This document shows, in pieces, positions 1 through 32,000 of a stretch of 32,000 nt of DNA. The translations under genes were made by a program, and so were the position numbers. This DNA comes from an uncultured Erysipelotrichaceae bacterium (lineage in GTDB: Bacteria; Bacillota_I; Bacilli_A; Erysipelotrichales; Erysipelotrichaceae), in assembly GCA_942492995.1 (NCBI GenBank), contig OW818653.1:1410001-1442000 (forward strand). The letters are read 5' to 3'. The notes under the pieces are model-generated. The model was not told where the DNA came from. It saw nothing but the letters and a program-made list of their open reading frames with translations, and did not search any database. The first letter of the stretch is position 1, and every line of letters begins with the position of its first letter.

Positions 1-889
1 TCTTACCTAACTGAAATGCCATACCACATTCAAATGATACATCGTCGTTAGGTTCTAACCCATGATAGTCATTTAAGTTCGCAAGAATTAAATCACAATT
101 ACGCACATGTTGTTGGTAATGATCAAATTGATTGTATGCCATTTCGTACACATCATCACTTTCAACGTGTTCTACCATTGGCGCATCATCTAATGGACTT
201 ATTGCGACTAAACCATACATATCACATATCTTTTTCATTTCTTCTAATTTATTTTTTGCGTCATTATCATAACGTTCGAATGTAGATAGGTAAACTCTTG
301 GTTTATCAATTGGTTTAACCGTAGGTTGCGGGTCCGCATCAAGAATAAAAACATTCCGATTTGCCTTTAACTTTGAATCTTCTTCAATATCTGTTTTAAA
401 CATATTTAGTGCGTCAGTAAAATTACCTTCTATTATTTTAGTCGATCCAACAATACATGGACCAAATGGTAATTCTTTATGCGGCAATACTCTTCCATCG
501 ATATCATAAAGTTCATTCCCTTTATAAATCGCATTCCCATATTTCATTCGTTCAGGACGTTTATCACGTGTAAATCCATAGAGTTTTGCGCCCTTAGCGT
601 AAGCCATACCCATTTCATATACCGTTCCACCATCCGGAACACAACCACGATAGTTCTCAAGATTCGCTATGATGCATGTTGTTTGATTCATTGAATCTCT
701 ACAGTTCTTGAATATTGCGGAACTAAATTGACGTTTATTTCCTTCTTCGTACTCTAAAACATTTTCATTTGGTAACGCGACTTTAAAGCCATTAAATTCC
801 GCTTCTTTACGTAGTGCATGCCACATTCCATAACCATTCTTATAAAAACAGAGTGGTCCTGCAATATACAAACTTTCATCTTTATTCAT
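1..889 (-). CDS. Nucleoside 2-deoxyribosyltransferase-like protein with two tandem domains (5' part of the gene; C-terminus lies beyond the left edge)
   Basis: Absent from the ORF track because it runs off the window. My manual minus-strand translation from the ATG at 889 (GAGGAA at 895-900) is open to position 1: MNKDESLYIAGPLCFYKNGYGMWH...NLENYRGCVPDGGTVYEMGMAYAKG..., then a second copy ...PRVYLSTFERYD...NLNDYHGLEPNDDVSFECGMAFQLGK. Both halves carry the D-x-[GD]-[TVS]-x-[YF]-E-x-G-x-A signature I associate with the deoxyribosyltransferase fold. Confidence 0.6.
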   Translation of the reverse strand, partial: MNKDESLYIAGPLCFYKNGYGMWHALRKEAEFNGFKVALPNENVLEYEEGNKRQFSSAIFKNCRDSMNQTTCIIANLENYRGCVPDGGTVYEMGMAYAKGAKLYGFTRDKRPERMKYGNAIYKGNELYDIDGRVLPHKELPFGPCIVGSTKIIEGNFTDALNMFKTDIEEDSKLKANRNVFILDADPQPTVKPIDKPRVYLSTFERYDNDAKNKLEEMKKICDMYGLVAISPLDDAPMVEHVESDDVYEMAYNQFDHYQQHVRNCDLILANLNDYHGLEPNDDVSFECGMAFQLGK

Positions 890-957
890 GATAATTCCTC
901 TTGTTTATTCTGTAGTTTAATTTTAACTTAGAATCGATTCATTTTCACTAAATTCGT

Positions 958-1752
958 TTATAGATTAAACAATTCCACAAATGCTTTTGCCAATCCATCG
1001 TCATCTACGGAACTTGTAACATAATCAGCACTCTGTTTGACTTCATCACTCGCATTGCCCATCGCTATTCCATGGCCAACAAGTTCTAACATTTCAATGT
1101 CATTCATTCCATCTCCGAATGCGTATGAATCTTCTCGTTTTAATCCAACATGGTTTGTTAAAAATACACATGAACTACCTTTTGTGACACCAGGTAGATG
1201 CATATCCATACGAATCGATTCTTCATCGTATGCATGTATAATCCAATCTTCAGGCATTTCTGCTTTTGCGTTCCACATACTTGCCGCATCATCGAATACA
1301 CCTGTTGTGGCAGTACATTTAATCTGATCCACATCAAATGGCAAAAATATTTTATCAACTAGTTTAACATCTAATCCAAAATGTACCATATGATCAATTG
1401 CTAAGTCTTTTCTATCAGGATTTACCCATTGTCCGATAACACCTGAAAAGATTAATCCTGCATTGTATTTTTCAATAACCGATTTTTGAAGCAATAATTG
1501 ATCTTTTGAAAAGCAATTGTTCAATAATATTTCATTGTGAAATTCTATGTATTGTCCATTACTAAATACAAATCCATCAAACATATCTTTCATTAATCCT
1601 AATGGCAATTTCGAACGAGATGTCGCTAAAATTAATAAATTACCTTTTTCACGAAATTTTCTAAATGCGTCTAAACAATTTTCTGTTGGTAGATTTAATC
1701 CACTTGGGTAATTTAATATCGTTCCATCAATATCTACGAATGCTATTTTCAT
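958..1752 (-). CDS. Cof-type HAD-IIB family hydrolase (sugar/other phosphatase)
   Basis: 264 aa. N-terminal FVDIDGTIL motif (HAD motif I), TSR (motif II) and C-terminal GDGMNDIEML (motif IV). GAGGA RBS upstream of the ATG at 1752. Sits directly upstream of the deoxyribosyltransferase-like gene on the same strand. Confidence 0.85.
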   Translation of the reverse strand: MKIAFVDIDGTILNYPSGLNLPTENCLDAFRKFREKGNLLILATSRSKLPLGLMKDMFDGFVFSNGQYIEFHNEILLNNCFSKDQLLLQKSVIEKYNAGLIFSGVIGQWVNPDRKDLAIDHMVHFGLDVKLVDKIFLPFDVDQIKCTATTGVFDDAASMWNAKAEMPEDWIIHAYDEESIRMDMHLPGVTKGSSCVFLTNHVGLKREDSYAFGDGMNDIEMLELVGHGIAMGNASDEVKQSADYVTSSVDDDGLAKAFVELFNL

Positions 1753-1811
1753 TTTAATCCTCGCCTTTTCATTTTTTTAATTTCACTTCTATATGATAAG
1801 ATTAGAGTATC

Positions 1812-2666
1812 ATGTTATTCAACAAACTTAAAACACTCAATAATCTGACTCATCAGGAACAAGCTGTCGTTCAATACATTGTGGATCATCCAAGTGATTT
1901 ACTTAAAATGAACATCAATGATTTAGCTATTTTAAGCTATTCTAGTACCTCAACTATCGTACGTTTATGCAAGAAACTAGGATTTAAAGGATTTACAGAT
2001 TTTAAGATTACATATGTATCAGAATTCTCACTCTTCCTCGAACAACAGGAACATCTTTTGGATATTCCATTTACTCCAAAATCGAGTTTAGACGATGTCG
2101 TAAGTCGATTACCCATGATATATCAAAAGGCAATTGATCAGACGCGTTCTATGTTTGATTATGATGTATTGTCTCGTTGTATTAAGATGATACAAAATAG
2201 TAAGCATATTGGAATTTACGGAACAGGATTAAACTTCGATCTCGCTAAGATGTACCAATATAAATTCGAAGAAGTTGGCGTTTCATCCATTGCGTATGAT
2301 TCTGCACATTGGCAACACCTCTCACGTTTGAAACTCCATGATATCCCTAGTTTTGCGATACTAATTTCATTAACTGGTACAAATCCAATTATCTTGGATA
2401 TCGCTAAACGTATGAATTCATTAAGTATTCCTACGTTATGTATTTCTGGAAGAGATAATAATAAATTAAGTTCTTTGTGTACCGAAAATATTCGTATAAT
2501 CGATGTCGCAAATACCTTAGAGCTCTATAATCTTACATCTGCGATTGCGGCGCAATACATTCTTGATATCTTTGTCGCAATGAGTGTCGTAAAGAATTAT
2601 GAAGAAATACTATCCATTACTAACGAAACGACAATAAATCTTAATAAACTAATCTCAACTAAATAA
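1812..2666 (+). CDS. MurR/RpiR family transcriptional regulator (HTH_6 + SIS domain)
   Basis: 284 aa. N-terminal LTHQEQAVVQYIVDHP...INDLAILSYSSTSTIVRLCKKLGFKGFTDFK matches the RpiR-type HTH. The C-terminal half has the SIS-like IGIYGTG...ILISLTG pattern. Divergent from the HAD gene. Confidence 0.85.
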   Translation: MLFNKLKTLNNLTHQEQAVVQYIVDHPSDLLKMNINDLAILSYSSTSTIVRLCKKLGFKGFTDFKITYVSEFSLFLEQQEHLLDIPFTPKSSLDDVVSRLPMIYQKAIDQTRSMFDYDVLSRCIKMIQNSKHIGIYGTGLNFDLAKMYQYKFEEVGVSSIAYDSAHWQHLSRLKLHDIPSFAILISLTGTNPIILDIAKRMNSLSIPTLCISGRDNNKLSSLCTENIRIIDVANTLELYNLTSAIAAQYILDIFVAMSVVKNYEEILSITNETTINLNKLISTK

Positions 2667-2794
2667 AACACATTGGTAAATATCTGGACAAATGATTTTC
2701 CGTTTCCAATGTGTCATGACAAGAACCTGCAAGATCACATTTTGGGATGTGATGGTTCTATACTTAGATTTAAACATGTTAAATTAATATGAAC

Positions 2795-2826
2795 AATGTT
2801 CCAAATAGAAATTGGAACATTTTTTC
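2795..2826 (+). terminator. Rho-independent terminator candidate
   Basis: AATGTTCCAA (2795-2804), 7-nt loop, TTGGAACATT (2812-2821), then TTTTT. It lies about 130 nt after the RpiR stop codon. Confidence 0.55.
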
Positions 2827-2906
2827 ATTTATCTAAATCGATTGAGATATAAATGAAATAATTGCGAAAATTACTACCATAGAATTCTTATCGTAAACAC
2901 TATTGT

Positions 2907-2933
2907 AAACAAAAACCATCCAATAGGATGGTT
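2907..2933 (-). terminator. Weak rho-independent terminator at the end of the glutamate mutase/methylaspartase operon
   Basis: Inverted repeat AACCATCC (2914-2921) / GGATGGTT (2926-2933) with a 4-nt loop. On the minus strand it is followed by TTTGTTT. The stem overlaps the stop codon at 2932-2934. Confidence 0.4.
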
Positions 2934-3249
2934 AGAAATCAAATTCTAGATCAAGTAATGGCGCATGTTGTTGAGCACCATAGACATCGGTTTCACGAAT
3001 ATCACCACTGCACATTGGACGAATGATTGTTGCTTTAATCGCATGGGCAGGAATAAATTCAATAATATTTATTACATCTTCAACTTTTATTTGATACAAA
3101 CGTGCAATGAGTTCAGGGTTTATGCATTTGTGTTCACACATTAATCTAAATGTTTCATCATCCTTTAGGATAATATCGAAGGTAATTTCATAAGGTCCTG
3201 AATTCTTAGAACGTATGACTTTCGCCATATCAATTAGTTTACGTTTCAT
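2932..3249 (-). CDS. DUF4387 domain protein (AtuA C-terminal-like small subunit)
   Basis: The ORF-track entry runs 2932-3270. I prefer the ATG at 3249 (MKRKLIDMAKVIRSKNSGPYEITFDIILKD...) because GAGG sits 5 nt upstream, immediately after the TGA of the preceding gene. The VIRSKN(S/A)GP(Y/F)E.T.D motif is what I recognise from DUF4387. Confidence 0.7.
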   Translation of the reverse strand: MKRKLIDMAKVIRSKNSGPYEITFDIILKDDETFRLMCEHKCINPELIARLYQIKVEDVINIIEFIPAHAIKATIIRPMCSGDIRETDVYGAQQHAPLLDLEFDF

Positions 3250-3256
3250 TGGTGCC

Positions 3257-4609
3257 TCACAATTGTACAATCGTACGTTTAAACATACCGACAGGATCTG
3301 TCACTTCAATAAGATGATATAGGCTAAAATTATACACAGCTCCGACTTTGAAATCGGATGGTGAGTAAGGGAATGCTAGATTACCCGCTGTCGCAATACG
3401 TCCTTCATATCCATAATGTAACATCGTACTTCGCGCAAAACTACAGATGGTATTTGCGACTTCCTGAGTACTCGCTACCGCATCGATTACGATGCAGAGT
3501 TCATGTGAATGTATTTCTTTGATTGGTTCAAGTTCACCCATGACACCATTCTTACCATATACCTTAAAGTTTAAATGATAATCTTTTAAATCTTTGAAGT
3601 TATCTTTTACTCTTAATTCAACACCTTGAATTATTGAATCGATTTCTCGAATGAAGATTGGATCTCGTACTCCGGCAATACTAACGGTTCTAAACCCAAC
3701 ACATTTAGCTGCCTCAAGTTTAATCGTATAAGGATTGGATGGAATATATACACTACCTTTAACCTCAACTTGTTCATCGTTTAATTGAGTAAAAGTTGTA
3801 TTGTGTAGATCAATGGTTCCACCAGGACCTGGTAGAATATAAGGATTTGTTTTTTCGTAGAGTGTATGTGCACTAACACTTAATGTCGTACATTTACGGA
3901 TTGGATTAAGTGTTTGCAAGATAAATGAATCCTCTGTAATCGTTCCAAACATACAATCACTTCCACTACCTGGACTTGACGCAATTGCGGCACATTCCAA
4001 TATCTTTCCACAATGGAGTGCTAAACCTGGATCAAATCCTCTTAATATCGGAAGAGCTGCGAAAACGGTTGGGTCATAAGCACGACCCGCAATAATCACA
4101 TCTACATTTTCTTTAAGCGCTTCAATAAATGGTTCTACACCCATTTGACCTACAATATAAGTCGAGTCTTTAATATCATCTTTTGTACAAACTGGTGCTG
4201 GATGTAAAGGCTTTATCTTACCTTCATCAAATGCTTTATACAGTAATTCTTTGTCAATATCTGCTTCAATAATTGCCATTTTAAAATGTAGATTATTTTC
4301 TTTTGCGATTTCTTCCACAATCTTTACGGTCCAATCAAGATGTGGTTTTGCGCCACTACCTCCAGCTGTCCCAACAAGTACAGGAATATTGTGTTCAATA
4401 CCTGCTTGAATCATTATGCCTAAATCACGTTTAACGGCATAGTAATCGGTAAATGAAACGCCAGCTCCAAGATAATATGGTCCAGGATCTGTAGAACCAG
4501 CATCAACTGCGATACAATCTGGTTTAAGTTTCATCCCTGCTTCAAAACTAGACATCGGAAATCCATAACCAAGAATCGCAGTAGTGGATAGTATTTTTAC
4601 ACTTTTCAT
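3257..4609 (-). CDS. DUF1446 (AtuA-like, acyclic terpene utilisation family) protein
   Basis: 450 aa. N-terminal ...ILGYGF...PDCIAVDAGSTDPGPYYLGAG... is typical of DUF1446. The start ATG overlaps the methylaspartate ammonia-lyase stop by 4 nt (4606-4609). Confidence 0.8.
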   Translation of the reverse strand: MKSVKILSTTAILGYGFPMSSFEAGMKLKPDCIAVDAGSTDPGPYYLGAGVSFTDYYAVKRDLGIMIQAGIEHNIPVLVGTAGGSGAKPHLDWTVKIVEEIAKENNLHFKMAIIEADIDKELLYKAFDEGKIKPLHPAPVCTKDDIKDSTYIVGQMGVEPFIEALKENVDVIIAGRAYDPTVFAALPILRGFDPGLALHCGKILECAAIASSPGSGSDCMFGTITEDSFILQTLNPIRKCTTLSVSAHTLYEKTNPYILPGPGGTIDLHNTTFTQLNDEQVEVKGSVYIPSNPYTIKLEAAKCVGFRTVSIAGVRDPIFIREIDSIIQGVELRVKDNFKDLKDYHLNFKVYGKNGVMGELEPIKEIHSHELCIVIDAVASTQEVANTICSFARSTMLHYGYEGRIATAGNLAFPYSPSDFKVGAVYNFSLYHLIEVTDPVGMFKRTIVQL

Positions 4610-5856
4610 ACGTTTGCCTTTCGTGCAGTATCGAGTGCGATAATTCGTTGCATTTCATTGTATACAATCATGAATCCTTCATCGACGCCCATTCCAGGTT
4701 TCGCAAGAATTTGACATGGTTGCGTTGCCATCGCTAAATGTACACATGTTTTAGCACTTAAATCAGTCTCGTTACATGTACCACCTTGGTATGCCCCAAT
4801 TCCTTTTTCCTTACAATAAAGTACAGCTTCAACGGTATTCTGTATACCACCTAAATCAGGTGTTTTAATCTGTACCATATGACCAGCTTTCATATCCGCA
4901 AACTCCATAATATCTTCAAGCGTATTACACCATTCATCCGCAACTATCTCAACATCAATCTTTCTTTGATCGAGTTTTTCAGTGATTATTTTAAGGCCTA
5001 ACATCGTCTTTTCACGATTATCGAAATCAACTGGACCTTCAATTCTTAAATGATATGGTCCGCTTGCGACACGTAATGTTTCAAGATAATCGACCATCGC
5101 ATCATAATCTTCTTTAAAGATAATGCCTAATGTCCCATACACATCGATATGAAATACCGGATTATAGTCTTCTGAATTTTTATGTTCATCAATACGTTGT
5201 CTTAACCATTTAACATACTCAAGTAACTTCTCACCTTGATAACCAAGTTTACTTTCAACATGATTAATCAAACCATGCGGTAAAACAGCACTTCCTTTAA
5301 GTATCATTTTATCTACATTGTCATAGCGATTATCGCCACTTTGACTGAAAATAGGGATTAACTCATGACTTACTTCAGTATGATATTCTTCCGCAATGAT
5401 ATTTGCCATTTGGGTATGTTTCGATTTCGCAATCGCATCGAGTAATGCTTGAGTAATTCCATAACGTAGTGCCGTATGAATTCGTTTACCATCAAGTTCT
5501 AAATGATCAAATTCATGTGCCATTGATTTAAACGTAGTCATTTCACGATTTAATAAAAGTGGTTTAATTCTCTCTTGAACGATTTGTTTGAACTCTTCTG
5601 CTATAAACAATGGATCTCTTCCACCACAACCACTGTATTGAACAGCACAACAATCGCCCATTCCAACTTGTCCATCTTCAAGGATTAACATAATTGTTAA
5701 TGATTCGCCTGCTTGACGGATACGGTTAAAACCATCAGTTACAGGTTCTCCTATATAGAAGTTACCATCTGATTTAGCACCTTTTTTAATTGCTTTTTGG
5801 TCATCAAAAAAGAATCCTGTTCTTCCACAACTACTTACGACATCAATTATTTTCAT
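4606..5856 (-). CDS. mal: 3-methylaspartate ammonia-lyase (methylaspartase, enolase superfamily)
   Basis: 416 aa. [27 protein letters not shown]..., and [12 protein letters not shown] containing the catalytic-Lys motif known from the Clostridium tetanomorphum enzyme. 4-nt overlap with the end of glmE. Confidence 0.93.
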
Positions 5857-7310
5857 ATGTTCCCCTTATTAGGACGACCAACGAGTCTTCCTTTACTAAC
5901 TGCATAGATATCATCAATAACCATTTGGAAACTGACTTGTCTACGTTCAACTTCTGCACGTTCTTGTAGTTTCTTGCGATGGAGATCTTTCAATGATTCA
6001 TCAAATGGTAAATTACCAAATTCATAGATTCTTACTGCACCATGATTGTCTCTAGCCGGTAACATCTTTCCTGCATTACATACAGCTGGGGCGAATGGTA
6101 CATCAATTAGTCCTGCTTCAAATGCACGAACAGCAGATAAACCAAAGTTATTTTCACCTAATTTAAGGACTGCTTCTAAAATGCTCTTTGTTTCACGCGT
6201 GATAATGTTCATTTCATCGACGATTTCAGTTGTCTCAAACGCAACTTGATCCTTTAACATCGATGTTAATTGTTTAGTTGTTTTTAATCCATTTGCGTTC
6301 GCTTCGGCAGTTGGGACGCCAAATGCTTCATGTGGAGATTTTACGATTACTTTGGTTGCGCCAGATAAAACGGCTGTCGCAGCTCCCCAACTTATAACCG
6401 CATACGCTTTAGCTTCATCTTGTGGGAAACCACCCATCCATTGATGAAATACGGTAGATACTTTTACATCTTCATACCCAAAACGTTTTAGATATTCTTT
6501 TGTGAGTAAATCAAGTGTACGAATTGCGGCGATATCTTGGGTTTGATTGCCACATTGTCCATACCCTACGGTAATACATTTACACCCTTGTTCAGCGGCT
6601 AATAGACTTTCAAGAATCGCAACACTGTGTGAGATACATGCAGGTACAAGTGTTCCCGTCAATGGACCAAACGGTTCGCGATTAATGGTTACTCCGCGTT
6701 CTTCATAATATCCAATTAAACGATCGACATATTGCCAATCTGTTATTGTTTTCTCTAAAGAATAATTCTTTCCATAAGGAATGTTATAGGAGATTCCACC
6801 CCCTTCATACGATGTGAATCCACCTGCTAAAGTGATTTCTGCTAATAGACGAGCATCTGGAGTTCCATGTCTTACTTGTAGCGGTACATTCAAAGATGAC
6901 ACGATATTGCGACAAACATGAACCCCATGGTTAACTGCAGGAAACCCATTAAGCAATGATTTACCTGTTCTAACACTTTCATCAATACCGGTTTGTGCTT
7001 CAGTATATCGATTGTGTCGTGTATAACTATCGATGGTTGTTGGTAAAAGATCTGCTCCACCTTCATCTTGTAAGAACTTTAATAATTTTATGTGTTCATT
7101 TGGTAATGCGACACCAGCTCTTGGTTGAATCAATGTTTCTTTGTTTAGGATGGCTTGCGCTAAACGATGACTAAATCGTTTCTCATCACTAATTGATTTT
7201 TGATAAGTTATCGCTTCTTCAATATCAACATCTTTTCCTGTACTCCATTGTTTAAGTACTTCTTCTCTTTGTTTAAGAAATTCATCTAACGGAATTTTTT
7301 TATTATACAT
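5853..7310 (-). CDS. glmE: Glutamate mutase (methylaspartate mutase) epsilon/E subunit
   Basis: 485 aa, a TIM-barrel mutase E-chain-like sequence (…[10 protein letters not shown]…[15 protein letters not shown]…). It occupies the canonical position after glmL and before mal. 8-nt overlap with the end of glmL. Confidence 0.92.
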
Positions 7311-8661
7311 GATGAATACGCTCCATATTTCTCTTTAAGATTCGTAATACTGTGTCGGGATATTTGTTCGCTAATAAACCTAAACAGCTAATAATATAAC
7401 TTTTATCTAAGTAGAATTCACATTGATTAGGCAATAATATCTCTTTATGATTAGGTTGTGATAATGCATTATGTAGGATTGAATACGCATCTTCCGCATA
7501 GATTATCGGTCCACCAATCCCGATAAGTATTTTCACATCGCGACAATCCTTCCCCGTTTGATAATAACTGACACCCATTGGTGTATAACTGGTTTCAAGT
7601 CGTCCTACATGTCTTTCACATGCGATTTCTGTACACCAACTCGCAAGTAGTTTGTCGTATTTTGGATTTGGTACACAATGAACATTATGTTTAATTTCGT
7701 TTAGATATGTTTCTAATTCTGGATCATTGATTTTATCTTTCATTAATTCATATACATTCATTGAACTAAAACGTAACCCTAAATCACCTTCTACACTTCG
7801 TTTCTCTAATGGTTCTTGTAGTCCTTTATATCCAAACTCTTCATTTATAACCAATCGTTGATTCATACTATACACATCTGTTGTGGCACCACCGATATCA
7901 ATGGCCATTAAATCGCCTAGTCCACTCTCAGTTAATGTACCTTTGGATAAGAGCTTTAGAGCTTCCATAACACTTGATGGGGTAGGTAGTACAATATCAT
8001 CCACAAGTTCACTTAAACGTGATAACCCACGTGCTTTTATGATTGATTTTAGAAATAACTCACGTATCTTCTCTTTACACTCGTCTACTTCTAATACACC
8101 ATAGGTAGGCATTACATTTGCGCAAAGTATGCATTCAAATCCATTTTGTTCAAGTAATGTCTTGATCTCGTCTTGACATGATTTATTGCCTGCATAGATG
8201 ATTGGAAAGCGTGATTTTAGTTTAATTAACTGATTCGCATTAGTTCGAACACTGGTTTGGTTACCACCATCTGTTCCACCACTAAGTAATAAAATATCAC
8301 AATTCGAAGATTCTATGTGTTCCAGTTCAGATTGATTTAATTCAAACGAATACGATTGAATAACTTTAGCCCCAGCACTATAACACGCTAGACGAGCTGC
8401 TTTAAGGGTTAAATCCGGAACTAATCCAATCGCAATCATACGCAATCCACCTTTAGCAGAACTACACACTAATGTTTCATGAATTGTAATATGATCTAAA
8501 ACATCTTTCATTTTAGATTTTATCTTCTCTATCCCAATCGAAATATCTGTACTTGACGTTGTAAAATCACTCGCATGTGCAAGTATTTTCTCTTGATCTG
8601 TATCAACGATACAACCCTTTGTATAGGTTGATCCAACATCAAATAAACAGTAATTAGGCAT
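7303..8661 (-). CDS. glmL: Glutamate mutase accessory/reactivating protein GlmL (MutL), ASKHA-fold
   Basis: 452 aa. N-terminal [12 protein letters not shown] phosphate-1-like motif and a later DIGGATTDV motif. Located between glmS and glmE as in clostridial operons. Confidence 0.88.
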
Positions 8662-9079
8662 AGAACCCTTGCGCTAATAAATCATTCTTCAAATCTTCAA
8701 TGCCTTGGTTAATATCTGCACCAGGTGGATAAACACGATTAAAACCCATGCCCTTAAATAAATGTTCAACCTCAGTAAAATCAGATTTACCTACGACAAG
8801 GTTTCCACCAATATAGAGCAATATTTTATCCAATCCAGCTTCTTTACACATATCCCCCATACCGCGACAATCCAATTCACCATGTCCATAAAGACTTGAG
8901 ACAATGATAGCCTTTGCGTTAGTCTCAACCGCCGCATCAATAAACTCTTTTTGCGAAACCATAACTCCAAGGTTAATCACATTAAACCCAGCTTGATCAA
9001 ACGCATACGCAATAATACGATTCCCTACCGCATGAACATCTGCCCCAATTACACCAATTACGATATTAATTTTTTCCAC
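8654..9079 (-). CDS. glmS: Glutamate mutase sigma/S subunit (B12-binding)
   Basis: 141 aa. [17 protein letters not shown] carries the DxHxxG cobalamin-binding motif. The size is typical of GlmS/MutS. Confidence 0.93.
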
Positions 9080-9093
9080 TTCAAATGCGCTCC

Positions 9094-10014
9094 TTAATCC
9101 GCAAAATGATTTATTTTATGGATATCCTGAATGGTTTCTCCACTCACAATTCCAACTAATTCAAACGTACTCTTCTGAGGATCATAGACATATTCTTTGA
9201 GTAGTCTAAAGTGTTTAATTTGCCCTGTATGATTTACATGCGTTCGAGGTCCTGTACAATATTGATCAATGATTTCACCTATTTTGATGTGGGTTGAATC
9301 ATGATAACTTATTGTTAGATCCTGCTTAATATATGCCTTAACTTTCTTTTCTAATACCGATATTGAAACCTTAGGTTTCTTATTGAAGGATAATATGAAT
9401 CCATGTTTAACATCCCCATGACCATCACACACAATCCCGTAATCACTTTCTAATACATGAACCAATAAATCTTCTGCACTATGTGCCATTCTTCGATAAT
9501 TGATTGATTTATAAACCGTTGTTTTAATATCTTCTGGAACAGGTCCAAACAAATTCGGACGCGATACAATAACCTCTTCTCCTATTCCAATTAGCAAATC
9601 CGCATTTACTTTCAAGTATGGAAATAGATCATCAAAATGTTCAATAATGACTCTTTTCTTATTTAATACTGCAAGATTTACAGCTTCTACCAATAAATAC
9701 ATCTGCGTAAACGCTGTTTCAAAGCGTATATCAATATGGTAGGTATGTGATTTAAAATTCAATTGTCCATAATCACGCATAAGAGGTGAAGGACGACTGT
9801 TAATTCCATCATCATCATTGGTTAACTCTAATCCTGGAAACATACCTTTTATGAAAAGTGATTTTCCACTACCCGCATCCCCGATTAATCCAATTATCTT
9901 ATCGTTGGGTAATAGGTATTTCTGACTCACTTGATTCCCAAGATTTTGCATACGAACACTTCCTCTTGGGGCAAAGTATGTCGCATATCTAAATTGTTCG
10001 ATGCTTAAAGTCAT
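9094..10014 (-). CDS. Uncharacterised P-loop protein with a C-terminal AlaRS/ThrRS second-additional-domain-like segment
   Basis: 306 aa, first gene of the operon, with an AGGAG RBS at 10021-10025. Walker A GDAGSGKS at aa 45-52, and a possible Walker [10 protein letters not shown]. The C-terminal [20 protein letters not shown] resembles the C-x-x-x-H...TG-x-I-x-x-F motif of the tRNA_SAD domain, preceded by HGDVKH. Confidence 0.6.
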
Positions 10015-10030
10015 GTTTATCTCCTAATAA

Positions 10031-10062
10031 ACAAAAATGATGCGAGAAAAATCGCATCATTT
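10031..10062 (-). terminator. Strong intrinsic terminator/attenuator hairpin immediately upstream of the glutamate mutase operon RBS
   Basis: The minus strand reads AAATGATGCGA-TTTTTC-TCGCATCATTT followed by TTGTTTATT (11-bp stem at 10035-10045 / 10052-10062). It is about 125 nt downstream of the malic enzyme stop and about 9 nt upstream of the AGGAG of the 9094-10014 gene. Confidence 0.6.
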
Positions 10063-10185
10063 GCTTAGTTTATATTATGTCGTAAAATTGGTTCAGATTT
10101 TGTGTCATGAAGGATAAATTCATAGAATTATATTATTTCTATCTACTATAAGCATACACTATTTCACTTAAGTTTGCGTTTCAAA

Positions 10186-11362
10186 TTATGATTTTCGAAC
10201 ACATCCTGATGCGATTGCGACATCTTTTACAGCTTGACTAACGACATCCTTAACACGTTTATCAAATACACTTGGAATAATGTAATCTGGACTAAGTTCT
10301 TCTATTTGGATAAGACTTGATAGACCATATGCGGCAGCTTTTTTCATCTCTTCTGTGATTTGCGTTGCCTTTGCGTCCAGTGCGCCTCTAAACAAACCAG
10401 GGAATGCGAGCACATTATTGACTTGATTTGGATAATCACTTCGTCCTGTCGCAATGATATACGCTCCAGCTTCTTTCGCATCTTCATAACTTATTTCAGG
10501 TTCTGGATTCGCTAATGCGAATACAATGGAAAGTTTATTCATACTTTGAATCATCGCTTTACTAACAAGTTTAGGAGCAGATACACCAATAAACACATCC
10601 GCATTTAACATCGCTTCTTGAAGTGTAACATTAAGTTGATTTGGATTTGTAAATTCACTGAGTTCTTGAACTAAGAAATCGGTGTGTTCTTCTTTTCGAA
10701 TAATTCCTTCTTTTCTAAATCCTAAGATATTTACAACACCTAAATCTCTTAACATAAACATGATTGAACTACCGGCTGCGCCAGCACCACTTACCACAAC
10801 TTTTAATTCTTTGAGTTCTTTCTTAATTAATTTTAATGCGTTAATTAGTCCAGCCGCTACGACAATCGCTGTTCCGTGTTGATCGTCATGGAAAACTGGA
10901 ATACTTAAAGTACGTTTAAGTTCTCTTTCAATTTGTACACATCTAGGCGCAGAAATATCTTCTAGGTTGATCCCTCCAAAACTTGGAGCTAATGCCTTAC
11001 AGATGCGAATGATTTCATCTGGGTCTTTTGTGTCTAATGCGATTGGGACTGCGTCAATATCTGCGAACGATTTGAATAATGCACATTTACCTTCCATAAC
11101 AGGTAAGCTTGCATGAGGTCCTATATCACCTAAACCTAGCACAGCAGTTCCGTCAGTAATAACCGCAACGGTATTCCCTTTCCAGGTATAGTCATAGACG
11201 GATTCTGGATTACGATGGATTTCGCGACATGGTTCCGCAACACCTGGTGTATAGGCTAAGCTTAGTTCTTCTTTATTGGTAATTGGCGCATTTAATTCAA
11301 TACGTAATTTACCCTCGCCATGCTTTATGTGCGATGAGTGATTTTTGATAAATATCTGACAT
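10186..11362 (-). pseudogene. NAD(P)-dependent malic enzyme (short MaeA/YtsJ type) interrupted by a 1-nt frameshift near codon 14
   Basis: The ORF track reports only 10186-11142, starting at an internal GTG. The same frame is open up to 11376 and encodes ...HGEGKLRIELNAPITNKEELSLAYTPGVAEPCREIHRNPESVYDYTWKGNTVAVITDGTAVLGLGDIG, the conserved malic enzyme N-terminus, but has no ATG/GTG/TTG. An ATG at 11362, 1 nt after the upstream stop, encodes MSDIYQKSLIAHKAWRG* in the adjacent frame, with its stop at 11309-11311. Removing one nt around 11323-11326 gives MSDIYQKSLIAHKHGEGKL..., a normal malic enzyme start. Confidence 0.8.
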
Positions 11363-11363
11363 G

Positions 11364-11921
11364 TTAATCCAACTCTCTATATTTCGCTTGTTCAATTTCG
11401 TATAAGTTATTTCCATAGGCATCAATCACGACAATTGCGGGAAAATCTTTAACCCAAAAACGGTGAATTGCCTCAGGACCTAAGTCTTCATAACATAGGA
11501 TTTCACTTCCCATAATACTTTTCGAGATCATTGCGCCAAGTCCACCAATTGCCGCAAAGTAAACACATTGGTGCTTTTTCATCGCATTGATAACTTCAAC
11601 ACTTCGATTTCCTTTGCCTATCATTCCTTTTAAACCTTTTTCAATTAAGATTGGGGCATATTTATCCATACGATAACTTGATGTAGGTCCAGCTGAACCT
11701 ACCGCAACACCTGGTTTACTTGGAGCTGGTCCAACATAATAGATGACTTCTCCTTCTAGTTTGATAGGTAATTGTTGATGGTTTTTAATCGCATCAAATA
11801 ATCTTTGATGAGCCGCATCTCTTCCTGTAATCATCGTTCCTGATAATAAGACACTCTCACCAGCTTTTAGTGATAGAATCGTCTCATTATCTAAAGGTAA
11901 TTGTATTTTTCTTTCTTCCAT
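11364..11921 (-). CDS. Fe-S type (class I-like) fumarate hydratase/hydro-lyase, beta subunit; candidate mesaconase subunit
   Basis: 185 aa. ...LSGTMITGRDAAHQRL...YYVGPAPSKPG...GPTSSYRMD... is typical of the tartrate/fumarate-subfamily beta chain. Confidence 0.88.
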   Translation of the reverse strand: MEERKIQLPLDNETILSLKAGESVLLSGTMITGRDAAHQRLFDAIKNHQQLPIKLEGEVIYYVGPAPSKPGVAVGSAGPTSSYRMDKYAPILIEKGLKGMIGKGNRSVEVINAMKKHQCVYFAAIGGLGAMISKSIMGSEILCYEDLGPEAIHRFWVKDFPAIVVIDAYGNNLYEIEQAKYRELD

Positions 11922-11929
11922 TTCTTCTC

Positions 11930-12775
11930 CTAGAGTTCAATAGACGCATGTCGAGATGCATGACAGCTTATATTGATAGCGACTGGTATTGAGGCAATAT
12001 GTGTAGGATAGACTTCGATATTAATCGCAAATGCGGTAGTTAAACCACCAAGTCCCGCAGGTCCTATCCCTGTTTTATTTATTTTTGTGAGTAATTCTTC
12101 TTCTAGTGCTCGATAACGCGGGTCAGGATGTGGATGATCGGTTCCTCTTAACACTGCTTTTTTCGCAATTAAACTTGCGTATTCGAATGTTCCACCAATT
12201 CCAACTCCGACAATCATGGGTGGGCATGCATTCGGTCCAGCTTTTTCTACCGCTTCTACAATAAATTGTTTTACACCTTCAATCCCAACAGATGGCGCAA
12301 ACATTTTTAGTGTACTCATATTCTCACTTCCAAATCCTTTAGGCATGACTTCAATATGTATTTTATCCCCAGGCACAATCATTGTATGGATTACTGCAGG
12401 TGTATTATCTTTTGTATTAACTCGATCAAACAATGGATCTCTAACCACCGATTTGCGAAGATATCCTTCTTGGTATGCTTGTCTTACACCTTCATGAATC
12501 GCATCATTAAGGTATGTACCTTCAATATGTACATCTTGTCCAATATCGATAAAAACGACGGACATTCCAGTATCTTGGCAAATTGCAATACCTTCTTTTT
12601 TAGCGAGTGTATTATTTTCATAAATCTTTTCTAGGATTGATTTCCCTAACTGTGATTTCTCTTTATTCATCGCATCTTCTATTGTCTTGAAAACTGAATC
12701 GCCAATATCAAAATTAGCTTGTATAAATAAGTCTTTTACAGCTTGAGTGATTTCTGTTGATTGAATGGTGCGCAT
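11930..12775 (-). CDS. Fe-S type (class I-like) fumarate hydratase/hydro-lyase, alpha subunit; candidate mesaconase subunit
   Basis: 281 aa. ...IAICQDTGMSVVFIDIG... and ...CPPMIVGVGIGGTFE... are typical of the alpha chain. First gene of the fumarase/malic-enzyme operon. Confidence 0.88.
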   Translation of the reverse strand: MRTIQSTEITQAVKDLFIQANFDIGDSVFKTIEDAMNKEKSQLGKSILEKIYENNTLAKKEGIAICQDTGMSVVFIDIGQDVHIEGTYLNDAIHEGVRQAYQEGYLRKSVVRDPLFDRVNTKDNTPAVIHTMIVPGDKIHIEVMPKGFGSENMSTLKMFAPSVGIEGVKQFIVEAVEKAGPNACPPMIVGVGIGGTFEYASLIAKKAVLRGTDHPHPDPRYRALEEELLTKINKTGIGPAGLGGLTTAFAINIEVYPTHIASIPVAINISCHASRHASIEL

Positions 12776-12813
12776 GTTACTCCTCGTTATTGTTTAATCG
12801 AATCGTCATATAG

Positions 12814-12842
12814 ATTGTACCTTTTGTGAGGGTGGTAAACAA
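12814..12842 (-). promoter_or_regulatory. Sigma-A-type promoter candidate for the fumarase/malic enzyme operon
   Basis: Minus strand: TTGTTT (12842-12837), 17-nt spacer, TACAAT (12819-14), about 40 nt upstream of the ATG at 12775. Confidence 0.4.
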
Positions 12843-12863
12843 GACACCTCTGTATTGCGTTGA

Positions 12864-12893
12864 TTAACATTTATCTAATTTTATCGATATAAT
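12864..12893 (+). promoter_or_regulatory. Sigma-A-type promoter candidate for the GNAT/NTF2 gene pair
   Basis: TTAACA (12864-12869), 18-nt spacer, TATAAT (12888-12893), 20 nt upstream of the ATG at 12914. Confidence 0.4.
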
Positions 12894-12913
12894 ACTTTTA
12901 TAAAGAGGTACTA

Positions 12914-13351
12914 ATGGAATCAATTGAAATACGTGATTATACGATTAATGATTTGAATCGGTGTCGAGAGATTTTGTATGATGTACAAATGAATGATTTT
13001 AAATGGGTTGATAATTCTACTATTAGATTAGATAATTTTGATCATATAACCGAAGGTGAAAAAGTATTTGTGGCATGCATTAACGATAAAGTTGTCGCAT
13101 TTATGTCAGTATGGGAAATCGATTATTTTCTGCATAGTTTATATATTGATAAACAGTATCGTAGACATGGGATTGGTAAAGCATTGATTCATTTTCTATT
13201 AGATTATTATAAACATCCGTTTACATTGAAATGTGTAATGGAAAACACAAAAGCATTATCGTTTTATTTATCCTTAGGATGGGTTATATATAAAGAAGAG
13301 TTAGGAAATGATGGACCTTATTATCTAATTGGATCTAACCCTATAAAATAA
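12914..13351 (+). CDS. GNAT family N-acetyltransferase
   Basis: 145 aa. YIDKQYRRHGIGKALI matches the acetyl-CoA binding Q/R-x-x-G-x-G/A motif. AGAGG RBS. Confidence 0.8.
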   Translation: MESIEIRDYTINDLNRCREILYDVQMNDFKWVDNSTIRLDNFDHITEGEKVFVACINDKVVAFMSVWEIDYFLHSLYIDKQYRRHGIGKALIHFLLDYYKHPFTLKCVMENTKALSFYLSLGWVIYKEELGNDGPYYLIGSNPIK

Positions 13352-13361
13352 GGAGATGATT

Positions 13362-13787
13362 ATGCATACAGTCAATGAACTTTTAGAGAATTATCAAAGT
13401 GCAGTACTTGAGAAGAATGTCGATAGATTTATCTCCATGTATGATTCAAATGTACATATTTTCGATAGTTGGAGTAAATGGAATATTATCGGTAGTATTG
13501 CATGGCGTAAACAAGTTGAAGATTGGTTTGCGGTTTTACAACGTGATAACTCAACCCTTCGTGTTAGTTATGAAGATTGTGTTATCTATGAAAATGGTGA
13601 TTTAGCATCTATCCATACCAATATACGATTCTCTGAATATAATTCAAATAAGATTGAGTTTAGACATCTTACGAATCGTTTTACATTTATCCTAAAGAAG
13701 GTTGATTCAAATTGGAGAATTGTTCATGAACATTCTTCATTACCAATCAATCCTGATGATGGGACTGGTATTTTTAATCTAAAGTAA
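13362..13787 (+). CDS. NTF2-fold (SnoaL-like/DUF4440-like) protein
   Basis: The ORF-track start is 13356. The second ATG at 13362 has better spacing from the AAGGAG. The length and the ...WRIVHEHSS... C-terminus are typical of SnoaL/DUF4440-type proteins. Confidence 0.6.
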   Translation: MHTVNELLENYQSAVLEKNVDRFISMYDSNVHIFDSWSKWNIIGSIAWRKQVEDWFAVLQRDNSTLRVSYEDCVIYENGDLASIHTNIRFSEYNSNKIEFRHLTNRFTFILKKVDSNWRIVHEHSSLPINPDDGTGIFNLK

Positions 13788-13813
13788 AAAGAAGCGTGAG
13801 CTTCTTTATTTTG
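13788..13813 (+). terminator. Rho-independent terminator
   Basis: AAAGAAGC-GTGA-GCTTCTTT followed by ATTTTG, directly after the stop at 13785-13787. Confidence 0.6.
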
Positions 13814-13872
13814 AGTATAATTTTCGCTTATAGTTTCTATTAGAATCTGCTTTTTAGATTGTATAAATTCTA

Positions 13873-13901
13873 TTGAATTTCACAAATGCGTTTGATAAAC
13901 T
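13873..13901 (+). promoter_or_regulatory. Promoter candidate for the 3-hydroxyacyl-CoA dehydrogenase gene
   Basis: TTGAAT (13873-78), 17-nt spacer ending in TGa (extended -10), TAAACT (13896-13901). Confidence 0.4.
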
Positions 13902-13944
13902 TAAATAAAGAAAACGCTTACATCACTAAAAAGGAGATTTGTTA

Positions 13945-14874
13945 ATGATTAAAAAAGTATCTATTGCGGGAGCAGGGACGATGGGCGCATCAATTGCGCA
14001 AACATTTGCCTTATTCGGTTATGATGTGACTGTGTATGATATTTATGAAACTGCGCTTGAAAAGGCAAAACGTCTTGTAGATATTAATCAAGAAACATGG
14101 ATTAATGCAGGAATTGTCACTTCAGAAAAGTCATTAGAATTGAAAGAAAGAATTTCGTATACAAATGATATTAACTCATTTAGTACCTGTGATTTTCTTA
14201 TAGAAGCCATATTAGAGAACATCGATGTTAAACATAAATTCTGGGGAGAAGTATCTAAGATTGTTAGACCTGATGCCATATTATGCAGTAATACTTCTGG
14301 ATTAAGCATTACACGTATTGCGGAAGCTGTTGAACATCCAGATCGATTTGCAGGTATGCATTGGATGAACCCTCCTCACATCATTCCATTAATTGAAGTT
14401 ATACAAGGTAAATTGACGAGTGATGATACCATCCAAGTTGTATATGATTTAGCATTAGCCTTAAATAAGAAACCAGTAAAAGTTAAAGATGCGCCAAGTT
14501 TTGTGCTAAATCGTCTTCAACAAGCCATCTTACGAGAAGCACTTTATATTGTTCAAGAAGGTATTACTACACCAGAAGGTGTTGATGATGTCATGAAATA
14601 TGCATTAGGATTTAGATATGCAGCATTTGGACCATTTGAAATTTGCGATCTTGGAGGTTTAGATATTCACAACAACATCTCAAAGTATACTTTCCCAGAT
14701 TTATGTGACGCTAAAGAACCTTTTGGGCTTATAAAAGAATGTGTTGATAATAATCGATTAGGTGTTAAGAATGGCGCAGGCTTCTATGATTATTCTAATG
14801 GTAGGGATGAAGAGGTAATACGCTATCGTGATAAGATGTTTACTAAATTAGCTAAAACATTGTTTGAAGAATAG
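13945..14874 (+). CDS. 3-hydroxyacyl-CoA (3-hydroxybutyryl-CoA-type) dehydrogenase family protein
   Basis: The track starts at a TTG at 13939. The ATG at 13945 (MIKKVSIAGAGTMGASIAQ...) lies 8 nt after AAGGAG. It has the GxGxxG NAD fold plus the C-terminal 3HCDH domain pattern (...NRLQQAILREALYIV...). Confidence 0.85.
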   Translation: MIKKVSIAGAGTMGASIAQTFALFGYDVTVYDIYETALEKAKRLVDINQETWINAGIVTSEKSLELKERISYTNDINSFSTCDFLIEAILENIDVKHKFWGEVSKIVRPDAILCSNTSGLSITRIAEAVEHPDRFAGMHWMNPPHIIPLIEVIQGKLTSDDTIQVVYDLALALNKKPVKVKDAPSFVLNRLQQAILREALYIVQEGITTPEGVDDVMKYALGFRYAAFGPFEICDLGGLDIHNNISKYTFPDLCDAKEPFGLIKECVDNNRLGVKNGAGFYDYSNGRDEEVIRYRDKMFTKLAKTLFEE

Positions 14875-14896
14875 AAAAGCGAGAAAATTCTCGCTT

Positions 14897-14898
<2 letters not shown>
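14875..14898. terminator. Bidirectional terminator between convergent genes
   Basis: AAAAGCGAGA-AAAT-TCTCGCTTTT, a perfect hairpin flanked by A and T runs. It overlaps the stop codon of the GH1 gene (14897-14899). Confidence 0.65.
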
Positions 14899-17582
<2,684 letters not shown>

Positions 17583-17627
17583 TCATTTCTCCAAGTTAGT
17601 AAACTTTGTTTATAAAAACATATGATT

Positions 17628-17655
17628 AGTATACTACTTAGAGCTAACTCTAAGT
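17628..17655. promoter_or_regulatory. Paired palindromes in the divergent MFS/dioxygenase intergenic region (candidate operator)
   Basis: AGTATACT (17628-35, a perfect palindrome) is immediately followed by ACTTAGAG-CTAA-CTCTAAGT (17636-55, a perfect 8-bp inverted repeat). Confidence 0.3.
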
Positions 17656-17702
17656 CAAGATATATTTCACAAACCATAGCTGGGCATATCATTTGATAAT
17701 AG

Positions 17703-17714
17703 TTCGAATTCGAA
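17703..17714. promoter_or_regulatory. 12-bp perfect palindrome TTCGAATTCGAA upstream of the dioxygenase-MarR-esterase operon (candidate MarR operator)
   Basis: Perfect dyad 33 nt upstream of the ATG at 17747, just downstream of a GATAAT -10-like hexamer (17695-17700). A MarR regulator is encoded in the operon. Confidence 0.3.
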
Positions 17715-17746
17715 TTATTATTGACTTACATTTAAAGGAGATAAAC

Positions 17747-18739
17747 ATGAAACAATTAAATGGTATACATCATGTCACTGCGATCACAAGTAGTGCGGAA
17801 AAAAATTATGCATTTTTCACCAATATCCTAGGCATGCGTCTAGTTAAAAAGACTGTTAATCAAGATGATATTAATACCTATCACTTATTCTTTGCGGATG
17901 ATCGTGGAAATGCTGGAACAGATGTGACATTCTTTGACTTTAGAGGAATCAATAAAGCAGTCAAAGGTACAAATGAAATATCGCGTATCGGACTAAGAGT
18001 TAAGGATGACGCATCACTTGAATACTGGGTTAAACGCTTTAATCACTTTAAGGTTAAACATGAACCGATAACGCAACTATTCGGTAAGAACGTATTATTT
18101 TTCAATGATTTTGATGATCAAGAATATGCATTATTCTCAGATGAAACCAATGTTGGGATAGAATCTGGTACACCTTGGTTAAATGGTCCAGTTCCTGTTG
18201 AGTTTGGAATTACTGGATTAGGTCCAATCTTCTTTAGGGTTAAGCTAATCGACACAATGAAAAAAGTATTGGAAGATGTGATGGGGATGCGTTATACCAA
18301 CAAAGAAAACCAATATACTTTGTATGAAATGGGATTGGGTGGTAATGGTGCTAGTGTTATTCTTGATAACCAACCTTTATTGCAGGATGCCTATCAAGGA
18401 TATGGTGGCGTTCATCATGTTGCGTTTAGAGTAGATGACACAACAGATATTGATTTATGGATTAAGCAATTAAACGCTATTCGAGCAAGTCATTCAGGTT
18501 TTGTGGATCGATTCTATTTTAAATCACTTTACACACGCTTATATCCTGGTATCCTATTTGAGTTCGCGACTGAAGGTCCTGGATTTATTGATGATGAAGA
18601 ACCGTATGAAATTCTTGGTGAGAAACTTGCTTTACCACCTAAATTTAGAAATAAGCGTGAGTACATTGAATCGATTGTGAGACCGATTGATACGGTAAGA
18701 AGTACGAAACACTATCCAAAGGAGTATTTCAATGAATAA
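17747..18739 (+). CDS. VOC/glyoxalase-family ring-cleaving dioxygenase (MhqA/MhqE/MhqO-like)
   Basis: The track starts at a TTG at 17693. The ATG at 17747 (MKQLNGIHHVTAITSSAEKNYAFFTNILGMRLVKKTVNQDD...YHLFF) follows AAAGGAG. A second VOC repeat carries GGVHHVAFRV. Confidence 0.85.
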   Translation: MKQLNGIHHVTAITSSAEKNYAFFTNILGMRLVKKTVNQDDINTYHLFFADDRGNAGTDVTFFDFRGINKAVKGTNEISRIGLRVKDDASLEYWVKRFNHFKVKHEPITQLFGKNVLFFNDFDDQEYALFSDETNVGIESGTPWLNGPVPVEFGITGLGPIFFRVKLIDTMKKVLEDVMGMRYTNKENQYTLYEMGLGGNGASVILDNQPLLQDAYQGYGGVHHVAFRVDDTTDIDLWIKQLNAIRASHSGFVDRFYFKSLYTRLYPGILFEFATEGPGFIDDEEPYEILGEKLALPPKFRNKREYIESIVRPIDTVRSTKHYPKEYFNE

Positions 18740-19151
18740 TGATTTGAAAACAGTAACGGTATTATTTCGTGCAACAAATACAATTCAAAAAATAATCTTA
18801 GAGGATGTGTCACAGTATGGTTTGAATCCATCGGAATTTGGTGCACTTGAAGTCTTGTATCATAAAGGTCCTCAATCTGTTCAAACAATTTGTGATAAGG
18901 TCTTAATCGCTTCATCAAGCATGAGTTATGTGATTGAGAATTTAGTTAAGAAGGACTATATTACAAAAGTTAAACATACGGAAGATAAACGTGTACATAT
19001 TGTACATTTAACAGATAGTGGTAGAACATTAATGGAAGAGATTTATCCAAGACATGTCGAGAAATTACGGAATGTGATTAACATCTTAGAAGCGGATGAA
19101 GAAATCATCTTACAAGATTTACTTAAAAAATTAGGCAAACAAGGAGTTTAA
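18732..19151 (+). CDS. MarR family transcriptional regulator (MhqR-like by context)
   Basis: 139 aa with a winged-HTH pattern (...GPQSVQTICDKVLIASSSMSYVIENLVKKDYITK...EDKRVHIVHLTDSG). AAGGAG RBS. 8-nt overlap with the upstream gene. Confidence 0.85.
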   Translation: MNNDLKTVTVLFRATNTIQKIILEDVSQYGLNPSEFGALEVLYHKGPQSVQTICDKVLIASSSMSYVIENLVKKDYITKVKHTEDKRVHIVHLTDSGRTLMEEIYPRHVEKLRNVINILEADEEIILQDLLKKLGKQGV

Positions 19152-19152
19152 T

Positions 19153-19746
19153 ATGAAACATATATTTCAAAAAGAAAATCTAGATAATCCTACGTTTTTA
19201 TTACTCCATGGTACAGGTGGTGATGAAAGAGATTTACTCCCTTTAGCCCATATGATTAATCCTGAATACAATATTTTAAGTGTTCGAGGTGAAGTTAAGG
19301 AAAATGGAATGAATCGTTTCTTTAAACGTTTATCTGAAGGTGTGTTTGATGAAGTGGATTTGGTTGATCGTACACATCAATTAAAGGAATTCGTGGATCA
19401 AGCTGCAGAGGAGTATGGTTTTGATCGTAAAAGAGTTGTCGCATTAGGATATTCCAATGGAGCGAATATTGCGGCAAGTGTCCTATTTCATTATTCTGAT
19501 GCGTTTAGCAAAGCTATAATCTTACATCCGATGGTTCCTATTCGTAAAAATCTTCCTGATTTAACTGGAATACCAATCTTTATTGGGGCAGGTAAGAATG
19601 ATACAATCTGTCCGCCTGAACAAAGCATTGAATTAGAGAAATTATTTAAGAACGCAAATGCCAATGTGACATTACATTGGGAAAACTTTGGACATCGATT
19701 AGTTGAGTCTGAAGTTGAAGCTGCGAAAGAATGGTTAAATCAATAG
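19153..19746 (+). CDS. Phospholipase/carboxylesterase family alpha/beta hydrolase (MhqD-like)
   Basis: 197 aa. LLHGTGGDE..., the nucleophile elbow GYSNGA, and C-terminal ...ENFGHRL. Confidence 0.85.
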   Translation: MKHIFQKENLDNPTFLLLHGTGGDERDLLPLAHMINPEYNILSVRGEVKENGMNRFFKRLSEGVFDEVDLVDRTHQLKEFVDQAAEEYGFDRKRVVALGYSNGANIAASVLFHYSDAFSKAIILHPMVPIRKNLPDLTGIPIFIGAGKNDTICPPEQSIELEKLFKNANANVTLHWENFGHRLVESEVEAAKEWLNQ

Positions 19747-19750
19747 ACAT

Positions 19751-19780
19751 AAAAATCAGCACTACGCTGATTTTATTTTT
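19751..19780. terminator. Bidirectional terminator between convergent genes
   Basis: AAAATCAGC-ACTAC-GCTGATTTT followed by ATTTTT. The stop codon of the GGDEF gene (19762-64) lies in the loop. Confidence 0.6.
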
Positions 19781-21459
19781 GTCTTATGTTCATACATCTT
19801 TTGATCGACATGATGATAGAATCTTCCATAATATTCCCACGTATTACTATCATAGATATCCGTCCCAATTGCGACATTTATCGGATGTACAAATTCTTGA
19901 GTCGTTTCTTTTATGTATAATTGGAAGTTTTTTACACATTCATCGTAGATCGTCACATCAATATCATCCAGTAATACTGCGAATTCATCTCCACCAATTC
20001 GATAGTTTTGACCAGACACAAATCCAGCCTCCATCGCTTTAAAGACATGTCGGATTGCCTCATCCCCTTGACTATGCCCATATGTATCATTTATGTACTT
20101 CAACTCATTCAAATCGAGAAGAACTAATCTAAATTGTTTCTTAGAATCGATATATGTTTGTACATCTCTTTCATAAGCAGAACGATTAAATCCACCAGTT
20201 AAGAAATCTTTATACGCCATTTTCTCTAGTAATAAGGTTTCATCTTGTCTGCGCATATTTGTACGTATATAGATAAATGTATCAATCGCTAACATAATAA
20301 AGAACACGATGATTCCAATTCTAAAGAAAGATGATATTGAACTAAATGCATGGAAATAGAATGATCCAATTTCGAGTACTAAACTAATTAGTAAGATTAG
20401 TGTAAACTTTACAAATCGTTTTGCGACATCATTTTTATACTCAGTAATCTCGATATAGATTAAATAAGCCGCATAAATAGCGCTGATAAATATGATTGGT
20501 AACGTATATTCCATCATTTCAATGTATACAAGAATTCCCATTAATTGAAGTATTACATTAATGATGACGATTGCGATAAAGGTTAGCGCTAAGTATCTTA
20601 AATGTCGTTTAAATTTTTGTTGGGTTATTATTGCGTCTTTAATATATAAGGCAAAGAATAATGCCATAATCGGGATCATTAAGTACGCCATAGACCCTAG
20701 AATAAATCGGTTACCAATAAAGAATTGAAGTAATCGAGCTTCAGTGAGTATCCATAATCCAGATGCGATGGACATAAATCCAAGATACAATAATCGCAAA
20801 TCTTGAGCGTTTTTAATCGCAAATGAAGTGATGATTGAAATAATACCAAATAAAAACAAGAGTAAGAAAATTCCGAAGCTAAAGGTTTGTGAAGTAAATA
20901 AGCTATGTAAGACCATCGCCTTACGATCAAGATGTACCTCATTTATTACACCAGAGAATGCACTCACATTTGTGAAATAATCGATACGTAATGTTTTACC
21001 TATCGAATTTTCAGGGATATCAACTAACACCCATAAACTCGTTGGAGGCATTTGTAGTCCGATTGATCTAGGTTGAACATGTTCATGGACTAAAACATCA
21101 TCGAGGTATACCCAAAAATCTTGCATAGATGAGCGTATTAATAACGTATCTTGGTTTTCTGCTAGAAACGGAACTTCTACTGATGAACTGTATCGCACAC
21201 CTTGGTCCAAGTTTAAATCGTATGGTAGTTTAATATTATCTAGTTTGGTTCCATTTACAGAAACTGTCCAAGGACCATTTATCATCTGCATCTTTCCTTC
21301 AATTAAACTAAAGTCCTCACGTTGATCTAAACGACTTAATAAAAACATCACCAAAATGAAGCTTACTAATCCGATTGAAACGATTATTCTTTTTACGTTA
21401 ACTTTGCGCATATTACCTGAAGTTAAGTTTAACATGAAAGCTTTATTGATAAAATGCAT
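19762..21459 (-). CDS. Membrane diguanylate cyclase: N-terminal extracytoplasmic domain + 7TM block + GGDEF domain (7TMR-DISM-like architecture)
   Basis: 565 aa: a signal-anchor TM, a roughly 150-aa extracellular segment, about seven TM helices, then ...FLTGGFNRSAY...RIGGDEFAVLL. The start codon is uncertain, with Met1, Met9 or Met17 all possible. Confidence 0.85.
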   Translation of the reverse strand: MHFINKAFMLNLTSGNMRKVNVKRIIVSIGLVSFILVMFLLSRLDQREDFSLIEGKMQMINGPWTVSVNGTKLDNIKLPYDLNLDQGVRYSSSVEVPFLAENQDTLLIRSSMQDFWVYLDDVLVHEHVQPRSIGLQMPPTSLWVLVDIPENSIGKTLRIDYFTNVSAFSGVINEVHLDRKAMVLHSLFTSQTFSFGIFLLLFLFGIISIITSFAIKNAQDLRLLYLGFMSIASGLWILTEARLLQFFIGNRFILGSMAYLMIPIMALFFALYIKDAIITQQKFKRHLRYLALTFIAIVIINVILQLMGILVYIEMMEYTLPIIFISAIYAAYLIYIEITEYKNDVAKRFVKFTLILLISLVLEIGSFYFHAFSSISSFFRIGIIVFFIMLAIDTFIYIRTNMRRQDETLLLEKMAYKDFLTGGFNRSAYERDVQTYIDSKKQFRLVLLDLNELKYINDTYGHSQGDEAIRHVFKAMEAGFVSGQNYRIGGDEFAVLLDDIDVTIYDECVKNFQLYIKETTQEFVHPINVAIGTDIYDSNTWEYYGRFYHHVDQKMYEHKTKIKSA

Positions 21460-21512
21460 ATCCGTAATTATTATGTATTAAAATAGCAATTTCTATATTT
21501 ACTTCAAAAGAT

Positions 21513-22262
21513 TTAAACATAAAAAACCGATACTTTACGATATAGATTTAATCGTCCTTGTTTACCAATGACTTCAATACAATTGACGCTTTGTAAGATG
21601 TTTAAGGTTAATTGTGTAATTCGTTTACTTGTTCTACTCAGTTTCATGAATTCTTTTGACGTAAATGTATCATTTAAATCACTTGGGATAAATTGATGAT
21701 AATCATTTCGGTCATTAATTTCTATTGTATGACGATATTGAAGTGGTATACGATCATTACGCCATGACCCTTTTTTCTTATCATCACTCCAGCCATTCAG
21801 TAATCGATATTCTAACATATCAATAAATATGAGATGTATGGATAATCCTGGATGATTCAAATACATCTTTATCTTATATAACTCACTTACACTATCATAA
21901 AGTGTCCCTTGTTTAGGGGATTTTCGTTGTTTAGTACTTTCACCTGTGAATGGATCTATCCAGGATAGATACTTAATATATGGTATTGGATAAACAATCG
22001 TAACTGGATATTCTGGTAATAATGCGATTAGCTTATTACGTAATTTATTGAACTGTCTGGTTTGAATCTCGATTACTTTGTTTTCCGCAAAAATATCGAC
22101 TACATATCCGTTTAATTTAATCTCATGATTCTGATCATCGTCTTGATATGCTCGTTTCAATATCGCATGTAAAATCTTCTCTTGTAAGGTGCCAATCCCT
22201 TTTAATGGATTCTCACTTTTCTGGTAATCGTTTAGTACTTGTTCAAAATGATCAGCGTTCAT
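21513..22262 (-). CDS. Hypothetical protein; possible PD-(D/E)xK nuclease-like core with a C-terminal HTH-like tail
   Basis: 249 aa. LQEKILH...GYVVDIFAENKVIEIQTRQF fits an E...D...E-x-Q/K nuclease-fold pattern. I do not recognise a named family. Confidence 0.45.
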   Translation of the reverse strand: MNADHFEQVLNDYQKSENPLKGIGTLQEKILHAILKRAYQDDDQNHEIKLNGYVVDIFAENKVIEIQTRQFNKLRNKLIALLPEYPVTIVYPIPYIKYLSWIDPFTGESTKQRKSPKQGTLYDSVSELYKIKMYLNHPGLSIHLIFIDMLEYRLLNGWSDDKKKGSWRNDRIPLQYRHTIEINDRNDYHQFIPSDLNDTFTSKEFMKLSRTSKRITQLTLNILQSVNCIEVIGKQGRLNLYRKVSVFYV

Positions 22263-22307
22263 ACTTCAATGATACACTGTCAAATTCGTATCTCAAATAG
22301 TTTAAGA

Positions 22308-22892
22308 CTAATAATCATTTAATCCTTTTCCATCAAGAATGGATTGTGTCATTTTCTCAATTCGAGCTTCGCGTGTTTTCGGATATTTCGGACTAGAAAA
22401 ATAGAGGATATACGCTCTTTGTCTACCTGGGGTTAGTGATTCAAACGCTGTTTTAAAATTAGAATCTTGTTCAAGCTTTTGTATGAGTTCTTCAGGCATC
22501 TTGAACTCTTTCGTTTCTTTGAATTCTACTTCTTTCCCTGCTTTTTCAATTTCAATCGCTTCATTAACATACGCTATTATTTCATCTTTTACACGTCTAA
22601 TATCATCTGTATTCTTAAAACGTAATTGCCTTCCTGCTTGTACATTTTCACTTTGTTGGATTAGAATTTGTGCTTCGTCTTTTAGTAATACACCTTTAAA
22701 AAATAATATTGCGCAGTATTCTTTAAATCCATGTATTAGCACTATATTTTTACCATTATTGGTATAACATGCTTGTCCCCATTTAATAACTTCATCTAAG
22801 TCACATTCTAAAATATAATTACGTAGTAGTTCGAATTCTTCTCTCCATTGTATTGTTTGGTTTAATAATTCATCAACCTCTATGTTCTTCAT
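22308..22892 (-). CDS. DUF1801 + YdeI/OmpD-associated family protein
   Basis: 194 aa. The C-terminal ...LTPGRQRAYILYFSSPKYPKTREARIEKMTQSILDGKG is the YdeI-type tail. Confidence 0.72.
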   Translation of the reverse strand: MKNIEVDELLNQTIQWREEFELLRNYILECDLDEVIKWGQACYTNNGKNIVLIHGFKEYCAILFFKGVLLKDEAQILIQQSENVQAGRQLRFKNTDDIRRVKDEIIAYVNEAIEIEKAGKEVEFKETKEFKMPEELIQKLEQDSNFKTAFESLTPGRQRAYILYFSSPKYPKTREARIEKMTQSILDGKGLNDY

Positions 22893-22948
22893 AATTTCTC
22901 CGTTTATGTCATTTCTTGTTCATCTATATAAAATATAATACATCTAAT

Positions 22949-22979
22949 AGAAAAGGTGTCTAATTTTACTTAGACACCC
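22949..22979 (-). terminator. Intrinsic-terminator-like hairpin inside the 5' leader of the YdeI-like gene
   Basis: The minus strand reads GGTGTCTA-AGTAAAAT-TAGACACC followed by TTTTCTATT. It lies about 57 nt upstream of the ATG at 22892 and downstream of the promoter candidate at 23065-23092. Confidence 0.5.
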
Positions 22980-23064
22980 AGCTCTTTAGGCATATTTGCA
23001 TTGATCGCTCATCGATATCGCATTATTTTAATCGAGCTAATCATTCTTCCTAAAGGGTATAATC

Positions 23065-23092
23065 ATCATAACATTTTAAACCTTGAATTCAA
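23065..23092 (-). promoter_or_regulatory. Sigma-A-type promoter candidate (minus strand) driving the YdeI-like gene leader
   Basis: Minus strand: TTGAAT (23092-87), 16-nt spacer ending in TGt, TATGAT (23070-65). Confidence 0.45.
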
Positions 23093-23235
23093 GTATCTAA
23101 CGTGACAGATAGGTGAACAGTTTGTGATAGAATTTTTCACATTATGAGTTTGATTAAATGATAAATATTCTGGTTAATTTAATAACCTTTATCAATTAAT
23201 TAGACTAAAATAGATTATATATGAGGAGGATAATT

Positions 23236-23583
23236 ATGAATGAATATCGTGTAATATTCCATGTGGACGAAATGAGTAAATGGAAACTTGTTTTAGCGAA
23301 TACACAGAATTTGATTAACGCGTTAAGTGGTAACACTCTAACAGTAGAAATTCTCGTAAACGCTGAAGCAGTTAAGTACTTGATTCAAGATAATCTAAAT
23401 GAAGAAGATAAGGATATCTTAAATAACTTAAGTAAAAATGTCACTTTCAGCGTATGTAATAATTCGTTGAAATCATTTAATTTGGATCCTAATAACGTGT
23501 TAGATTTTGTAAGAGTTGTCCCATCAGGAGTAGCGGAACTTACCATTAAACAACACGCTAATTTCGCATACATTAAACCTTAA
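23236..23583 (+). CDS. DsrE/DsrF-like family protein (COG1416-type)
   Basis: The track starts at 23221. The ATG at 23236 follows AGGAGG. YRVIFHVDE...LANTQNL...VEILVNAEAVKYL...FSVCNNSLK...VVPSGVAELTIKQHANFAYIKP matches the DsrE-like pattern. Confidence 0.72.
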   Translation: MNEYRVIFHVDEMSKWKLVLANTQNLINALSGNTLTVEILVNAEAVKYLIQDNLNEEDKDILNNLSKNVTFSVCNNSLKSFNLDPNNVLDFVRVVPSGVAELTIKQHANFAYIKP

Positions 23584-23587
23584 TTAT

Positions 23588-24004
23588 CTATTTTTTTTGG
23601 ATTAACTTAATTCTTCGATTGAGTCTTCTTAATCGAACTGTTTGAATACTTATAATTACTGTAAGTATAATGAATAAACTAAACACAAATAATAGTGCGA
23701 TTCCTGGATTAATATTTTCAATACTCTTTAAAATTTCTACTGTAATCCATAATGAAGCAGGTAATATAATCAATAATAATACAATTATTGAAACTAGAAT
23801 AAACCATACTTTCTTCTTGAGAGAATCAATTGGAACATTCAGATGAGATTCTATGTATTTCTGATCATTGGCAATCTGTCTTTCTGCCCATAAATTAGAA
23901 ATAACTCGGATAAGTATAAGCACTAATGCGCCTAAAACCATACCACCTAAATACTTCCATTCACCTTTTACGAATGGTTCAAGGAAGTCTACTATCCCAA
24001 GCAT
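23588..24004 (-). CDS. Small integral membrane protein, unknown function
   Basis: The track ORF extends to a TTG at 24055. The ATG at 24004 (MLGIVDFLEPFVKGEW...) is preceded by GAAGGAGG at optimal spacing. Three hydrophobic helices and a basic C-terminus (RLRRLNRRIKLIQKK). Confidence 0.55.
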   Translation of the reverse strand: MLGIVDFLEPFVKGEWKYLGGMVLGALVLILIRVISNLWAERQIANDQKYIESHLNVPIDSLKKKVWFILVSIIVLLLIILPASLWITVEILKSIENINPGIALLFVFSLFIILTVIISIQTVRLRRLNRRIKLIQKK

Positions 24005-24110
24005 ATGTTTATCCTCCTTCAACCCGATTATAGCTTCTTTTATACTCATTATCAATGTGATGAAAAAGGTAATTTATACTTGATATATACCGAAATTTAA
24101 GAGGAAAAAT

Positions 24111-24866
24111 ATGAACACAAAATTAACACAACGCTTAGAAGAATTAGCTGATAGTCTTAAGAAGCGACAAACATGTTTGGGGCTACTTGCCTTAGGATCA
24201 AACGCTGAACTAGAACGCCTAGATGAATGGTCAGATTTAGATTTTTTTGTGTTAGTGGAGAAAGACTGTCAATCACTTTATCTTACAAATCTCGATTGGC
24301 TTGAAGAATGTGGACCTATATCCTATGTGTTTAGAAATACTAAAGATGGTCATAAGATAATGTGGGAAGATGGAGTTTATGCGGAATATGCGGTGTTTGA
24401 ATTAGATATGATGGATGATATTCCTTATTCAAAAGGAACATTTATTTTTAAACGAGATGGGGTTAATCTATCTGAATCATCTTTATTACCATTACCAAAT
24501 CCTTATCAAACGATTCAATATGCATCTAACGAGATATTAACTAATCTTTATGTTGGGTTATTACGTTATCATCGTGGTGAAGTTTTATCCGCATTTCGAC
24601 TAATTCAAGTTCATGCGATTGATCGTATTATAGCGATGTCACATTTGATATATCCATCTCAATCTGAACATGTGGATTTATTCGCATTGGAGAGACGAGT
24701 AGAGAAACGTCATCCTAAATTAGTTGAACTATTTAATAAGAGTATTTTGGGTTATGAGCATATTCCTGTTTCTGCACAGATTATATTAGATTATATAAAA
24801 ACCATCACTGAATTGAATCCAATGATGGTTAAAGAAATCGAACGATTAATAAAACTTACTAACTAA
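24111..24866 (+). CDS. Nucleotidyltransferase-fold protein (antibiotic NTase-like, LinB/Lnu(B)-type architecture)
   Basis: 251 aa. LLALGSNAELERLDEWSDLDFFVLVE is a minimal-NTase G-S...D-x-D motif, followed by a helical C-terminal domain (...NLYVGLLRYHRGEVLSAFRLIQ...). AGAGGA RBS. Confidence 0.65.
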   Translation: MNTKLTQRLEELADSLKKRQTCLGLLALGSNAELERLDEWSDLDFFVLVEKDCQSLYLTNLDWLEECGPISYVFRNTKDGHKIMWEDGVYAEYAVFELDMMDDIPYSKGTFIFKRDGVNLSESSLLPLPNPYQTIQYASNEILTNLYVGLLRYHRGEVLSAFRLIQVHAIDRIIAMSHLIYPSQSEHVDLFALERRVEKRHPKLVELFNKSILGYEHIPVSAQIILDYIKTITELNPMMVKEIERLIKLTN

Positions 24867-25742
24867 CTATTTTTTACCCCAAGGAAATATCATTGGGACT
24901 TGTTTGGTATATTCAACCCAACCGGAATACTTTTCCATATTCTTTTCTAAAAGTGGTGTTGATATTTTTATAAGTACAGTGCTCATTAATACGGGTGAAA
25001 TGACCAATAATCCATAATAAATTAAACTAATGGAATTGGTAAAAAACAATGTAATTCCACTTAAATATAATCCAATCCAAATTAATATCTCTCCAAAGTA
25101 ATTAGGATGACGTGTAATTGACCATAATCCATTTTGAAGTAAAGACTTTGTCTTTTTACTAATATGTTGTCTAAGTTGTTCATCTCCTACAACTTCAAAG
25201 AATAATCCAATAAGCGCAATCCCTAGGGCAATAAATACATATACTTGTTCAGATGAACCAAGTACAAATTGATTGTATTTAATAACCGCATAACTTGCGG
25301 ATCCTACAATAAAATTGATAATCGCCTGTATCATAAACACTCTAAAGAATGCGATTATAATAACATTGTTTCCCCATTCTATTCGCCATTGAGCATATCG
25401 AAAATCTTCTGGTTTTCCCCAATTGCGTCTAAATAATCGAATGGATAGTCTTAAACCCCAAATTGTAATAAAACCAACAATAATATACGATAAAATCGTT
25501 GGACTCTCTGTTACAAATAAGGTTAACCAACTACCAACCACAAAACCTAAACCCCAACCTATATCGACAATCGAATTATTCTTAATAGCTTGAGCAATAA
25601 CGAAAATAGTGGTGAAATATCCAAATGTAAATAGTAGTGGTATGAGAAGTCCATCAAGTCCTAGATTGGTATACCCTTGTGTCGCAATTGCGAATGTAAG
25701 CACGAACAGAATCGAATATATGACTAATCTTTTCTTGTCCAT
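24867..25742 (-). CDS. DUF1295 / steroid 5-alpha-reductase-like membrane protein
   Basis: 291 aa, polytopic, with the C-terminal GLWSITRHPNYFGEILIW motif. Confidence 0.8.
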   Translation of the reverse strand: MDKKRLVIYSILFVLTFAIATQGYTNLGLDGLLIPLLFTFGYFTTIFVIAQAIKNNSIVDIGWGLGFVVGSWLTLFVTESPTILSYIIVGFITIWGLRLSIRLFRRNWGKPEDFRYAQWRIEWGNNVIIIAFFRVFMIQAIINFIVGSASYAVIKYNQFVLGSSEQVYVFIALGIALIGLFFEVVGDEQLRQHISKKTKSLLQNGLWSITRHPNYFGEILIWIGLYLSGITLFFTNSISLIYYGLLVISPVLMSTVLIKISTPLLEKNMEKYSGWVEYTKQVPMIFPWGKK

Positions 25743-25824
25743 TTTAAACCCCTTTTAAATTGATAGAATTCTATCACATTCTGTAAACAGAGTTTATTTA
25801 TGTGCTCAGTAAAATATATAAATT

Positions 25825-26085
25825 TTATTTCTTAAAATTTTGTTTAATATCTGATATCGATTCTTGAATTTTACCTTGTACTTCTTGAGCAACGCCGACA
25901 GCTTTATCTGCAGCACCTTTGACACGTAGTTTAGGATTGTTAGTGGCTTTTCCGATATCCATCTTGATGTTTCCCTTAACTTGATTCATTTTGCCTTTGA
26001 ATTGATTCTTAGCACTATCCATTTTCATTGTCGCATTATCCATTATTTCTTTTACTTTAATTGATTCATCTTTTTGATTATTCAT
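25825..26085 (-). CDS. CsbD-like general stress protein
   Basis: 86 aa. Lys/Gly-rich repeats (KGKMNQVKGNIK...LRVKGAADKAVGVAQEVQGKI). AGGAGG RBS. Confidence 0.78.
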   Translation of the reverse strand: MNNQKDESIKVKEIMDNATMKMDSAKNQFKGKMNQVKGNIKMDIGKATNNPKLRVKGAADKAVGVAQEVQGKIQESISDIKQNFKK

Positions 26086-26284
26086 ACTATACCTCCTGGC
26101 CTCATTGTAGCACTCTGAGATAAATTAACTCGGTTTTGATAGAGTTCACATATACTCACATAGTTGCACTTTTCAAATGAATGTGTATTTACAATTAGTA
26201 AAAATGCAAATTAAGTACACGTAGATTTAATAATAGTGTAGTTAATATGTATCCTAAACAAAGTAATAAGATTATAATTCAATT

Positions 26285-26791
26285 ATGATCGATCAACCAA
26301 AATATACAGTTATAAAAAAACAAGCTCAATTTGAATTACGACGCTATCAAGCTTTTACTATTATTGAAGCGACAGATATTGATTTAAAAAGTTATAATGG
26401 GTTTCGATTAGCGTTTGACTTTATCCAAGGTGAAAATGAAAAAAGTCAAAAGATCGCTATGACTGCGCCTGTAGTTAATCAATTAAATGACAAAGGGATT
26501 CAAACGACTGCTTTTGTGATGCCTCCAAAAATGAAACATGAAGATGTACCACTTCCACTCGATAAGAACCTAAGAAAAATACTAATCCCTGAAAGAATTT
26601 GTGCAGTATATCGATTTAGCTTCAATCCAAAGATGGATATAATTAGAAATTACGAAAGTTTACTTAGAACATGGATTGAACAAGAGGGGTATAAAATTAT
26701 TGGTGAGTTACAATTAGCTCGATATAATCCTCCATTTATTCCTGGATTCTTAAAACATAATGAATTATGGTTTGAAGTTGTTAAATATTAG
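26285..26791 (+). CDS. SOUL heme-binding family protein
   Basis: 168 aa. ...QPKYTVIKKQAQFELRRYQAFTIIEA...IAMTAPV... and C-terminal ...LARYNPPF.P.FLKHNELWFEV. Confidence 0.8.
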   Translation: MIDQPKYTVIKKQAQFELRRYQAFTIIEATDIDLKSYNGFRLAFDFIQGENEKSQKIAMTAPVVNQLNDKGIQTTAFVMPPKMKHEDVPLPLDKNLRKILIPERICAVYRFSFNPKMDIIRNYESLLRTWIEQEGYKIIGELQLARYNPPFIPGFLKHNELWFEVVKY

Positions 26792-26857
26792 ACTGATAAT
26801 ATTTCCAATATTAATATTTAATATACATATGGTTTTCAACTCAATATCAATCAATAG

Positions 26858-26880
26858 AACTGTCTTTTGGACAGTTTTTA
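26858..26880 (+). terminator. Rho-independent terminator after the SOUL gene
   Basis: AACTGTC-TTTTG-GACAGTT followed by TTTTA. Confidence 0.5.
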
Positions 26881-26923
26881 CTTGAAGATATTCCAAATAA
26901 AATCTGTATAAAAAGTATCTAAG

Positions 26924-26953
26924 TTGTTTATTGATTTTCATCAGTGATAGAAT
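26924..26953 (+). promoter_or_regulatory. Promoter candidate for the DUF2200/DUF4287 gene pair
   Basis: TTGTTT (26924-29), 18-nt spacer ending in TGa (extended -10), TAGAAT (26948-53). Confidence 0.45.
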
Positions 26954-27001
26954 ACACTTAACAATGATTGAAAAGTAAATAATGATCAAAAGGGAGTAAA
27001 A

Positions 27002-27373
27002 ATGAACTCAAATCGAATTTATCATTATAGTATTACGAGTGTATATCCTCTTTATATTACTAAAGCTGAAAACAAAGGTCGTTCAAAGAATGAAGTTGAC
27101 GAGATAATTTTTTGGTTAACTGGACATAATGTAAATACGTTTAAAACTGCACTTGAGAAAGAAGTAACGCTTGAAAACTTCTTTAAGAATGCACCTCAAC
27201 TTAATCCATCACGATCACTAATAAAGGGTGTTGTGTGCGGTGTTCGACTTGAAGAAATCGAAGATGAAACAACTCGTGAAATTAGATATTTAGATAAATT
27301 GATTGATGAACTTGCGAAAGGTAAGTCAATGGATAAGATTCTCAGAAAACAGTTAGAAATTAATAAGGTGTAA
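27002..27373 (+). CDS. DUF2200 family protein
   Basis: 123 aa. ...[32 protein letters not shown]... is recognised as the DUF2200 pattern. GGGAG RBS. Confidence 0.72.
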
Positions 27374-27375
27374 TT

Positions 27376-27936
27376 ATGAGTGATGAACGTACAAAAATAA
27401 TAAATCGTATCCAATTGACAACCCAACGTACTTTGGATGAAATTACTCAGATAGTTGTTCAAAGTAAACTCGAAAAACATAGTGAGATTCGTTCGTTATT
27501 AATTGAAACATTTAATCTTACATATGGAGATGCGAATACCTTAACTCATTATGTAATGAAGTCTGATGGGCAAAGTTTGGCTGAAGGTAAAGAAATAGAC
27601 ATAGTAATTGATGAGATTTATGCAGATAAGAAAATTGTTCTAAGACCCATTCATGATTTACTTATGCATAGAATTACAAATTTTGGTTCATTTGAAATTG
27701 TTCCTAAGAAAGGATATATCAGTTTAAAACGTAAACGCCAATTCGCTATGATTGGTCCAAAGTCGAGCACTCGCATAGAAATTGGGATTAATTTAAAAAC
27801 TGTTTTAGATAATAATCGATTTATTACACAACCGAAAGGAAGTATGTGTCAATATATTGTGAATGTGACGTCTATAGAGGACGTTGACGATGAACTTATT
27901 TCAACAATTAAACAAGCATACGATCAATCAGAATAG
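27376..27936 (+). CDS. DUF4287 (N-terminal) / DUF5655-like (C-terminal) protein
   Basis: 186 aa. It starts 2 nt after the previous stop. The N-terminal helical segment with ...GDANTLTHYV... and the C-terminal ...VPKKGYISLKRKRQFAMIGP... fit this two-domain family. Confidence 0.65.
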   Translation: MSDERTKIINRIQLTTQRTLDEITQIVVQSKLEKHSEIRSLLIETFNLTYGDANTLTHYVMKSDGQSLAEGKEIDIVIDEIYADKKIVLRPIHDLLMHRITNFGSFEIVPKKGYISLKRKRQFAMIGPKSSTRIEIGINLKTVLDNNRFITQPKGSMCQYIVNVTSIEDVDDELISTIKQAYDQSE

Positions 27937-27990
27937 TTATAGTAACTTTATTTAGGATAATAATTAGAGACAAAACTATAAGAACATAAT

Positions 27991-28018
27991 AAAAATAACC
28001 GTTTATTCGGTTATTTTT
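27991..28018. terminator. Bidirectional terminator between convergent genes
   Basis: AAAAATAACCG-TTTATT-CGGTTATTTTT (stem 27994-28001 / 28008-28015). Confidence 0.65.
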
Positions 28019-28042
28019 GACGCGTTTATCTTTTATAAACTT

Positions 28043-28867
28043 CTAATTAACATTTAACACATAGTCATAAAGATAACGACCAGCCCCATCCTCATCACAA
28101 TTATATTCTGTAATAACATCTGCGATAGCGAGAGTATCTTGAGTTCCATTTTTCAAACAAACACCTAATCCTGCAACTCTTAGCATTTCATTATCGTTAC
28201 TTGCATCACCAATTGCGATAACTTCAGACATTTCAATTCCATTAACTTTACAATATTCGATTAGCGCTACACCTTTATTAACTCTTGGATCTTGGAATTC
28301 TAACATCTTCGGTCCTGATAAGAATGATTGATAATATGGTTTTGGATGTGCCGACGCAAATTCCACAATCTTTTTAACTTCTTCTGGGTTTGGAGGTAAT
28401 CTAAAGAGTAATTTCGCATTATCTTCTTCCCATAATTCTGTTTCATTATTACATGGAATTGCAGGTTCATGATTACGTACTGCGGATGCCTTCATTTCTT
28501 CATCAAGTCTACCACTTAACATATATCCTTCTTTATATACAAATGGATTCAAATCAAGTGGTCGCATAAAGTCGATGATTTCATGTATAACTTCAGCTTT
28601 CAGTTTATAGAATTCTTGATATGTATTATTCTTCACATCCAAGAGTTGTCCACCATTCATCCCGATGATTACATCAAATTGAAAATCCAATCCCCATCTT
28701 TGTGCATTAGCTTTAAGTTGATCACCAACTGGTCGACCAGACGCAATTCCTAACAATACTCCCTTTTCATGTAAGTCAATTAATGCTTGTCGAGTAAGTG
28801 GCATTATCTCTTTTCCATAATTGACTAAAGTCCCATCAATATCCGCAATCACGAGTTTCGTTTTCAT
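28043..28867 (-). CDS. Cof-type HAD-IIB family hydrolase (second paralogue in the window)
   Basis: 274 aa. LVIADIDGTLVN, ASGR, and GDASNDNEML motifs. Confidence 0.85.
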   Translation of the reverse strand: MKTKLVIADIDGTLVNYGKEIMPLTRQALIDLHEKGVLLGIASGRPVGDQLKANAQRWGLDFQFDVIIGMNGGQLLDVKNNTYQEFYKLKAEVIHEIIDFMRPLDLNPFVYKEGYMLSGRLDEEMKASAVRNHEPAIPCNNETELWEEDNAKLLFRLPPNPEEVKKIVEFASAHPKPYYQSFLSGPKMLEFQDPRVNKGVALIEYCKVNGIEMSEVIAIGDASNDNEMLRVAGLGVCLKNGTQDTLAIADVITEYNCDEDGAGRYLYDYVLNVN

Positions 28868-28972
28868 TATATATTTCCTTTATTCTCTATTTTTTATCCT
28901 AACATTTACATACCTAAACATAAAGTTAGAAGTATGAAAATTTGTGCCAATATTTATACACATTTATGATGA

Positions 28973-29704
28973 TTATTGAATTATCTTTATCATTTTTTGA
29001 TTTGCATAATATTGGATTACGACTGAAATAATCGATATGGAAATTAGTACTGGGAATAGCACATTTATAATGTCTTTATATCCGTTTTGTGTAAACAGAT
29101 CAAATACATATAATACCAATAAACTTAACGAGACCCACGCGATTATATAACCTATATATCTTTTTATATTAGCTTTAATCTTAAAATACAGTTTACCTCT
29201 AACAACATAAATCACCATCCATTGGAAGTATAAGAATCCGATTAGATTAAATACACCTATTACTTTCCCTATGAAGTATTGATCATCACTAAATGATGTA
29301 CCCAAGATTACTCCAATTATAAAAAGTACCAATGACATAATAAATGCGACAAGCAAATAGACTAATCTACTTGGGTCATAGTTTGGGATATTAGCTTCTT
29401 CGGTTGTATTATTTTCAACTATTTGAGCATCTACTTTTACAAATTCACCTGTTAACTTATATCCGAATATCGCAGTTAAACCAACACGAATGATAATCGC
29501 GATAACATATGCAAATATAGCTCTATACGGTGTATTCAAAAGAAAAAGTAATAGCACACCAATTCCACACGAGATGATGTTTACGATTGTTTTATTTTTG
29601 AAAATGGATCCACAATTTGTACATATATGCGTATTCTTAAATGTATCGAGCTGCATATAATTCAAATCATAACTACAATTAGGACATTTTTTTATTTTAG
29701 ACAT
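28973..29704 (-). CDS. Zinc-ribbon-anchored polytopic membrane protein, unknown function
   Basis: The track starts at a GTG at 29713. The ATG at 29704 (MSKIKKCPNCSY...HICTNCGS) follows GGGGTGGGG. CxxC...CxxC is followed by about 6 TM helices. Confidence 0.6.
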   Translation of the reverse strand: MSKIKKCPNCSYDLNYMQLDTFKNTHICTNCGSIFKNKTIVNIISCGIGVLLLFLLNTPYRAIFAYVIAIIIRVGLTAIFGYKLTGEFVKVDAQIVENNTTEEANIPNYDPSRLVYLLVAFIMSLVLFIIGVILGTSFSDDQYFIGKVIGVFNLIGFLYFQWMVIYVVRGKLYFKIKANIKRYIGYIIAWVSLSLLVLYVFDLFTQNGYKDIINVLFPVLISISIISVVIQYYANQKMIKIIQ

Positions 29705-29728
29705 ATACCCCACCCCTGGTTGTTAAAA

Positions 29729-30262
29729 TTATAACATATTCCATTCATCTCTCAATATTTCGTAAATATATGTATCTACCCAAATAGGTTCATTATTTTT
29801 ATCTTTCTTAAAATATATATTCTTAATTAAATGATCTACTTTTCGCATGTTAATCCGTTCCAATAATTTCCATGATGAACTATTCAAAGGATTACACATT
29901 GATTGTATTCTTCTTGCGCCTAATGTTTTAAAAGCGTAGTTAATTAAAGCGATTGTGCCTTCTGTCGCATAACCATGTCCATGATAATTATGATTAAATA
30001 CATACCCTAGCTCAAATTCATAATTATCTTCTTGATTAAGATATAAGTTCCCAATTAGTTTGTTATTTTCTTTCAAACAGACCGCATAAAAAGATTCACT
30101 AGTCGAACGCTTTATCGCCTCTTCTAGTGCTTGTTCCTTAGTGTAGACCTCATAAGGTTCGAATTTTACAACTGATTCATCTGACAAGTATTCATATAAA
30201 TCGTGTGCATCATCTCTTGTAAATCTTCGAATAATCAATCTTTCTGTAATTATATTTTGCAT
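29729..30262 (-). CDS. GNAT family N-acetyltransferase (RimJ/RimL-like)
   Basis: The track starts at 30274. The ATG at 30262 (MQNIITERLIIRRFTRDD...) is preceded by GAGG. ...HGHGYATEG... is the acetyl-CoA motif region. Confidence 0.8.
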   Translation of the reverse strand: MQNIITERLIIRRFTRDDAHDLYEYLSDESVVKFEPYEVYTKEQALEEAIKRSTSESFYAVCLKENNKLIGNLYLNQEDNYEFELGYVFNHNYHGHGYATEGTIALINYAFKTLGARRIQSMCNPLNSSSWKLLERINMRKVDHLIKNIYFKKDKNNEPIWVDTYIYEILRDEWNML

Positions 30263-30309
30263 TATTAACCTCATACTTTAAATGAATTTTATTAAATTAA
30301 TTGTAATTT

Positions 30310-30603
30310 TTATTTATCAGTTATTACTTTACTTTGTTTTAATACAATGAGATTTACTAAGATTGTAACAAATAATAGTGCAAAAGAAATTCCAATTGAT
30401 ACTTCAATAGTATCTAAGACTGCTATCCAATCTGAAACAATAGCTCTCGATTCTACCCATACTAATTGAAACACAATCGCTAGAGAAACCATGCTTAGAC
30501 TTATGACTGATATAATGTTTTTATCGAATCTGGATCGAAAAGTAATAATTGGTAGAAAAATAGCGATTAAACCAAATAATAAACTAAATAAATTAGAATA
30601 CAT
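30310..30603 (-). CDS. Small membrane protein (3 TM), unknown function
   Basis: 97 aa, hydrophobic. GGGGG/AAAGGGGG RBS-like sequence upstream. Confidence 0.5.
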   Translation of the reverse strand: MYSNLFSLLFGLIAIFLPIITFRSRFDKNIISVISLSMVSLAIVFQLVWVESRAIVSDWIAVLDTIEVSIGISFALLFVTILVNLIVLKQSKVITDK

Positions 30604-30632
30604 TATAGTTCCCCCTTTATTAGTTAAATTTA

Positions 30633-30950
30633 TTACAAATCTTGAATTTTCATTTTGTCGAGTTCTCTATTCATACTACTTCTTTCGCGAATTACATAAT
30701 AGATAGATAAAAGAATAAGTGTTGGTATATTAGATAATACGAATATCATTAGAATTCTACCTACCATATCAATCCAAGTAAAATGATCATTAAAACCAAT
30801 ATTCGCTACAGATATCAATGAAAACATTACAAATAATATTGGAATAATCAATCCTGGAATCTTACTTTTTGATTTAGATAAAAACACCTGTAATAAAATA
30901 ACTAATCCAATCATAATCAACATTATTAATGTATTTAGTCCATTAATCAT
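30633..30950 (-). CDS. Small membrane protein (3 TM) translationally coupled to the upstream HTH gene
   Basis: 105 aa. ATGA start/stop overlap with the 30947-31246 gene. Confidence 0.6.
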   Translation of the reverse strand: MINGLNTLIMLIMIGLVILLQVFLSKSKSKIPGLIIPILFVMFSLISVANIGFNDHFTWIDMVGRILMIFVLSNIPTLILLSIYYVIRERSSMNRELDKMKIQDL

Positions 30951-31246
30951 TTTGACTCCCCCTTAAATTTCTTGTACTCATTAATTAATAATTTTGCGGA
31001 ATTGTATTCCAGTTTATCATTGACTACTAAACTTTTTATTAATGATACATACGCATCATTCGCATTATCTTCACTGATTTCTATTTTCTTAATTAGTTTG
31101 TCTAAGCGTAATCTCACTGTCGGATATGTTACTCCATATTGGTGTGCAATATCCTTCAACGATCCTGAAGACACAATAAATTTTTTTATAAAAGAAACAT
31201 CTTCATCATCAAGATTTGCCATCCACTCAGGAACAATTTCAATCAT
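30947..31246 (-). CDS. Small HTH protein (DUF2089-like / sigma-70 region-4-like HTH)
   Basis: 99 aa. ...DEDVSFIKKFIVSSGSLKDIAHQYGVTYPTVRLRLDKLIKKI... is a clear HTH. It lacks the N-terminal zinc ribbon seen in many DUF2089 proteins. Confidence 0.62.
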   Translation of the reverse strand: MIEIVPEWMANLDDEDVSFIKKFIVSSGSLKDIAHQYGVTYPTVRLRLDKLIKKIEISEDNANDAYVSLIKSLVVNDKLEYNSAKLLINEYKKFKGESK

Positions 31247-31259
31247 TTACTGTCACCTT

Positions 31260-31296
31260 CTTTAATATTATTAAGTATATCCTTTAATATTATTAA
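31260..31296. repeat. Two direct copies of CTTTAATATTATTAA spaced 22 bp start-to-start, overlapping the promoter of the HTH-led operon
   Basis: Copies at 31260-31274 and 31282-31296, each containing the palindromic core TAATATTA. On the minus strand, TTTACT-17 nt-TATACT promoter hexamers interleave with them. Confidence 0.5.
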
Positions 31297-31320
31297 AGTA
31301 AACAGTCAATTACACTCAAC

Positions 31321-31346
31321 CAAACAAAAACCGCATTTTAGCGGTT
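31321..31346 (-). terminator. Rho-independent terminator after the cupin gene
   Basis: The minus strand reads AACCGC-TAAAAT-GCGGTT followed by TTTTGTTTG. Confidence 0.55.
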
Positions 31347-31389
31347 AATGAATCATAGCGAATACTATTTAACTCTACGCATGATATAT

Positions 31390-31791
31390 TCACTCAATAT
31401 TAGAATAGTCCTCATCACTGATTTGTTCTAACCATTCAGTCTCATAATTATCCGCAGGTACTTCAACCGCAAGATGCGTAAACATACTATTACGAGAAGC
31501 TCCATGCCAATGTTTTACACCAACTGGTATTTGAACGATATCTCCAGGATTTAAAATTTGAACTTCTTTCCCAAGTTCTTGATAATATCCTCTTCCACTT
31601 ATAGCCATCAATATTTGACCACCACCATGATGAATATGCCAATTATTTCTACAGCTTGGTTCAAATGTTACATTCATAACTTTTACACCATCGGTTGTTA
31701 ACATATTTAAATACGCTTGGCCTTTGAAGTATTGACTAAACTTTTCAGGCATTGGATCACCTATTGGGAACAATGTTTTATATTCTTGCAT
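31390..31791 (-). CDS. Cupin domain protein
   Basis: 133 aa. ...NNWHIHHGGGQILMAISGRGYYQ...PGDIVQIPVGVKHWHGA... are cupin motifs 1 and 2. Confidence 0.8.
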   Translation of the reverse strand: MQEYKTLFPIGDPMPEKFSQYFKGQAYLNMLTTDGVKVMNVTFEPSCRNNWHIHHGGGQILMAISGRGYYQELGKEVQILNPGDIVQIPVGVKHWHGASRNSMFTHLAVEVPADNYETEWLEQISDEDYSNIE

Positions 31792-31792
31792 A

Positions 31793-32000
31793 TTATTTTG
31801 TACTCATTTCCGCATCATTGATGCATTTTAGGGCATTAAGCGCTCTAGGATAACCGATATAAGGAATACATTGGGAAACTACATTAATAAGAAATTGTTT
31901 ATTATTTCCAATTCTCATATTTGCGGTAGAATGATAAATTAACTGAGATTCACATCCACCTTGTGCCATTAATAGACAAAACGTTATAATTTCTCTCTGA
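31793..32000 (-). CDS. Carboxymuconolactone decarboxylase (CMD/AhpD-like) family protein, C-terminal part (N-terminus beyond the right edge)
   Basis: Not in the ORF track because it is truncated. Manual translation gives ...QREIITFCLLMAQGGCESQLIYHSTANMRIGNNKQFLINVVSQCIPYIGYPRALNALKCINDAEMSTK*. The stop at 31793-95 is 1 nt before the cupin ATG, so the two are coupled. Confidence 0.72.
   Translation of the reverse strand, partial: QREIITFCLLMAQGGCESQLIYHSTANMRIGNNKQFLINVVSQCIPYIGYPRALNALKCINDAEMSTK

Follow-up and report, generated by a model that had tools for sequence, protein, structure and literature searches.

A methylaspartate-pathway locus of an uncultured Erysipelotrichales bacterium with a predicted CmlAB-type citramalate lyase and a candidate P-loop accessory protein

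The classical clostridial cluster of the methylaspartate pathway, as in Clostridium tetanomorphum and C. tetani, carries glmS-glmL-glmE-mal in this order, a two-subunit mesaconase (mesAB), and citDEF together with citC/X/G, and leads from glutamate to pyruvate, acetate, and NH3. Herein, the last step is performed by the acyl-carrier-protein–dependent CitDEF. The clusters of Raoultella and E. coli O157:H7 lack CitDEF and, in its stead, carry two genes right after mal, one for a protein of ~450 aa (AtuA/DUF1446) and one for a protein of 105 aa (DUF4387). The DUF1446 gene downstream of mal was already noted by Kronen & Berg (2015), and no CitDEF-type citramalate lyase activity was detectable in E. 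coli O157:H7 (PMC4682846). The two-subunit enzyme CmlAB is from the Berg laboratory and, according to a preprint, from Raoultella planticola; it has been used in vivo as a citramalate lyase and works in E. coli without the P-loop protein described below (10.64898/2026.01.16.699985). Its structures 9ERQ and 9EVF were released on 2025-10-08 with the chain names "Citramalate lyase, subunit A (cmlA)" and "subunit B (cmlB)", and 9EVF is titled "Citramalate lyase - ADP - pyruvate complex". The label of CmlAB as a citramalate lyase stems from these depositor names, the entry title, and the one preprint using the enzyme. AtuA of the Pseudomonas acyclic terpene utilisation cluster, the namesake of PF07287, belongs to the same Pfam family as CmlA, and we know of no function assigned to it so far. 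Pfam and NCBIfam attach no functional name to DUF1446 or DUF4387.

The locus described here lies in a window of 32,000 nt from an uncultured Erysipelotrichaceae bacterium (GCA_942492995.1 OW818653.1:1410001-1442000), and positions are counted from the first letter of this window. Seven minus-strand genes run from 10014 to 2932, preceded upstream by genes for a two-subunit mesaconase and a malic enzyme. The features, in the order of transcription, are as follows.

11930–12775, minus strand: mesA, alpha subunit of a class I Fe-S hydro-lyase (mesaconase/fumarase candidate); Pfam Fumerase, 1.1e-115; NCBIfam NF004885, 413.5 bits (cutoff 276).
11364–11921, minus strand: mesB, beta subunit of the hydro-lyase, partner of mesA; Pfam Fumerase_C, 3.3e-57; NCBIfam NF005310, 269 bits (cutoff 238).
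10186–11362, minus strand: malic enzyme gene, split into two reading frames by a 1-nt insertion after codon 17 (GGG-T-AAA, ~11311).
10035–10062, minus strand: terminator-like hairpin, 11-bp stem and T-run, ending ~20 nt before the start codon of the P-loop gene; fold z = -3.1.
9094–10014, minus strand: P-loop protein of 306 aa, a fusion of two domains, one a TsaE-like P-loop ATPase and the other an AlaX-like metal-site domain (similar to the editing domain of AlaRS).
8654–9079, minus strand: glmS, B12-binding sigma subunit of glutamate (methylaspartate) mutase; NF002612, 213.8 bits (cutoff 110); TIGR01501.
7303–8661, minus strand: glmL/mutL, ASKHA-type accessory protein of glutamate mutase, presumed reactivase; NF040745, 529.6 bits (cutoff 475); Pfam MutL, 1.4e-141.
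5853–7310, minus strand: glmE, catalytic epsilon subunit of glutamate mutase; TIGR01503, 753.5 bits (cutoff 390).
4606–5856, minus strand: mal, 3-methylaspartate ammonia-lyase (MAL); TIGR01502, 579 bits (cutoff 286); MAAL_N and MAAL_C.
3257–4609, minus strand: cmlA, large subunit of a CmlAB-type citramalate lyase (AtuA/DUF1446, PF07287); match to PDB 9erq_A/9evf_A, E = 2.8e-168.
2932–3249, minus strand: cmlB, small citramalate lyase subunit (DUF4387, PF14330); match to PDB 9erq_B, E = 2.3e-28; Pfam DUF4387, 1.3e-38.
2914–2933, minus strand: intrinsic-terminator-like hairpin at the operon end, AACCATCC-TATT-GGATGGTT followed by TTTGTTT, overlapping the cmlB stop codon.

An earlier note on this DNA had described seven tightly packed genes, and its coordinates, overlaps, and gaps are all exactly reproduced. 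Overlaps of 8 nt join glmS to glmL (8654–8661) and glmL to glmE (7303–7310), and overlaps of 4 nt join glmE to mal (5853–5856) and mal to cmlA (4606–4609). The gaps measure 14 nt between the P-loop gene and glmS (9080–9093) and 7 nt between cmlA and cmlB (3250–3256). The start of cmlB is the ATG at 3249, which is preceded by a GAGG ribosome-binding site; a mechanical ORF list places it at a TTG at 3270 instead.

The core glmS-glmL-glmE-mal, likewise named in that note, is confirmed by the Pfam and NCBIfam domain calls, with equivalog-level matches for both mutase subunits and for GlmL. GlmL contains two DxG(S/G)T motifs and shows a weak Hydant_A_N match, and MAL matches MAAL_N and MAAL_C with E-values of 3.7e-116 and 6.3e-70. 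The mesaconase candidate reported next door holds as well: by Pfam and NCBIfam, the adjoining alpha and beta genes encode a two-subunit class I Fe-S hydro-lyase, MesAB, for which mesaconate is the candidate substrate. A mesA-type gene is colocated with glm/mal in 26–27 of 80 MAL-centred loci.

The two genes at the 3′ end are the orthologues of cmlA and cmlB, as judged from sequence and structure matches, and hence belong to a citramalate lyase type unrelated to CitDEF. CmlA aligns over its full length with 9erq_A (phmmer, residues 3–440 against 4–440), its AF2 model superposes on 9evf_A with a TM score of 0.92 at 57% identity, and it is 60% identical to ECs_0760 of E. coli O157:H7. To the AtuA profile, it matches strongly only in part (68 bits), and the context of AtuA is terpene catabolism rather than glm/mal. 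CmlB aligns with 9erq_B over residues 1–105 and is 45% identical to ECs_0759. The ~105-aa DUF4387 subunit follows cmlA directly, and the pair sits directly 3′ of mal where CitDEF would be; E. coli O157:H7 has the same arrangement mal-cmlA-cmlB. Compared with the enterobacterial Cml clusters, the locus differs in its host, a low-GC Erysipelotrichales bacterium, in having the two-subunit MesAB in place of the single-chain FumD, in lacking cobA and gltP, and in carrying the P-loop gene.

The distribution of the two lyase types was compared in 160 related loci, namely 80 MAL-centred genome loci and 80 P-loop-centred metagenome loci. CmlAB is present in 17 and CitE/F in 44 of the MAL-centred loci, which constitute a biased sample since they are the closest relatives only (62–75% identity); the P-loop-centred loci contain Cml in 34 and Cit in 20 cases. 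Co-occurrence of CmlAB and CitDEF is found in none of the 160. In the window, the ORFs scanned against Pfam include no CitD/E/F or CitC/X/G, nor do the scanned ORFs include a CoA-transferase or citramalyl-CoA lyase gene, whereas the CitDEF genes of Cit-type loci, L023 for instance, are easily found. CmlAB would thus be a non-orthologous displacement of the acyl-carrier-dependent CitDEF of the classical clostridial clusters. With CmlAB in place of CitDEF, the CitC/X/G activation genes would not be needed.

All steps of glutamate fermentation by the methylaspartate pathway are very probably encoded at the locus, with CmlAB as the final lyase and the P-loop protein as an accessory factor. The activities of the individual proteins are assigned from their families. 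Adenosylcobalamin-dependent GlmS/GlmE, serviced by GlmL, would convert L-glutamate to (2S,3S)-3-methylaspartate, which MAL would deaminate to mesaconate. MesAB would hydrate mesaconate to (S)-citramalate, and heteromeric CmlAB is predicted to split citramalate directly into pyruvate and acetate, as is known for the Raoultella enzyme. Because CmlAB is present, the chemistry would be that of the textbook, with a nonhomologous enzyme for the last step.

The P-loop protein has no match above cutoff to a curated family in Pfam or NCBIfam. Its AF2 model has a pLDDT of 87 and shows two domains. The N-terminal domain resembles TsaE structures in Foldseek (1htw/6n9a, E ~3e-5, TM 0.54–0.59 normalised to the target). 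TsaE/YjeE is the ATPase of the bacterial t6A complex TsaBDE, with which the protein shares the N-terminal fold, Walker A, and HxDxR. More than 3000 homologues are found. Walker A, a Walker-B-like EHF, and the TsaE-like HxDxR are invariant in the family; we compare the last with the HxDxYR motif of TsaE. It is, nevertheless, no TsaE orthologue: its scores stay below the cutoffs (Pfam TsaE, 25.9 versus 26.6; TIGR00150, 24.6 versus 60.1), and only the fold is similar. In addition, it carries an extra C-terminal domain of 150 aa, and its context is glutamate fermentation instead of tsaB/tsaD. This C-terminal domain resembles AlaX/AlaRS structures (1v7o, 3kew, 2zzg; E ~1e-4) and contains the invariant sets H178xxxD182 and C253x5H259. 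The zinc motifs of AlaX are HxxxH and CxxxH, of which the invariant sets are presumably variants, the sites being placed by motif comparison. Assignment as an AlaX/tRNA_SAD editing domain was rejected, as the tRNA_SAD score is 20.9 (cutoff 24) and the spacing is HxxxD and Cx5H. Unlike AlaX, the domain is fused to a P-loop ATPase, and a link to tRNA is putative.

Among the gene families of MAL neighbourhoods, that of the P-loop gene ranks fifth in conservation, and the gene occurs in 27 of the 36 MAL loci with complete flanks (11/11 Cml-type, 16/22 Cit-type). Pathway genes are found in 27 of the 32 P-loop-centred metagenome loci whose two flanks each measure 3 kb or more, as well as beside all four looked-up homologues of 53–72% identity, i.e. 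below the near-identical relatives. The linkage persists in at least six gene orders, found among Erysipelotrichales, Oscillospiraceae, Lachnospiraceae, Peptostreptococcaceae, Clostridiaceae, Negativicutes, and a spirochaete MAG. Genes that stay linked despite rearrangement bear the hallmark of functional coupling. By its genomic context, the P-loop protein is thus predicted to be a strongly conserved, pathway-specific accessory protein. Since the clusters of E. coli O157:H7 and other enterobacteria lack its gene, it appears dispensable for the core chemistry.

As to the role of this protein, we tentatively prefer that of an ATPase which may work together with GlmL and the mutase in cofactor loading or repair. 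The idea draws on analogy: TsaE acts on the ASKHA pair TsaB–TsaD, so the P-loop protein may likewise act on an ASKHA-fold partner, and other B12 mutases have P-loop chaperones. Against it stands that the P-loop gene adjoins lyase genes (cmlB in 40, citD/citCX in 27 loci) more often than glmS (11 loci) and that, in five loci, it lies in a context unrelated to the pathway. More broadly, the TsaE-like/AlaX-like fusion could possibly be a new accessory factor dedicated to the methylaspartate pathway of anaerobic Bacillota, either as a GlmL partner that loads or exchanges adenosylcobalamin or as a proofreading hydrolase for 3-methylaspartate-derived aminoacyl esters. If the former were true, the G3E GTPases and the DdrAB/EutA reactivases would be joined by a third class of chaperones for B12 enzymes.

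Proofreading or damage control taken by itself is rather unlikely. Herein, the AlaX-like domain would act as a hydrolase on an aminoacyl ester, e.g. 3-methylaspartyl-tRNA or an aminoacyl-adenylate formed as nonproteinogenic 3-methylaspartate accumulates, and translation would be protected. The AlaX/AlaRS-editing fold and the invariant residues, which we read as AlaX metal-site variants, are consistent with such a role, as is the distribution of the gene, which tracks glm-mal with either lyase, is dispensable in enterobacteria, and is sometimes alone in a genome. Editing domains, however, need no P-loop ATPase, the motif spacings are altered, tRNA_SAD stays below the Pfam threshold, and the tRNA role is putative.

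About equally improbable is that the P-loop protein serves the lyase/mesaconase end of the pathway, or that it senses pathway flux or regulates it post-translationally, rather than acting on the B12 mutase. Its commonest immediate neighbours point in this direction (cmlB 40, mesA 20, divergent citD 14, citCX 13, versus glmS 11), and CmlAB binds ADP (9EVF), so nucleotides would matter at the lyase step. On the other hand, the gene is found with two unrelated lyase types, the L085 cluster (Ploop-glmS-L-E-mal) has it without an adjacent lyase, Cml is functional in E. coli without it, and Pfam and Foldseek reveal no DNA-binding or signalling domain in the protein.

The earlier note had favoured a pathway variant without citramalate lyase, in which the P-loop protein, DUF1446, and DUF4387, all three without a role in the textbook pathway, would perform novel chemistry after mesaconate or citramalate. 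This reading is now largely refuted and highly improbable. The lack of CitDEF genes among the scanned window ORFs, on which it was built, stands, Pfam/NCBIfam offer no functional name for the two DUFs, and as late as 2015, it was not clear what becomes of citramalate in E. coli O157:H7 (PMC4682846). The conclusion drawn from this, however, fails, as CmlAB fills the step: DUF1446/DUF4387 are 57–60% and ~45% identical to solved CmlAB, which is used as a lyase in vivo, and CmlAB and CitDEF are strictly alternative across the 160 loci. Only the P-loop protein stays without an assignment. The neighbourhood check that the note had proposed shows all three genes kept beside glm/mal in many genomes. 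That the P-loop gene has nothing to do with the pathway and lies so close to glmS by coincidence is very unlikely, as the gene, although absent from enterobacterial clusters and among unrelated neighbours in 5 of 32 well-flanked loci, was detected in 128 of the examined loci, mostly with pathway genes where the flanks are long enough, in many lineages and gene orders.

Two observations concern the region upstream of the operon. The corrected malic enzyme product of 391 aa aligns end to end with its intact orthologue in L005 (72% identity), and the gene is intact (391 aa) in the close relative L170. In L005, L006, and L085, too, the P-loop gene is preceded by a hairpin structurally analogous to that at 10035–10062.

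The seven-gene operon is preceded by the genes of a two-subunit mesaconase candidate (MesAB) and of a malic enzyme, and its elements read as follows in the direction of transcription.

11930-12775 and 11364-11921, minus strand, two-subunit class I Fe-S hydro-lyase genes (mesAB), upstream of the operon
10186-11362, minus strand, malic enzyme gene, between mesB and the P-loop gene
10062-10035, minus strand, terminator-like hairpin
9094-10014, minus strand, gene of the P-loop protein
8654-9079, minus strand, glmS, above the curated equivalog cutoff
7303-8661, minus strand, glmL, above the curated equivalog cutoff
5853-7310, minus strand, glmE, above the curated equivalog cutoff
4606-5856, minus strand, mal, above the curated equivalog cutoff
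3257-4609, minus strand, cmlA (DUF1446/AtuA)
2932-3249, minus strand, cmlB (DUF4387)
2933-2914, minus strand, terminator-like hairpin at the cmlB stop codon

All seven open reading frames lie exactly where the earlier note had placed them, and the tight packing it described stands: the junctions comprise overlaps of 8, 8, 4, and 4 nt and gaps of 14 nt after the P-loop gene and 7 nt before cmlB. The four core proteins GlmS, GlmL, GlmE, and MAL clear their cutoffs by wide margins. The start of cmlB is likely the ATG at 3249, which has GAGG in front of it and matches Met1 of the E. coli orthologue, and not the TTG at 3270 of the mechanical ORF list. The window ORFs scanned include no CitD, CitE, or CitF, no CoA-transferase, and no citramalyl-CoA lyase.

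In a PDB sequence search, the DUF1446 and DUF4387 proteins show one strong match each. The former aligns over residues 3-440 with 9erq_A/9evf_A (456 aa; E = 2.8e-168), titled [quoted passage not shown], and the latter over its full length with 9erq_B (105 aa; E = 2.3e-28), titled [quoted passage not shown]. The AlphaFold model of CmlA (pLDDT 84.6) superimposes on 9evf_A with a TM score of 0.92 at 57% identity, and a fold comparison against the PDB returned nothing else near it. Judged by sequence, the pair is a citramalate lyase. The Raoultella planticola enzyme has been expressed as cmlAB, and growth of E. coli on mesaconate is Cml-dependent (preprint 10.64898/2026.01.16.699985). The entry 9evf, released on 2025-10-08, is titled "Citramalate lyase - ADP - pyruvate complex"; it contains ADP and pyruvate, yet the cleavage of citramalate to pyruvate and acetate as described requires no nucleotide. 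The earlier note had counted three genes as foreign to the textbook pathway and had seen no citramalate lyase gene in the window, a reading that gives way to the 9erq and 9evf matches. The predicted route would run from glutamate via 3-methylaspartate, mesaconate, and citramalate to pyruvate and acetate, i.e., textbook chemistry with a different last enzyme, and this different lyase would account for two of the three "extra" genes.

A DUF1446 gene located 3′ of mal was already noted in Enterobacteriaceae and Dictyoglomus by Kronen and Berg (2015; PMC4682846), who found the citrate, isocitrate, and methylisocitrate lyases of E. coli O157:H7 to be without citramalate lyase activity and concluded that "the fate of (S)-citramalate ... 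is still unclear". In E. coli O157:H7 Sakai (NC_002695.2, locus L004), the order is glmS-glmL-glmE-mal-ECs_0760-ECs_0759-gltP-fumD-cobA. Herein, ECs_0760 and ECs_0759 (L004 4934-6618) are the orthologues of CmlA (60% identity) and CmlB (45% identity). Hence, their RefSeq names, "3-methylaspartate ammonia-lyase" and "acyl-CoA synthetase", are misannotations; several homologues in the protein database carry the same wrong name, and such names propagate into other databases. The labels to correct are "AtuA family" and "3-methylaspartate ammonia-lyase" for CmlA and "DUF4387" and "acyl-CoA synthetase" for CmlB, because of which an entire pathway, glutamate to pyruvate and acetate, is absent from genome-scale models.

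The distribution of the two lyases was determined by tblastn on all loci, using the window proteins alongside CitD/E/F/G/CX queries from a classical Cit-type locus (L023, Pfam-identified). The scan with a MAL alignment, one genome per species, constitutes a biased sample, since, out of at least 595 loci, the 12-sequence alignment gave just the nearest 80 (62-75% identity). Their labels are nearly all those of Bacillota/clostridial-type MAGs, in addition to one spirochaete and one "Patescibacteria group" MAG, and the locus nearest to the window in the genome collection is 75% identical.

Occurrence of the two lyases in glm-mal and P-loop loci
Closest 80 of at least 595 MAL loci: CmlA/B 17; CitE/F 44; both 0; neither 19, mostly short contigs
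36 MAL loci with at least 9 kb on each side: CmlA/B 11; CitE/F 22; both 0; neither 3
80 P-loop-centred metagenome loci: CmlA/B 34; CitE/F 20; both 0; neither 26

This mutual exclusion is the pattern expected for non-orthologous displacement between enzymes and argues that the window encodes textbook chemistry. The question left by Kronen and Berg (2015), namely how glm-mal bacteria without CitDEF dispose of citramalate, would be answered for the window locus by CmlAB, and the CmlAB route is widespread in gut and rumen Bacillota, beyond enterobacteria. The window locus is a new Erysipelotrichales member of an already described CmlAB-type methylaspartate-pathway cluster: the earlier note had singled out a genuine feature and described it well, but the question at its heart had already been answered elsewhere. 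Two further features of these neighborhoods were observed. In 21 of the 80 nearest MAL loci (out of at least 595), a gene just 5′ of glmS encodes a GntR-family regulator of ~325 aa whose C-terminal domain is long (e.g., L010 5499-6497 and L012 5629-6600); the window has no such gene, and its sole nearby regulator is a convergent RpiR/SIS gene (1812-2666). Six Cit-type loci (upstream parts, ~100-4000, of L013, L030, L037, L050, L067, and L072) are preceded by ORFs that by eye resemble histidine-utilization genes (urocanase, imidazolonepropionase, glutamate formiminotransferase, and cyclodeaminase); if this reading is true, histidine would be channelled via glutamate into the methylaspartate pathway.

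The third extra gene, encoding the P-loop protein, is not tied to one lyase. An unbiased clustering that took in every ORF of the 80 nearest MAL loci (out of at least 595) ranks its family fifth in conservation (40 loci), behind only GlmL, GlmE, MAL, and GlmS and ahead of CitF (35), CitE (29), MesB/MesA (27/26), the GntR-type regulator (21), and CmlA (16). By tblastn, the gene is present in 44 of these 80 loci and in 27 of the 36 that are fully flanked, comprising 11/11 Cml-type and 16/22 Cit-type loci. Together with Cml in 11 of the 36, this bears out the expectation that the extra genes are conserved beside glm/mal. Conversely, pathway genes occur in 27 of 32 P-loop-centred metagenome loci with at least 3 kb on each side and beside all four homologues looked up (53-72% identity; Petroclostridium, Vallitalea, "Firmicutes GWF2_51_9", and a JGI contig). 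Terrisporobacter mayombei DSM 6539 (L043) has the order P-loop-glmS-glmL-glmE-mal-cmlAB. The gene upstream is cmlB in 40 loci, mal in 22, citD (divergent) in 14, and citCX in 13, and the gene downstream is mesA in 20 and glmS in 11. A linkage kept despite such rearrangement argues for a functional tie to the whole pathway, whichever lyase is used. The gene is not part of the E. coli O157:H7 cluster and Cml functions in E. coli without it; the P-loop protein is therefore accessory and non-catalytic for the core steps. ECs_0767 (314 aa), which occupies the same place upstream of glmS, was considered as an analogue and rejected, as it shows no similarity, Walker A motif, or Pfam match; ECs_0766 (140 aa; both within L004 11712-13160) is likewise empty in Pfam and unlike the P-loop protein. 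No conserved adenosyltransferase (CobA/PduO) complementing presence or absence of the P-loop gene was found among the conserved neighborhood families of the Bacillota clusters. Five well-flanked metagenome loci (L087, L093, L094, L099, and L100) carry a P-loop-family gene (51-55% identical) free of pathway genes within 10 kb, its neighbors being cyclophilin, MatE transporters, a TetR regulator, RNase PH, and others.

The P-loop protein has more than 3000 homologues in a large protein database, named [quoted passage not shown], "TsaE", or, wrongly, "lantibiotic ABC transporter". It stays under every curated threshold (TsaE, 25.9 versus 26.6 bits; tRNA_SAD, 20.9 versus 24; TIGR00150, 24.6 versus 60.1). 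In an alignment of 56 members, the invariant motifs of the N-terminal half are Walker A (G45..G48xG50K51S52), HxDxR (H93-D95-R97), a Walker-B-like E125-H126-F127, and GIGEE at 143-147 with R152. Those of the C-terminal half are H178xxE181D182, H199/D201/H204, H242, and C253TGPRxH259. We take HxDxR to resemble the HxDxYR of TsaE, and H178xxxD182 and C253x5H259 presumably resemble the AlaX metal motifs HxxxH and CxxxH. The AlphaFold model is confident (pLDDT 87, pTM 0.79). Foldseek matches its N-terminal half to TsaE/YjeE (1htw, 6n9a_E, and 6nak_D; E ~3e-5) and its C-terminal half to the AlaX/AlaRS editing domain (1v7o, 3kew, and 2zzg; E ~1e-4), with no full-length match; a PDB profile search with the family gave only Walker-A noise. 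Motifs, model, and matches point to a fusion, predicted to be an active P-loop NTPase joined to an AlaX-like metal-site domain. No characterized representative of this architecture was found by structure, PDB profile, and literature searches. The maintenance machinery of the B12 radical enzyme glutamate mutase is poorly understood. The remaining novelty is this conserved 306-aa ATPase outside curated families. Its link to glm-mal is strong and seems not to have been reported, which recommends it as a good, cheap, and well-defined target for experiments.

In GlmL, the phosphate-binding motif DxG(S/G)T occurs twice and hydantoinase-N matches weakly, both of which fit the ASKHA fold expected for a reactivase-type ATPase. 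The ATPase TsaE docks on the ASKHA pair TsaB-TsaD, which activates it. AdoCbl mutases of other kinds rely on P-loop NTPase chaperones (MeaB/MMAA; PMC10481361, PMC10356863). By these analogies, the favored, though tentative, role of the P-loop protein is to work with GlmL and the mutase as an ATPase in cofactor loading or repair. Two less likely alternatives are an AlaX-like hydrolase clearing aminoacyl esters derived from 3-methylaspartate and a factor that acts on the lyase or mesaconase steps, toward which (on the lyase side) the adjacency counts tilt slightly.

The hairpin at 10035-10062 (minus strand) consists of an 11-bp stem and a T-run and ends ~20 nt before the P-loop start codon, which leaves no space for a promoter behind it. 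By attenuating transcription in the leader or by terminating part of it, the hairpin may set the ratio of mesAB to glm expression. Non-homologous, structurally equivalent hairpins occupy the same place in three Erysipelotrichales loci (L005 ~5850-5880, L006 ~3130-3160, and L085 upstream of 10001); overall, only 9 of 129 loci have a hairpin before the P-loop gene. Rfam searches of the window and of the P-loop gene's leader detected no riboswitch, and the hairpin has no Rfam match. The malic enzyme gene (10186-11362) contains a 1-nt insertion (GGG-T-AAA) near 11311, after codon 17; its frame-corrected product (391 aa) aligns end to end with intact orthologues in two other loci (L005 and L170), and the frameshift reflects a sequencing error in a G-run or else marks a gene that has recently become a pseudogene. 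At the 3′ end of the operon, just 265 nt (2667-2931) separate cmlB from the RpiR regulator gene in the window, whereas a near-identical assembly whose CmlA is the same as that of the window (L167; GCA_964481745.1, CAYZTV010000011.1) has an extra 392-aa Fic-like gene there (4810-5988); the difference is a strain-level insertion or deletion.

Follow-up and report, generated by a model that had tools for sequence, protein, structure and literature searches.

The genes cmlA and cmlB very probably encode the large and the small subunit of a CmlAB-type citramalate lyase. With them, the window (the whole stretch of 32,000 nucleotides that was analysed) holds a complete route from glutamate to pyruvate and acetate, consisting of glmS-glmL-glmE-mal-cmlAB together with a two-subunit class I fumarase that presumably serves as mesaconase. 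The assignment is supported here by orthology to the solved CmlAB, agreement of the predicted fold, conservation of gene order and mutual exclusion with CitDEF. The catalytic activity predicted for the window enzyme is taken over from the titles of PDB entries and from the in-vivo use of the Raoultella genes. The finding is an orthologue assignment to a known enzyme, not a discovery, and the enzyme is predicted to act independently of CoA and acyl carrier protein.

Identity and gene layout of cmlA and cmlB

Chains A and B of PDB entries 9ERQ and 9EVF, the nearest solved relatives, belong to the AtuA family and to DUF4387, respectively, and are deposited as citramalate lyase cmlA and cmlB. CmlA of the window matched 'Citramalate lyase, subunit A (cmlA)' of 9ERQ_A/9EVF with residues 3-440 aligned to 4-440 (phmmer E 2.8e-168) and with 254/437 residues identical to the PDB CmlA chain (58%, BLASTP). 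CmlB matched 'Citramalate lyase, subunit B (cmlB)' of 9ERQ_B from end to end (residues 1-105 to 1-105, E 2.3e-28), 51/105 residues (49%) being identical to the PDB CmlB chain. Given 58%/49% identity to the solved enzyme, the substrate range of the window CmlAB may be shifted. The AF2 model of CmlA, a prediction and not a solved structure (pLDDT 85.6, pTM 0.83), matched 9evf_A in Foldseek with E 2e-62, TM 0.93/0.92 and rmsd 2.5, and this chain was its sole PDB match at E <= 1e-3.

In Pfam, the whole of CmlB matched PF14330 DUF4387 (E 1e-38), and CmlA gave a partial match to PF07287 AtuA (E 8e-19, 68.1 bits with a cut-off of 22.8), whose best stretch covers just profile positions 88-207. The identity of Mal is supported by matches to MAAL_N (E 6e-70) and MAAL_C (E 4e-116), and by 59% identity to the C. 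tetanomorphum beta-methylaspartase 1KCZ (E 6e-170).

The first-pass annotation had placed the start of the DUF1446 gene inside the mal stop codon, and the coordinates fit, with a start at 4609 and mal at 5856..4606. Direct reading of the sequence gives TCAT at 4606-4609 of the + strand, i.e. an ATGA shared by the TGA of mal and the ATG of cmlA. It had also described a DUF4387 gene beginning 7 nt past the DUF1446 stop with an embedded GAGG, which was seen on the coding strand as well: the cmlA stop codon is at 3259..3257, where the coding strand reads TGAGGCACCAATG, the spacer to the cmlB ATG (3249) is 7 nt, and GAGG overlaps the cmlA stop codon. The two genes are separate ORFs in different frames, with a stop codon and 7 nt between them. 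In the mechanical ORF list cmlB starts at a TTG (3270, 112 aa), but the ATG at 3249 (105 aa) is the true start, since the product then aligns over residues 1-105 with the 105-aa PDB chain. Directly 3' of the DUF4387 stop lies the hairpin AACCATCC-TATT-GGATGGTT (2933..2914), followed by TTTGTTT; because it resembles an intrinsic terminator and comes right after cmlB, the pair closes the operon. No riboswitch or leader was detected when the entire window was scanned with Rfam. Through translational coupling, the ATGA overlap and short spacer would tie the expression of CmlA and CmlB to that of MAL.

Features of the window, with positions counted from its first nucleotide
Feature	Position	Strand	Product and basis
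terminator-like hairpin overlapping cmlB stop codon	2914..2933	-	8-bp stem, 4 G-C pairs, then TTTGTTTACA
cmlB	2932..3249	-	105 aa; probable small subunit of CmlAB-type citramalate lyase; Pfam PF14330 DUF4387 and PDB match
cmlA	3257..4609	-	450 aa; probable large subunit of CmlAB-type citramalate lyase, AtuA/DUF1446 family; ORF, Pfam PF07287 and PDB match
mal	4606..5856	-	416 aa; 3-methylaspartate ammonia-lyase; Pfam MAAL_N and MAAL_C, 1KCZ match
glmE	5853..7310	-	glutamate mutase E (catalytic) subunit; Pfam Met_asp_mut_E E 2e-219
glmL/mutL	7303..8661	-	glutamate mutase reactivase/chaperone; Pfam MutL PF13941 E 1e-141; role per PMC4682846
glmS	8654..9079	-	glutamate mutase S (B12-binding) subunit; Pfam B12-binding; precedes glmL-glmE, an arrangement shared with 53 related loci
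p306	9094..10014	-	putative 306-aa ATPase-like protein; opens the glm-mal-cmlAB transcription unit; TsaE-like P-loop and AlaX-like domain
terminator-like hairpin between malic enzyme gene and p306	10035..10062	-	11-bp stem, then TTGTTTATTA
NAD(P)-malic enzyme gene	10186..11362	-	apparent 1-nt frameshift near 11311-11314; sequence reading, NCBIfam malic enzyme
class I (Fe-S) fumarate hydratase beta	11364..11921	-	presumed mesaconase beta; Pfam Fumerase_C, NCBIfam NF005310
class I (Fe-S) fumarate hydratase alpha	11930..12775	-	presumed mesaconase alpha; Pfam Fumerase E 1e-115, NCBIfam NF004885

The domains of p306 were assigned from an AF2 model and Foldseek matches, the AlaX-like one being of a zinc domain type, and its TsaE matches in Pfam and NCBIfam were weak and below cut-off. 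The frameshift in the malic enzyme gene was also apparent in tblastn, where an intact 392-aa orthologue was split into two frames. Malic enzyme was ruled out as the downstream step, since (S)-citramalate is a tertiary alcohol that cannot be oxidatively decarboxylated, and since the gene is frameshifted here.

Conservation across genomes and mutual exclusion with citDEF

At least 542 species genomes contain relatives, and the best 80 of these, with 81 cmlA loci, were examined. Within the best 80 of at least 542 the CmlAB pair is kept at 61-84% identity in several phyla (Bacillota, Bacteroidota with oral and gut taxa included, Spirochaetota, Desulfobacterota, Elusimicrobiota and Sumerlaeota). 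Over the 81 loci of this best-80 set 149 of the 450 CmlA positions were at least 97% conserved, and the window CmlA carries the shared residue. The gene cmlB followed directly downstream, within 300 nt of cmlA, in 77/79 of the best-80 loci with room for it; such conservation across 80 species-level genomes argues that the pair are not chance ORFs.

The neighbours were likewise recurrent. Among the loci of the best 80 genomes with enough upstream sequence, mal was directly upstream of cmlA in 55/71 and out of reach in 12/71, some of the loci lacking mal having uninformative contexts (Desulfoluna, Halalkalibacter). Over all 81 best-80 loci glmE was present in 57, glmL in 54, glmS in 53 and p306 in 52, and fumAB adjoined cmlAB in 31-33. 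In Desulforamulus putei, a module without glutamate mutase has cmlAB preceded by a TRAP dicarboxylate transporter and followed by a class I fumarase, which fits the use of mesaconate or citramalate. The protein p306 also occurs in citEF-type clusters and is absent from cmlAB-plus-fumarase loci without glutamate mutase, so a role as a CmlAB-specific partner was ruled out.

The first-pass annotation had called for profiling of the pair against the canonical citramalate lyase, and the outcome was mutual exclusion, with no locus carrying both in either the cmlA-centred (0/81) or the mal-centred set (0/65). Within 10 kb of cmlA none of citC/D/E/F/X/G was found in the 81 loci of the best 80 genomes. 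The 65 mal-centred loci comprised 39 with citEF and no cmlA, 3 with cmlAB and no citEF, and 23 with neither lyase nearby, whose neighbours were unrelated and gave no hint of a third type of lyase. When the six E. coli K-12 CitC/D/E/F/X/G proteins were used as tblastn queries, no cit homologue was detected in the 32-kb window at E <= 0.01; the same queries readily recovered the cit genes of the 39 mal-centred loci. The exclusion thus extends over the 146 glm-mal/cmlA loci examined (81 + 65), as seen near each locus.

The claim that the split DUF1446 and DUF4387 pair is the missing citramalate-cleaving enzyme is therefore in agreement with the PDB names, the sequence identity, the use of the Raoultella genes and the exclusion of citDEF. 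The isomerisation and activation roles that the same annotation had considered equally open are now much less likely.

Proposed route and alternative readings

In the proposed route the B12-dependent GlmS/GlmE, with its reactivase GlmL, would turn glutamate into 3-methylaspartate, from which MAL would form mesaconate and ammonia. Mesaconate would then give (S)-citramalate through the two-subunit Fe-S class I fumarase, whose role as mesaconase is presumed from PMC4682846, and CmlAB would finally cleave (S)-citramalate to pyruvate and acetate. For this last step a retro-aldol-type break of the C2-C3 bond in the free acid is proposed; the acetate carbanion would be stabilised in the active site and not as a thioester. 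Judged from the solved complex, the active site would bind pyruvate and also hold the nucleotide ADP, in a catalytic, regulatory or structural capacity, and the simple picture of direct cleavage may for this reason be incomplete. The earlier suggestion to assay with and without ATP was apt, since one deposited complex contains ADP.

The same net reaction could instead depend on the nucleotide. Bound ATP would phosphorylate the C4 carboxylate of citramalate, and the citramalyl phosphate would be cleaved to pyruvate and acetyl phosphate, with the phosphoryl group returning to ADP or the acetyl phosphate passing to acetate kinase; ADP/ATP would then be the counterpart of the acetyl-thioester of CitDEF. 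A free acetate carbanion is difficult to release, and the canonical citrate/citramalate lyase uses a thioester for this reason. The scheme also draws on one of the two deposited structures being an ADP-pyruvate complex, and on the invariant glycine-rich motifs D36-x-G-S-x-D-x-G-P44 and G83-G-x-G86, common to the fused AtuA forms, which could bind phosphates. However, ADP may be regulatory or structural, and a kinase-like fold was not detected (Foldseek gave no significant PDB neighbour besides 9EVF, and PDB sequences searched by profile yielded none). Moreover, direct cleavage to pyruvate and acetate is described for CmlAB in a preprint on the Raoultella planticola genes, where evolved strains up-regulated the acetate-activating enzyme Acs, pointing to free acetate as the product (bioRxiv 10.64898/2026.01.16.699985). 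We consider the nucleotide-dependent scheme unlikely. A wider version of it is somewhat more doubtful still: in CmlAB a tightly bound adenine nucleotide may serve as catalytic cofactor, an acyl-phosphate cycle taking the place of the acetyl-thioester cycle of CitDEF; this chemistry may likewise account for AtuA, long without an assignment, as the acetate-releasing lyase of terpene catabolism; and p306 may be an unrecognised accessory factor of the pathway, e.g. in glutamate mutase/B12 handling.

It appears improbable that the two proteins, while forming a lyase of this family, have another physiological substrate here, such as (R)-citramalate, malate, citrate or 3-methylmalate, with citramalate removed by an enzyme encoded elsewhere. 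The limited identity to the characterised enzyme leaves room for it, as do the breadth of the family (1007 DUF4387 cluster representatives, some fused to other enzyme domains) and the malic enzyme and promiscuous fumarase encoded next door. Nevertheless, the mal-cmlA-cmlB order is that of the characterised enterobacterial cluster, the window contains no other candidate lyase, and both the positional conservation of CmlA and the strict exclusion of citDEF in the glm-mal clusters examined speak against another substrate.

Source annotations name the large-subunit homologues '3-methylaspartate ammonia-lyase' and the small subunit 'acyl-CoA synthetase', which would make the pair an accessory to methylaspartate ammonia-lyase, a second version of that enzyme, or an activating enzyme similar to acyl-CoA synthetase, and no citramalate lyase. 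This is effectively refuted, as neither sequence nor fold resembles MAL/enolase-superfamily or adenylate-forming enzymes, the solved structure is named citramalate lyase, and the MAL annotation had been flagged as unexplained (PMC4682846). Least credible of all is that the pair is the AtuA of acyclic terpene utilisation: the PF07287 match is above cut-off and AtuA has tentatively been given an acetate-releasing role, but that match is partial (68 bits), the genes are split and not fused, their linkage to mal, glm and fumAB is conserved in anaerobes of many phyla, and geranyl-CoA carboxylase, the AtuE hydratase, acyl-CoA dehydrogenase and other atu genes are absent among the 45 ORFs of the window, where the neighbours are glm, mal and fumarase.

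Relation to known enzymes and gene clusters

Kronen and Berg pointed out the link of DUF1446 to mal in 2015 (PMC4682846). The cmlAB genes of R. planticola have since allowed an E. coli acetyl-CoA auxotroph to grow on mesaconate in a lyase-dependent manner, which was followed by isotope labelling; growth was obtained on mesaconate only and not on racemic citramalate (bioRxiv 10.64898/2026.01.16.699985). With 9EVF, entitled 'Citramalate lyase - ADP - pyruvate complex' and released on 2025-10-08, and with 9ERQ and this preprint, the earlier statement that the activity of the AtuA-like pair had not been established no longer holds for the CmlAB branch. The activity rests on PDB titles and one preprint employing the enzyme as a tool; a primary enzymology paper on CmlAB was not found in the literature searched, where the 2015 note on DUF1446 and the 2026 preprint were the only papers to come up, and 'DUF4387' was mentioned in none of its papers.

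CmlAB homologues go by the public names 'AtuA family', 'DUF1446', 'DUF4387', '3-methylaspartate ammonia-lyase' or 'acyl-CoA synthetase'. Neither subunit has an NCBIfam model, and a citramalate lyase function is given in neither Pfam nor NCBIfam, so that reconstructions of metabolism in gut and oral communities will miss citramalate cleavage. As a two-gene lyase with no need for a prosthetic group, CmlAB is already in use in pathway engineering (bioRxiv 10.64898/2026.01.16.699985).

AtuA shares the Pfam families PF07287 and PF14330 with CmlAB, and its tentative role, the release of acetate from a 3-hydroxy-3-alkyl-glutaryl-CoA, amounts formally to breaking the same bond (PMC4847356), as the first-pass annotation had noted. 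Its view of AtuA as a fused form of both domains is consistent with PF07287+PF14330 fusions of 611-735 aa and with the 615-aa AtuA of Thauera (PMC4847356). In the alignment that included five fused forms, 62 positions of the window CmlA were invariant, e.g. D36, S39, D41, R176, D179 and K202, and further E205, H248, E252, R393, H398 and N410; the CmlB motifs VIRSKNxGP and QQHxPL were also present in fused forms. AtuA of Pseudomonas and Thauera is one polypeptide of about 610-620 aa whereas the window has two proteins, the fused forms are just 36-51% identical to CmlA, and the proposed AtuA substrate is a CoA ester in aerobic or denitrifying terpene catabolism. No demonstrated AtuA activity was found in the literature searched.

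Isocitrate lyase and 2-methylisocitrate lyase also cleave a hydroxy-polycarboxylic free acid and stabilise the alpha-carbanion of the released acid without a thioester. They are a mechanistic analogy to CmlAB only, and kinship in sequence or fold was not detected by Foldseek or the PDB profile search. Extracts of E. coli containing these lyases had no citramalate lyase activity (PMC4682846).

CitDEF, of the Clostridium tetanomorphum type, catalyses the same net reaction at the same step of the methylaspartate pathway and takes the equivalent position in glm-mal clusters, yet has no homology to CmlAB. It needs an acyl carrier protein with phosphoribosyl-dephospho-CoA as acetyl thioester, plus three maturation enzymes. 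In contrast, the CmlAB loci encode neither this carrier protein nor the maturation enzymes CitC, CitX and CitG.

E. coli O157:H7 has a glm-mal-fumD cluster for which neither citramalate lyase activity nor expression under the tested conditions had been found, and the fate of citramalate in the Sakai strain was reported as unclear in 2015 (PMC4682846). In Sakai the order mal-cmlA-cmlB is the same (ECs_0761, ECs_0760, ECs_0759), with the orthologous pair straight after mal in a glm-mal-fumarase cluster. ECs_0760/ECs_0759 still carry the annotations '3-methylaspartate ammonia-lyase' and 'acyl-CoA synthetase'; they share 92% and 84% identity with Raoultella CmlA and CmlB, and 60% and 45% with the window pair. 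CmlAB resolves the problem of a cluster with no known citramalate lyase, and extends to pathogenic enterobacteria, in which what becomes of citramalate had been an open question. The window shares with the Raoultella/PDB enzyme an AtuA-family subunit of about 450 aa, a 105-aa DUF4387 subunit and the gene order. It differs in its host, a low-G+C Erysipelotrichaceae-like anaerobe and not an enterobacterium, in its mesaconase, a split two-subunit class I fumarase where the enterobacterial cluster has the single-chain FumD, and in carrying p306 and malic enzyme in place of the enterobacterial gltP, cobA and LysR regulator.

Identity of the gene pair downstream of mal

In the window, mal, the gene for 3-methylaspartate ammonia-lyase, is followed by an AtuA/DUF1446 gene (cmlA) and a DUF4387 gene (cmlB). 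The first-pass annotation had described this order, together with an ATGA overlap, a GAGG and a 7-nt spacer, and all of these features are present as judged from the ORFs, the sequence and Pfam. Positions 4606-4609 read TCAT on the plus strand, i.e. a coding-strand ATGA common to the mal TGA and the cmlA ATG. The cmlA stop codon (3259..3257) lies in the coding-strand sequence TGAGGCACCAATG, where GAGG overlaps the stop and the next ATG follows 7 nt on.

Features of the methylaspartate region in the window
Feature	Position	Strand	Description
Whole region	12775..2932 (~10 kb)	minus	fumarase alpha, beta (class I Fe-S), malic enzyme, p306, glmS, glmL, glmE, mal, cmlA, cmlB
Malic enzyme gene	10186-11362	minus	frameshift near 11311-11314
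Terminator-like hairpin	10062..10035	minus	11-bp stem, T-rich tail; in 171-nt malic enzyme/p306 gap
p306	9094-10014	minus	306 aa; opens glm-mal-cmlAB unit
mal	5856..4606	minus	416-aa ORF; MAAL_N + MAAL_C (Pfam), methylaspartate ammonia-lyase
cmlA	4609..3257	minus	450-aa ORF; PF07287 AtuA, 68 bits, cut-off 22.8, partial (Pfam)
cmlB	ATG 3249	minus	105 aa; PF14330 DUF4387, full length, E 1e-38 (Pfam)
Terminator-like hairpin	2933..2914	minus	3' of last stop codon (cmlB)

When all PDB chain sequences were searched, each window protein gave one strong match. For CmlA this was 9ERQ_A/9EVF (E 2.8e-168, residues 3-440), recorded as 'Acyclic terpene utilization AtuA family protein' and 'Citramalate lyase, subunit A (cmlA)', and for CmlB it was 9ERQ_B (E 2.3e-28, residues 1-105 in both), recorded as 'DUF4387 domain-containing protein' and 'Citramalate lyase, subunit B (cmlB)'. 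Identities to the solved chains were 254/437 (58%) and 51/105 (49%), respectively (BLASTP). An AlphaFold2 model of window CmlA, with a 30-sequence alignment as input (pLDDT 85.6, pTM 0.83), matched 9evf_A with E 2e-62 and TM 0.93; the 9EVF entry, released 2025-10-08, is entitled 'Citramalate lyase - ADP - pyruvate complex'. No other PDB chain was found at E <= 1e-3, either by fold with the CmlA model or by sequence profile, and CmlAB is so far the sole PDB representative of its fold.

The proposal in the first-pass annotation that the DUF1446 and DUF4387 proteins are the missing citramalate-cleaving enzyme is supported by orthology, fold, gene context and displacement of the canonical lyase CitDEF, all shown here, with the reaction itself taken from others. 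The window pair is accordingly assigned as CmlAB, a recently established kind of enzyme, and the practical value of this assignment lies in annotation.

A previous study noted a DUF1446 gene 3' of mal in Enterobacteriaceae and Dictyoglomus, often mis-annotated as methylaspartate ammonia-lyase; extracts of E. coli O157:H7 showed no citramalate lyase activity, and the authors judged it unclear what becomes of citramalate (Kronen and Berg 2015, PMC4682846). In a preprint, Raoultella planticola cmlAB was expressed 'for each subunit'; an acetyl-CoA auxotroph required the lyase to grow on mesaconate, and label tracing confirmed the route (bioRxiv 10.64898/2026.01.16.699985). No primary enzymology paper on CmlAB was found in the literature searched.

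The gene order in E. coli O157:H7 Sakai is glmE (ECs_0762), mal (ECs_0761), ECs_0760 (456 aa) and ECs_0759 (105 aa). The latter two products share 92% and 84% identity with the Raoultella chains; with window CmlA and CmlB the values are 60% and 45%. In RefSeq (locus L083, 46933-48617) the CmlA orthologue is a second '3-methylaspartate ammonia-lyase' and the CmlB orthologue an 'acyl-CoA synthetase'. The same wrong ammonia-lyase name is carried by many metagenome-derived homologues.

Pathway operon and distribution of the two lyases

With CmlAB, the ~10-kb region covers every step from glutamate to pyruvate, acetate and ammonia; the mesaconase of this route is expected to be the two-subunit class I fumarase, by analogy with the C. 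tetanomorphum enzyme and FumD (PMC4682846). Homologues of CitC, CitD, CitE, CitF, CitX and CitG were found nowhere in the 32-kb window. The hairpin upstream of p306, which matches no Rfam family, suggests two separate transcription units, one with fumAB and the malic enzyme gene and the other running from p306 through cmlB. The closest relatives among the matches listed are Erysipelotrichaceae metagenome-assembled genomes (CmlA 81-84% identical), and the closed 2.03-Mb chromosome OW818668.1 has a gene order identical to the window. An extra base after codon 17 (GGGT) disrupts the window malic enzyme gene: the reading frame that begins at its ATG ends immediately, and the remainder continues in a different one. 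OW818668.1 has an intact orthologue (392 aa, 75% identity), and the frameshift is either a pseudogene mutation or a sequencing/assembly error.

A scan with cmlA, using one genome per GTDB species, detected relatives in at least 542 genomes. The best 80 of these (61-84% identity) were kept, and span Bacillota, Bacteroidota, Spirochaetota, Desulfobacterota, Elusimicrobiota, Sumerlaeota and Halanaerobiales. Among them cmlB follows cmlA at a distance of at most 300 nt in 77 of the 79 loci with room. Of the 71 loci that extend 1.5 kb or more upstream of cmlA, 55 have mal immediately upstream and 4 others have it no more than 4 kb away. Short gaps or overlaps are common at both junctions, as counted with heuristically chosen start codons, and tight coupling is therefore typical. 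According to tblastn with the window proteins, the 81 cmlA loci contain glmE (57), glmL (54), glmS (53), p306 (52), fumA (33) and fumB (31); E. coli cit genes were found in none of the 81.

Some cmlAB genes occur in other settings. The Desulforamulus putei locus (L031, 7069-16137) lacks glutamate mutase and mal. Genes for a TRAP dicarboxylate transporter (DctPQM) lie before cmlAB, and those after it encode a sigma-54 activator, class I fumarase alpha/beta and PEP carboxykinase. The locus looks like a stand-alone mesaconate/citramalate utilisation module; L036, L039 and L044 have a similar gene order. In the aerobic alkaliphile Halalkalibacter kiskunsagensis (L047, 2614-8248) cmlAB adjoins a Tn3-family transposase and a resolvase, glm, mal and fumarase genes were not found near it on the contig, and it may be a mobile or orphan copy.

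To avoid bias towards cmlAB, C. tetanomorphum MAL was chosen as lead sequence for a scan around mal. It returned 80 metagenome loci, 65 of which were informative (2 kb or more of sequence past mal). Genes like citE/citF without cmlA were present in 39 of these, cmlAB without citEF in 3, and neither within reach (10 kb) in 23. In this profiling against canonical citramalate lyase, called for in the first-pass annotation, cmlAB and citEF occurred together in 0/65 mal-centred loci, and in 0/146 informative loci when the cmlA-centred set was included. CmlAB and CitDEF behave as alternative, non-homologous solutions to one step. For the 23 loci lacking both, the lyase gene may lie elsewhere, or a different route may be used. 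These loci carry glmS-glmL-glmE-mal and include L138, L152, L155, L156, L158, L159, L163 (human gut metagenome), L107, L109 and L126; in L138 and L107 they are flanked by unrelated genes, for ABC exporters, a flavodoxin-like protein and a BKACE-family enzyme.

The p306 gene is usually found right after cmlB in cmlA loci, and many citEF-type clusters carry it too. It tracks glm/mal, not the lyase type, and is a conserved member of methylaspartate-pathway clusters. In the predicted structure, a TsaE/YjeE-like P-loop ATPase domain at the N-terminus is followed by an AlaX/AlaRS-editing-like domain at the C-terminus. H199, H242, C253 and H259 are invariant and H204 nearly so, a set that recalls the zinc motif of AlaX/AlaRS editing domains. 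Database names (TsaE, 'lantibiotic ABC transporter', 'alanine-tRNA synthetase second additional domain') are uninformative.

Proposed mode of cleavage

The canonical lyase depends on an acyl carrier protein, on whose prosthetic group the substrate is held as a thioester. Genes for a carrier protein or maturation enzymes were not found in CmlAB loci, and the free acid must therefore be cleaved. While the reaction is taken from others, we infer the way of bond breaking. We favour a retro-aldol-type C2-C3 cleavage of citramalate, in which one of the invariant acid/base residues would deprotonate the hydroxyl and the acetate aci-anion would be stabilised within the active site, as in isocitrate lyase. 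The ADP bound in the 9EVF complex could be regulatory, structural or part of an acyl-phosphate cycle. A catalytic nucleotide, with such a cycle mimicking the thioester cycle, appears unlikely; both the account given in the preprint and the raised Acs expression of its evolved strains speak for free acetate as the product (bioRxiv 10.64898/2026.01.16.699985).

Relation to AtuA

Searching the full library with CmlB gave 1007 cluster representatives at E <= 1e-3, most of them stand-alone proteins of 100-135 aa, and a minority with the domain C-terminal in proteins of ~610-735 aa. PF07287 and PF14330 are combined in 4 long proteins, and 1 more (P0353, 1096 aa) adds a family III CoA-transferase domain in the same chain, which hints that some family members may have CoA esters as substrates, in line with the proposal for AtuA. 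P0254 (336 aa) is a DUF4387-isochorismatase fusion.

The five fused forms are 36-51% identical to window CmlA, and an alignment that includes them leaves 62 window CmlA positions invariant, among them D36-x-G-S-x-D-x-G-P44, G83-G-x-G86, R176, D179, K202, E205, C206, H248, E252, K297, E299, R393, H398 and N410. The VIRSKNxGP and QQHxPL motifs of CmlB are present in the fused forms too. AtuA has tentatively been given the role of releasing acetate from a 3-hydroxy-3-alkyl-glutaryl-CoA (PMC4847356), formally an equivalent cleavage, and the chemical analogy drawn in the first-pass annotation is therefore sound. The window pair shares its Pfam family membership with AtuA but has neither the fused architecture nor the atu context; assignment as AtuA is therefore rejected, and the split genes are filed as CmlAB.

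What the first reader, a model, noticed from the sequence alone, without database searches (positions are those of the whole stretch)
9094..10014. First gene of the mutase operon fuses a P-loop NTPase to an AlaRS/ThrRS 'second additional domain'-like module
The protein has Walker A GDAGSGKS (aa 45-52) and a plausible Walker B (RVIIEHFDD). Its C-terminal stretch HGDVKH...[20 protein letters not shown] resembles the Zn-binding HxxxH / CxxxH...TGxIxxF signature of the tRNA_SAD editing-type domain. The spacing here is altered (Hx4H, Cx5H).

A P-loop NTPase at the head of a B12-mutase operon recalls the G-protein chaperones (MeaB-type) of other adenosylcobalamin mutases. Glutamate mutase, however, is classically served by the ASKHA-fold GlmL, not by a P-loop protein. 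An amino-acid/aminoacyl-recognising fold joined to an NTPase could act as a substrate sensor, a cofactor-loading factor or a repair factor. I know of no characterised member.
Basis: partly seen in the sequence, partly recalled or inferred. Interest (0 to 1): 0.65.

Follow-up and report, generated by a model that had tools for sequence, protein, structure and literature searches.

The report
TsaE-AlaX fusion protein in glutamate-mutase operons
The first gene of this glutamate-fermentation operon encodes an unstudied protein that joins an ATPase of the tRNA-modification (TsaE) type to a remodelled tRNA-proofreading (AlaX) domain; it sits beside the vitamin-B12 glutamate mutase genes in many Bacillota species, so it is probably an overlooked helper of that classic pathway.

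Summary
Window 9094-10014 (minus strand) encodes a 306-aa protein. Its N-terminal half is a TsaE/YjeE-like P-loop ATPase and its C-terminal half has the AlaX/AlaRS-editing (tRNA_SAD) fold. Both calls rest on weak Pfam hits just under the curated cut-offs and on Foldseek matches (probability 1.00).

One motif assignment needs correcting. The counterpart of the editing-domain HxxxH is H178-SAE-D182, not HGDVKH. HGDVKH lies on the strand that carries QKGS in E. coli AlaRS. C253-x5-H259 does correspond to CxxxH.

The family is compact, strongly conserved and almost confined to Bacillota. Of 80 species-level loci, 62 have glmS/glmL/glmE/mal within 10 kb and 70 have some methylaspartate-pathway gene. 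Nearly all are on the same strand, at a median distance of about 64 bp, in at least six different gene orders. The E. coli cluster has no such gene. I found no paper on it, and databases give only generic domain names.

The function is inferred, not shown. My best guess is an ATP-driven maintenance or loading factor for glutamate mutase, perhaps docking on the actin-fold GlmL as TsaE docks on TsaBD. The main rival is a deacylase that protects tRNA from 3-methylaspartate.

The parts
9094..10014 (-). ORF X, 306 aa: TsaE-like ATPase fused to an AlaX-like domain
   Evidence: ORF list and sequence. 3094 homologues at E<=1e-3. AlphaFold model with pLDDT 84.
9541..10014 (-). N-terminal TsaE/YjeE-like P-loop ATPase domain (aa 1 to about 158)
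   Evidence: Pfam TsaE E 1.1e-5 over aa 22-99. PDB sequence hit to TsaE 6n9a_E at E 0.008 over aa 36-175. Foldseek hits 1htw, 1fl9, 6nak_D, 6s84, 6n9a_E and 5np9, probability 1.00, TM 0.54-0.58 normalised to the target.
9859..9882 (-). Walker A motif GDAGSGKS (aa 45-52)
   Evidence: Read from the sequence. G45, G48, G50, K51 and S52 are invariant.
9718..9741 (-). YHIDIRFE (aa 92-99), counterpart of the TsaE YHxDxYR / Walker-B strand
   Evidence: Aligned to TsaE 'yhldlyrl'. Y92, H93, D95, R97, F98 and E99 are invariant.
9634..9648 (-).
   Evidence: Aligned to T. maritima TsaE 'mvvew'. E125, H126 and F127 are invariant.
9115..9537 (-). C-terminal AlaX / AlaRS-editing-like (tRNA_SAD fold) domain (aa about 160-300)
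   Evidence: Foldseek hits 9iuw (AlaX-M, E 5e-6), 1v7o (AlaX-S, TM 0.61 normalised to the target), 2zze/2zzg, 3kew and 1qf6, probability 1.00. hhalign to the E. coli AlaRS editing domain: 98 columns, 31% identity.
9469..9483 (-). H178-S-A-E-D182: the true counterpart of the editing-domain HxxxH motif, here HxxxD
   Evidence: Aligned to E. coli AlaRS H564-SAT-H568. H178, E181 and D182 are invariant.
9403..9420 (-). HGDVKH (aa 199-204): family-specific His/Asp motif on the strand that carries QKGS in AlaRS
   Evidence: H199-G-D201 aligns with K585-G-S587 of E. coli AlaRS. H199, D201 and V202 are invariant and H204 nearly so.
9199..9258 (-). CTGPRTH + [13 protein letters not shown] (aa 253-272): counterpart of CGGTH...TGDIGLFRI, with a 2-residue (PR) insertion, so Cx5H
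   Evidence: Pfam tRNA_SAD over aa 244-274. BLASTP and hhalign to E. coli AlaRS C666-H670. C253, T254, G255, R257 and H259 are invariant.
10035..10062 (-). Terminator-like hairpin plus T-run immediately upstream of the ribosome-binding site of X
   Evidence: Consensus scan. The position is conserved with a different stem sequence in 7 related loci.
8654..9079 (-). glmS (B12-binding subunit S), starting 14 nt after the stop of X
   Evidence: ORF list. Next to X in Erysipelotrichales loci.
7303..8661 (-). glmL/mutL (actin-fold accessory ATPase)
   Evidence: Pfam MutL E 1e-141.
5853..7310 (-). glmE (catalytic subunit E)
   Evidence: ORF list. The E. coli homologue is annotated methylaspartate mutase subunit E.
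4606..5856 (-). mal (3-methylaspartate ammonia-lyase)
   Evidence: Pfam MAAL_N and MAAL_C.
2932..4609 (-). AtuA-like (DUF1446) and DUF4387 pair that closes the operon
   Evidence: Pfam PF07287 and PF14330. Found in 34 loci and never together with citDEF.

Best explanation
SHOWN. X is a two-domain protein. The N-terminal domain is a TsaE-type P-loop ATPase that keeps all its nucleotide-site residues (K51, S52, D95, E125). The C-terminal domain has the AlaX/AlaRS-editing fold. Every classical editing-site position in it is occupied by an invariant residue except the Q584 position, but the chemistry is more acidic and His-rich: H178, E181, D182, D201, C253 and H259, plus H199, H204, R174 and R257. 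X is a conserved same-strand neighbour of the glutamate mutase and methylaspartase genes in Bacillota.

INFERRED. X is a non-catalytic, ATP-dependent accessory of the glutamate mutase step, acting in cofactor loading, repair or gating. In the proposed mechanism the TsaE-like domain acts as a partner-activated ATPase switch. It docks on the actin-fold (ASKHA) protein GlmL, just as TsaE docks on the ASKHA pair TsaB-TsaD. The repurposed editing domain originally bound an aminoacyl-adenosine. Here it would bind a small ligand (glutamate, 3-methylaspartate, or the adenosyl part of the cofactor), probably through a His/Asp/Cys/His metal site. That binding would couple the ligand state to the ATPase cycle.
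For: Domain calls.

Conservation of ATPase and pocket residues.

Synteny:
- 62 of 80 loci have glmS/L/E or mal within 10 kb and 70 of 80 have some pathway gene.
- 349 of 351 of those genes are on the same strand as X.
- The median distance to the nearest pathway gene is 63.5 bp.
- Adjacency survives at least six different gene orders across Erysipelotrichales, Clostridia, Negativicutes, Lachnospiraceae and Peptococcaceae.

In five Oscillospiraceae loci X is followed directly by a CobA/CobO-type corrinoid adenosyltransferase, which suggests a cofactor-handling module.

Glutamate mutase works without X elsewhere. The E. coli cluster has glmS-glmL-glmE-mal-AtuA-DUF4387...cobO and no X homologue. 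That fits an accessory role rather than a catalytic one.

GlmL/MutL and the TsaD family (Peptidase_M22) both belong to the actin/ASKHA superfamily (PMC5597319). Glutamate mutase is grouped with the AdoCbl enzymes that use ATP-dependent reactivases (PMC10356863). From established knowledge, TsaE is an ATPase activated by binding the TsaBD dimer (structures 6N9A and 6S84, both hit).
Against: There is no direct evidence of an X-GlmL contact, and I could not run a complex prediction.

Two clusters (L049, L056) have glmS-glmE-mal and X but no glmL within 10 kb.

Five loci with full flanks (L060, L064, L066, L068, L079) carry an intact X with no pathway gene within 10 kb.

In some loci X sits next to mesaconase genes and not next to glm genes (L032, L048). 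The linkage is therefore to the pathway and not strictly to the mutase.

The AlaX fold has no known role in cobalamin handling.

No natural fusion of X to any glm protein was found.
Confidence: 0.35

Rival explanations
1. Pathway-coupled translational proofreading. The AlaX-like domain is still an aminoacyl-tRNA deacylase, now specific for tRNA mischarged with the pathway intermediate (2S,3S)-3-methylaspartate, for example on tRNA-Asp, or for another aminoacyl ester. It would protect translation while the cell makes large amounts of this non-protein amino acid. The ATPase domain would regulate or recycle it.
For: The C-terminal fold and the C...H/TGxI..F motif are those of trans-editing AlaX proteins, and the minimal AlaX-S is the best-fitting structure (TM 0.61).

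Every editing-site position is occupied by an invariant residue, apart from the Q584 position, which points to a live pocket.

Both domains descend from tRNA-centred machineries.

X tracks the methylaspartate-forming and methylaspartate-consuming core (glmS, glmE, mal) and not glmL, citDEF or AtuA.
Against: The canonical HxxxH is lost and CxxxH is stretched to Cx5H.

The pocket gains three acidic residues (E181, D182, D201). That is awkward for an acidic aminoacyl group unless a metal bridges it.

The family is acidic: mean pI 6.0, with a typical C-domain net charge of about -5. This is weak evidence, because AlaX-S itself has pI 6.9.

The tRNA and RNase PH neighbours are a locus effect, and no tRNA-Asp or tRNA-Glu gene is nearby.

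TsaE does not itself bind tRNA (established knowledge).

I found no literature on 3-methylaspartate mischarging.

E. coli and other organisms that carry the pathway manage without X.
Confidence: 0.2
2. Regulatory sensor or protein kinase. The TsaE-family domain acts as a UbK/YdiB-like protein kinase or ATP switch that modifies or gates a pathway enzyme. The AlaX-like domain would sense the amino-acid level (glutamate or methylaspartate).
For: B. subtilis YdiB (5np9), which from my own knowledge has been described as a 'ubiquitous bacterial kinase', is among the structural matches.

The editing-domain pocket is an amino-acid-recognising site.

X lies at module boundaries of the operon, as accessory or regulatory genes often do.
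Against: Many clusters already carry a GntR-type regulator (23 loci).

Very high sequence conservation over the whole surface (55% identity between classes) is more typical of a stoichiometric partner than of a sensor.

No kinase target is evident.
Confidence: 0.12
3. A catalytic enzyme of the pathway acting on a small molecule. Examples would be an ATP-dependent kinase or ligase, or a metal hydrolase, acting on mesaconate, citramalate or an ester or amide of them.
For: The conserved His/Asp/Cys cluster looks like a metal hydrolase site, and the P-loop could phosphorylate a substrate.

X sits directly before mesAB or citD in many loci.
Against: The classical pathway (mutase, methylaspartase, mesaconase, citramalate lyase) has no missing ATP-dependent step.

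X occurs both with citDEF-type and with AtuA/DUF4387-type clusters, and the E. coli cluster lacks it.

TsaE-type ATPases are not known as small-molecule kinases.
Confidence: 0.08
4. A MeaB/ArgK-type G-protein chaperone homologue.
For: It is a P-loop NTPase encoded next to an AdoCbl mutase.
Against: No Pfam hit to the MeaB/ArgK family appears even at E<=10. The best P-loop matches by sequence and by fold are all TsaE/YjeE. The sequence has no NKxD guanine-specificity motif (read).
Confidence: 0.02

Closest known systems
TsaE / YjeE (ATPase of the bacterial t6A tRNA-modification complex TsaBDE; Pfam PF02367)
   Same: The fold matches (Foldseek probability 1.00 to 1htw, 6nak_D, 6s84 and 5np9). 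X has the Walker A motif GxxGxGK[ST], an SPTF-like segment (SRPSPL), a YHxDxYR-like strand (YHIDIRFE) and a ..EW-like strand (IIEHF).
   Different: X scores below the Pfam cut-off and far below the NCBIfam equivalog cut-off (24.6 against 60.1 bits). It carries a 150-aa C-terminal domain. It also has a unique invariant [14 protein letters not shown] segment and an N-terminal YFAPRG motif. It is encoded in a catabolic operon and not with tsaB/tsaD.
AlaX trans-editing proteins and the AlaRS/ThrRS editing domain (Pfam tRNA_SAD PF07973)
   Same: The fold matches (9iuw, 1v7o, 2zze, 3kew, 1qf6). The first His of HxxxH is kept, as are the Cys and His of CxxxH and the T-G-x-I-x-x-F-[RK]-[IL] segment.
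   Different: X has HxxxD in place of HxxxH and Cx5H in place of CxxxH. T567 becomes Glu and S587 becomes Asp. X has extra invariant H199, H204, R174 and R257. The roughly 25-residue insertion between beta3 and beta4 is missing. The protein is acidic and fused to an ATPase. There is no evidence of tRNA binding.
MeaB/MMAA/ArgK G-protein chaperones of methylmalonyl-CoA mutase and relatives
   Same: Both are P-loop NTPases encoded beside an adenosylcobalamin-dependent carbon-skeleton mutase. In some loci X also lies next to an adenosyltransferase.
   Different: They belong to different P-loop classes: X is a TsaE-like ATPase and MeaB is a SIMIBI GTPase. X shows no sequence or fold match to MeaB and has no NKxD motif.
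ATP-dependent reactivases of AdoCbl enzymes (GlmL/MutL, DdrAB, GdrAB, EutA)
   Same: X is co-encoded with the mutase, and the presumed ATP-driven maintenance role is similar.
   Different: The reactivases are actin-fold (ASKHA) ATPases and X is not. X accompanies GlmL and does not replace it.

Membership tests
TsaE/YjeE (PF02367, TIGR00150) | Scores above the curated family cut-off | tested here: not met
   Pfam gives 25.9 bits against a cut-off of 26.6, which is borderline. NCBIfam TIGR00150 gives 24.6 against 60.1. A few close homologues carry a precomputed PF02367 hit, and 11 of 28 members hit at E<=0.01.
TsaE/YjeE (PF02367, TIGR00150) | TsaE-type P-loop fold with Walker A, a Walker-B Asp and the conserved Glu strand | tested here: met
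   Foldseek probability 1.00 to six TsaE/YjeE/YdiB structures. K51, S52, D95 and E125 are invariant and align with TsaE.
TsaE/YjeE (PF02367, TIGR00150) | Works with TsaB-TsaD in t6A synthesis; about 150-aa single-domain protein | tested here: not met
   X is a 306-aa two-domain protein, and no tsaB or tsaD is in the neighbourhood clusters. The biochemical partnership cannot be tested here.
AlaX / AlaRS-ThrRS editing domain (tRNA_SAD, PF07973) | Scores above the Pfam gathering cut-off | tested here: not met
   20.9 bits against 24 (E 3.5e-4) over aa 244-274. 14 of 28 members hit at E<=0.01.
AlaX / AlaRS-ThrRS editing domain (tRNA_SAD, PF07973) | Editing-domain alpha/beta fold | tested here: met
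   Foldseek hits 9iuw at E 5e-6, 1v7o at TM 0.61 (normalised to the target), 2zze, 3kew and 1qf6, all at probability 1.00.
AlaX / AlaRS-ThrRS editing domain (tRNA_SAD, PF07973) | Zn-binding HxxxH motif | tested here: not met
   X has H178-SAE-D182 (HxxxD) in the alignment to E. coli AlaRS. The alternative register against AlaX-S gives RxxxH.
AlaX / AlaRS-ThrRS editing domain (tRNA_SAD, PF07973) | CxxxH motif followed by TGxIG | tested here: inconclusive
   The Cys and His are invariant, but the spacing is Cx5H because of a PR insertion. TGQIK stands in place of TGDIG.
AlaX / AlaRS-ThrRS editing domain (tRNA_SAD, PF07973) | Hydrolyses mischarged aminoacyl-tRNA | not testable with these tools
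   This needs deacylation assays.
MeaB/ArgK G-protein chaperones | SIMIBI GTPase fold with an NKxD motif; Pfam PF03308 | tested here: not met
   No such Pfam hit at E<=10. No such structure among the significant Foldseek matches. The sequence has no NKxD.
Methylaspartate-pathway (glutamate mutase) gene cluster component | Conserved same-strand adjacency to glmS/glmE/mal across lineages | tested here: met
   62 of 80 loci, and 41 of the 49 with at least 5 kb on both sides. 349 of 351 genes are on the same strand, at a median gap of 63.5 bp, in at least six gene orders.
Methylaspartate-pathway (glutamate mutase) gene cluster component | Present wherever the pathway is present | tested here: not met
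   The E. coli cluster lacks X. The figure legends of Kronen & Berg 2015 list the cluster genes without it. A full phyletic profile was not run.

The most novel reading that the evidence does not exclude
X is a dedicated proofreading factor encoded by a catabolic operon. On this reading it is an ATP-controlled AlaX-derived deacylase that removes the pathway's own intermediate, 3-methylaspartate, from mischarged tRNA. That would be a first case of a metabolic pathway carrying its own guard of translational fidelity.
Probability: 0.15. Interest if true: 0.85.

Novelty: new variant of a known kind. Interest (0 to 1): 0.6.

Why it matters
Glutamate mutase is one of the founding model enzymes of coenzyme-B12 radical chemistry. 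How its cofactor is loaded, protected and repaired in the cell is still poorly defined, and even GlmL has little biochemistry behind it.

X is a strongly conserved and so far ignored gene that travels with glmS/glmE/mal in at least 520 species genomes. It is an obvious candidate for the missing part of that maintenance system. It would also be a new class of B12-enzyme accessory, unrelated to the MeaB G proteins and to the actin-fold reactivases.

Whatever the function turns out to be, the protein shows two tRNA-machinery modules, TsaE and an AlaRS editing domain, reused together in amino-acid catabolism. This is directly testable with purified proteins.

It also bears on attempts to run glutamate mutase in engineered pathways, where in-vivo activity is limiting.

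Tried and rejected
- A profile of the family searched against PDB sequences found only generic ABC-type Walker A matches, with no AlaX or TsaE. The relationship shows up only with single-sequence phmmer for TsaE, with Pfam, and by fold.
- The search for AlaX-S homologues listed only near-identical Thermococcales proteins and gave no useful profile. I took the real E. coli alaS sequence from an annotated genome instead.
- In the representative search, P0150 (2448 aa, 18 stretches) is a repeat protein and a spurious hit. P0196 looks like a chimera. No alternative architectures of the family were found.
- The 314-aa hypothetical protein upstream of E. coli glmS has the right size but is not a homologue.
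- The RNase PH, RdgB and tRNA-array neighbours looked at first like a tRNA link. They are a conserved chromosomal location of the whole cluster, with no tRNA-Asp or tRNA-Glu present.
- Rfam found nothing in the window.
- I rejected the idea that X replaces the corrinoid adenosyltransferase, because X and CobA occur side by side.
- The old database name 'lantibiotic ABC transporter' rests on the Walker A motif alone.
Full report
WHAT IS THERE

The finding's coordinates hold one ORF on the minus strand (10014 down to 9094, 306 aa). It has a good ribosome-binding site. Downstream on the same strand, tightly packed, lie:
- glmS, which starts 14 nt after the stop of X;
- glmL/mutL (Pfam MutL, E 1e-141);
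- glmE;
- methylaspartate ammonia-lyase;
- an AtuA-like (DUF1446) gene;
- a DUF4387 gene.

Upstream on the same strand are the two subunits of a class I fumarase (the presumed mesaconase) and a malic-enzyme gene.

DOMAIN CALLS

Pfam gives two sub-threshold but specific hits:
- TsaE: E 1.1e-5, 25.9 bits against a cut-off of 26.6, aa 22-99.
- tRNA_SAD: E 3.5e-4, 20.9 bits against 24, aa 244-274.

NCBIfam gives the TsaE equivalog far below its cut-off. Across 28 family members, 11 hit TsaE and 14 hit tRNA_SAD at E<=0.01. phmmer against PDB sequences finds T. maritima TsaE (E 0.008). The alignment runs through the Walker A motif, an SPTF-like segment, the YHxDxYR-like strand (YHIDIRFE) and the ..VEW-like strand (IIEHF).

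An AlphaFold2 model built on a 28-sequence alignment has mean pLDDT 84. Foldseek against the PDB returns two groups of matches, all at probability 1.00:
- AlaX-M, AlaX-S, AlaRS editing domains, a Clostridium AlaX-like protein and ThrRS;
- six TsaE/YjeE/YdiB structures.

TM-scores normalised to the small targets are 0.54-0.61. Both domain calls are therefore supported. The P-loop half is specifically TsaE-like, not MeaB-like.

MOTIF MAPPING

I took the real E. coli alaS sequence from an annotated genome and aligned the family profile to its editing domain. The alignment covers 98 columns at 31% identity.

The known E. coli editing-site positions are H564, T567, H568, Q584, S587, C666 and H670. 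Their positions were checked; their functional role is from my own knowledge of the AlaRS literature. They align with X residues H178, E181, D182, G198, D201, C253 and H259. All of these except G198 are invariant in the family.

This gives three results:
- The HxxxH motif corresponds to H178-SAE-D182, that is HxxxD.
- C253-x5-H259 is the CxxxH motif with a Pro-Arg insertion.

A weaker alignment to AlaX-S shifts the helix by one turn, giving R174/H178. I could not superpose coordinates to settle this. In either register the canonical HxxxH is absent.

The pocket is clearly conserved but its chemistry has changed. It has three extra acidic residues, two extra histidines and two invariant arginines (R174, R257).

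THE FAMILY

The word-indexed search found 3094 homologues. NCBI names them 'alanine-tRNA synthetase second additional domain-containing protein'. Older records say 'lantibiotic ABC transporter', and JGI says TsaE.

The exhaustive search of 1.84 billion representatives found only 264 clusters at E<=0.001. Most are fragments, and none has a different architecture. This is one compact orthologous group.

Conservation is high. Erysipelotrichia and Clostridia/Negativicutes share about 55% identity, and about 80 positions are invariant. A scan of one genome per species found at least 520 genomes with the gene, essentially all Bacillota.

SYNTENY

I searched the 80 returned loci by tblastn with the window's pathway proteins.
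- 62 loci have glmS, glmL, glmE or mal within 10 kb.
- 70 loci have some methylaspartate-pathway gene.
- Among the 49 loci with at least 5 kb on both sides, the counts are 41 and 44.
- 349 of 351 such genes are on the strand of X.
- The median gap to the nearest pathway gene is 63.5 bp.

ORF clustering and Pfam annotation of the neighbours show that adjacency survives repeated rearrangement:
- mesAB-ME-X-glmSLE-mal-AtuA-DUF4387 (Erysipelotrichales);
- gntR-glmSLE-mal-AtuA-DUF4387-X (many Clostridia);
- gntR-glmSLE-mal-X-citDEFC-...-mesAB (Sporomusa, Pelosinus);
- citDEF-glmSLE-mal-X-mesAB (Blautia);
- ...DUF4387-X-rph-rdgB (Peptococcaceae and relatives);
- X-mesAB-gntR-glmSLE-mal-cit;
- ...DUF4387-X-cobA in five Oscillospiraceae loci.

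This is strong evidence of functional coupling to the pathway.

There are limits.
- Five full-length loci have an intact X with no pathway gene within 10 kb.
- Two clusters lack glmL.
- The enterobacterial cluster has no X at all.
- The figure legends of Kronen & Berg (PMC4682846) name the genes of these clusters, including that of Blautia hansenii, without this one.
- No paper I could search connects TsaE, AlaX or the SAD domain with glutamate mutase.

HOW IT MOST LIKELY WORKS

The architecture, the conserved nucleotide site, the conserved but remodelled editing pocket and the pathway linkage are shown. The rest is inferred.

Recombinant glutamate mutase is active without X (from my own knowledge), and E. 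coli lacks X. X is therefore an accessory and not a catalytic subunit.

TsaE-type ATPases are known only as partner-activated switches that dock on the ASKHA-fold pair TsaB-TsaD. GlmL is an ASKHA protein of the same superfamily, and glutamate mutase is counted among the AdoCbl enzymes served by ATP-dependent reactivases. Occasional adjacency to a CobA-type adenosyltransferase points the same way.

My preferred model (about 35%) has three parts:
- X is an ATP-driven maintenance or loading factor of the mutase.
- Its TsaE-like domain works on GlmL or on GlmS/E.
- Its editing-derived domain binds an amino-acid or adenosyl ligand through a His/Asp/Cys/His site.

The most interesting rival (about 20%) is that the AlaX-like domain still deacylates tRNA, now tRNA mischarged with 3-methylaspartate. 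X tracks the enzymes that make and consume that compound and not any particular accessory gene. Against this stand the altered catalytic motifs, the acidic pocket and acidic protein, the absence of any specific tRNA link, and the absence of X from other organisms that have the pathway.

A regulatory sensor or kinase role and a small-molecule enzymatic role are less likely. Literal homology to MeaB is excluded.

COMPARISON AND NOVELTY

X works like an accessory NTPase of a B12 mutase, but it fails the membership tests for MeaB/ArgK. It has the folds of TsaE and of AlaX. It fails the curated cut-offs of both families, and it lacks the defining HxxxH/CxxxH spacing of the editing domain. It should therefore not be filed as a TsaE or as an AlaX.

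Databases already flag each domain separately. The combination, the corrected active-site mapping and the pathway linkage appear undescribed. I rate it a new variant of a known kind, with interest 0.6.

SIDE OBSERVATIONS

- The AtuA-like/DUF4387 pair and citDEF are mutually exclusive in these clusters: 34 loci against 18, and none with both. Kronen & Berg could not find citramalate lyase activity in E. coli. The pair may therefore replace the citramalate-cleaving step.
- The malic-enzyme gene upstream of X is broken into three frames in this window.
- The hairpin before X is conserved in position, with a different stem sequence, in related genomes and is preceded by short ORFs.

Noticed in passing
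window 2932-4609 (minus); loci L001-L080; L081:11263-12947: The AtuA-like (DUF1446, PF07287) and DUF4387 gene pair follows mal in 34 loci and in E. coli. citDEF (citramalate-lyase-like) occurs in 18 loci, and the two are never found together. Kronen & Berg 2015 found no citramalate lyase activity in E. coli, so this pair may be a non-orthologous replacement for the citramalate-cleaving step of the methylaspartate pathway.
   Followed up: partly
window 10186-11425 (minus): The malic-enzyme gene between mesB and X appears disrupted. Its N-terminus (MSDIYQKSLIAHKAWRG*) is in ORF 11309-11425, a middle piece is in another frame (11136-11243), and the main ORF (10186-11142) starts at about residue 94 of intact homologues such as L012:1227-2447. 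It is either a pseudogene or a sequencing error.
   Followed up: partly
window 10015-10185 (minus), hairpin 10035-10062: A terminator-like hairpin plus T-run lies immediately before the ribosome-binding site of X. Its position is conserved in seven related Erysipelotrichales loci while the stem sequence differs, and short ORFs of 10-17 codons precede it. It could be a leader or attenuator of the glm operon, or simply the terminator of the upstream unit. There is no Rfam match.
   Followed up: partly
L021, L026, L027, L036, L040, L041, L055, L056, L059, L061-L064, L066, L068, L071 (downstream or upstream of the cluster): The unit rph (RNase PH) - rdgB (Ham1) - metallophosphoesterase - tRNA array (Pro, Gly, Arg, His, Gln, Lys, Leu) is a conserved chromosomal neighbour of the whole glutamate-fermentation cluster in Peptococcaceae-like and Negativicutes genomes. 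In L064, L066 and L068 only X remains next to it. This looks like a locus effect or insertion hot-spot and not a functional tRNA link.
   Followed up: yes
L056:4952-5956, L021:6229-8072, L059, L071, L026, L041: In Peptococcaceae-type clusters an HgdD-like (2-hydroxyglutaryl-CoA dehydratase D component) gene and a BcrAD/BadFG-type activator ATPase are inserted between mal and the AtuA-like gene. In two loci a metallo-beta-lactamase-fold gene is there as well. This is an unusual mix of the two classical glutamate fermentation routes.
   Followed up: no
P0127, P0137 (divergent family members, 37-43% identity): A divergent branch of the family has lost the Walker-B-like D95/R97. In P0137 it has also lost the His/Cys pocket residues (CERAGEIG in place of CTGPRxH...TGxI). 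These look like degenerate, probably non-catalytic paralogues. Their genomic context is unknown.
   Followed up: no
L081:4722-6169 (E. coli NZ_CP148331.1): Two hypothetical proteins (314 and 140 aa) with no Pfam family lie just upstream of glmS in the E. coli cluster, in the position X holds in the window. They are not homologous to X.
   Followed up: partly
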